Assembly: GCA_000708835.1 (NCBI GenBank)
Contig: DF236958.1
Location: 124,001 to 188,000, forward strand
DNA from: Klebsormidium nitens
Taxonomy: Eukaryota; Plantae; Klebsormidiophyceae
DNA length: 64,000 nucleotides
Direction of reading: 5' to 3'
Positions 1-64,000 of this stretch are shown piece after piece. The position numbers and the translations under genes are program-made. A model generated the notes under the pieces. That model ran no database searches, was not told where the DNA came from, and saw nothing but the letters and a program-made list of their open reading frames with translations. How positions within the stretch are numbered: position 1 is the stretch's first letter; the number at the start of each line of letters is the position of its first letter.

Positions 1-574
1 GGTCCCTTGGCTTTTAACTTGGGCCCGCCTTTTGTGGAGGGGAAAAGGTACTCCAGTGTGGTTCCCTGGGAAGTGACCGGTTGCTCAAAGTGAAGGCTGA
101 ATGTCATGCGACCGTCGAGCATACTGGCGACGGTTACTTGGGTCCTTCGCGTTTTTGTACCCTAAAGCTACTCCCCACTGTCCCCAGCGTGGTACAAAGG
201 TCATTCAGCGTGTGTTTGTATTTACAGTAGTGCCCCGGGTGCCAATCTACTGGGTTTCTGCTCAGGCCGAGCTTGCACTGCTTTGAGCTGACCGTCGCTT
301 CGCCGGGGCCCTGCGTTCAACCACTGAGTTCTTAGCACGTCTGCGTGAATGCAGAGTTGGCCCCTAAACATACCTAATAGAATGAAGCTGGCTGGATGAT
401 TGTAGAACCCTGAAGATACTACTACGGTAGTACAGGCTTCGTCTCCCAAGGTAGAATACAGAGTTACTACTCATGTACATGCACGTGAGAGCGCAATCGC
501 TGACGTCACATGTCGTCTTCCGAGTCAACTCGTGGGTAACACATGATGCACTGTCTTCTTTTCTGCCACTGCCA

Positions 575-872
575 CATCACAAACTTGGCCCCCCGACGAA
601 CTGGCGCCTTAAAGGCGCCAATTCGGTTTGCTCCAAATAGGCAACAAAGATTACAACACTTTGACACAACAAAGGCACCAAAAATGCTTCGAGGGACTAA
701 GTGACGCCCAATTGACGCGTGCCTTTCGGACGTCAAATATGCTTCAGGTCCAATCTGGTGTTCTTTTGGTGTCACTTTGGAGACTGATGGGCGGAAAACA
801 TTACAACAGTTTGGTATGGGCATTGGTGGTGCCTTTTAGGCGCCAATCTGTCGGGGGGGGGAGTTTGTGATG
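575..872. mobile_element. MITE-like non-autonomous element (~300 bp) with ~45-bp imperfect terminal inverted repeats
   Basis: Left end 575-619 is catcacaaacttggccccccgacgaactggcgccttaaaggcgcc. The reverse complement of right end 828-872 is catcacaaact-cccccccc-gacagattggcgcctaaaaggcacc. There is no coding capacity. A 2-bp AT target duplication is possible if the ends are 578/869. Confidence 0.7.
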
Positions 873-1322
873 CAAGCCTCATCATGTCACATGTGACTGG
901 AGGTTCAGGCATATGGCAAAAAGAAGCATGCTTGGCAAAAAACAATACCGACAATGGACTCACATAGTGAGGCAATTCTGCAGGCCAGCAAGTTGGTGCA
1001 ACATACTGCAATCACACACAGACTGCTGGCGTGCAGAGTGCAATCTCAGGAGTCTTACACTCTTCTCAAGTCACGGCATTGCCTCTTCCAATGCAGCATT
1101 GCCTGCCTCCTCAACACAGGGCAGACTGTCACAAAGATCGCTCTCAGGGCACCAAACGATTGGCGCAAGGAACATTCTTGCTCCTATAAGGGAGACGCAA
1201 TACTGTTCCAACCACGTTTGGATTCTGCTAACGTCTGCTCCTTCTCGTTTCTCTTGCCCATGGATTGGCACAGTTCCCTGCATTGACCCAATTTGCTAAG
1301 ACCAGTTTTTTTGGGGGCCACA

Positions 1323-4300
1323 ATGGAGTCTTACTACAGCACGTGGCAGCAACCCCAGAGCGGCGCACCCCCGAAAGTCGAGATCACCTCGCCGGCGGGC
1401 GCCTGGCCTCGCAATCCCGTTTGGCATAACGTTAATCCAGATGAAACCCCGCGACAAGTTTCCGGGGGGCGGTCCAGCGGAAACGCTTACGTATGGTCCC
1501 CCCCCACCAGCCCGGCCTGCATCTACCGGGAGAGTCCCCGGCTAGAAAGTTATGCGAGCCCGACGTCGCCTTCCTGGGGGGGTCACCCGCAGGTTTATGA
1601 TCAGGGGGGGGTTGCGGCGCAGCCATTTTATCCCCCGTCAAAGGCAATCCCGATCCGGTCGCCAAACCACCGGCCAGTGACGTCGCCCGTGACGTCACCC
1701 ATCTCTCCGATGTCCCCCGCCTCTCCTGAGGCGTTCTCGCCGATCTACGGCCGCGGGCCGCCGAAGCCCAGCTACAACTGGGGCGTGCATGCAGAGGGGG
1801 GGCAAATTCGCCCCTGTAACTGGGGGGAGGAGCAGATGTCGAGCCAGAATCGGAGCAGGAGAGAACAGCCCACGTCTCCGCAGATGTACTATTCTCCGAT
1901 GCTGTCTCCGCAAAGGGTTTCCGAGCGGAGTAATAGGGCAGCGTATTTTGGCTGGGATGGGGTTTTGGCGTCGGAAGGATCGGTGGTGAGCCCGAGGAGC
2001 GGCGTGGCTAGCCCTCGAATGGTGGAAGTTATCAAGGTCAATGAAAGCAAGCCTGGGAAGGTAGGTTGGCAAAATTATGCTCCGCGGTTCTACCTAGGTC
2101 TTGGCGCTCTTGAGGCCTTGGACGGTTCGCTTAACCGGTACATGTTAGCCGATATGCCCCTGTGTTCATTAGGAAGAAATCCTGCTCGTTTGACTGGCGA
2201 GAAAGATTTTTGGACTGCGCTTTCTCTCGAGCTGTTCAGCAGAAACTTCGAAGTATGTTGATGGCCTTTGGAGCTTAACTGCTCCAAAGGCCATAATCGT
2301 AGGTGTTATAATTGTACTGGACACATCAACAGTTGCACGCATCAAAGCAAGAATAACGAAACGGTGCAAGTTTGCAACCAATCAAAGCGTAACCAAAGTA
2401 GATACGGATTACTCTGATGGAGATCTGAGAAATAGCTTGCAACCGTACTGCCATTAAGCAGCCGATGCGTGACCTTGAGGTCAGCACCACCTTTGGGACT
2501 GCAGCCGTCATTTCAAATATCGAGAATACGAACTGTTACGTGGTCCAGAAAATGGAGCCCCCTTCGGCTACTCATCGTGCTGAGGCCATGTAGATGCACC
2601 AAGTTTAGTAGTTGCTTCTTCTGATCGCTGCCACGTGTCCTGCAACAGGAGTCCGAGAAGGCCCTTCCGGTGGATCCGTTTGGTATGACCGGAGAGGCGG
2701 AAGAGATGACGGACGTCGGAATCAAGGCGCTTAAGGCACGCAAAAAGTCATTCGAAGTAAGCGCGATCCTTTGTTGTTCCTGCTGGTAACTGGGCGTCGT
2801 CTGTAAGATGCTGCATGTTCTTATCAAAACCAAGGCGGAAGAGCTTGCAAGTCACCGTTCTGCCCAATTGGGCGTCTTGTAAAGATGCTGCATGTTCATG
2901 TTGGAAGCAAGGCGGAACAGCTTGCAAAGCTAAAAGAGGGAAAAGCTTACATGGTTCGCGTACTCTGGTCTGCTTCATGAATCGACAGCATTAGAGAGTC
3001 CTTGGTCAAGAAGCGACGGTCACACGAGAGCGTTGCTGCGACACACGCAGACAGAACCCACGCCTCGCCCCTTCTTAACGTCGCATGTCGTATAGGACGA
3101 CGGCACGGTGGAAGAGCAGGGCAGCAAGATCCACCCCTGACACGTATTGGCAACGGAATTGTTCACTAAACAGACTGTTGAATGTTCATTAACATTTAGA
3201 AGCTCCGGGCACACAAACTAGAAAGCCTAAACTAGAACATCACGCGCTTTGCACCTTTTCCACCGAACCACCATTCTAACCCTACCCGTCCCTCGGGTGC
3301 CGATGTTAGTGAACACTTGGTTTGAGAACAATCCCGTTGCCAAAACCCCTCTGAAACCAGAACCTTCCAAACCTGCAGGCTTCCGAGTCGGTCATTGAGA
3401 AGGGCTGCATGCTCGTCGAGTTGCTCCTGGACAGGTGAGAGCCGCTTATCAATAACAAGACTTTACTCGACATTGAAAGTCACAAGCAGCCGAAAGGCGT
3501 AGCAAAAGCTTTCTATCATGGAAGACGTCAAGTTTTGTTGTGTGGCAAAGCGACGCGATCGGCCCCGAACCACAACCTTCCAAACGCGCACAGAACAGGG
3601 TATGCCCAGGACGACCGGTTCGAGTGACGCCATTGATTCGCGGCTGTGCGAGATTGGACTTTGCCACGCACATACTCGAGAAAGCCTTCAAACGCTTCAA
3701 ATATCGTTTGATTCGCGTTTAGCACATTTACTATGTCGATTCCGCCAGCTTACACTTGAACACACCGATTCTCTTTTCGATTGTCCAGATCAGACGGAAT
3801 CAAGCAAGGACTCGGACTCTTCGCGTCCCGATGTCCTTGATAATGTTCTGACTGATTACCGTCGTTCTTCACCCCTTCAATGTATTGCGAAGCGATGTAT
3901 CAGGGAAACCAGTCGAGAAACACCGACAACGGTACCGTCTCTAATCCAGATTCTCATATCATTCTCGTTGCAGGGTTTCGTCGCCGTCCACTGTTTGCAG
4001 TTCAGTATCGCGTTTGGTCGCGCAAAGGTGAGAATGTGGTGGTCACTAGACAGACGCCACTCAGCAACATTACCACTCATAGTTAGCCGTTGTGGTGCGC
4101 TCTTTCCAAAAGGGTTCTCGTGACCATGCCCTTCACACCTCCATTCTTTCGCCTTAACGGGACCCCGTATGATTGCTTTTGGTAGTGTTCTGCACCTGTC
4201 GCGAACGTGCCGCAGCAATACTCTGCGTTACAGACTCTCGACCGAGAGCGGCGTTCTATTAAAATCCTATCGTTTCCTTCAAATCAGTCCTTCTCTCTAC

Positions 4301-6856
4301 TAACCCTTCCTAACCCGCTCCCTAACCGCAGGGTTCCGTTGGGCGGCGCTCTCCCTGCTCTGCTCGAGGCCTTCGCCGAGCGGCGCTTTTCGGACGGCGA
4401 ACTTTTCTTCGAGCACGCGCTGGCCGCCAGCTGGCAGCGTCCGGATGTCGAGCGGCGCTGTTTGGCGGACGCCGTTTTGGCGTTTCTGGACGTCCGGGTC
4501 ATGAACTGCGGCCACGTGTACACGGGCACGCTCAAGATCACGGAGCGCGAGTTCGGCGACCAGGCGCGCGGCGCCGCGCCGGGGGAGGTCGCCAAGTCGC
4601 ATGCGCATAAGACAGGAGAGTTCCTGACGCGGATTTTTATGGGGTGAGCGGTGCAATCCTTACATCCAAGCCGTTCTGTCCTCACCCTTTACGCAATGGT
4701 CGAGGCTGGTGGCAATTGCCAGCATCGCGATGTTTCTGAATCGAACCGTGATTATTCCGCGTCGTTCAAGCTCCTCATTTCCCTGCAGACCTTATTTGCA
4801 ACCTGGCTTCACGCCTTTTGTCTGTCTCATAGCCAGATCAACATTTGCGATGAACAAACTATCCATCAAGGCGGCAAGATTTTCAAATTCAAGTTCGTGA
4901 CGCGAATCTAATGATCTCCCCGCTTCTGATCGCCAGGCACAAGGGCCCCGGCCCGGCGCTGGTGGAGCTCATGTTCGAGAAGATGCCACGTGTCGGCGTG
5001 CGACGCGACCTCGTCGCCGGGGTTTTCCACGAGGTACTGGCCAAGAGCCGTAAGAAGGTTGCCAAAGTGCACTACGCACAAAGCTCGGGCGTCGCGCGCT
5101 GGTGGAAGGGGTTGGCCACCGGGGGTGACGTCAGCTTCGAGGAGTGGCTGGACCGCGATCTCGGCATGGTGAGCATTTGACGGGTCCCCCAACGTGTGGA
5201 GTTTTTACTAACTTGTATCTGTGTTTTGAGACGGGCTTCAAACGAAATAATTGTTGCGTTATCTCACATCGACCTCCCAAACAGAGTCAAAACACGTGTC
5301 TGTTTCATGTCAAGCATTCCGAGGTTTCTCGTGACGTTCTTCATTGCCACCCCGCTCCTTGTCGCCAACAAGAAGACCTTATTTTGAACCACGTGAAAGA
5401 ACAGACTTCAAGAAAGGAGCAAGGACTGTCAGATAAGCCCATTGCGAAAGTTTTGGGAAGCCGTTCCAAGGTATGTACAGGTACTCCAAATTGAATTCCG
5501 GCAAAGCCTTGACCGTTCCTTTCCGGTGCCGTCCAGACCGTTGCGGAGGTCCTTCCGGAGGACGGCGGCCCCAAGGGCCAGCAGCGGAAGCAGGCGGCCG
5601 CGGCCGCGGGCCTCGCGCGCTCGCGCAGCTTACCGCATGAAGCGCGCGCGATGTCGCCCCCGGCGACCGCGCAGCGCCCCAACGACCGCCCAATGTCGCC
5701 GCCTGTGCCGCCGCGGCCGCACGAGCGCCCGATGTCGCCTCCCATGCCGCGGCAGAATGACCGCGCGGCCGCGCAAAACGCGCGGGGTTTAACACGCGGC
5801 GCGGCCGGCCTGGACCGCACGTGGTCTGCGCCGACGGACATGGCCAAAATGGAGGGCGGCCAGGAGGTACGGTTGAGATTCTCGATGCAGCAGATAGAAT
5901 GGTTTGGATATTCAGGAGGATAGAAGGGCTGGACGCGAGAGTGGAAGGTCAAATGAAAGCTACCGGGGTTTGCGGAAGCAGAGTGAACATCACCAGGTTA
6001 ACGGTGTGAAGCAAATAGTCGGATAATTACGCGCGCGGCTCTCAGAGGCTTTCCTGAAAGAGGCCAAAAGATCGCAGGCTGGCGCGTTTCTCCTCTGTTC
6101 TTCTGCCAGCCACGATGATACATCTTGAACGTTAGGGACAGTCTCCACTAGAATTTCGCTTTGAGGGCTTCTTAAAGATCGAATTTCCGCTGCCTGGTTT
6201 CAATCAATGCAGCGTGGACAGTCCAACGGAAGTGACGGGCTAGCAGCAACATCAAGCCCTTATAGAAGTTTGAAATTCTCTTCAAGGAACGTGCTGGCGA
6301 CACCAGCGTCCCCAGATTGCTTAGGCAAAGCGACTGATCAAGTCTGGCGGATCCACTTGGCGTTCCTTACGCTGATCGCATTATTCTCCGTTCCGCTCAG
6401 GCTCCCCGGGTTCCGCCCGAAGACGCCACGGTCTCCATCACCGCGGTCCTGAGCGAGGAAGGGCACGTGACCTGGCTCTCGCCCCGGAAGGACGAACGGA
6501 GTGCCCGGTACGATCAACCGGTCTCTTCGCAAAGGGGAGAAACTCGCCCCGTCCGGTCACAGCTGACCGCGGCGATCGCCACTGATCGGAACAACGGAAC
6601 CCCTCGGGAGAAGCGCGTTAGTGCCACCAAGCAGTCGGGCCAAGCCCACTGGGGGCCGAATATGAGTCAGGTTGCGTCCCCCCGCCAGGACACCGTTCCG
6701 GTTGGACAGCTTGGGATTCCGGCGGAAGCCAGGGTTGACGAGGACGAGTGGCGTCGGGTGACGAGCGAACTGAAGCGGATCGTCAGTCTCGGCCCGGGGC
6801 CGGAACGATTGAGGGAGATCGCGGAAGTAATCCTAGATTCCGCTGCGCAATCGTAG
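1323..6856 (+). CDS. Uncharacterised ~743-aa protein: Ser-Pro-rich disordered N-terminus, predicted helical core, Pro-rich C-terminal region
   Basis: Seven phase-consistent GT-AG exons: 1323-2060, 2649-2756, 3379-3434, 4332-4643, 4937-5168, 5537-5866, 6401-6856 (2232 nt, stop TAG). Exons are GC-rich relative to the introns. No family recognised. Confidence 0.7.
2791..2927. repeat. Diverged tandem duplication (~60-bp unit, 78-bp period) in intron 2 of the orphan gene
   Basis: tgggcgtcgtctgtaagatgctgcatgttc...caaggcggaagagcttgcaa (2791-2850) matches tgggcgtcttgtaaagatgctgcatgttc...caaggcggaacagcttgcaa (2869-2927). Confidence 0.8.
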
Positions 6857-9093
6857 AGATTCCGCTGCAGAAGCGTGGCGGATCTTGCGAGGGTTTTGCG
6901 GAATGGGCTTTGCTGAGGGTTCCTTGCACGGGTATGAAAACCAAGCAGCCTGAAAGGCTTTGCGAATTGAGGCTAAGTGGACACTTCTTACGAGGAAGAT
7001 GTTTCTAGGTGGATTAGCATAAAAGGTAGAAATTAGAACAGGCTCTGAGATTACGTACCTTGTTTGTTAGGCTGTTGTTGTTTTTTGGTATACATGTTGA
7101 AATTATTCGAGGGATCAGTAACCCATTTTCTCCCTTGATACTGGGTTGCTCGGTCGGACAGGTGTACGGTTGGCTCAGTCGTAGACGACCCATCTGAGCT
7201 TGCTACACCCTTAGAACCTTTGTGGGCGGACGGCAGAGAGTCAAGCACGCGGTTTACAGAATAAAGTTTGAAGCAAGCAAAAGCAGAGGACTGTAGTCGC
7301 AATCATAGGATACTGACGATCGCGCGCAAGAAGCACACAGACTGCTCGCAAATAAATGAGCGAGGACGATAATAAACAGTTATGGATTTAGAGATCATAG
7401 CGCGCGATTGTTTAGCGCCAGAAGACACATGCCCATAGACGATTTGTGACCTTGATGAAGAATGGGTGCAGAGGAAAGTGCGTTGCAGCTTCCTCCAGAT
7501 CGACCACGACTTCGTGGCAATAACGTACGAACCAGCGTCACGTTGTGCTCTCTTGCCAGATATGTATCTTTATTGCATTGTGAAAAGTACGTTACAATCG
7601 TATAGAACGTATTCGATTGCTTACGTTTGTTCTGCTCACGAAGGAAATTGTGGAGCTCACTCATGTCGAAAGTACAGTGGGCCAGTCAAGTATTTTCAAT
7701 TGCTATCCTCGCCTGTGTTGTGTCACTTTCCTCTCTTGACGCGTCGGCTGGCTTTCCCCTGTGCATTGGCTAGGGTCAGCCTGAAAATTCAGGGTGAATC
7801 CTTTGAAACAGTTGCATAAGCATCTTTGAATCTAAAAATGTACGCTTCCTCAAAAGTGCGCGATGGAAACGTCGATTCTAGACGTCACGTCGGCATGGTG
7901 ACGTACGCCCGTCCATATTGTCCTCTCCCTCGGGACCTTGTCAGGATTCGCAATTCGGTACAAGAGAATCTAATATTCAAATTTCGCTACCGGGAGTCTG
8001 TCGTCCATGTCTCGGCGAAAACGCCGTTTGAGAGGGTCTCGATCGAAAAAGGATGCGTTGACGCTAAATTAATTCGTGTCATTACATGCATGCCGATCTT
8101 CAACCTATCATGGACTCACAGACTTCTCGCGCTGCAACGTCCAGCTTTCGCTGACAAAGACGGAGGCTAAAAACGTTGAAGACTTGTGCGAGATGGCCGG
8201 ACGGCTTCCCCGCCAGAATCTCAGGTGAGCGACACTGTTATACTACGTGGATCTACGTGCGCTCTGGTCCGCCAACACACTGCTGGAGAGTCACCTGTGA
8301 CTGCCGACGTTCCCCAACTCCGATCTCACAGGCATTTTTGGCCGCTAACGTCCAGGCTCTTAACCCGACTCGATCTCGGATGATTAAAAAAATATCCGGT
8401 GTTTAACCTTGCTCCAAGGCTGGTTACCGCCCAAGCCTGGTTTTTTGGACGTATAAACACTCCTTGCCCGGCCCATAACCATCCACGGTTAACTGCGAAA
8501 GGTGCCTGTGCGATCTGACAAGCTCGTCGCGCGCGGTCACATCAATCTGACCGGTAAGCTGGGCACTTTTCTGGACGCACTGGCCAGCGCAACTCTATGC
8601 AGCAGCCCAGTCCCGTCAAGTGACGCAGAGCAAAGTGGGAAGTGCGTGGCATAGTCATTTCAAAAGACGAGGGAGCGTGGCACTTTTAAGGAGTTTTTGA
8701 TGTGATGGTTGGTTCTGATTGAAACTTTGGTGAACAGAGAGCCCGAAATGTGTTCGAAGCTTGTCTGTTTGAAGACGCCGGAAACCTCAAACAGCATGAG
8801 ACAGGTAGTGACCAACGGGCAAGAAGCGTCCTTTGGCTAGCTCAGTTTGGTCTTTTCTTCTCGGACACATAAGTAGCGCCAAAAGCTGGGGGGGCTCCGA
8901 TTCTTCACGTTCTGCGCTGCTGATTCTTTCGCTAGTCTCTCTCTCTCTTGCTGCGGGTCTGTGAGGAGGTGACAGGACCAAAAAGTTAGAACAACCAGGT
9001 CTAGACTAGGGGTCTGAGACGAGTGTAGCTGCCAGCTAGTGGACCCTCATCTTGCTTAACACTCTTGTTGTAACTAGAACTTGTGGCTAAGAA

Positions 9094-11830
9094 ATGGACG
9101 CTCTCAGATTACTCACCCAGGTCTGCTTTATCTGTATGCTCATGTTTTGGGGGCTCTACTTCTTTGGTTTCCAGGATCCGCTCAACCAGATCATGTTGCT
9201 CAGGCTGAGCGAACTCGAGCAATCTGTCGCCGAAACCCGTGCCTCACAATCCGCAAGCGCGGTTCATGTTCTCCTTGCTCTTTCGGGAGAGGGTGCTGAC
9301 GTCAAGCCTGCTAGGCGCTGGGGGTATGATGACGTCAGCGCCGAGCTTGTAGAAGCGCTCCCGCGGGAATATAAGTGAGTACAGCCTCCTGAACATGAGC
9401 ATCTGATATTTTCCTGCTTTCCGTCCTGATATTGCCTCCCTCCCAGACTTTTGAAGGTATTGCTGATTGGCAATCAAAAGAGGGCATTGACGGTTTGCGC
9501 TGACAATCCTAGAAAATCAGGGTTTTGCAACGGTTCTTGGCAGGGTCAGCCTCTAAGTCTTCTCAGGTTCAAAATCATTGCCGTTGCTTTGTTTATGGCA
9601 GAAGGAAATTGTCGCTCTGCACTTCGGGGTTTGGGTAGGTTAGCAAAAACCCTGTAAAGGGCTGAGTTGTCTGAAGAGAAGAGGCAAATCTTGACCTTAT
9701 ACCCCTTCAAAAATCATGCAGCCCTCCTGCATTTTCTCTTTACAAGCGCATTAACGGCAACACTGATTCAAGCTCTTCTTAAGAATGACCGCGGCCAACG
9801 AACCCTGTCCTTCCGGCACAGTCGGAAGGTCACGTCAAGTGGAGTTTTCTTGTCGGCTTCCATTGGACCTTTCGGGTACTTTATGCTTGCTCCTGATCGG
9901 CCTTAGCTTTTCACACAGCCGAGCAGGACATGCGTTGGTCCGGTCCGGGAGCAAAGAAAAGTGAATTGATCTTTTGTAGAACATCATCAAACGTCGACCG
10001 TTTGTCTAACCCAAACGTACCCTCCCGGTCACAGGTTTGTTTCCCTTCCTCTCGACGATTTAAATGAGGAGTTTCTCGCCGGCCGTGCCACGCTGTTCAT
10101 CCTGACGTTCCGGCAAGGCGCCACGAATACCTTGAACGGAATGGGCGGAACGGAGTGCCAGCCCAATATGCGCGTCCTCGAGTGGCTGGACGAAGAGTGG
10201 TGCAACCAGCTCTTCAACCTGCTGCATAAGGCGACGTTCGACCCGGCGGAATGTGGGGGGCTGACGGGATGGGACAAGTAAGTCGGTTGCGTCGAACGTC
10301 TGCTGTTCTGCGACACTGAGAAGTTTGCAAGTGAATCGATATGTTTCGCTCCTGCCGTGAAGCCTGCCATCGGGTTCCCAAATGCTCCTATCAGGGTTAA
10401 GGATTTAAACCGTTCGATCACCGACAAGGTTGGCATCGGAAGGCTCAAGATCAGGAAGCGGGCTCAAAGCGTTTGGAAAACAATGGCAGTTGTACGCAAA
10501 CAGCTGTACACAAACCGCGGCGCTCCAATCCACATTTGAGCCGATGCCGATATTGATCCGGATATTTGAATTGCAGGACTCCCATCCTCAATGCAGTGGT
10601 CACTGGTTAACGAAAGGCTGGTGACCTCTCACAATCGAGGTCCTCACTTTGCCTTGCGGCAGTCTACTCGAGGTGTTCAAGACTATTCCTTCAGTCTTTC
10701 ATAGGAGTTCTGCATATGCACGCGGAGGCAGCATTCAGAACTTGACTTATTAATTTGTCAAAGGGAAATTATCACTGATACAAGTCATGGAATTAGTTCT
10801 CTCTATGTCAAGCCGCAACTTCCACCCCCCCCGTATTTGACAGCCGGCCAGGGAATCTATTGTATCAGTCAAGGCGCTCGTTCTTTCTGTCCTTCAATCT
10901 CCGATGCGAAGCAGTGCGCGCAGGCCGTAAGGGAACGGCAAAAGCCCCGCGCGAGACTGGACACGATCCGAGAACTGACCTCCGTCTTCTTTTGCACGTC
11001 CTCAACGCAGCCCCTTCTGGGAAACTCTCGACTGCCTACCGTGGATCTTCTCCTATTCGTACGAGCAAAACTGCCGCGAGCTGCCGGACCCAATCCGGGC
11101 CCGACTGGAGCGCGCGTTTGCGCGCGCACGGCTCGTCAGCGGCCACTTCTCGTACGGCATCCACTCGGTCGGCCACCGCGGCGCCTTTGCTTACGTCACC
11201 ACGCTGCAGGACCCGGTGTCACGTGTCGTCAGCTGGTGGAACTGGAGCATACAAATGGGGAAGGTGCGCGCGCGCGCGCCCGCGGCCGCGGCGTTCGACG
11301 ACTTCGTGTGGGACGACGGGTTTCCCATCGGCGGTTTCCAAAAGAGCAATCATATGACGCGCGTTTTATGCAACCAAGGCACCGGGCTCATAGGAGGCGT
11401 CCAGTTGTTCGGCGAGAGTGTGAAGGAGGACACACCGCTTGCGCGGCTTGCCGAAGTGACTCTGGAGCATTACGAGTGTGCTTTGAAGAATCTGCAAAGC
11501 TTCGCACTTGTGTTCGATGGGGAAAGGAACGCCGAAGTTGAGGCCTTGACTCCTCTCATCTCTCGTCTGTTCAACGCGGAAATCGCTGTGGGTCCTGTCA
11601 AAGGCACCGACTTAAACCCTACCTGGCTTGACGAAAGCGCAGGAATGGTAGTGCGCACTCGATTATCAGAGGCTACCGCAGCGAAGCTGATTGATCTGAA
11701 CAAGTGGGATGCTTTGCTGTACGACCAGGCACGCAGGTTACACGAGATTTCCGTGGCAAGGTTGAGGGACTTGGAGTGGAATTGGCTCTTAGATGACGAA
11801 GGGGCTCTGCTTTCTGTTTATGGGGAGTAG
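9094..11830 (+). CDS. Type II membrane sulfotransferase-family-like protein (~462 aa)
   Basis: Exons 9094-9374, 9784-9828, 10035-10277, 11011-11830 (1389 nt, phases consistent). N-terminal TM anchor LLTQVCFICMLMFWGLYFFGF. Motifs LVSGHFSYGIH, YVTTLQDPVSRVVSWWNW (3'-PB-like, cf. LRDPxxRxxS) and NHMTRVL are typical of sulfotransferase family proteins. Confidence 0.7.
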
Positions 11831-13349
11831 GTTCAAGAGTAGTGGGTCCTAGCAAGAAAAGTGCGGGATTTTCGACACAAGGTCTCAGTAGCGAGGTTGA
11901 GAAACTTAGGTTAGGTTGGCTTTAGATTCCAAAGGGTCTCTGCTTTATGTTAAAACATAACATCAAGGAACTGGGTCTTGAGGATAAATGTGTGGAAGCG
12001 TTGAATAAGGAGTGCGCCACGTATTGCTCAACATATGCGCGGCGCTCTTGGCTTCAAGTTTGTTTACCACAGTAAGGCTGTCGCGAACACCATGTCCATT
12101 TGCCTAAGTCGAACGGCTAAATGCTGGAGTGGTGAATTGTAACAGGTCACCTGACCCGTATAATCACCTGATACCTGATCCGAGGAGACGCCACGCACCC
12201 AATGCGCATTCAATGCGCAGCTAGAGTCCAAACTCCTGCCACCATCGGTTCCAACTGCGAACAAAGCGTATCCTTCCTGTTGGAAGTCAGCTTTCATTCT
12301 GGGAGTCAACTCGAGTTCTCAAGAGCGTATATATCATATCCGGTGGGATTTTGAGATTCTTAGTGTTCGAATCTACCTATGACGCCGTCCGCTTTTATTA
12401 CCCTGTTTAAGAACCCAGATAATTAGCACGACTAGCTGTAGGACATGGAACGGCTGAATATGTGGGCTGGAATCCGGTGAAACTCCGGCCGTAACGCTCC
12501 AAGTGCTTTCGTCTCTTTTTCTTGCACTTTTCGAAGTTACGGAGAATGATGATTTGAGAATGGGGCCGAAACGAAGATGCAGGATCAGGAATTGGCACCG
12601 AAACAAGGGGCGTGCTACATGATTACGGAGAGTTGCGCCAGCCTCTGTCAAATCGACTTGTCTTACTCCTACCCGGCGCTAGCTGGAGGAACTTTCGGGA
12701 GACATATCATGTGGCATGTCAACACATTCAAAAATGACTAGGCCGGTCCAGTGTTGCAAAGAAAATGAACGATAATGAGGGGTCACAATTGGCGCCGAAC
12801 GTCACCACATGACAGAACTTGGAGGGGCCAAGAGGCTGCGCCCCGCAGCTACTAGTGGGCAAATTTCAAGCCTTGGGCAGAGAGCCCAACGTATTTGGCG
12901 GAAGCGACTAATTAAGTCGACAGCCTGTAGCAGACTGGTTTGACATGCGACTTGATGCTGATCATGAGCACAGCAGATCGAGAGATGACGACTAGGACCG
13001 GAATCAACACCAGCCCGGGTGCTCGGGGATCCATTCTACCTTAGTGACGGGCCATGCCAGGCCCATGCCAGGCTCCCCGAGCTGACGTATCAAACGCAAG
13101 CTGCGGCCGCGCATTCCCGGCCGCCGGCCGCGACAGTCCGGAGATGCGGCGAACGCGGCCGCGCGGGGCACCTGGCTGATCGCCTGAGGCGCGGCGCCAC
13201 TCACCTGTCTGTACGTACCCTCTAGCTCGGGCATAGATTTGTATTAGGGAGGTATTTGTTTCTGCCAGTGGCAGGAGACGGGGCGCCTTCGCAGCCACCT
13301 TCTGGCTTCCCAAGGGTAAGGTATATGAGGAGACGCGGAGCATAATTCC

Positions 13350-16300
13350 ATGGCCACTGCAATTGCGCACGCAGCAAATGGCGCCACATATGGGGCGCCC
13401 AATCATGCTGGCAGCATTACTGGGTCGACCGCCGAACACTTAGTTGGCCCGCAAAGCAAGCCTTTCAGTCCAATCCTTTGTTCGCCAGCAAGACTCACAA
13501 TGCCGAGACTTGGGACTTGTTCCGGCGCGCCATCTTTCGGCACCTCCCGGTGCGCCAGCATAAAAGCACCTTCTCTCGCACTACATCAGCGCGCCTCGCT
13601 TTCCGGTGGCTGGCGCCTCTCCACTCTCCCAAGAGGCAGCTTCTTGTCGAGCCGGTCTGTCCTTCTCGCCCCGGCGTCGCTCAGAAGGCCCTCCGGTAAT
13701 GGTGGCAGGCGAAATGTCGTCGCCAGTGCAGCTCGCAGTGGGGGGGCGTCCCCGGGAGGAAGTCCGAAGCGGCAGAGTAACAACGGGAGGGAGGTTCCGC
13801 TTTTTTCTGGACGAATGGCGGACTTTGTGTCAAATATTAAGCGGCCGGATGCGACGTCCGGGGGGGGAAGTTCGGCAGGGGGAAGTGGGGAGGTAGAGTC
13901 GGACAAACCGTACAGAATCGGGGAGGCAATCAAGCAGGCGAGGGAGAGAATTCTGAGGGCGAGGCAGAGCAGTGCATCATCGAAGGTAAGCTTGATATCT
14001 CAATCGTGTGACACCACTTATTTGAGCACCACATCTTTTCATAATTCTTTCAAAACGTAGAGATATAACTAACGTCGCATTCTTATTGACCCCAATGAAG
14101 AAAAAATTGGGCTGTTCCTCGACGCCTTGACCGATGTGCCCAATTGTGGTGGTGGAAATAGCATTTGAGAGCTGTTTCTTACTGAGCACATTTTGAGGGG
14201 TAGAGGGTACAGTGTATGATAGGTTGGTTGTTTGTTTTGCTTGCACTTTAAAATTGGTGAGAGCCTTTCTTACTACCTAAGGAAAGAATTGTGTGATGCT
14301 GGGTGGTGTGATAGTGAATGAAAATCTGTGTTGTCGTAGTTCTGTCCATTTTGGATGTTCTTTGCGAGGTAGTCATACTCCAGGTGGTCAAGCGCCGTTT
14401 CACAAGGATGCAGCACTGGGGCAGAGAGTGTGGTGCGTCCTGCCGGTTTAGTATACAGAACTTCCGAGAAAAGATTGTTACAATGGAAAAGCAAGCCTTA
14501 TGTTCCTGCCTTTTCAATGCAGGCTGAGAGTGCCTTCAAGGCAGCCAGCGAGCCTGTTCCGCCCAAAGCGGCCCCCAAACCGGAGCCGGTCAAGCAGACC
14601 GATCCGGTTGACAAACCTGACCCTGTCAAAACCCCCAAACCTCGGGCCAGGGCAAGGACGGCATCCCAACCAGAACCGGAGGTAAAATCAGGCGCTGAGG
14701 CGACTGAAAGTCCCCCCCCGCAAGCGAAGGCGCCGCGAGCAAAAGCAACGAGAGCGAAGGCAACTAGAGTGGTCCAGAAAAGCGTGGTGGAAGCGGACGC
14801 GCCGCGAAGGTTCATCTCGGGACCGGAGGGCGTGGTTGCGATTTTGGAGAAGCCGACGGCGCAGAAAAAGGTGGCGAAACCGGCGGCGGCGCCGAAAGCG
14901 GCGCGGGCAAAGAAGGCGGAGGCGAAACCGAAGGTGGCTAGACGGAGGGCGGTGACTAAGGCTGGGGAATCGGAGCAAGGGGCGGATGACAAGATTTTGG
15001 AGGCGGGAAAAGCGGCTGGAAAGGGGCTTGAGGTGTCAGAAGAATCGGCGGAAGATTCGGAAGGGCTACGAATCAGGGGCGCGGCGAGTGTTTCGACTCG
15101 TGGATCGAAAAGTGGGGCTAACGGGACGTTGAAAGAGAATGGGGCGACGAATGGGCTGGCGGCGAATGGGACTAGGGCGACGTTTGTTATGGAGGAGCCA
15201 ACCCTAGCGTCGGCTGCTCTTCCCAGAGCGGCAGCTTCGAAAGGTGAGGGCTGGGTTATGACAACGGCAGGAGGGGGGGGGAGTGGAACTATTACCAGTG
15301 TGACGGAGAAATCGGAGACAGAAGCAGTGCGGGGTAGTCGAAGCAATGCGGCGAAAGCCTCAGTGTCTGTTGGTGGGAACGGGCACCCAAGTTCTGCGGA
15401 AGAAGGGGAGGCCATTGATAGTGGAACGATGCGGGAAGAAGGTTCGAATGCCAACAGGAACGCGGACAAGTCAGCAGAAAAGGCGATGGTCGCCGAGCAG
15501 AGATCATCTCCGCCGGAAAGCGCAAGCGAAAAGCCGACCAAAACAGAAAGCGTCCAGAACGGGAAGTCCGCGGATACCCCCCAGTCAGAAAAGCGCGCCG
15601 GCCAGGAGCCCCCCCCCAAGAATAGGTACGCTGCAAAGAAGGGGGAAGCGAAGAAGGATCCGAAGGAGAAGCTGGCTGGAATCCGGGGGGGCCTCGTTGA
15701 TCGAATAGTGGCCAGTCCGAAAGTGTCGACGGTGCTCGCGGCGGGGGGGTCGGGGCTGGACACACCGAGCATGGTACGGCTGCTGAAAGACCTGAGCGTG
15801 AAGGAGACGGCAGTCAAGAAGCCGGGGCTCACGGCAAAGGTGAAAACTCTCTTTTTCACCTTGATTTCCTTCTAAAGACTCTCTTAAAACGCAACGCGGG
15901 CTGACATTTGGGGCTTTGTCTTCAGTCAACTTTGATTGCTGTGGTAGCTTGACCGTCAATGCATCCTCCCCTCCCTTTCTCCTTTCGTAGTTTCTGTTTT
16001 CGACAATGCTCCTTTGCATATCACTCACCTCCTTTGCGCCTCCTCGCGCACAGGTCAACGTACTCCTGCTTCTGAGATTGTGGCCCAATTACTTCGTGGT
16101 TTCTCTTTCGATCACTCCCTTGGTACAGAGCCTTTGGATTCTGCTTCTCCTTTCCCTTACGAGGACTGCCTTCCGAAAGCAGCCGGTCGCCTGTGCTGAA
16201 TTACCTCGCTGTCTGCGAATACTGTTTCTGGGACCTTCTCTTCCGTCCGCGATTCACTTTGGGCTCCTAAATCAGGCTCCCTTCACTCTCCTTTTAAGAA

Positions 16301-18276
16301 AAGCGGTCCTCTGAGTATGTCTCAAGAGACTCTCGGAGATCAAGAGGTATCTCATGATCTGTCTTTTAATTCGACCTTTTTCACAAAAGGGGTGGTAAGG
16401 GGGTGGTAAAGCCCGCTTCCCTTGCGTTCTTACCGACCTTCGCCAGCTCTTCAAGAAAAAGGGCACTTTAAACTTATTTGCACTTGTGGGACAACATATC
16501 GAATTTCCTTCTTCTTCCTTCTTTTGACCTTGTCTTGGCTGCGCAAGAAGACCGCCATTCTCAACCCGGTGGTCTACCTGTCTGCCCCCTTAGATTTTCT
16601 TGCCGACTCTAGTTTTAGAAATGAACAGAGGGCCTAGTCAGATGCAAGAGCATCTAACCCTCTCTCCTTTACCGCAGACGTTCGCCTGGCTTCGGAAAAA
16701 CAAGGCCCCACTCGACCCCGTCGTCTACACGGCCGCCCTCGAGTTCTTTGCTCGCGACGTCAACGCAAACTCTGCGCTCGAAACGCTCGCCGACATGCGC
16801 GAGCAGAAGATCCGGCCCTCCGCCGACCACGTGGCCCACGTGATCGCCGCGCTCCGGGGCGCGGGGCGCTTCCGCGAGGCCGCCGACGTCGTCGCTAACG
16901 TTGGCGGCCCCGATGCTGACGTCAGCATGGACGCGACGTGCTTCAACGGCGCGCTGCGGGCTTGCATCGACGGGAGACTCGGCGCCGAAAAGCTTTTTGA
17001 CGTCTACGCGGCGATGCAGAAGGCGGGGGTGACGGAAACTGCCGACACGTACGATTGTGTCATCGACGGGTGTCTCTTGGCGAAGGGGGATCCCCCGGCC
17101 GTGGGGTGGGTCGCCGAAAAGATGCAGGAGAAGGGGTTTACGCTCGACCGTGCGGGCGCCCGAGCGATCGAACAGTTACTGAGCGGAGCGAAAGTCGACG
17201 AAGCGTGGGACCGGTTCATCAATTGGAAACCCAGCAAGGGCCGGTGGAGCGGGGCTCTCTACGTGCGAATGTTGGACGGTTTGCTGGCCCGGGGGCTGGC
17301 AGAGGACGTCAGCTTGCACGTCAGCGAGATGCAGCGGCACAAGCTCGAGCTCTCAGCCGACCAGTGGGAACGAGTGAAGAAGCTCACGAACCCCCCCGGG
17401 AGCGTGATCCCTCCCCCGACTGCAAGTGCGAGTGCCCCTCCCTCTCCTACTGTTTCTGCCTTCCTGGACGTCAACAAACCCCGGAGCTCATCCGAGCCCC
17501 CCCAGCAACTGTCTTCGAGCGAAGCCGGGGGTTCGAAAAGTGAACCAGCAGGCGAAGGAGGGGTCGGGTCACCCCCCCGAGATGCCAAAGTGAGCGCAAA
17601 TGCGGCAAGGGGCGAAGCGCCGGGTCCTGTTATGAGGAGCCCGCTGCAGACGTTGTCAGACTCGCTGGTTAAAAGGGCCACGGAGGGTAAGCTGAGGGGG
17701 AGCACGGGGGATCCCCTTCAGCCGGAAAAGCGGCTGGTCATGAAGGAGGTCTGGACACCCACCGGCAAGTTCTTCACGGCGCCCCGGGTGGTCCCGAGTG
17801 CAGAGGGGGGGCCGGAAAACGCGGACGAAGGCGGGGCGTCGACCCCTGCCGTTTCGGGGGGGTGTGCGGCGATCCCAAAGAGCGGACCGGCAGAGCGGTC
17901 GGGTAGAAGTCCTTCCCCACTTAGGTCGCCACAGGGGGCGACTGTTCCGTTCCAGGGGGTAACGTCCGCCAGCTCTTCAGGGGGGGGTGTTTCGAGAGCG
18001 AGCAGTGCGGGGGGTGAGGACGAGGAGGTCCCGGGCGACCTTGCGCCGTACTGGAAGCTGATACAGGTGCAGATTGCGAAGGGACGGATCGAGGGGGCGG
18101 CGGAAACGTTGGACGACGTTCGGCAAATGGGGCTCGTTCCGACGGCGGGGATGTTTAAGGTGGTCGTGGTTGCATGCGGGAAGGCGGGATTGAAAGACGC
18201 GGCGTGGAATTTGATTCGGGGGATGCAGGAGTCGGGGCACATTCCCACACCGGACGTGTTTGAGGCGTTGCGTTGA
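13350..18276 (+). CDS. Pentatricopeptide repeat (PPR) protein with plastid-transit-like N-terminus and long low-complexity regions
   Basis: Exons 13350-13985, 14523-15839, 16678-18276, all phase 0. The start codon is uncertain and a small exon in 15840-16677 cannot be excluded. PPR-like helical motifs include VVYTAALEFFARDVNANSALETLADMREQKIRP, TCFNGALRACIDG..VYAAMQKAGV and MFKVVVVACGKAGLKDAAWNLIRGMQESGHIP. The N-terminus is Ser/Arg/Ala-rich. Confidence 0.8.
16527..16606 (+). repeat. Diverged intronic copy of the start of PPR exon 3
   Basis: Translates TLSWLRKKTAILNPVVYLSAPLDFLA, versus real exon TFAWLRKNKAPLDPVVYTAA-LEFFA at 16678 onward. The copy has no AG immediately before it. Confidence 0.7.
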
Positions 18277-19667
18277 GGGACGTTGAGTTGGTGATGCCTG
18301 CAAAAGTTTTCAGTGGGCTCTTCGATCAGGTTATGAGAACGGTGCGGTGCAGGGACGATATATGATGAACTTCATCATTGAAAGAGTGGTCATTGAAGTG
18401 CAGCTCGTTTTGCGGCGCGGGCCGGCGCATTGTCTGTCATGGTCACTTGAAAGGGCGCTCGGCACATCGTGGTCAGGCATGTCGAAGACTAGGTTCCTCA
18501 AACTCATGTTGTGCATGGTCTGATGTCATGTCATGAAAGAAGTGCCGATGTATCGGACATAATTCATTGAGTTCTGCCTTCAGAGTTCTGCAAACCACGT
18601 CCAGCTATAGTGCGGCTTTGAACTCGACAAGATTACAGATCGAGTGACGGTCATGCAGCATGCATGACTTTATATGCTAGCCCCTTCCTAGAGCTTGTCG
18701 GCAAGTGCGTCATGCAACCTACCTATACCTACATAGGTAGTACTGGAGCCATATTTTAAACCCCAATTCCGTCTTCAAAACCCTAGGATAACCCCGTCAG
18801 CGCTGATGTCAATTGTGCGTGCCTTGCCGTGGCAAACCCGAGGACGGCCGCCTACCATCTTTTCACCAATCATGATGCTCGTTACTGGCCATGTGGTCAG
18901 CCAAGTAGGTACCTGGTAAGGAGGAGCATGTAAACCGGTATGGTACTGTATCTATCCGGTACCGGTTCCGTGATTGGTAGACCCACTTTCTCTTCAGAAG
19001 CGCCAGCTGAGCTTGGCTGAGCTGTCATGCAGCAGCATTCTTATAGCACTTCTGCGACTGCACGGCTGCAGAATGCAGATGGGAGCAAAGTCATGTATCC
19101 AGGAGCAGGATGCATCGACTCAAGAAATACTGCTTTCACAAAGGAAGGGCGAGACTTACAAGGTAAGATTGCGTTCTCCAATGTGCCGCAAGGAGCAGGT
19201 GTTGCACTTTGGGCGTCGGCTGAGCTGAGCCCCGCCAATCTCCATGCAGAAACGGGTCTGAAGAGAAAAGTTGAGAGCGAGGAGAATAAAGAAGCCAAGA
19301 CAGTCTCGTGGACTTTCAATTGATAAAGAGAGCTTTCATTGCAGGGTTTCAATTGAAAAGAATTTGAAGGTCTAGCTCCACTTCTGACTGCTGCCGTGGA
19401 TTTTGTGACAGACAACAAGTCTATGCTGGTCTTCAGTGTGTTGACTAGCCTAGGAAAAGTACACATCTGCTCTTGCAGCTTTTGTGCACCTGATTGTTTC
19501 GTGTTCGCATCTTAAAAACTTTAATGCACCTTCCTTCTGCAGCTCGCGTGCGCTCGCTAGCTTGGACTGCAAGTGCATGCGCCTGTGTAGTCAAAGGCCC
19601 TGAGGTTTTGGTTTAGGAGTAGTTAAAGTCGCTCGCAGTTTGGGTTTGGGGAAACCAAGGGTTTAGC

Positions 19668-22600
19668 ATGGCTTGCCCCACATTGAAGCGCGACCTGGCT
19701 CGCATGGTCAGCGCATGTGCACGCCTGGGGGACTTGGACTGCGCGCTTACGGTCATTGATAAGATGAAGGAACGAGGGTGGCAGCCCGATAGCAACACGC
19801 TGAACCATCTGCTATGGTCCCCCTGGGAGATAGCCGATAAGGGGCTGCCTGGGGGGAGTGGAAAGTGTGAGGAGAGGGAAAGAATTGACGGGTGCGAGTG
19901 GGGCGTTGTTAAAGGTGAGCAGCTGCTTAGCTTGGTTTTTTCGAATTGAATGAGTACTCGATAAAGAAAGCGTGCTCATCAACGTTGGGGAATCTCCCAA
20001 ACAGGCAAATAAGCGCCCTAGATGGTGTTCGTGGCTTCTGATTCTCATCCAATAAAAGAGTGCAAGTTTTGCCAGGTGCTTATGACACTCCGTCGAGCAT
20101 TGCCCTGTTGAGGAGTTGGCCGACAGTCAACTTCCATGTCAGTGGAAGGTCTTAGGTGCATTCTAAGCCGAGACTTCTGTCCTCCACAGAATCGTCCATA
20201 TGATGTTCGACAGGAGCGTCTGGCGTCTGCAGGCTTCTTCTCCATTTCAGTTTCTTCTGCTTCATGCTTTTGCTATCGATCATCGGGCAAGAAGCCCACA
20301 AGAAGAATTGTTCCCAGTAGGAGGACAGTATTACAAAGGGCGATGAATCAAAAGTAGGGGGGGGCATATGAACAATCAGTTCCACCTCCTCAGGTTTGAA
20401 GGGCGTTCGACGGAAGCGCGTCAGGTGGGTCGGTGGCCCGCCCACTCTGCCGTCCGATTGCCTGGCGCGCAGCAAGCAGGATGCTCCGCCCTCTGATACC
20501 CGCCCGTGGGACGAGCTCCCAACGGAGTTGCTCGTGGGCATTCTGAGACGACTTGGGGACGAGCGGGGCGTGCTAATCGCGTCAGCGGTGTGTTGCGGCT
20601 GGAGGGAGGGCCTCGCCGAGGGCGTCACTGAGCTTTCCCTCAAGTGGTGAGGATTTTAGAGTGGGAGTTATAAGACTAAGATTTTTTGGGGGTATGTTTT
20701 GATGTATTGAAAATCTTGGACACGGACAGGTTGCGCTCGCGGAGGGTGTTGCTGGTCCAAGGCCAATTGGTGCTTTCAAGAGTTCTTCCTTATGCTTTTA
20801 CCCGTTGTACGTGATGATTGCTCAGGTTTACTTTTATGCCGGTTTAGATTCAAGCTTCATGAGTCGGGACATGTTAGGACGTCTTCAAGAAGTTTCGCCC
20901 TCCGGCCAGGGCGAAAGCCTCTCAAAGAGCGAGCATTTCAAGTATATGCTTTTCGGGACGGCTAGAGGTTCAATCTGTTTCGGACGGCAACTGGGATGTG
21001 CCGTTGTCAACCTTCCCATGTTGCCGAGACTGCACTTCGATTACAATCTCAGGTCTATTCCGAATAGTTAGTGGCTTTGGCGTACGGCCGCTCTAAAGAA
21101 CCTTCGTTTGAGGCTCTTGGTCAAGCGTAGAGTTTCGGCGAGTCAGGATTGTTGGTGTTAACAACTTTCTGTCAACCAACCAAGCTGTAAGAGCAACCAA
21201 TTTTACCCAACTCACGCATAACCAATCCTGTCCCGCCAGGTGTCGCACCGCCGCTGTTCCGGCGCTCGTCACCCACACCGTCCCGCGCTTCCGTAACCTG
21301 CACGCACTCAGCCTCTGGCGGTGCCCCTCCCTCACTGACACAGGTAAGTCGCCCGGTTGGATGCATAGCTCTCTGAAAGCCTGGAGTGTTTCATCATCAT
21401 TGCAACGGCTCGGGTGCCACGTGGCACGCTGGCAAAGATCACGATGCGGTGAGTCGCTCAGAACAATCCGTGCGTGCTTGATACACGTACAAGTATGACG
21501 TCAGCAAGGCAAGTACCAGTTCAGGTTACAAACAACTTATATCGCATCCCCGTACAGCTGTCGCCGCCGTCGCTGCCAGCTGTCATCATCTCCGCATCCT
21601 CGACCTGTCCCTGGGCTCCCAATTGTCGGACGATGCTCTGCGGGCGCTCGCTGGGGGCTGTCCGAAGCTCAAGAGTTTGGACGTCAGCGGATGTGTCCGG
21701 TTTACGGAGGGGGGTTTCGTGACGCTGTTTTCGAAATGCAAAGAGCTGAGAGCGGTGAACCTGTGCGGGTGCGTCGGGGGCGTCAGCGACAAGGTGTTGA
21801 GGGTGAGGGAATCTCAAGATGTTTCTACGTTGATATATTGGTTAGGTGTTTGAGACACAAGAACCGAGATACCTGAGGTGCAGAGATTGTCGAGGATTCA
21901 ATGTCGAGCTCCATGGTCTACCCTCTTGTCAGCTTCTGAATTACAGCCCCGTAAAGCCGAAGCGACTTTTTTCGAATGTCGTCTCCAGTCCCACCATCCC
22001 GTCTTCCCTTCGTATTGAATGACGTCTCCAATCGAATCAACCCGTCTTTCATTCTGGTATCGGATCCTACCTCCAATTCACGAAGTCTTCCTTTTGTCCA
22101 GGCAATGGCATGGAACTGCCGGGACCTGCAGTCCGTGAATTTGGGCTGGTGTGACCGTGTGACTGACTACGGCCTGTCCGCCCTCGCCGCCGGGTGCCCC
22201 TCCCTCGAAGTCCTGGACCTTTGTGGCTGCACTAGCACGACCGGTAGGGGCTACTTTCACATTTCTTTTCCGCTTTTACTTTCCATTCTCCTCACCTACT
22301 GCGCGGAGCTGGCAGGCCCTATCACGATGTTTTGCACTTGGATTGGCCGCTCAAGTGAAACTCTTGTACTCTTTGTGATTGCCTGTTTCTCTCGAGCATC
22401 AGTAGCCCATATTTCCCTGCTCTCATTCTGGCCGGCGACCCCACCTCCAGACGATCTTGGCCTCTGCACCTGGGCGCTGTGTTCCTGGTTATTCCCTGGT
22501 CCAAGTCGTCACTCAGCTAGCTTCGCAGATAGTAAACCTCCTTAAATGATCACCTCTGCTACCTTTCATCATCTCTACTGTTATCGTACCACGTCCGCAA

Positions 22601-23653
22601 ACCTTTCATCCTACCGTTCCCGCTTCTGGTTGAGAACGTCTCTGCGTGATTAAAGAAGCTGCCGTGCCTCAGTCCTTTCAGGAACCGAGTCGCAAAATTC
22701 ACATCTGCAAACAGCCCCCGCAAACCTTGATTCGAGACCAGCCCAGCGTATCCCGTTAACCCGCTTCCGCGAATTAACCAAGCTAAGAATAACCCGCTTT
22801 TTCCAGACCGGGCGGTTGTCGCACTGGCCGGGAACTGCCTCCGCCTGCGCGCTTTGGGCCTGCACTGCTGCCGCCTCCTAACAGACCGCAGCATCTATGC
22901 TCTTGCTGCGAGTGCGGCTCAGCGGAAGGAGTTGAAAATAGCAGGTTGGCACTTCTCTTCGTTTGGACCCCTTCTGTCTTTCCTCTTTGTTCGTCAGAAG
23001 CTTGGGCCCGAGTAAATTGGCGCTGTCGGTTTTCGTGTCCTCGTCGTTCATGAGATTGCATTTAGCAACACCCAATTCTGCTCTATTTCTTCCAGAATAT
23101 ACTATATAAGCAAGTGAACCAGAACCGTTACTTACACTTACTCCATTAATCTCTGGAATCAACCTCTTAGGCCCGGTGATCCCCGTGCTGATCCTCTGCC
23201 CCTGTATGTAGGGGAAATGTCATTCTACTCGTGCGATTGTCATCGTCAACCATCCATCGTTAACCAAATATTTGAGCACCAGATGAATTAACAGGGACTC
23301 TCAGTCCCTCAGGCCTCATGCAAGTCTTCCCAGGCCGAGTCGCGTTAGAGAGATCACTTCCAATCTGTGCTGCAGGATCGTTGAGCCCCGAGTGCACCAT
23401 TACAACCAGCACCTTCTCTGCTCGGCTCTCGGGCTCACAAGACGCCCGACGGCCGAAAAACGCGGGCGCCCCGCAGTTTGGGCTGTTGTCACTAAATGTT
23501 AGCGGGTGTGTCCTTCTCAAGGCTCCCGCTATGCAAGCGCTGTGCGACGCCTTCCCAAGCTTGCACACGTGTCCAAAGCAGAGATCGCTCAATGTAAGCG
23601 GGTGTTTAGCGTTGACGAACGTACGTTGCAAGTGCCGGCAGAAGGCGTTGTGA
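19668..23653 (+). CDS. SKP2: F-box/LRR protein, SKP2A/SKP2B-like, with a PPR-like N-terminal exon (~468 aa)
   Basis: Exons 19668-19914, 20394-20646, 21240-21343, 21558-21802, 22102-22243, 22807-22944, 23376-23653 (1407 nt, phases consistent). F-box WDELPTELLVGILRRLGDERGVLIASAVCCGWR. LRRs LQSVNLGWCDRVTD and LEVLDLCGC. C-terminus QALCDAFPSLHTCP..SLNVSGCL resembles plant SKP2A. Exon 1 is less certain than exons 2-7. Confidence 0.85.
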
Positions 23654-24604
23654 CACGTTGTACATGATGTATGTAACCAGCCGTAGGCAACTCGACTTGA
23701 CTCTGACTAGGGGTAGGAGAGTTGGTGAGTTGCGAGATTCATCTGTGTATATAGTGTAGCTAGAGATATTGTACATATGTTTAGTTGCTGTAAATTGTGA
23801 ATTTATATAAAGCATAGATGCACCGGCAAGTAGTCAGTTTGTACATATGCTCAGCTAGAATCAATTTAGCTTTGATAGCGCACAGTGTTTAGTTGCCAAA
23901 GTTTCGTAAGCCAGTTTCTATAAATTCATTGAGCGGTTGGATACAAAATGTTTGATATTCTTATCTTGGCTGAAGTTGGTAAGACATTGTTCGGTAATGC
24001 TAGCTATAGTCATGCGCATACACTAGTGAGGCTTGGAAGGGCAAAACTTTCACCATGGAAAGTCACAGTTCGACCATACACCATACAATTCAGCAGACTT
24101 GACTCAACGTTGATTCCTTCATCGATCGAAGTTTTCTACTGAGCTAACCTCAAATTCTTTTTAGACAATGCGTTGCGCGCAGCAAATGATCCGGTCGACT
24201 CGCTTCTCAATGATGCGGTCGACGGCCAATTGCGCGTTCATGTGAGCAGAACGATCTGTACTTTCGTATATCTTCTTCAATCATCGATCCTTTGATCCAC
24301 GAGAGCCGAATTCTGGAGAACGTTCTGTTCATAGCCGCGGGCCGCCAAAACATTCGATCTAGCTCGCCATATGCATGCGGCCCTCGGCCTGACCGCTAGG
24401 TATGTGTTCCAATCAGAATCAGCGAACGACGGTGTGTGCACTTCCACTAAGCGAAATTTCTGCTGCACAGTCAGATGCTATAAATGTTATATCTCAAGGC
24501 GATGACGTTGCCAGGAGCGGCAATGAACGGCGTGTCGTTTGTGCTAGATTTTATGTTCGGCAACCCTCATAGTATCCGAGTTTCTCCTGTCATCCTGGAA
24601 ACTT

Positions 24605-26925
24605 TCAAACTGCAGATGGACATTGAGGCACCTCTTCCTCCTTAGGCTCAATGCGCTGGAACGAGCGCGGCGCACGAGCTTCACACACCCCAACTTCAAC
24701 GGCTAGACAGAGGCCCCCAACCCCACGGTACCTCATGCTTATGTACAGTTGTGTCCCCGCTAGCGACAGCAGGAGACAGATCCACGTGGCGGGCGCTCCG
24801 GCCTGTTTGAACGTCAAGCCGAAAAGGCCGCTGAGCAAAGGGACCATGGGGCGGACAAAAATCACCGAGAACCTGCGAACGAACAATAAGAAAAAGTTCC
24901 TTCACTGAGCCGGGTTGGGTCATTTGCAGCTCTTCAAGAACCTTGATTCCTGGTTTTCACGTTACACGAGATCTTTCAAGCAGATTGACTCGTTATAACA
25001 GACTGTCGTGAAACATATGCACGGCCCTAGTGTTTTCCACTACTTTCCTCCGCTTTCTTGGAAAGCAGACAGGGCCTCAACCTAGCATTCGGATGCGGCG
25101 TTCGCTCAGATTCGGTTGTACTGGTGCAGGGGAGCGTCCCGGAGAATCCCTTCGAGCTTAAAGTGGCGCGAAATCCAAAAGCAGCCCAGAAGCTGATGCC
25201 GTGTGCGAAACCGTCAAGAATTGATATTGTCTGCATGGTCGCGAACCCGTTGGCTCCTTCAATGTCGCTTAATTACAGGGTTTTCGCCTACAGAAATCAC
25301 AATCGTATACGATTGAACGGAAATGTACTTTCATTGGTCAGCCAAAAAATGATCGATTGAAAGCAAAGAAGTGGTGAGAGGAAGCTTGTTGCGCCTCACC
25401 CGACCGCGGCTGTCCGTATCATCCACTCCCGATGCAGCTGAATCCGCTTCCGCCGCACGCTCCACACCGCGCTTCCGGCGGAAAAGAGCCACGCCGGCCC
25501 CAGAAAGAACATCGCGATCTCAAAGCTCTTGTCAAACTGACTGTACGGCGCCATAAGCATCCCAGTCACCGATAATACGCACCCCGAGGCCAGGAAAGCG
25601 TAACCGCTGGCCCGGTGCATGGGCAAGCGTTTCAGCCGCATGCCGTCAATGAATTGTACGGGGCCTGTGAGGCAGTAGACGATGGCGCACGTGGCATGGA
25701 CTTGCCAATAGCGTATGTGGTCGAGAACGGTCTGCGCGTACGTGCTCGGGTCGGGGAGACCGTCCGCTTTGTCTGCGTATCCGGAAAGAAACGGACGTCA
25801 GAATCCAAAGACGAGGCCGAAGCCAGACAATCACGAGAATCTGCGCACTACAAAACAGGGACCCGGTTTTTAAGCCCAGTTTGTGATACAGGAAAGAGAG
25901 AATTTAGCTCAGCGCTGAGCTGGAAAAGGGAGTTTTCCATCGTCAAGATGTTGGGGTCGAAAAGGGCGGAAAAGGCGTTGCAGACTCGCAGCTCAGTACT
26001 GTCTCCATTACAAGTCGAAAGCTTCAAATAATGGAATTTGTTCGATCCTCATAAGAAAACGGGACGGCCTGGCCCAAAGTACCACTGAAAATACGTCTAC
26101 TTATCGTCTTGAGCAAAGGAATAACAAGAAACAGGAAAAGGAGTGAGTACCGCTTCTTACCGATGCTCATCTCTCTAATGGCAGGCTCCCTTGCGAAGAC
26201 ATAGACCTACACGGGATAGCCGAGGAAATGACTGATATTTGTGGCAGTACCCCCTGTCAACAACTTGAGAATCTAACCTTCTAACGTGTCTCATTTCTTC
26301 TCCTTGCAACACAATAAAACGAGACCCCTTTGTGAGACCATTCCCCAAAAAAAGGGACGAAGTAGGAACAAGTTTAGGGCCGATCAGAATGTGGAACCTT
26401 TCGGCCAGACTGATTTATCGATTCGAAGTCACTTCTCAGGGGGCCTTTGGAAGCGCATCTTTCAGTTGGAACCAGTTTAAAGATCATATGAAGATCGGCC
26501 ATAGTCGGGGTCCTGATTATATGCAAATGTCCAGTTCGATTAGGCAAAGTAGCCTCTGGAATTTGGCATGCCAGTCAGCAAAATCCCTCTGCCCGAGCAA
26601 AATTTCGCAGGGCTTGGGCGGGCTTTAAAGAGGGCCAAATCAGAGCATCCGAGACCCTTGCGTAATAAGCACTCAAAGCCCTGAGACTCACCAAAGCGCC
26701 CGCAGAAAAAGGGATTGCGGCTATCACCACAATCCACCAGCAGATATTTGGCCAGACCTGCAAAACCAGATGCTCGCAGAACTCCCTCAACGCTGAACCG
26801 GCGCTTCCTTTCGGATCAAACTCCTTTCTAATTTGCGTTTGTGGCTGCTCAGAGTCGTCAATCAAGAGAGCTACTGCCGTCGTCTCCTCACTGTTTCCGG
26901 GAGCCATGTTTGATCCGGGAGCCAT
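24605..26925 (-). CDS. DUF2306-like multi-pass membrane protein (~306 aa)
   Basis: Exons 26925-26692, 26206-26161, 25772-25400, 24872-24605 (921 nt, phases consistent). Motifs HATCAIVYCLTGPVQF..RLKRLPMHRASG and AVWSVRRKRIQLHREWMIR match the DUF2306 pattern, and there are several hydrophobic helices. Confidence 0.75.
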
Positions 26926-26932
26926 GTTTGAT
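26893..26932. repeat. Exact 18-bp tandem duplication at the DUF2306 start, giving two in-frame ATGs
   Basis: ccgggagccatgtttgat occurs twice in tandem, encoding MAPGSN-MAPG on the minus strand. Confidence 0.85.
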
Positions 26933-27565
26933 CCGCTGAGTGCCAATACTTCCGGCCGCCTGCGCCACTTAGGAGAGAAAGTGACCAGCTATGCGGAAAT
27001 GTCTTCTTTCATCCGCAGATAGGGATTGAAGACGCTTTCAACGCACTCTAAGTACCGTGGATTTCCCCCAGGAATGTCTGTTGGGCGTTGACGATTTGCA
27101 GACAAAATCTTTTGCCCGCACTTAAAGACGCGAGTGTGCCTTTTTTGGACGTCGGAGAATATCGGTGTAGGTGCTCAATGATTGGTGACTGGGGGGTATT
27201 TGACCGCCCTGGCCTAAATACTAAAATTCCGGAAATAATACAAGATTTGAAGAGTCTTCTCTTCTTCTTTCGAACTTCATCTACAAGGGTGGCTTGGCTC
27301 AGTGAGGATGCGCCAGCCGATCTGTTGCTGAGAGCATGCTGCTGGGAGCTGCATGTTACGCAGAATTACGGACTGCAGTTTGGACTGGGCCTGTAACGAG
27401 GATTCCGAACAGCAGCGCGCAGGCTGGGCCAAGTACTCTGAACGTATATCCTTTAGCGAATAACCTGCAACTACAGTACTAGGTCGCAAGCAGACGCCTT
27501 GAAATGTTAGCAGCATACACTACTATTGCATGCAGAGTCGGATTTATATTAGCAAGGCCGGTTAA

Positions 27566-28315
27566 GGTGGTAGGACGGTAATTCAGGTTGGATTGACCCT
27601 GGTTTACGTTCTGGTTCATAGAATGTTCAAAACTAAACCAAATCAGGTTTCGTCTTCTCCAATGGCTTCGAGACACCCTCGGGGTCCTCTCGAAGCTCCT
27701 CTAACCACCTCGAAGTAGTTTGGGTCAGTCTGAGAAACCCTGCCAACTCCAAACAACCTGGTTCAAAGGGGTATTTCCATTGGATTTTCTGCCTGTCAAC
27801 TGCCACGATAAATTTCCTTCGAACAAGAGGAAATCACCTTCGGGGCAAGCTGGGATGTCAAAAACATTTTTCCAAAAAAAATCTGACGGAAATGTGCACC
27901 GCCAGGGGGGAACATACCTGGTCAACAACCTGAGAAAAAACCATTTTGAGCATATAAGCTGGGAGTTTTGACCATTAACGGTGCACATTTTCGTCAATAT
28001 TGTGATTTAACCGTTCGATAGACATCCCAGCTTGCCCCGATTCAGTTTTAGGGGGGTCAATGAGAATTCTATCATTTCGTTTTTCTGACGGCCAAGGGTT
28101 CATGTAGGGGGGTAAATGTTCAAACTTCCTCACTTCAGACTTTCCTCGACAAGTCGTCAGTGAGTTCGAGGTGGTCCCAGAGTGCTCGAGGGGGCCTCCT
28201 TGGTCCCCCCCGAAAGATGCAAAAGACGGGACTCGATTTGACCACGTTATGACCAAGTTACGCCCCTTCAAACCCTAGAAACCCTCTTTTCTGGCTGAAT
28301 TACCGTCCTACCACC
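27566..28315. mobile_element. Non-autonomous DNA transposon (750 bp) with perfect TIRs flanked by TTAA
   Basis: Left ttaa|ggtggtaggacggtaattcag (27562-27586) and right ctgaattaccgtcctaccacc|ttaa (28295-28319). Internal inverted repeat cggggcaagctgggatgtc (27841-27859) / gacatcccagcttgccccg (28021-28039). No transposase ORF. Confidence 0.85.
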
Positions 28316-30293
28316 TTAACGGTACGTCGGTCGGTACGGTATTTCTTCTTTTCTTTATGGGCCTGATATGCGCTGATTTCGTGATCCAGGACAGTGTACC
28401 ACGATAACGTGACGCCTGTGCCAGTGGAGATGGGGCTTTCCGAGAAAGATTCAAAAATTGGAGAGCTTACGCAATCGAGGGATCCCTCCCTCTTGAGTTT
28501 GAGATTGTACGGACGCCATCACCGTGACGACACCGAACGACGATGTGCACACCGAGCCGCATGCTTGAAGTCCAATGCAGGCGCGCCGCGGTCTTGCCGG
28601 CCGCGGCCGCATGATACATGATGACTCGGATGTCGAGCCCGGCCGCCTTTGTGTCCTTATGCCAATGGTCGTAATCGCTCACTCACATGCGGCATACCGC
28701 AGGTACTTCGCGTTGCCATATTGGCGTGTCCAATCAAGTCAGACAGATTGCTTGTCAAATTGTCCAATAGTACCGGGCGGGGGCGGTCAAGTCGTTCACT
28801 CAGACATAGGTAGTGTATGGAGCTATTGCACTCAGCGCTATTTTCTAATTAAATATCACAGACTCCAATTCAAAGAAAAGCTCCTATGAACCGGGCCGGC
28901 TGTCTATAGACAGCTTGTCCTGTGTATTGAATCATGTTCGATTTTGCATGCATATAAACACGCGCCGGCCAGCATGTCAGATGAGCTTGATGCTATAGCT
29001 TGATTCTGTACGAGTTGCGGGCTGACTAAGTGAAAGACTATCATTATTAATGGCAACCGATGTATTCGACATGAGCCTGAGCTATAAACAATAGGTGGTG
29101 AATCACGAGCTATTCTGTGCTCTGCAACGTGGCGACAATACTCAAACCATATGACGGCATGGCCTTGATGGCTGGCATAGCACTCACTCGTATACTCCCA
29201 GATCTGGGGGCCTCCCCACTTGTGCATATATATTATCTTCAACAGGAGCTAGGCTTTTCCAACTCAATAGCACTAGGCTGTATAGAACCGGCCAACATTA
29301 ACCATGATGCGCCCTTTTGCTTTCCAAGCGGCTCGGAGCCGGAGTCTTCTCAGTTGGTCATGCTGTGCGACGAAAAACCAACCGAAACACAGAAATTTCC
29401 GTCCGTTAACCATGGATGATTGCGGGCTGCTCAAACGATCATGTCCAATAACCAGACTTGGGCAGGCTTACGGACCCGCTCTTCATTTGATAACGCGGGA
29501 CCAGTCTGCCAACAGCCTGGTTAGCAGCCGAGAATCTCTTGTGTAAGCGACCTGGCTCAGTCGCCCAGCCGCTGGCCCATGAAGGAGGCCACCATGTCGT
29601 CCACTTTGGAGCAACCCAGAAGTACATTCCGATGGCTTGCGAATTCCGACAAGCTTTGTAGGTACGCATGCTTGAGACTTTGCGGAAGCTCGCAGGCCCA
29701 TGTAGTCTTTGGCCGCCTTATGTCACTTGAACCTTTCAATCTGCGGAAAGGTGAATCTATGGTACACAGTGGAGCAACTACGGCCTTTCCCCTCTTCATT
29801 AATCACCGCTAGTGCGAACGGCTGACGTCACGACGTCTTCCAGATGTCAGCGTCATCTTGAAGTCGCGACTGAAGGGAGAAGGGACAGCAATAACTTTTG
29901 ATTCGTTAATGCTTCCTGAGTACGTAAAGGGCCAAGACGCAAGAAACACGTATCCAACGAACTCTGGAGACACTGTCTTAACCGCCGCGATCAGACTGCC
30001 CGAAAGTACGCTGTGCTAGTCGAAAATGGGTGCAAGATTTCCCGCAGGTAGCAGGACTGATTCGTCCCTACAGCGACGTGTGGTATTCCCGGGCCAACGT
30101 AACGCTTTCACGTACCGTTATTTAAGACAGTGGGAAAGCGGGGGTGGGTCACGAGAGAAAGCTTGGAAAATCGATGTTCCTTGCCTGCACTGAGAGTCTT
30201 TTGCGATATGGACATTTGCAGAGCCATTGAGGAGGCTTACGTGCTGTGTGAATGTGACGTACTCCCGCAGCGTATGCAGCATTTTGCCCTCCG

Positions 30294-33200
30294 TCAAGTA
30301 CAGTGGGTCGGTGGACTGATCTCTTTGTGGTGAAGGGCAGCCGAATGCGCGAGGCACTGCGCGCTGGACTCAAACTCGCGGCCGCATGCCGCGCACTTGA
30401 ACCCACCTGGGCGCAAGGGAAGAGCAAGAGTTCAAAAAAGAAGCGCCGACGAGAAACTGTGGAGCGAGCTGTAGCAGAGCAAAAGAGAAAGCGGGGCAAG
30501 AAACAGAGTGGACAACAGGTCTGTTGATTCGTGCGCCTGAGAATATGCCAGCATTGCTTGTATTGTTTGTCCAGAAGGAAACGGATATCAAGAGGAGAGA
30601 TGAAGTTTGCTTGGATCCCAGAGGATTTGCCTTGACAATTCCCGGGCCATCAAGCACAGGCGTCTCTTGAGAACAACATGGCTAAAGAAACAAAGCTGTA
30701 AGGGAGTTAAAGGGAGGGCAGAAGAAGCGACAGAGACGGAGCATGTTCTCGTACAATACAATTGCCTAAGAAGCTCCATTTTAAAATCTGCTTGCCCTGC
30801 CCTTTTAGCCCGGGAATGAAGAAGGGAAGCCTCAGCAGTTTCGCCGCTTCGGGAGTGGGCGAAAAAGAGCCATCTTCTGTGCAGAATCGCGACACGCAAC
30901 CATGCTTAGGGCTTCGTTAGCAATGGTTAGACAAATGGGTTTACCTGGCGCGCCCTTCCTGAAGAAGGCATGTTGCATGGCCTCGTCCGCGCTAACCCGT
31001 TCTTCCGGGTTCCAATGCAGCAGCCGCCTCAACAGGCGTACCCCCCAGATGTCGATTTCGGCTTCCCCCCCAAGGGGATCCCTCGCCCGCAGCTGTTTGA
31101 GAAACGACTCCTCGCTGCACTGCCAGGCTAGTGCCCCGCCGCGACCTTGTTCTGAATCGTTGCCCCGGCTATTCGAACCGGGCTCCGTCGAACTGCGCAA
31201 GCTAAACCTGCCCCTGGCAATCTTCAAAACGAGATTTGGCAAGCTCCCGAGCCACCGAGCTATGTTTGATACCATATTTGATTCCCCCTGTGCACGTGGT
31301 TTCTCATCTTCCGCCGTCCGTCCAGTTTCCGTGGAAGGCGGAAAAAGGGCCGCCATCGGTGCGGGGGGGTAGATGCACAGCTCCAGAAAGGCCCTCAGAA
31401 CGTACGCCAGCTCCTTACACGTGGCGTCGCGGCAGCCTGCCAGGTGGCGCTCCAAGAGCGCGCGTGTGCGTGCAGACACTTGGAAGACGTGGGGGTTGCC
31501 GAGCAGAAGTTCGAGAAAAAGAACGCCCGCGCTCCACATGTCGTACCTGCCGGTTGGGAAAATGTGGCTAGAATCGAGGTCCAGGTCGGTTGAGGAATAC
31601 TTCTGCCCTCACCATGAAGAAGGCTGAGATTTTTGCTTGGGTTGAACGCTTTCGGACGAAGCACAGGGTTGGGCCCTTTCCCCTCGCACCCAAGATGTTG
31701 CACGGTCAGTCTGGAGTTCAATAGGTGCGATTTAGCTACAAAACGAAGCAATATTACTGAACTGCCTGCCTTCTTTGAAGTATCGAACTCTGTGTCGAAA
31801 ACAACATCTTGGGTTCAAGAGGGGTTTGTCTCTTCGGCCAGCCTAACCACCAGACGGAGTCCCTGCCGGGCCAGGCCATGACTGGGTGGATGAGTTAGGA
31901 CGCTTTATTACAAATCAGCTCGTTGCATACACCACTTGCACAAAATAAGCAGAGCATCGAACAATATACATGTCGCAGTAGTGTTCGCCCGTCTGCTTGA
32001 CGGACCTCGTACCGAAACCAGTTCCTGGATATTTCCATACCCTAAATCGATCTCCGAATGGTCAAAAGACTCACTTGGCGGCCTTGTCCGGTCGCCGTGG
32101 CAGCCAGGGCTCCTGAGCGAACAGCGCCTCGGGGGGGGAGTACTCCGGGGTCTCCTGTAACCTGCGCAGCGACGCGGCGCGTTGCTATTCGGAACTATTT
32201 CCAACGACTCTCGGGCTTTCGTATCACAGACGTGCCTCCGTCTCGGTGTCCGTTTTTGCATTCCTGTGGCGGACTTGGTTGAGCACATGTCCATCGAAGC
32301 AGCGAATCGAGGACTGCACGTTCAACTCGGTACTGTCGATGTCTGATTCTCCAGCTTGAAATCTGACCTCATCCACCTATTATGCCAGTATGACATTTTC
32401 GAAGCCTCGAACTTTTCAGGCTTAGGCCTTGGGCTTAGGCCCTTGGTATAGACGAGGCATAATTTAAGGTTGTATGATTATTTGAAAGGTCCCTGCGTGC
32501 CTGTGAGATGGTGCGCCTCCGGCGCCATGCACTGTCAAGCCAAATGAGGTTAAGCTGAAGCGGCACGGTCAACTTTCTCAAACCCAGAATTCCAGGGTTG
32601 GACTCAATGAGGAGGGTCAGAAGTCCACGCACCTCGAAGGGCCGTGCACCCCAGGGCGGTGGTGAGCCGAGGGGCTCCATGCACAATAAAGCCACTTTTA
32701 GTTACGGTAACCCGACACGGCCAACAATGTTTAATTCAGGGGTTCCAGGGTTGAACACGTGAGTGGTAGGGTAAAAGTCCACGCACCTGGAAGGGCCGTG
32801 CGCACCGTAGAGGTGGTGAGCGGCGGGGCTCCACGCGCTGCCGAAATCGATGAGGCGCAGGCTCAGATTGGACGCCTGTTGCCAGGCGGACGGGTCCGAT
32901 GCGCTGTGTGCGGGGCGGGTTACCAACAGAAGGTTATCTGCAAAAGGGTCAAATGATGGGTAAACCGATGCACACGTTGTCCTTGGGAAATACAAACAAG
33001 GAATAGGGTGACAAGTTGTGGTTAGCCGGCGGTTTTCACGGCTCTGGGATTGGAGCCTGCTGCCAATCGGACGGAGCCGAAGTGGGGTCCGCGGGCCAGG
33101 TCATCAGAAAAAGGCGAATTCAAACAAAGAGAGTAAAACTCGACATGACTCACGCCAAGCGAGACACTACAAAACTAACACGGAAGCACGGCAGAGACGA

Positions 33201-36200
33201 GAAGACCTGAGCAGAACAGACAGGCACCCAACAGAAATTCTTTTCTGGGCGCGTTCTCACCCGGCTTGACGTCCCTGTGCGTGACGTCATGCTGATGGCA
33301 GGTGCGCAGCGCGGCCAGGAGCTGCCACATGATGCTCTTCATCTCCTGCCGCCCGCGGACGTCCGTACGCAGCCACCGCCACCATGCGGACGGTGTAACC
33401 ACGCCCAGGCCGGGACGGTCGCCGGACGGGGCCGGGCTGCCCAGAAAAACGCTGACGTGAGGTTTGGGACGCTGACGTATGAGTTCGGACTCGCATTTCA
33501 TAGTCAGCATGTCAACGCGGATCACCAAAAGGTGCAGAAGCACAAGACGCGGACGGTGTAACCACGCCCAGGCCAGGACGGTCGCCGGACGTTGCCAGGC
33601 TACCAAGATGAAACACTGAACTGAATAAATCTCAAGAAAGATAATAACAAGCCAAGATAATGATAAGCTCCGACTAACACTGGAAACCCTAACCCAAAAA
33701 GATACCTGCTCCGCACCCATACCCACCCTACACACCAAACTAGCCGTACCCGTCCCAATGCGATTACCTTATTATTATCTCGGCTTATCATTATTTTTCT
33801 TGAGTTCCATGCCGGGCTGCCCAGAGAAACTCCGACATGAGGTTTCGCACGCTAATTTTCGGACTCTGATTCCAATGTCAGCATGGTAACGCGGATCACA
33901 CAGAAGGTGCAAAAGCACAAGATGCCTCCCGCGCTTGTAGAAACCTCTGACGCGTTTCTGGATTAACGGAGTCCTATTCGACTTGGTGATCTCCAACCTT
34001 GATATCGGATGAGCGTCAAGCTGACGGTCGCTGGGTAGGGTTCTAACACTGAACTGAAGTTAACCCCCGGGCCCTCAATATGACACCGGGCAAGAAGAAC
34101 TTGCAAGTTTGGATTGACAACATTGGAAGCGGTACTTCATTGTGAGAAGTTCGAAAATGAATTCTGCCGTTTGCAAAATGCACACCTGTCGTACATCCAG
34201 TCCCGGAGGCTTTTCCCCTCGTCGCGGAAGACCAGCCACAGCTCTCGGCCCGAGTGCATCTCAAAGGAATCTATGTACCTGGAAAAGAGAGGACGGCAAG
34301 ATTCAGGGGTATTTGCGTGGGTCCGCAGTGCTGACAGCCAGCAAAGAACGCTCTCCTCACAGCAGAAGCTTTGGCGATCTTCGACTGGATCAGAAAAGGC
34401 CTTCGATACATGTGAATTTCTGTATTGAACTCTTCCACAAAATTTCATTTCGAATTGTTACTGAGATGCTATGAAACAAGTCTGGTCTTCGGCTTTTGAG
34501 AGTCGTCGGTCCATGCCCTTTCAACTTCCACGTCGTACTTTATAACTTGACTCTGTTGCATCTCTTTCTCTCTGTTTTGCTCTACTGAATAGGCCCCCAA
34601 CGGCATTCACCAAGAGGTTCTTAAGGGCTTCTCAAAGACTTCTAGACTCGCTCATCAAGTCTGACTTGTTTGGAAAAAACGAGTACCCACTCGTTTTTGT
34701 TTTTCAATCTAACATCCCTCTTCTACCTGACCAGGTGCGAGTAATCGCCGCCCGAACCCTGGGCCTGCGTGCCGCCGCTTCCAGGGTTCGCGCTTGGCTC
34801 GGCGTGAGCTGTCGTCTGCTCGTGCTGCCACGTGGCGCTCGCGTTCATCAGCATCTCCCCAAAGAACTTTTCCCGCAGACCGCTGAGGCGTACCTGTCGT
34901 CAGATTATACTTCCGTTGTCCCAAGTCTGAACTTGATGACGAATCAAAGCCAGGCACGTTGTGCCCTTATTGACCAAAAAGATTACGAGAATAGACTCAG
35001 GTTTACGGTCAGAAACCCTTGTCCTCTTCATTATGGCGATCCGAATAACATGCTCTTCCTCCTTCGAACCAAGGACCAGTCAAACACGCTGCATTCTGAC
35101 CGTTGACTGAGGCATTGTCGAGTACCCACTGTACCAAAAGTTCGCAGGCCTGCGTTTCAACTCTTGACGCGCTGTGCAATATGCAATTTGAAGATCTCAA
35201 ACTAAGTATTGGATTGTAGTATTTGAATCCTGGGGGAGTAGAGCCCTGTACCTCCCCGCCCTTTTCCACTAGCAGCCGCTTGAGGATGAACAGCGTTCCC
35301 GCATCCCCATGGCAATTTTTTCCCTCCTCTCCATCGAAGTCCGATGAAGTGCTCCTCGCGTCCGTATACCGGCACCTGGCAGGAGAAGAGCCAATTGCCT
35401 TACGCAATACGGCCACGAGTTTTTCTGTTTTTCTTTTTTCTTTTTTTTTGGCACGTATTGTTTTACGGGTCTCAGACTGATATTTGATAATTTGGGAACG
35501 GTGCGGACATGTGACCGGTCAACTACGTCCGGTGTCTGTGCTCGAAAGCTACCTGCGGTTCCTATCTGCTTCGCTGACTCTGGCCACACGTAAACCGTCT
35601 GATCAGAGTCCGGATTATCAAGGGGGCTTTGTCTAAAGCGTAAGATTGAATCCTTCCAACGACACTTTTCTGCGGATGTCTCAGTCTCTGTATGCACCGA
35701 GAGGCTTCGTAAGGGTATTTTTCAAAGGCGATTGCAAAGGTTTCTTCCAGCCTCTAGCGAAGTAGCCAACAACAATCAACGTATGTAGTCACGAGTGCAC
35801 CAGATCACAACGTTTGCTGACCTGCGTCCGTGGTTCTCAGACTTGTCCGGCACGCGAACGGCGCGCCAAATCTCGCCGAAGGAGCCCTTTGCAAAGTTGT
35901 TTCGGAGCAGGTATCGATACCTGCGGATGACACCGACGACATAGTGTGGTACTAGATAGCGAATCGAGGCCTCGACCCTGTCAGTTGTGTTCATAAGATA
36001 CGACGTACTTAGTCAGTGAATCGTGCTCTCTTTGCGAAAAGAGAGGGCTGGACTTCCTGCAATCCCCTCCGAGAAACTAACTGCTGGCGTTTGAGCGAAC
36101 ATGAACGAGAGGCCAAGACCTTCCGGGTACGAGCTGTCGACTTTGTAGAGCCTCTCCTCTCAGGAACTAGATGTGATTCCTACTTGAGTTAAAGCCGACA

Positions 36201-39200
36201 ACCGCTATGATAAGGCGAGTCGAAAGACCTCGATCCGAAAAAAGGCTTCGAGATTTGCAAACAGACGCTCGACCAAGAACCCTCACAGAGGCTCCAAGTA
36301 ATTTTCTCAGCGACGCTCTACTCAAGAGCCCTCACCTGTGGTCGCCCTCCTCCCGCTGCACGCCCGCCGGCGTCCACTCCTCCCCGACCTCCTCCCCGGT
36401 GCTTTCCCCCGGGGGCCTCTTCCAGTCTGAGCGCGACTCCGTCCAGCCCCCCGGTTCAACGGGAACCGAGGCCACAATATCGAGAAAAGTGCCCAGTCCA
36501 TCCAACGCTTGGGAACCATCTGGAATTGAAGCGCGTATTCGGCTTGAGATCCCGAGTCCTGGATCGATCGTGGCGACCAAGTGCCGATGGTACAGCTCGA
36601 GGGTGGTCGCCCAAGGGGACGGCGACTGGGGAAGGGCGATGTCGCCGTCCGGAGAATTCAGGCCGAGCGGAATCGGGTGCAAATCTTCCGCGGTGTGAAC
36701 GGGCGCCTCGCCGGTGTGAACGGGCGCCTCGAGAGCAGAGCAGACGGGGAGGGACTCGGTGGGAACGGGCTCGGTGGGAACGGGCTCGGTGTGAACGTGC
36801 TCGGCGTGGACGCCCCCAGTGTAAACAGGGAAAGACGGGGAAGGGGCGAACGCCTTGGTGCGAAACGGCCCCTGCTCGGTGTGAACAGGCTCCTCTTGGG
36901 GGGGTCGTACGTTGCTTGGGACAGCAACAATGCTGGTGTCTGGGGCGGGGAGGGCCCGTAAGCCGGAGACCAGTTCGACCAGCTGATAGCACCAGTCGCT
37001 GCCCTCCCCATATACGACCTGCCCGCTTATGTAAACCTTGAAACCCCCGGCCTCGACGAGGGACGAATCGTCGACCTGGGCTATCGCCCGTCCAGCCGTC
37101 TCTTCTGTTACCGCTTCCTCGTCCAGGCGTTTCGTCGGAACGGGGTTCGGCTCATTGCTGACGACGTCGTCCGGCTTGCCGTCGTCATTGCCCCGCTTGC
37201 TGACGTCAGCACCCGGCTCGCTGACATCATTGCCCCGCTTGCCGGTGGCGCCATCAGCGGACGCGCCCAGATCGGCAAGTTGCTCCCGGCTCTCGTTCTT
37301 GGTCCCCGCTTTGTCTTTGGCGGCATCGCTTATCGCGTGCAAATCCACTACGACCACGGCAATGTTGTCCATGCTTCCCTTTTGGAAAGCTACGTCCCGC
37401 AGCTTCTCCGCAATTGCCCCGGGCAGAAGCGCCCTTCCGTCGACTTCTGGACGCTGGCCTACTGGGACGCCCGGTTCAGGAGCTGCACGAAAAAGCCAAC
37501 ACTATTTGTTAAGTCATGGTTCATGGTAGTTTTTAGGCGAGTCTTACCATCTCTAAGCGGCAGCTTTGTTGCTCATGAACGGCAATGATGCAAAAGCAAG
37601 AAAGAAAACATGTGGAGTACAACTCTGTATTCCGCACCTCTGGTCAAACCTAAACTGCCGCCCTTTATTGAAGGAGGATGAGCGATTTTTCCAGAAAAAG
37701 TACGTTGCTTTTGAAAGCTACCGCTGATGACTTTCAAACGGCAGCCTTCTTGACATAAGTCTTTCATCCTTTCAGGAATGACGGACGAGTCGAAGAGTCC
37801 CCAACCTCATTGCCCTGCCCGCCAGAAGCAGACTTTCTTGGACCTCACCTTTTAGGTTGGCTCTGGTTCCACTATGGTGCTTTTCCTGGTCGGGGGCTGC
37901 ATCCGCTTGTAGACTCGTCTCACTCTCCGTCCTCACCCACCCCCCCTTCTCCGAGTCCGACGGCCTCAGGGGTATGGCTGGCCGCCTAACTTCCCCCCCA
38001 GAATCGTCAGAACCGCCCTCGATGCTTGCTACCAGATCGCACACACACTGGCCCCCCGGAATGTCCTCGTACACCCCATCTGACGCCAGCACCAAGAACC
38101 TGACGTCCGAATCGCTGATGTCGATCCATTCAGACAGCTCCGGATCCGGTATCATTCCGTACGGTTTCAAGTCCAGGTCGCCAATCGCGCGGCTCAGCAT
38201 CGAGACGCCCATCAGGCGGGGGACGCCGTTGACAGCCAAAACGACCCCCCCGGATGCGCGCACCCGGTCGATCTCGTCTTGCCGGTCGAAGCGGTGGTTT
38301 GACGTCAGGTCTTGGGCACACAAGCCGCAATTCCGCTTTTTGCGGGTCCCGCGGCGGGTCGGGGCGGGGCAACGGGAAGGGCAGCCTGATGGAGGAGCGG
38401 TGGAGCAGAGAGTGGCACGGGAGTCTCCCACGTTTGCTACCTGGTTAGTGATGAAGAGGAGATTACAGGAAGGCTTGAAGATATCTTGGAGAGTGTTGAT
38501 CTCGAGGTTATGCTCGGAGCCCAGACGAAGGAGAGTCGATTTCGGACAAGCCAGGCTCGTGCACCTGAATCCGAAGCTGTTGCATTCTGGGAATCTGTTT
38601 ACTTGCTTTTTTGTCCTTTTCGAGCACGAGCTTTTTGCCCTATTCGAGCACCTCTTGATGACGGGAGGCTTCCTCTGAAAGAAGCGAAAGCGTAACAAAC
38701 TTGGCCGCGAAGGAAAAACAAAAACTGCCTGAACTCGCCCTTTCGAAGCGGCACGCTTCCTTGGTGCTCCCTTCATTGTTGCTCCATAGCGATTTTACAA
38801 AGTTGCATGAATCATACGCGCTTCGAAATGAGAACCAAGCACAGTCAAGTCACTCAAAAATCGTAAAGAGACTTTTGGATACACGCACCTTGATCATATG
38901 CTCGAGAGGACAGTTTTCTAAGCCAGGCTTCGAGTGACATTAACTTACCTGAAGCCACCTGTTCCCCACAAGGACTGCCACACACGCAGTGGTCCCAGCA
39001 TCAATCCCTTCCGACATTGCAAAAGTCTGAAACTCAGTGTCCAACTTTAGTAGCGCCCTCTCGACAGCCTTGCTCAGGCTCTCCAGTGTATGCGCCCCTC
39101 CTTTCGACAGGGTCCTTTCGGACAGGAGCTGCTCTACGGATAAGTCGTTTTCGAACAGGCTGCAGAGCTTCTTGTCTTGCGCAAGGTTAGCCACTAGCTC

Positions 39201-39590
39201 TGCTTCGAGAACCGGTCGGATGTGCCGGGCTGCAAACTCGCTGGCTTGAGCTCCCCCGTGACCGTCGAAGACTGCGAAAGCTCTTACGTCTAGTTTGCCA
39301 GACTCAGCTCCCCCAGCCTCAGCTAATCTTTGTCTTCCGGCTTCTTGATCAGAGTCTGACTCTGATAGAGGTGGACACACTTTAGCGAGCGGGATTGTAA
39401 TAACGTCTATGCACAGGGCCCTATCCTCCATTGCGTCCCGGAAGCCTTGCATCAAAGATGTTCCGCAGAAGAGCTCTTCCCCAGTTTCTGATCCTGCGGT
39501 GATGCAAATCAGGAGTGCAAGCCAAATGAAGAGCGTGCGCCAGAGAATAGCAAAAGGAAGCATGTCGCATCGTCCTCGGGAGGGCGCCAT
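30294..39590 (-). CDS. Signal-peptide PP2C phosphatase - Ser/Thr kinase fusion (plant PP2C51/At3g63340-like) with C-terminal C2H2 zinc finger (~1330 aa)
   Basis: Twelve phase-consistent exons: 39590-38949, 38440-37849, 37482-36336, 35920-35822, 35375-35252, 34893-34727, 34278-34186, 33436-33261, 32937-32787, 32161-32075, 31546-30945, 30406-30294 (3993 nt). PP2C motifs: RDAMED, FDGHGG, ANVGDSR, SRAIGD, LASDGV, GSMDNIAVVVVDL. Kinase motifs: AKGSFGEIW, ILKRL, HRDVKP-DN, IDFGS, YSPPE, YDMWSAG. Alternative ATG at 39563. Confidence 0.9.
32590..32685 (-). repeat. Intronic copy of the 3' end and donor site of kinase exon 9
   Basis: aagtccacgcacctcgaagggccgtgcaccccagggcggtggtgagccgaggggctcca (~32621-32679) matches aagtccacgcacctggaagggccgtgcgcaccgtagaggtggtgagcggcggggctcca (~32775-32833). 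The flanking ttccagggttg is also shared and the GTGCGT donor is retained. Confidence 0.85.
33386..33925 (-). repeat. Duplicated acceptor-region and exon-start segments upstream of kinase exon 8
   Basis: Exon start 33386-33436 is copied at ~33549-33600. The intron end 33437-33548 is copied at ~33811-33925, sharing gccgggctgcccaga, tgaggttt, gtcagcatg..aacgcggatcac and aaggtgca.aagcacaaga. Confidence 0.85.
36691..36814 (-). repeat. Coding tandem repeats in the PP2C-kinase linker (21-bp x2 and 15-bp x4; VHTEP-like units)
   Basis: cggtgtgaacgggcgcctcg x2 (36691-36731). ctcggtgggaacggg x2, then ctcggtgtgaacgtg and ctcggcgtggacgcc (36755-36814). Protein: VHAEHVHTEPVPTEPVPTE...APVHTGEAPVHT. Confidence 0.85.
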
Positions 39591-41130
39591 CTGAGCCCCT
39601 TGCACTTAGGGAGTTGCCAGTGTTGGGACTTCTTCTTGAAGCCTAGTCTGCTTATTTAGAGGGTTGTTGCTTGGGGGGCCACTTAGGAACTCTTGCATCT
39701 GTAGCTTTGCTGAAATTCTGATATCCTGTCAGTCCGATGATCACAGTGTATCCATTGTGGGGCTAGGTGGAGAAGGCCATCGCGTTCTGCTTTGGGGTTT
39801 TATGAGCTCGTCACATGCCTGCACATGGTTAAAAAGGGAGTTGTACAACATCGTGCCAAAGGCTAAAACGGAGTTGATGAACAGGCATGAGGGGAAACTA
39901 CATTCTCGTCAAGCAGTCAAGGGCTGAAGTCTTTGTGGTTTTGAAGGTGCATCACTCTAAGAATACTTTTGAAGGGAACCTCAGAGTCTTAAAATCTGGT
40001 GTACACTCTTAAGACGAGCATTTTGCAACCTAGATAATCCTGGCGGCCAAATTCAGAAAAAGCAAAAGTCCAGAGTAATGAACACTCAATCATCACTTTT
40101 GACAGCGGCAGGCTCCCTGCAAACTCCCAAGCAGTGGTGATGATGCGGTCTACTTTGAAAGGAGATGCCAGCAAGGCCAAGTGGCGTTAAATGTATTTCT
40201 TTTCTTGTTCCAAGTAATTCTGCTGACAGACTCTCTTATGATTATGTTCCCCTGCTTCTCTTCTGTCCAGGGCTTCCTGTTCAGCGTTGCCTCCTTCATT
40301 CTCAAACCGTTTCAAAGCCCAAAAGATCATCCAAGGTGCTATGAGAAATGTGGCGATTCAAGAAATAAATGGACATATCAGTTGATTTGTCCAATTGAGG
40401 TTCCAGGTGTGCATCAAGTGTCATTGCTATACCACCACCCAACAAAACGTGCTCACCTTCAAGTTGTGGCACCGCGCTCCGGAAACAAGCTTCAAAAAAG
40501 TAAGCTCTAAAGCCTACATAGCCGTGCCTTTGATACCAACTCGCTACGCTTGCCCCGAATCTGCTATCATAGGCTTACAATGAGACATCCACAATGTTGT
40601 ACGCAGCAAACGCAATGCATAGTGCACGCGCGGCCGCCGCGTCGGACATATCTGGATCAACCACGTGGATCTACTGGCGGGTTTCACGGTTTGGGTGAGT
40701 CAGCCCAGCTTAAGCTTGCAGCCGTCGGATGGGATTCATCGACGTACAGAGTTGTCGAACCGACTGCTGACTTGTCCAACCTCGCCTGAAAATCCTACGT
40801 GGCAAATTACTTGCTGACTCACCCCGTGCCGCTTGACACCAGCTGCGTGCTTTCTGCGCGCTGAAGGGAGACACGACCCTTTGGTGTCAAATGCCAGGGT
40901 AAGTATTGTAGTCCATGCCTGCCAGTCTTGCGCGCCCAGAAACCTAGGGTACCGTACGTACATGTTTGAGACAGTGGTCTGCAGCCAAGCAAGCGCTCTG
41001 CTTTTCATTCTTCTTTGTATTCTACAGCAAGGGAGGTTCGCAGGGAGCTGCTGTTGAACTCGGTGGAAGCCATTGCAAAGCTTAAAGACGATTGTAGTCC
41101 AGCTTTTCAAGGGTTTCCGGCGTGTCCACC

Positions 41131-44100
41131 ATGGCGCTGTATCCGGAGAGTGGTTACTCTTCAGGCCTGAAGCTGCCGGCCGGGGTGCGCATTCGCGGCT
41201 CCATCAAGCCTGGCTATGAAACAGTTCTGACGCATGAGGCTGTGGCTTTTGTTGCGGACCTTGTTCGCACCTTCCGGCCAATTGTGCACTCCAACCTGGC
41301 TCTAAGGGCTTTGGACCAGGCCAAGTACGATGCAGGGGGCCACCCAGGGTTTGACTTCCGGACTAAGGCCATCAGAGAGGAGGATTGGACATGCGCTCCC
41401 ATGCCTGCGGCTATCCAGGACCGACGGGTGGAAATCACTGGGCCCGTGGACAGGAAGATGGTCATCAACGCGCTGAACTCTGGGGCTAAAGTCTTTATGG
41501 TGAGTTCAGTGTGTTTGAGAGGCATCTCCCAAGCAAGCTGCAATCCAGCATGAAGTTTTTGTCACGAACCACAAAAGGTTGGTGGTATTGCCTGACTCGA
41601 TTGAAAGCTTTCTGAAGATCATTAACACATCTTTGCATACTGTATTGGAAGACAAAAGAAAGCTGGTACTCAGGGCATGAGCTGCTTTTACAAATGCAAA
41701 ACAAGCTACTTTGCAAACCAGGCTGAAATTGCTGTTCGACGGCAGCTGGTGTTTCTGGCAGCTGGATTGTCTCATGCATAGGTGCATGCCTGTTCAGAGA
41801 AAGTAGTAACACAGACAATTATAATCAGCATCTGTGTAAACTCCCATCATCTGGGGCTGTTAGTCTGCACCAGGCAGCTGAAGTCACAGCATGTGCCAGT
41901 CTATGCAAGAACCTTATTGTGCTTCATGCTGGTGAATTATGGAACTGCTTCAACATAAAGGTTCATTGCTGTCCTCCCAAATACACATTGTTGCAAAGAG
42001 TTGTTTGAGTATTGTAGAGCTTACGTTGTCTTGTCACATTACCTTCAATCGTTATGAAAGCAATCTGGAGTCAGCACCGCTTGCACGAGTGGAATATCAG
42101 CAGAACCTTGTCACTCCTGTGAGTTCTTATGCCGGCAGCTTGTCTGCAGGCCGACTTTGAGGACTCTCTAGCACCGACCTGGAGCAACTTGGTGGAGGGC
42201 CACATCAACCTCAGGGACGCCGTGAATGGCAACATCCGCTATGAGGACCCGCGCACCAAGAAGGTTTACTCCGTCACAAACCCCAACCCCGCCAAAATCT
42301 TTGTGCGGCCCCGCGGATGGCACCTGCCGGAGGCGCATTTCGAGGTTGATGGACAGGCGATCCCCGGGTGCCTGATGGACTTTGGGCTGTACTTCTTCCA
42401 CAACCAAGCGGCCTTCCGGTCGAAGCATGGAGGCGCCGGGCCCTTGTGAGTGGACTGTTGCCCAAAGATGACTGTTGATTGCATCCTCACTGATTGGGAA
42501 TGCATATGCATACAAAATGATCTGCCATTGCAATGAGGGAGTTCAAAGTTGGATCTTGGCTGACGCATGAAAAGGAAAACAAAAGCCTCAGTGGTGGTTT
42601 GAAGGATTGGAGATTTCCAGCTCCCTAAGACCACAGTCAAAACTCATTCATGATTGAGATTGTTGCGATAAAGCTCCCACAAATCGAATTTACAGTCTAT
42701 TCTTGTTTGAGGGTGGTGTGAAGTGATTCGTAAATGCGAGTGAGCTGTAGCTGATACAACCTTTGAGAGCTGCAGGTTTTCACATTCATGAACTCGAACT
42801 GTGAGTTTCAACTCTGTCAATACAGGGCTCTCTGTCACCACTCAGCGGTTTTCTCTACGTGCAGCTTCTACCTCCCCAAGATGCAGCACAGCCGTGAGGC
42901 TGCTGTTTGGAACGCAGTGTTTGAGCGCGCTCAGGACGCCTTGGGAGTGCCACGTGGCAGCATCAAGGCCACCGTCTTGATTGAGACCCTGCCGGCCGTC
43001 TTCCAGATGCACGAGATCCTCTATGAGCTACGCCAACACTCTGCTGGTCAGTATGGATATTCAAAGCTGCTTGAGGTTCGACCCTTTGGTTCCTGCAAAT
43101 GACAAGAGACTTTTATCAGGGTCCACATATTCGCTCCTGAGAGTGTATATGGCTCAGGATCATCTGGGAAGCTTTCCGCTTCAGCATAGCCTTCAAGTTT
43201 GAGGTTCGACCCGCCACATATAACCAAGTCGCAGTCTCCTAGCGCCAGGATACAGCCTTTCAAGCTCGAAAACAGTACATTTCACCAATAAAGCACATCC
43301 TTTCGAAGCTCGAAATGCTGCTTTGAAAAGATCCATATCTAAGCAAGCTCCCTTACACTTGATTGTCTGTTTCAGGTCTCAACTGCGGCCGCTGGGACTA
43401 CATCTTCAGCTTCATCAAGACCTTCCGCAACCACCCCGAGCTGGTGATCCCTGACAGGACGCAGGTCGGCATGACGCAGCACTTCCTGAGCAGCTATGCG
43501 CAGCTCCTGATCCAGACGTGCCACCGGCGGGGCGTGCACGCAATGGGAGGCATGGCGGCCCAGGTGCGCACGCTTCCGTGATATCTGGCCAACGCAAGCT
43601 CTCGCTCCTGTATAACCAGCTCATTCCGTCAACTTCTTGATTCGAAGACTAGAAGGCTCTATCTTGAAAGAAAACTCTAGAAAGAACGCGATCGCGCTTA
43701 CTGGATTGATAAATCTGGTGACAGGTCTCTTGGACCTTTTACTTGCAGAACAGTGATGCACGGTTGGATTGCTTTCATTACACGGAGTTGGTTGCTTTTT
43801 CTACGTTCGACACATACCACTAAGTGATCTGGCCCAGCGTTCTTTTACGAACCAGTCAGAACTGCTTCTGGAAGACGCGGGGGTCAAGTGCCGTTGTACA
43901 GACATTGTGCTGCACCATTGCCGCGTTACTGCTTCGTTATATCACAACCTTTATGTAGTCACCTTCGCCGACAAAGCTGTGACGCATCGACTGGATTACA
44001 GACATCAGTTTGACAAATTTTCCGTTTGTAGTTCGGTCTCTTCCATCGCCAACTTTTCAGATGAAGTTCTTTAACTTCACACATCCTGGCCCTTACAACC

Positions 44101-46115
44101 TGTATTCCCCTGTTCAAAATTCAATCTCGTTCCGACTTCTATTCCATTTTCACCCATCGTTGCAAACCACTTCACTTTACGAACCTTGTCTTCGCCGATC
44201 CTCGCAGATCCCCGTGAAGAACGACCCCCAGGCGAACGAGGCTGCCTCCGCCAAGGTGCGCACGGACAAGCTGCGCGAGGTTCTTGCCGGGCACGACGGC
44301 ACGTGGGCCGCGCACCCCGGGCTCATTCCCCTGGTGTACCAAGTCTTTGACGCGCACATGCCGACGCCCAACCAGCTGCACCGCCTGCGCGACGACGTCC
44401 AGGTGTCAGAAGCTGATTTGCTGGCGATGCCCGTGGGGAGCCGCACGCTGGAGGGGCTCAGGTGCGGAGGAACGATGTTTGGAACTGAGGTAGAAGGACG
44501 AAGAAGCTGGTTGTCAGAAAAAGGGTGGTACAAAGGGAGAAAGCATTGTGAAGGGGCGATGTTTGTTATTGGGGTGGAGCACGGAAGGTCTTGATTGTCA
44601 GAGGAGAAAGGTGGAAAGGGCGAAGGCTTGCTGTGAGAGGGTTAGAAATCCGCTGCGATGGCAGCCCGGGAACCGACACGTTTCGTACCGTTCGTAGTGG
44701 GAATCATCAATCTCGTGCTTATTCATACACCCCGTACGGGAGCGTCGCGACAGAGTTCCTCAAACTTTCACCCCCCCATCAGCCTGGGCGCATCCAGATC
44801 CTACTGCGGATTGAAGGCGGCCCTGGAGTCGTTCGAGGCTCTTTCTTGTAGCCAACTCCCATGCGTGTGCGCGCAAAGCTGGTGGCGCAATCCTGAGCAA
44901 GGGCCCCATCGAGACTCTGATTGGGGGCCCACCCTTTGTCTTTACCTGCAGGCTGAATTTGAGCGTCGGAGTGCAGTACACCGCGGCGTGGTTGACGGGC
45001 ACGGGTTCCGTTCCGCTGCACAACTTGATGGAGGACGCGGCGACTGCGGAGATCAGCAGAGTGCAAGTCTGGCAGGTAGGCTAGGAGCACTCTTGATTCC
45101 ACGCGGTGCTTTTCAGCACAGCAAGATCAAAAATTTCGTGCTTTCAGATGGTGCTCAACCTAAAGGCTTGTACACGGTTCAATCCTGCGCAAGCTGGAAA
45201 CATGGACCTGCATCACTTGCCATGCGGGCCTGAAAGCTGGCAGCATCCGACGACATATTCGTTGTTGTACAAGGCTTGTGCTAGATAGTCACCCGCAGCT
45301 ATCGATCCTCGGCGTTTCATACCCCACATCTTGATGGGTCTCGTTTGCAAAAAGCTCCTGAACTCTTAATCCCCATTTATTCAAATTGACAGAAAGTTTG
45401 TGTTAAAGAAGAAAGTACATCTTAATATACCCGATGTCCCTCCCCGGTCGCAGTGGCTGCGCCACGGAGCCATCCTGGACGGGGAGCAGGCCCCGGTGCG
45501 CGTGACCCGGGACCTCGTCGAGCGCATCCTGCGCGAGGAGGTGGCCATCGTGGAGCGCGAGGTAAGAAGCGCATACCTAAGTCTGCGCTTCGCACCGTAT
45601 TCGAGGGTTTTTGTGCGTCCCGAGTGTAAACTTTGCCAGGAATAACACATGCTTGCTATGCATCGGGGCCTTCTTGAGATAAACTTGTCATAAGAGAAGA
45701 AGGATCCACAGTCCGCTCTATGGTGGCTCTTACGAAATATCCTTGGAAGCGGTCCATCGATATCAAAATGTGGTGTCTGTCACTGGCGGTGCTGGAAGAC
45801 GTTCTGATAGGTTGCTCCAGAAAAATGCTGCTCCCTCCGCATTTGATCCATTCCCCTCTGGACAGAGGTGATTCTCTGGTACTCCGACGACCTTAGGCAG
45901 GATTTCAGATCCGCTTTTCGATTGATTGGCGATCGGGTTCTTACATTTCTGCCGCTCCGCTTCTGTAGCTTGGACCTCAGCGCTTTGCGGCGGGCCGCTA
46001 CCAAGAGGCAGCTCAGCTCTTCGGGCAGCAGTGCACCGCCAAGGAGTTGGACGATTTCCTGACCCTGGAGGCTTACAAGAGAATCACCGAAGTGCGCCCC
46101 AACTCCAGGCTCTGA
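41131..46115 (+). CDS. MLS: Malate synthase, glyoxysomal/peroxisomal (~555 aa)
   Basis: Exons 41131-41499, 42150-42445, 42865-43046, 43376-43563, 44208-44461, 44952-45075, 45454-45561, 45969-46115 (1668 nt). Motifs [56 protein letters not shown]. The C-terminus is the PTS1 tripeptide SRL. Confidence 0.97.
44462..44631. repeat. Diverged ~86-bp tandem duplication at the start of malate synthase intron 5
   Basis: gtgcggaggaacgatgtttgg...ttgtcagaaaaagggtgg...aaagggagaaagcatt (44462-44547) matches gtgaaggggcgatgtttgtt...ttgtcagaggagaaaggtggaaagggcgaaggcttgct (44548-44631). Confidence 0.7.
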
Positions 46116-47511
46116 GTCCAACGGGTTAAGATGGTTTAGATGTAGCAGAGGCTTTTAGTTTGATATGGACGCAAGTCAGCATTTATGCCGACGGATATAT
46201 GAGAGCACTCAAGCATACATAGATACAGCCGCAATACAAAGATACTTCACTAGCGACTTATAGCGTTTAACGAGCAGACAGGTTTCAACTATGCGTACTC
46301 TTGGATCATGACGAAAGGCAATATGTGTTTTTGCTAGACGGGAAAAATGTCGTTACATCGGTCATGCAATCATTTTAGTGACAATTATCACTGAACAGCC
46401 AAGATCAAAGCCGCCTGCATGACAAGTGGGGCAACCTGACTACTGTATACATGTGCTGAAAGACACCAATAGACCGACGTTTTTCTCGTCGGACGTTTGA
46501 TCATTTTTGCTTCATTTGGGCTAAGCCGATGGAAAGGTTTGTATGAGACTGAATGCATCTCATGCTCCTCGCTCCTTCATGTCTCCTCGCTGTACTGCTG
46601 CTGTCGTTTTGGAGAGTGCGCCAGTCATGACGGTTTATAGATGCCCACCGTGGATGAATCTTATCCGTATAGACTATTTGTCTACCCTGCCCTAGACCTG
46701 CCTTTGGACAAATGCGTTGATAACGTTCTTACAGAGACATGATCCTTGTGACCCCTTTTCACCCCACTCTGAAACAGCCTTCCTGAGACGAGCTAGTACG
46801 CTGGGCGTGAGTGCGAAGCTTCTCATGCTGGCATGCATGGCTGAAGTATGCACAAGTATTGAAAAAGTGAGCATGCGGAAAAAGCGACGTACGTACTCTG
46901 CTTTAATATAGTAGTCAACTCTCGTTGCAAAATACGGGGCTATAAGGGCCGCGCGGCGGCAATCACATTACGTCCCCCCCCGAACGGCTGCAGACAGCAT
47001 GCTTTCATGTTGTAAAAGTATATTCAACCCAATCAGGACGTAGCAGGAATGTGCCAGGACATCTCGAGCTCACCCACTCTCGTTCGTAGCCTTTGATGTG
47101 GAGACACTGCCAATTGACCCGGGGCATCGTGTTACCTGTACTGCTAGGTGCTCTCAATACACTCCCGTAGAGGGTATCAGTGATACAACTTCCGAAAGAC
47201 CGCTGCAACAAGAGTTCTTCCTATCTCTAAGCGAAGAGGAAAGCCGCTGGCCGCCCGACTTGCCACAAGTACCACAGACTCTTGACCGTATCACGACATA
47301 TTACGAGAGGTATTTCTCCGTCCACGAGCTGCAACTTCTCTTGACACTGAGGAGAACGAGCTCACCCCACATACGAACAGAGTTGAAACTAACGACATTA
47401 CATTGACGTCAGCTGTCGATCCGCACTGTAGAACACAGATAGAACCTTCCGCTGTCCCCCGCAATCTTCTCACGTCAGATCCGGGGGCCAGTTCGCATCG
47501 ACGGCTAACGT

Positions 47512-49940
47512 TCATTCCGACAGCCACCCGGCTTCATCCTCGCCCTCCGCTTCGGCGGCGGCTTGCGCGCGGAGGTGCTCGCGCCGCAGCTTGTCCCACA
47601 TGTACGCGCTATACGTCAGGAATGACGTGGCAGCGACTAACGTCACCCCCAGCCCGACTGCGGCGATCAGGCGCAGCCGCCACTGGTACCTGAGCGGTAG
47701 AAAATAGATGAGCAAAGGTATTTCTTACCTGATTCTCAAAAAAGGGTTCGCCAAACTATGCAATCGACTGAATTTTTCGAAATCCGTAGTTGGCGGATAC
47801 ATACGCGTCAAGATACACTGAACTCACACTGGTAAGGGATTCAAAATTTCGAGCCCGCATAAGACATCAGAAGCTCTGAACCCGCAGAATCAAGCGAGTA
47901 TGAACTTGTTCCCGAGAAGCCTATCTACCGAAGATATGGCGCTCGCAAGCTTTGCAAAGGCAAAAATTCCTCCACTTCTTGCACGAAGTCAGCCAGGTTC
48001 TGTTCACAAAAGCGGAAAGAAATCGAACTGGCCTCTTGCCGTTACAAAAATACAACCGGGAGACGATAATCCAATGCGAGCCCAAGCCCGCACTTCGAAA
48101 TCAGCCTCTTTGTAACAGGAACGCAACGTAACGACATAGACCATCGCAACCCCATCCGGACCTGTCCGTATCCCGGAAGGTCCCGGGAAATGCAACGCAG
48201 AGGCCCAAAACCACCTCTCCAATCAGCCTCTTTTTTCCAAACAAAAGAACAAACATAACGGAGAGACAGTAAGCAAACGCGAGAATAACCCACCTGTCGG
48301 TATCTTCAAGGTCTCGGAAAATCTTGACGACGTACACGGACTGCGGCTCGCTCGTCCCGCGCTTCAGAATGATCGGCACCGCCACGCCGCGACGCGCGCT
48401 CTCAGGCACCCGGATGGCACCGCTCGGGGTGTTATTGGCGGTGCGCTCGTCGCTGACGTAGATGCTGACGTCATCCTGCGACCATCACGGGAGAATGCGT
48501 CATAAAAACACAATGAACGTGATCAAACAGTAAGAGGTAAGCTCGGTGGGCGCGCTAAGGAATAGTCGGCGTGCGCGCGCTTGTTGCTGACGTAGACGCT
48601 GACGTTATAGAGCAGGATCAAGTGATTCTTTGAACTTGCGGCTTGTCAAATAAGCGAAGCGGTGAGCTTTGGGGTGTCTGCGCGGGTGGCCTAGCTGCCA
48701 ATGTGTACTCCTATCGTCATTTTTGATTTGGTTTGATTCTTGAAAGATGGCTTTGCTTCTCACAACGGTCGAGCCGGTGTAACAGTGGACCTAGGTTCCT
48801 CCGGACTAAGTTCCAGGTGACGGCGACCCAAGTTTTATCTGCAAATCAACGCAATCGCAGAGCTTCACATTGAAACCTTTGGTCGATATCTTCAGACGCG
48901 ATTGTGATTCACCCAGAATCTCGTAGTCTTTCCGTTCCGCTAACCTGCCCCGGCGGAAGCACCGGCGTGAGGCGAACCTCCTTCACATCTTGCGGTACGT
49001 GCAGATCGTAGCGCTCCGTCTCCCAGTTGAACTCCGGCTCTAGCCGCCCAGCTGACGCCTTCAGGCCCGCCAGTCGCGGCGGCTCGCGCTCCGCGGCCGC
49101 GGGGTTTAGGGTTTTGGTTTCATCCTCCTGTGCTGCGTCTTTGATCACTGAGATTGCTGCGTTTTTCGAAAGATGCGCGTCGAAGACGAAAGGCCTTTTC
49201 AGAGGCGCAGGTGTCGCGAGGTCCGTCAGTAGGCCGCTTCTGTTCTCGTCCAATTGGGCGCTACTCCCACCGCTTGCGTCATTCTGGACGCTTTTTGCGT
49301 CACCTTTGCCTTGCGCAACCTCCTTGCTAGAAGACCCGGTGGACTCTACCGGACCCTTCGAATGACAGCGAACGACGTCTTCCTCGTTTCTTTCCGCTTC
49401 CTTCGTCCCGCCCACCTCTGGCACGAAATTTCCACAGCCCTTTTCAATCGCGCTCTTGTGTCCGCGCGCGTTGTTGTCGAGCGCGCGCGCGCGCAGCATT
49501 TCTTGGAGCCTTGTCTGCAGAGGGGAATCGAAACCGCCCGGGATGTCTCCATCCGCCTACTCTTCACCTGAGCTCCTCACCAGCCAGTCAGCAAACCGGT
49601 CCCTTAGAACCTCAAACCTTTCTCCCACCTTTTTCGACGGCATCTCTTTTCCCTCAGCGCGCTGAAATGCGCGCGCATTCTCCCGCCCGCTACCCAGGAC
49701 CGCATTCACACCTTGTGCAGACTCGCTCGTTTCTGGGGGCAGCTTTGGCAGCTCTTGCGCAGCCCCCCAGAACGAGAAGAGTGGGTCTGTAGTAGCTAAA
49801 GCCTGTTGGCGCAGCGGGTCATGGCGCCCCGCGCGCGTGCATGACGTCAGCAGGACCGTCAGGAAGAGCGCGCTACAGGAGAGGGACACGGAGAGGCTGA
49901 CTATTGAAAGAAAAACGATGAGAGGAGGTGATGCCGCCAT
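47512..49940 (-). CDS. Type I membrane protein with cadherin-like beta-sandwich domain (PF12733-like) (~429 aa)
   Basis: Exons 49940-49581, 49514-48945, 48475-48294, 47689-47512 (1290 nt, phases consistent). N-terminal hydrophobic signal. LEPEFNWETERYDLHVPQDVKEVRLTPV...SIYVSD...SGAIRVP...VPIILK...VYVVKIFR fits the cadherin-like sandwich pattern (LxPxF..Y.v.Vp..v..v.v). TM segment LIAAVGLGVTLVAATSFLTYSAYMW, then a short acidic tail. Confidence 0.75.
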
Positions 49941-50988
49941 TATTTACACGGAGCTGCTAGGTACCTACAACGAGACAGACTCGGACGCAATGCCCATCCC
50001 TAAGTTTCATTTGCTCCGTTCTATCAATGAGACTCTGTTGTCGTAGCTAGCCGCCTGGTGGCGCATTTGCTTCTGAATTGGCCTTGCGCTTCCCAATTAC
50101 GCTTCTTGCAGCTACTTCGCAAAGTGGAGTTGGGAAGCCGACTCCAGCTCACCGTCCCTGCCTTGAATTTCGAACTTCTCAAACAGCTGTGGCCCGATTC
50201 TTTCTGGACACTGTAGCTTTCCAAGGTTTGTGCTTCGATGGTACGTTGTTTGACTTGCCACGTCAGCACCTGCGGCATCACTATAGGGTGTGGCATTTCG
50301 ATCGATTAGATTTGAAACCAATTTTGTGGCAGACTTAGAATAGACCGAGACTTGATGGAATACAGGCGTTTGCAAGCATCGACTGGGATCGAACTTCTGC
50401 AATTCCTGTAAGCTCGTGACACAAAAATTCCCGATCGATTCGCCCGCCGAGAATGTCGACAAGGTGGTTGATATCAGGTTCTTCTGACCAAGGGTCAGCG
50501 AGGTGCACATTAGCGCTACGGTCGTCTTCAAACCTTTAACTCGCTTATGCTTATGCATGCGCCATCCATTGAGGAGCCGATGCTGGCGGCCTGTCGCAAG
50601 CCTTTGCGCCCGTCTAGCTTAGCCCTTTCAAAGGTCGAGCTTCAAAGCGCAGCCCGGTTAACAGTACGTTTTTCGGGTGTTAACTTCCGCTCGATTGTTG
50701 CATGGTTGCGGAACCGGAGAGCAGAGGCGCCATCAGCCATGCCTGATTCTTAGGAGATTTGGAACTTTCTTTGTTTCAGAGCCTCTTGTGGGCGACATCG
50801 AAAACCTGCCACCGCATCTCTCAGTTGCCTTTGTTGCGTAGACAGAGCAAGCCAGTTTTTGTGAGACTCGTTCGAACCTGTGCCGACCACCACATCAAAC
50901 AGTCCTTTTTCTCTTGTTGCTTTGCAGACGATCGATTGCAGACAGGGCAGGTTTCCTGTAACCCTTTTGCTTAACCCGCACCGAGGAC

Positions 50989-51312
50989 ATGTTCTTCTTC
51001 GGCTTTGTCGCGAGCTTTCGCCCCGAGGTGCGCCGCCTGCTGGAGCGCTACCCGGCGCTGTGCCCGGTTTGCGCTAACCCGACCCTAACCGTGGCGGAAG
51101 TCGACAGGGTGCTGCGCATTTTCTTCCTGCCGGTCTGGCGGTCGAAGGTGCATGAGCTGATGGTCATCTGTCAAAACTGTGGGTTCACCATCGAGAAGAG
51201 CAAAATGGATGAGCTCGAGGCGCGGCGGAAGTTCTTCGAGCGGCAGGGCAAGAAAATGTTCGAAGAGATGGCGGACTTGAAAGGGGAGGCAGATCTGAAA
51301 GGAGAGCAGTGA
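50989..51312 (+). CDS. Zinc-ribbon domain protein (zinc_ribbon_15-like), 107 aa
   Basis: Single-exon CDS: MFFFG...CPVC...RVLRIFFLPVW...ICQNCG, with two CxxC pairs. The C-terminus carries an ADLKGE tandem duplication. Confidence 0.8.
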   Translation: MFFFGFVASFRPEVRRLLERYPALCPVCANPTLTVAEVDRVLRIFFLPVWRSKVHELMVICQNCGFTIEKSKMDELEARRKFFERQGKKMFEEMADLKGEADLKGEQ

Positions 51313-52772
51313 GGCGTCCACGAGGATAGAACATTCGTTTAGTGCTGAGGTGGGAAATGTTTGTACGAGGGGTTTTGGAGCCGGAGGAAGTGAAAGGAGA
51401 GTGCTTAGAGGCAGCCGGATATGATCCGCACTCTGCTTTGCGTGAATCAAAACCGCGCTCGGGTACGGGAAAAAGTTTAATGTCAACCAACAAGAGGAAC
51501 AATCATATAAAGGTAATCCATAATATACAAGCCGTAGAGGTCTGAGAAACAGTCAGTGTTTGATATCGACAAGTGAGATGTGAAATCAACAAGGCAGATG
51601 CTTCCGTGCACTGGAATCTTGTCGTACGTCCAGTCGGTGGATAACAAAAGAGAAGCTGAAACCGCAGTCAGTGTGGCTGAAGAGGCTTGTACACGACCTG
51701 CCGGGGGGCATAGGGCTCTGTATAAGCCAAAGCCGAATGTTTGTCAAGCACCATGTGCATCAAGACGTGCAGTCCGGCGGCCCGGCCCGAGGTCCATTCT
51801 ATTGTGGTCAATTAAATCGCGGGGTTTAGCGAAGAGCTCCGGCCTGGCCTGGCACTATTTCCAAGATTGTGGCAAACCGACGTTGCATAGCTAGCCAATG
51901 CATCTCTTGCCACGGTCACACGTGAGCTCACCAGATCCTATCTGAACTCGAAGCGTCGATCCAGAAAAACCTGTTCTGCCGTTGGCGCGGAAGCTCACGA
52001 CAATGTGCATTTTTGGCCGGAGTAGTCGATCGACCCTAAAAAATATACGCGCTGATTGAGCAATCACCGGCTGCATGCTGTATACTAGGCTGAGCTAAGG
52101 GCAGGTACATGCCCTGGCAGGAGCTAGACAATCTCTTGGAATCGTTCATGTGGGGCCACCCGTGATCGGCGTTAGCTCAAGGTCGGATCTAAGACCGTGA
52201 GCGCGGTCTAGCTGTAGAATCCGAACACCCATCACGACTCTCAGTCCGTCAGTATACATGAAGCCTGTTGCACAATATGCACCCGGCGTGCAATCTGGTA
52301 TGTGCAGGTACAAGGTCAATATCGCAACTACTGACGATCTTGATCGTTGATTCAATAACTTTTCTTGGTTGAAGCTCTCCGTCAGGAAAGGATCAACGAC
52401 CATAAGCAAGCACAACTCGGAGAACGCCATCTCAGTTCAATGCGCGCAGAAGCACAGAATATGGGGTCACGCAACAATATTGGAGTTCCGCCGCTGATTA
52501 AATGCCTTACTGATTTCTATGACGGATGCTGGAGCACAGCCGAACGCACTTGAATCGAAGCCCCTTATTTGCAAGATTGTCCTTTACAAATGCGGCAAAG
52601 CGATCCAGAGTCTGAGCGTTGCCCCAGCTCAGAGAGTATCTAACTTACCTTGGATGTATGCAGTGCCCCTCTTCTTTGACGACTTGCGAGCCAGATTGTC
52701 CAGTCAGGAGCCAGGATGCATCAAAGATTGCGCGCTAGCAATAAAGTTACGGTATAAGACACATCACAGAGC

Positions 52773-55700
52773 TTAACCAGGATCTACTAGGGGCAAAGAG
52801 GGCTTTCGGCTGAGGGTGCTCCCATTGTGGGGCACGTGCGGACTAAGTAATGTGGACGGCTCCGGAACCTTGTCCGGACTGATCTCCAGGTGTCCTGAAC
52901 TAGACGTGCGGATCCGCCCCGGCGGCGGGGGCAGGGAATAGGGTCCCTCGCGGGTGGAGGAGCCTACTTGTGTTTCTGAGACCAACCTGCGCCAAAAGCC
53001 AGGGTTCTGCGTTAGTACAATCGAGCGCGATGCAGGGGATATCTTGAACGCTTTGTAGATTCAGGTTTGAAGGACGTTTCGCTCACCCCTCTTCGGCTCA
53101 GCCCCCTCTTCGTCAGCATGGGCGTGGGTAATGAAACTCAAACAAGTTTGGGTGCTCTCATCAGCAGGAGTGGTTCTGGCTTTCAATCCGGCCACCTTGA
53201 CTGATTTCAGTCCCTACCTTCACAGCATGCCCTTGCTCGGCAAGGCAGTGACGTTGGAGCGTTCCCGCAGAGAGTTGCGACCCATGACAACTGAGAGCGG
53301 CCTGGCTTCAACTTTTGGTGCCCCGGTACCAGACAAAATAAGTAGAATCTATACCCGCCCGAGCTGCTAGCAATTGCTCCGTTAACCGCATGATTCAAAC
53401 AATCTACCTGGAAAACCGCATCATTCACCCAAGCGGCCTGGAAATACTTATACAAAAGCTGACACGGCCACTGTATGCTTTTCGGTCGGCGCCAACCCTT
53501 ATAAGCCGGGCCGGGACGAAGGCCCGCAGATTTATTCAGCACGAGCGTCAGAGTCACTCCCCAAAGGGCTTGACATAACCCGAGCTCACCAGAGAAGCCC
53601 ACCTCAGCTCTCTCGCAAACAATTGATGTAAGCTCACATTCCCGCAGGAATATTTACGAACCAAACTTCAAGAGAAGAAGAGAAAGAGCTGACTTCTCAC
53701 CTTGACGCGTGCGTGCCTGAAGGAACGGACGCTTCGCCGTCCGCTAGAGTGTCAAGGTCCGAGCCGGACGCTAGGGAGGGAAAGACGGGCGGCACAGACG
53801 TGGCCGGTTGCCTCGTGTCCATCTCGGATGCGAAATATCGTCGCCTAATCAACTGCATATGCATAAAGAAAAACTATCCAAAAACTATCCAACGATAGAC
53901 GATGTTTGACGCCACTGGCGCTGCAGAAAGAGGGTGCGACAGTCGCTACTTGCGGAGAGTGTTTGCTGGCAGATCTGAACCGGGTGCCCAATCCCCTGTA
54001 GTCCACTCTTCGTCCCAAACCCTCCAGTAGACCGTCCGTTCGTGATGCATTTTCGCGATTCTCAATCTTTTAGACAACCCTTCCTTCTGCTGTATAACGC
54101 GACTTGTTGCTACATGTCAAGACCAGGCGCTGCCCTGACATTCGCCCACGATTCAGAGCACACATCAGAATCTCTAAACGGGCAAAGCGGGAACCTTCAA
54201 TCGTCAAAGATCGAGAGTCCAACATTCAGGCTCAACTAAGCTCAACCACGGGAAGCGGATTGACGTCATCAGCAGCCAAGACGAGGTAACCCCCGGGATC
54301 AATAGCACCCCTCTAACACAACCCTTTTGAAAAATCCCTGTTGACCCACACATCTCAATCTTGGGAGCGCGTACCAGTGCTGTTCGTAAAGACGGAACCA
54401 ACAATGGAAAGTTATGCACCGCCTTTCTGCACAATCCCTCACCTCGTAAAAGAATGCATTCACGGCACCCACGTCCAGCTTCCCCGTTTTCGCGCTCTGC
54501 GATCAAGTCACAATTCTCAGAAGCGAATAAGTCGCCAGGTGTGCAACTCCAACCATCAAAGGGGGGGAATCACGACTGCTCACAGCATGTGATTCTCGGA
54601 AGCAGACGAAACCGCATGAGGGAAAACTGAGGGGAAATGGACCAGGCAGCCCGAAACCCCGCTTCAAGGATCACGTTGAATCGGGGTTTCGGAGATTCGC
54701 GAAGCTCCTTGGAGCGCTGCCTTGATGCAAAACCGTGAACAGGATGAGATACAGCAACCAGAAGCAATCGGCGCGTATGAAGCTGGAACAGGAGTGTATT
54801 ACTGAGCCTGCTGACATACTGCGGATGCACGGGCTAGAACTATACGATGATTCGGCGGAAGACGATGCGCAAAGGAACGAAAAGATGCAGAGGAGATGTG
54901 CTCAGAACAAAGCAGACCTCAAACGAACTGACGTAAGATGCCGACCACTAATTGTAATTTCTCATTGGCCATTTTGGAAAGAGAGGAGGCCAAAGGTTTT
55001 CGGCATACGAAGCTGAATGAAGGTAACGGCTTCAAGGCCAGTTGAAGAACATACGGAGCAGAACTGAGGTGACAGCTTCGACGGCCAGCTACGAGGAGAA
55101 TCATCTGCCTTACCGTCAACAGTCCGGTCCACGAGCTCGTGCCGTCTGCTCGCGGCAGGTCATGCCCGTTTGCCCCGTTCACATACTCCCCCAGCTTTGC
55201 GGCCCATTTCGTTGCCTTTTTCGTCAGCGGAGCCGCGCTCTCATCATCTGGAAACCCGCTCAGCCGTGCTTCGAGCTGGCCCGCCATAGTCCCAATCTTC
55301 GACGCCACCCGCTTCAGGGGGCTGTTTGGCAGGGAGATCCGCCCCCCCGTTTGTGAATCCCATTTTCGGCTGTCCGATTTGTTTCCGATGATTAGTAAAG
55401 GGACTGGTAACCCCCCTGGAAATGTCGCTTCCGGAGAGGGGGCGGAAAAGGTGCCGAGAGAAGCGACTTCGGAGGTCCAGCGGTGCAGGTTAGTGCGGGT
55501 TCGCCGGTTGGTTAAGTCGTGCACGGCGATAACCCCATTTATACGCTGGTAGAAAATGGGCCGCGCAGCATGGTACTGGGGGGCGCCCGTGACATCCCAA
55601 AGTTCGATGAAGAAAGTGCGATGGGGGGAGGAGTCGGGGCCCCCCGGGAGCCCCATGCTGCCGGCACTGTACTCAAAGTACTGGAGACAGGAAGAGAAGT

Positions 55701-57058
55701 CGAAGTGAGCCCTTCCGTTCTTAAGAGTCCCTTGCAGATGCACAATATCATTCTCCTGGGATCTCCGTGGAGGCCAGCGAGGTGATTCCTAGAGACACAT
55801 GTTGACAGGATAGACAGGATGCTAGCATGAGGGCTCCTCGGTTTTCAGGTGCACGTCACAAATTATTATCTGTCCAGCAAAGGCAGCTCGTACATTGAGT
55901 AAAGCTGAGGGGTAGCCTGCCGCAAGGCCTCAATACGTGCGTCGTTCTTAGATGGGTTGACTGAACGTAACTCGAGATGTTATGTCGATTACCGCATTTG
56001 ACAAACTTTCTGCTCGGATCTGAGAAAGATCAGAAAGCGCCTGAAAAACTTCCATTCATACCGTCAGCTTTGAATTGTCAGTATGGGCACATAACAGCAA
56101 TGGCAAGCAGAACTGTTCTGATTGCCAAATCACTTCACAATCGTCAAAAAAGGTTCTGAAATCCAGGTCATGATCTCAATTCTAACACCGCATCTACTGA
56201 AGATCCTTCACCGCCAATCTGAGAGGGTGGTTGAGATAGTGAACATCATAAAGTCCGCTTTCAGAACAGAACGCCAAAGAAACCAACTCGAGCTTTGCGA
56301 CAAGATTATACATGAGGCAAGGCCTCAACATCTCTCACCTTTACACTGACATTACATCCTATGGTCACTCTTGGCCTGCTAATTGGCTGGCCTTCTGTCA
56401 ACAGGTGGACAAGAGACGTCTTCCCCACCCCTGCAAAGGGAGCGTCAAGCTTACATCAAGTATCCGCAGATGAGCCCCTCATGCCTAAACTCTTCCTCTG
56501 CATCAACCTCCTTCGACTGCTTTGTTGATTCATGACACTCTCCCAGTCAGTAATTCCAGCTCCTTGAACAGGACTCTTCGTCCTAGTCTTGCCTAGGGAG
56601 CTTGAGCTTGAGCAGTGCAAATGCTGAAGGTGGGAGCGAGTATCAGAATATGCTACTTCCAATTACCAGATCCATTTTAATACCACTTTGCACATTAGGG
56701 TTTGAGTGCGGGCACAGCGCCAGTCACAAGATGCACCACAAATCGAAGTTGAGGCCTGAGCAACCCAGGACTAAGAAAAACCAACTTCTCAAGCAAAGGT
56801 TTGCTCTCGCCGAAGTCCTTGGCAAACTTCCTATCAGAAAGCAGATTATGAGGGTGCCAGTCTACATTTTAATCTGTAATTCTCCAAACCGATGAAGCTC
56901 AGAGCTGCACCTTATTGCGCTCAAATCAAGGGTGGCAAGAAGGAACTTCAGATCCACTGTTTCCTGTACTCACCTTCATCACCAATCACCAGAACACGCA
57001 CATTGCCAGCTGGTCCAGCAAATGAGTCTCTGAGAGCCTCAGGGTAGTCGCCGTTCAT
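52773..57058 (-). CDS. LIP1: Atypical small GTPase, LIP1/RABL3-like (~387 aa)
   Basis: Exons 57058-56974, 56430-56339, 55680-55114, 54496-54443, 53852-53701, 52986-52773 (1164 nt, phases consistent). Motifs VRVLVIGDEGVGKTSLVHL, TIGC, FFIELWDVTG, INGVIAVHDL, GTFSAP..PGGLPVP..IGNKSD and FFYELIRRRYF closely match plant LIP1. Confidence 0.9.
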
Positions 57059-57922
57059 GTTTCAATCTGTGAATTGTCAGAAATGTCGTCTTAGGCACAC
57101 CTAGGGCAATGCTTAGAGCTTTGCATGACTTGCCCCGATGCACTCACTATGCTTAAGCAGAATTCAACATGGGGGACACAGCTACTCTCCTAACTCGAGT
57201 GTCCACTGATTAAAACTCGGTCTTCCGTGCATGACTTCAGCTTTCAAAGCGCTTGTCTTTGACATATGAAATTGCCCTCCCAAACGCCGGCTACAACATT
57301 CAATTCCGAATTGCGCGTCTGTATTAGTCAAATTGAAGATTCTGAACACCTTGATCCTGTGTCTGAAACACTGCAACTGCGCCTGCATGCGCTTCTGGTG
57401 ATGAGCATTCACTGCCTTGTGGAAATTGTCAATGTCAGTTTTACTTGCTGAGTAAAGAGTTCGCTGTGCTGCAGCAGAAACCGCCAGAGCAGGAGAACAT
57501 CAAAACTTGGGAGCAATTTTGGTCGCTCTTCACACATTTTAATAGACCAATTTCTTAGATTTCTAAACCGGGGTTCAATAATTGGCTTCCGGGGCCGAGC
57601 CTCGACCATCCGGAGAAGAAACGGCAATCCAATAATACCATCTTGATGTATTAATCCAATGGAAGCTGTCCTTGAGGGAGACTGCCGGCAATAGACCGGC
57701 CGGGGTTTCTCATGATCGGTGGGTTTGGACCGGGCAGTGCAAGGTCGGGAAAGAAAAGAAGGTCAACGAGCAGGGCCGTTGTATAAGGTACCATTAAAGC
57801 AATTCACGTCTAGACTCTGCCTGAGCCTGAGGCTGGAGAAGCAAATCGCCTGTGCAAAGTTTGGAGTTCTCCAAAGCTCAGGTCAGGGCCAGGGAAGCAC
57901 CGTCTGGAAGACAAGAATCTGA

Positions 57923-62753
<4,831 letters not shown>

Positions 62754-64000
62754 GCTTTGAAAATGATTAGATTGGTGATAATTTCTACGGAACCAGGCTT
62801 GCGGTCTTGCGGTATGTATAACATGGCTACATGTCCACTGTAAGCGTTTCTTTCTTCTGCTCCAGCCTGTTGGTCTGTAGACTTCCCGACCATTGCTACC
62901 GTTCGGAGTCGAACATACATGGCATGAACACTGAAGCAGCGAAATCTAGTGGCGGTTTCATTTGTGGTGGTCTGTTCACCTGTGCGGAAAAGGTCGATCC
63001 ATTGGTTGATGCATATTCTATGAACATTGCAGCTTTGAATTGGTATGCTGGTTTTTCAGCTTTTTCTGCATCGACTGGGCCAGGAATTAGTAGCACATAT
63101 CATTCTGAGTTTCAGAGCTAGAGCAGGTTAATTATTGCGCAATCAGATTGCATGCACTCTGTTGGACTGACATGGGCCATTTGCATCTAGTAGTACTATT
63201 AGTCGACGTTTGGACCAGCGGGCCAACCCGCCACCGCGACGAGGAGAGCCGGTCGTGTCCTGCGCATGATTCAATGCGAAGGACGAGCCGGCAATATAGT
63301 CGGAAGATTGACATGTACTTACATATTTTAGTTGTACGTGCGCTTGGTCAGGTTATTAGTGAGCGCGGCAGCCAAAATAAAGATTCCGTCCATGTGCGCG
63401 CAGCTGTCTGCAGCATTGGCTGATCAGCCTGATGTCAATGGCCATGCCAGCCGCCAACGTGCACATTTAAAAGAGCGCGATTTCCAACTGCCGGAAGCGA
63501 GTAATCGACGGTTCGTATCAGCCGTTCCAGCACTGCCTGCGGTTTCGCTGCTGCCATGTGGCACTGCTTCACTTGAGGCGCCATGTGGCGCGATGAGAAG
63601 TGGTCAGCTAGTACCGGATTTTAAGGAGGGACCTGTCACCTTGCTGCTAGCGCTGCATTGCATCATGCATGGTGTCAAAACCAGGCTACCGAATCCATAC
63701 ATGCAGTTGGTTGCACTGTGCAGCGCAGCTTGGATCTCTTCTGAATCTGTTGGAAGTTGCGAGTGAAGAGAACCAAAGGGGTTTGGAGCTTCTCCACCAC
63801 CTTCCGGACGCCATCAGGATAATCTTAGCGCTGAAACATCCAGTGAAAGATACCCCGCCCGTAAGATCTTAATGCTTCGTGCGCCTTGAAGTTGAAGTTT
63901 ACAGCATTGCCTTCACAGAGTGCATGCAGAGCTGGACTGCTCGTCTCTAAGTACTGTGAAGCCCTCCCTGAACATCGCTCTTTCCTGCTGCTGGATTTCT

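Follow-up and report, generated by a model that had tools for sequence, protein, structure and literature searches.

A PP2C phosphatase–kinase fusion gene with a signal-peptide-like leader in the streptophyte alga Klebsormidium nitens

Can one polypeptide that carries both a phosphatase and a kinase domain be destined for the secretory pathway? This question is raised by a locus in Klebsormidium nitens (GenBank assembly GCA_000708835.1, contig DF236958.1), lying within a stretch of 64,000 nucleotides (contig positions 124,001 to 188,000) that we analyzed as a whole and refer to as the window. An original prediction had placed a leader, a PP2C phosphatase and a kinase on one continuous frame, and our gene model agrees, recovering the identical start and stop codons (Table 1). 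The model has 12 exons on the minus strand (39590-30294), all of whose junctions are GT-AG and whose phases are consistent, and it yields a single reading frame of 1330 residues (coding length 3993 nt, or 1330 codons and a stop). From N- to C-terminus, the parts are a hydrophobic leader, the PP2C domain, a proline-rich linker, a divergent kinase and a C2H2-like tail of 36 residues.

Table 1. Features of the fusion gene, all on the minus strand, in positions of the window.
Feature	Position	Content
Start codon	39590	ATG
Leader	39590-39489	residues 1-34
Hydrophobic core of leader	39536-39495	residues 19-32
Exon 1	38949..39590	start codon, leader, first part of PP2C; RxxMED 39431-39423, DGH 39266-39258
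Exon 2	37849..38440	PP2C core (GDSRA, SRAIGD, SDG 38083-38075) and variable insert
Exon 3	36336..37482	PP2C C-terminal motif GSMDN (MDN 37372-37364), then proline-rich linker of ~330 residues
Exon 4	35822..35920	kinase glycine loop (xKGSFGE)
Exon 5	35252..35375	kinase beta-3 strand; ATP-binding Lys (FILK) 35281-35279
Exon 6	34727..34893	helix C region; family motif SGLREK-FGE
Exon 7	34186..34278	kinase beta-4/beta-5
Exon 8	33261..33436	family motif PSxWWxWL; catalytic loop HRD 33279-33271
Exon 9	32787..32937	catalytic Asn 32935-32933, insert, DFG 32848-32840
Exon 10	32075..32161	activation segment end (PPE)
Exon 11	30945..31546	kinase C-lobe; DMWS, family motifs, insert, subdomain XI Arg
Exon 12	30294..30406	C2H2-like zinc-finger tail and stop codon
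Tail ligands (exon 12)	Cys 30395-30393, 30386-30384; His 30347-30345, 30332-30330	
Stop codon	30296-30294	TGA

Comparison with other genomes, for which searches used single exons or database orthologues as queries, supports this model. All 12 exons are kept in two related Klebsormidium-type genomes (L002; L001/L003), with exon 2 being 78% identical in L002 and 66% identical in L001; in intron 11, the sole intron compared, the alignment between the window and L002 is only patchy. When full-length land-plant fusions were searched against the locus by tblastn (four proteins, including those of Sphagnum, Marchantia (MpPP2C_J), Arabidopsis (the At3g63340/At3g63330 product) and rice (OsPP2C76)), they aligned collinearly along it, and the ends of the matches coincided with the modeled exon ends. 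The residues encoded by the split codons at junctions 9/10 and 10/11 (Arg and Lys, respectively) are ones conserved in land plants. The collinear alignment bears out the earlier proposal of homology to the At3g63340-type fusion, and we consider it highly probable that the locus is one gene, orthologous to the PP2C–kinase fusions of other streptophytes.

Both catalytic domains retain their key residues as far as can be judged from sequence, as had been claimed. The PP2C domain is recognized by Pfam PF00481 in exon 1 (E = 2.7e-08, 34.2 bits) and exon 2 (E = 3.7e-20, 73.1 bits), each above the cut-off of 20.3 bits, and its four metal-binding motifs are all present and line up with their counterparts in solved PP2C structures. 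The core in exon 2 aligns to AHG3 and ABI2, and the C-terminal motif in exon 3 to ABI2. The kinase has its ATP-binding Lys, HRD, Asn and DFG, along with the glycine loop, the helix-C Glu region, PPE and DxWS. The kinase domain is split over eight exons. Pfam matches parts of it (E = 9.1e-07 in the ORF enclosing exon 8 and 4.3e-05 in exon 11), and the single-exon PF00069 scores of 29.0 and 23.5 bits are to be read against a cut-off of 31.7 bits that applies to a whole protein. Land-plant fusions match exon 11 by tblastn with E-values down to 1.5e-31. An AlphaFold model of the kinase region of the Sphagnum orthologue adopts a kinase fold (pTM 0.68) whose nearest structural matches are the CMGC kinases CLK and CDK9, at 13-19% identity, and a search of the ESM Atlas for structural look-alikes returned only generic kinases.

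The tail encoded by exon 12 follows the pattern C-x2-C-x12-H-x4-H. In both L002 and L003, this exon has the identical length, stop position, acceptor and phase, and the Cys and His residues are kept, whereas read-through of the exon 11 donor is not conserved; the prediction that the zinc-finger exon belongs to the gene is upheld. The tail is C2H2-like: the C-x2-4-C-x12-H-x3-5-H pattern of classical fingers (Pfam PF13894/PF00096 type) is conserved in all three genomes, and the Pfam scores, 14-18 bits over the full 24-position profile, are weak and lie under the cut-off of 27 bits. The tail occurs in the Klebsormidium lineage, and the land-plant orthologues inspected do not have it.

The gene adds a member to an already recognized, though uncharacterized, family of PP2C–kinase fusions, and it carries a lineage-specific zinc-finger tail. 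The family comprises at least 319 proteins. Among the 120 members listed, nearly all have both PF00481 and PF00069, and every one with a named source is from an embryophyte. Several members, from land plants, lie on Logan contigs of 3-5 kb with more than 1000 uninterrupted codons, which must therefore be transcripts. An exhaustive search with exon 1 retrieved only Klebsormidium-type fragments (P0001, P0002) ahead of the best full-length match, a Sphagnum fusion (P0003). In Arabidopsis, a full-length cDNA carries At3g63340 and At3g63330 in one ORF (PMC2695776). Leader, PP2C, linker and divergent kinase are common to the algal protein and to AtPP2C51/At3g63340+At3g63330 (P0150, 1041 residues), OsPP2C76 (Os11g37540, 1116 residues) and MpPP2C_J, with collinear identities of ~29-56% per exon. 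They also share the kinase motifs SGLREK-FGE, PSxWWxWL, PHVFQ-S-RTRALL and W-C-(S/T)-EE, as well as a pair of invariant cysteines on either side of the first PP2C motif. In contrast to these land-plant fusions, the algal protein has a longer proline-rich linker and the added tail, and it is without the two-cysteine motif found after the leader of seed-plant members. The family had been described as known in plants yet essentially uncharacterized, and in the searchable literature we found no study of its function, activity or mutant phenotype. Its location is likewise absent from the literature searched, including N-glycoproteomes, Golgi proteomes and supplementary files, with neither proteomic nor imaging evidence found.

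Several known systems resemble parts of this architecture. VTC3 (At2g40860), the other plant fusion of a kinase and a PP2C, belongs to a different family, in which the kinase precedes the PP2C and no secretion-type leader is known. It also has both domains on one polypeptide, and its biochemical function is likewise described as still unknown (10.1101/2025.04.03.647133; PMC2612031). KAPP (At5g19280) is another plant PP2C that combines an N-terminal membrane-targeting segment with an extra signaling domain. In KAPP, however, that domain is an FHA domain (PMC2612031) instead of a kinase, and the protein is thought to face the cytosol. Fam20C, a kinase of the animal secretory pathway, adds phosphate, has a signal peptide and works in a lumenal or extracellular setting, as may be the case for the algal protein. 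Its fellow animal kinase VLK and the secreted kinases and PP2Cs of apicomplexans likewise carry signal peptides and are active in such settings. The homology of these enzymes to the algal protein is nonetheless limited to the general kinase fold, none of them is known to fuse a kinase with a phosphatase, and the algal domain is a canonical eukaryotic protein kinase.

The location of the two enzymes depends on the leader, which we assigned from hydropathy, charge and the -3/-1 rule. On these heuristics, the N-terminus is indeed signal-peptide-like, as first suggested: Kyte-Doolittle hydropathy reaches 3.11 over 10 residues and 2.16 over 19, the N-terminal flank (n-region) has a net charge of +2 and the C-terminal flank one of -3, the core spans ~12-14 residues, and Ala and Ser occupy -3 and -1. 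The absence of any later transmembrane helix was also borne out: outside the leader, no 19-residue stretch of any exon scores above 1.37 (threshold 1.6), and the polarity of the exon ends rules out a helix that crosses from one exon into the next. The same features recur across the family. A hydrophobic core lies near the start in 124 of the 135 orthologues with a complete N-terminus (~92%), small residues at -3/-1 (VAG, CGG, SSG) stand ahead of Glu-Ser, where the predicted cleavage would fall, none of the 135 ends in a KDEL-type C-terminus, and no consistent second membrane segment is found across orthologues. The "topology paradox" noted for the algal protein thus extends to the entire family. 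Family-invariant cysteines occur in nearby pairs, one formed by residues 42 and 60 of the algal protein and another located in the kinase C-lobe. Three N-glycosylation sequons recur in 29 or more of 33 orthologues. We do not count them as evidence, because one adjoins HRD and the alga has only one.

These observations are consistent with a model in which the leader acts as an ER signal, probably cleaved, so that a soluble phosphatase–kinase would be delivered to the secretory-pathway lumen, from where it might continue to the apoplast or vacuole. In the lumen, phosphate would be added by the kinase and removed by the Mn/Mg-dependent PP2C, with either secretory-pathway proteins or the partner domain as substrate, and the fusion would constitute a self-contained switch. 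The parts of this model are not equally secure. ER targeting by the leader is likely, while a lumenal position for both catalytic domains has about an even chance of being correct, and the same can be said of the model as a whole, from one fusion gene to the lumenal switch. Against a lumenal location, the cytosol or nucleus is the typical setting of PP2Cs, eukaryotic-type kinases and C2H2 fingers, and we are aware of no kinase with a demonstrated role in the secretory lumen of plants.

The most serious alternative is that the leader is an uncleaved signal anchor, with phosphatase, kinase and zinc finger facing the cytosol as a phospho-switch bound to endomembranes or the plasma membrane, as proposed for KAPP, whose N-terminal segment is a signal anchor. 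Beyond the cytosolic or nuclear type of its domains, a C2H2 finger would be better suited to the reducing cytosol than to the oxidizing ER lumen, and the hydrophobic stretch of the algal protein, from residue 10 to residue 32 (~21-23 residues), is long enough to span a bilayer. The leaders of the two related Klebsormidium-type genomes are also weaker-looking, with Arg, Glu or Asp within the hydrophobic stretch, and make poor signal peptides. However, a positive N-terminal flank and an acidic C-terminal flank fit an N-in orientation, which would put the C-terminal part in the lumen. Most orthologue cores are short: their uncharged stretch, cleavage region included, has a median length of 18 residues. 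Their small -3/-1 residues and the seed-plant two-cysteine motif directly after the leader (117 of the 135 orthologues) likewise speak against an anchor. Judging from the leader features across the family, we lean towards a cleaved signal over an anchor and regard the cytosol-facing arrangement as the less probable of the two.

It is improbable that the hydrophobic segment lies away from the N-terminus or lacks a targeting role, whether because an upstream exon is spliced in at the AG before the ATG or because translation starts at a later Met, giving a leaderless cytosolic form. Such an AG abuts the ATG in all three Klebsormidium-type genomes, and in each of them Met-47 stands right where the PP2C fold begins. 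Nonetheless, in-frame stops lie 0-5 codons upstream of the ATG in all three, where the upstream sequence is not conserved, whereas L002 and L001 share the ATG and the first four residues with the window. In addition, land-plant orthologues begin with a similar leader, and Met-47 is not conserved in them. Slightly more improbable still is that phosphatase and kinase are made from separate messages, or mostly from such isoforms, with the fused protein minor or absent in the alga: an older Arabidopsis annotation did split the locus into At3g63340 and At3g63330, the fused cDNA was first termed chimeric, and kinase-only isoforms of ~610-720 residues exist in databases (P0095, P0115, P0122, P0137), but exons 3 and 4 join in phase through good splice sites, the motif at the end of exon 3, immediately ahead of the kinase, is conserved together with the exon end and the kinase start in four Klebsormidium-type sequences, exon 4 shows no evident Met-initiated frame for a kinase alone, and nearly all of the best 120 of at least 319 family members are fusions of ~1000-1300 residues, including those on transcript-sized contigs.

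The locus indicates that the phosphatase–kinase fusion, leader included, was already present in filamentous streptophyte algae. Its retention in every land-plant lineage sampled implies an important function. If the leader does send both enzymes to the secretory lumen, this would equip plants with a built-in phosphate writer and eraser for secreted or cell-wall proteins, a role in which, to our knowledge, no plant kinase or phosphatase has been shown to act. It is more doubtful, and we offer it only as a tentative extension, that all members of the family from Klebsormidium up to the flowering plants are one-chain kinase–phosphatase pairs that are lumenal or secreted, providing a plant-specific form of reversible phosphorylation in the secretory pathway or cell wall that is unrelated to animal Fam20C-type kinases. 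If the leader is instead an anchor, the protein would be a membrane-tethered, self-contained phospho-switch.

Some further observations concern the locus itself. A word search with exon 3 for the alga's own annotated protein returned only ORF calls from related contigs, and that protein is not among the matches listed in two family searches. Rfam gave no match within the window. A repeat search revealed exon-sized duplications, none of which was detected by Tandem Repeats Finder. Finally, a malate synthase gene lies head-to-head with the fusion gene, ~1.5 kb away, in all three genomes.

Comparison with related genomes and land-plant proteins supports the predicted union of phosphatase and kinase in one gene. 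In a region of ~52% G+C with many short minus-strand open frames carrying PP2C and kinase motifs, we derived a 12-exon model whose introns are all GT-AG with consistent phases and whose exons total 3993 nt, or 1330 codons plus TGA. The ends of the gene in the original prediction, 39590 and 30294, are identical to those of this model, and the single leader-PP2C-kinase reading frame that it proposed was confirmed.

Exons of the PP2C-kinase gene (sequence-derived model, re-checked by coordinates)
Feature	Window positions	Strand
Exon 1	39590-38949	-
Exon 2	38440-37849	-
Exon 3	37482-36336	-
Exon 4	35920-35822	-
Exon 5	35375-35252	-
Exon 6	34893-34727	-
Exon 7	34278-34186	-
Exon 8	33436-33261	-
Exon 9	32937-32787	-
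Exon 10	32161-32075	-
Exon 11	31546-30945	-
Exon 12	30406-30294	-

The locus matches full-length fusions from Sphagnum (P0003), Marchantia (MpPP2C_J, P0076), Diphasiastrum (P0026) and Nymphaea (P0033) collinearly and on a single strand, with alignment ends that coincide with model exon ends, and the split-codon residues predicted at two junctions (Arg and Lys) are those conserved there in land plants. All twelve exons are conserved in two related genomes, one represented by a Logan contig of SRR23617307 (L002; 68-100% amino-acid identity) and the other by a 77 kb JGI metagenome contig (L001/L003; 44-93%); intron 11, the one intron compared, aligns only patchily between the window and L002. Four Klebsormidium-type sequences share a conserved exon-3 end and kinase start. 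Inside exon 3, the phosphatase-kinase linker carries proline-rich short repeats of PVHTE type (~36930-36680, minus strand), with no sequence conservation in land plants.

Judging from protein matches, the fusion is the rule in land plants. At least 319 proteins match the family, and PF00481 occurs together with PF00069 in nearly all of the top 120. For several of these, a single Logan contig of 3-5 kb encodes >1000 residues uninterrupted, as only a transcript could. In Arabidopsis, a full-length cDNA that unites At3g63340 with At3g63330 in a single ORF was described in 2009 (PMC2695776), in line with the proposal that an At3g63340-like fusion is known in plants; in rice Os11g37540 (OsPP2C76, 1116 residues), the kinase domain was noted in 2008 (PMC2612031). 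The family was also thought to be essentially uncharacterised, and our literature search indeed gave no paper on its function, substrates or location; most matches to 'PP2C51' appear to concern other genes of the same name. The other plant kinase/PP2C fusion, VTC3 (At2g40860), is likewise still described as of unknown function, and we take its domain order to be the opposite of the At3g63340-type fusion. Within the At3g63340-type family, which is known but uncharacterised, the K. nitens gene is a new, early-diverging member that carries a lineage-specific tail.

The catalytic residues are intact in both domains, as originally predicted. PF00481 scores above cut-off in exons 1 and 2, and all four PP2C metal-binding motifs (RxxMED, DGHGG, SDG and GSMDN) match solved PP2Cs residue for residue. 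The kinase domain, encoded by exons 4-11, keeps the glycine loop (xKGSFGE), the beta-3 Lys, the helix-C acidic region, HRDVKPDN, DFG, PPE, DMWS and the subdomain XI Arg; single-exon Pfam kinase scores (29.0 and 23.5 bits) fall under the whole-protein cut-off solely because the domain is split into pieces. An AlphaFold model of the kinase region of the Sphagnum orthologue has a kinase fold with long disordered inserts (pTM 0.68), and its nearest folds are CMGC kinases such as CLK1/3 and CDK9 (13-19% identity). Databases label the Arabidopsis kinase half 'probable inactive protein kinase At3g63330' (P0150 and other entries). The motifs of P0150, the 1041-residue Arabidopsis product, do not support this label, as Lys, HRD, Asn, DFG and PPE are all kept; it probably traces to an old truncated gene model.

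All three Klebsormidium-type genomes share the ATG at 39590 and the protein's first four residues, with in-frame stops 0-5 codons upstream and no conservation of the upstream sequence. A malate synthase gene (41131-43078, plus strand) lies head-to-head ~1.5 kb from the start codon, an arrangement conserved in L001 and L002 that leaves little space for upstream coding exons and suggests a shared bidirectional promoter region.

The leader is signal-peptide-like, as first proposed, with an n-region of net charge +2, a hydrophobic core of ~12-14 residues (Kyte-Doolittle 3.11 over 10), Ala and Ser at -3/-1 and an acidic stretch beyond (net -3); the PP2C fold begins only ~8 residues past it. The L002 and L001 leaders are weaker, with Arg, Glu or Asp within the hydrophobic stretch. 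Hydropathy analysis found no membrane-helix-grade segment in the rest of the protein, in agreement with the predicted lack of a later TM helix. A hydrophobic core lies in the first 40 residues of 124 of the 135 orthologues whose N-terminus is complete, and in most of the other 11 the same core is displaced by N-terminal extensions of the gene models. The uncharged stretch has a median length of 18 residues, VAG, CGG, SSG or SNG typically precedes a conserved Glu-Ser, and a two-cysteine motif directly follows the leader in 117/135; several fully or almost fully conserved family cysteines lie close together in pairs. No orthologue examined ends in KDEL/HDEL, and no recurring second hydrophobic segment was found among them. 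We infer that a cleaved signal and lumenal mature protein account for these features better than a signal anchor does. Most likely, the leader would take the protein into the ER and both phosphatase and kinase into the secretory lumen; in the main alternative, the leader would act as a membrane anchor and leave the catalytic domains cytosolic.

A putative zinc finger beside a secretion leader sharpens this topology paradox and does not resolve it. That the finger belongs to the protein, as had been predicted, is upheld by exon 12, which joins the GTAAAC donor of exon 11 in phase; its length and stop position are unchanged, and its acceptor and phase conserved, in L002 and L003. Both genomes preserve the C-x2-C-x12-H-x4-H pattern and the aromatic positions amid synonymous and non-synonymous changes (5 and 6 codons, respectively, against L002; 9 and 14 against L003). 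If the exon-11 donor is instead read through, the three genomes yield unrelated tails of 42, 14 and 15 residues. In all three, full-length matches to Pfam C2H2 models are weak and below cut-off, and the land-plant orthologues inspected end without such a tail.

The introns that flank exons 8 and 9 (introns 7-9; 32487-33925) hold duplicated pieces of these exons, splice sites included. The exon-8 acceptor region recurs 163 nt upstream as a 60-nt copy (90% identity, AG kept), the exon-9 end with its donor recurs 154 nt downstream as a 62-nt copy (84% identity, GT kept), and further exon-9-like fragments are spaced at ~150 nt. Tandem duplication may have left these fragments as relics, or they may be decoy or alternative exons; similar ones flank exon 9 in both related genomes (L002 10082-10470; L003 8670-9454).
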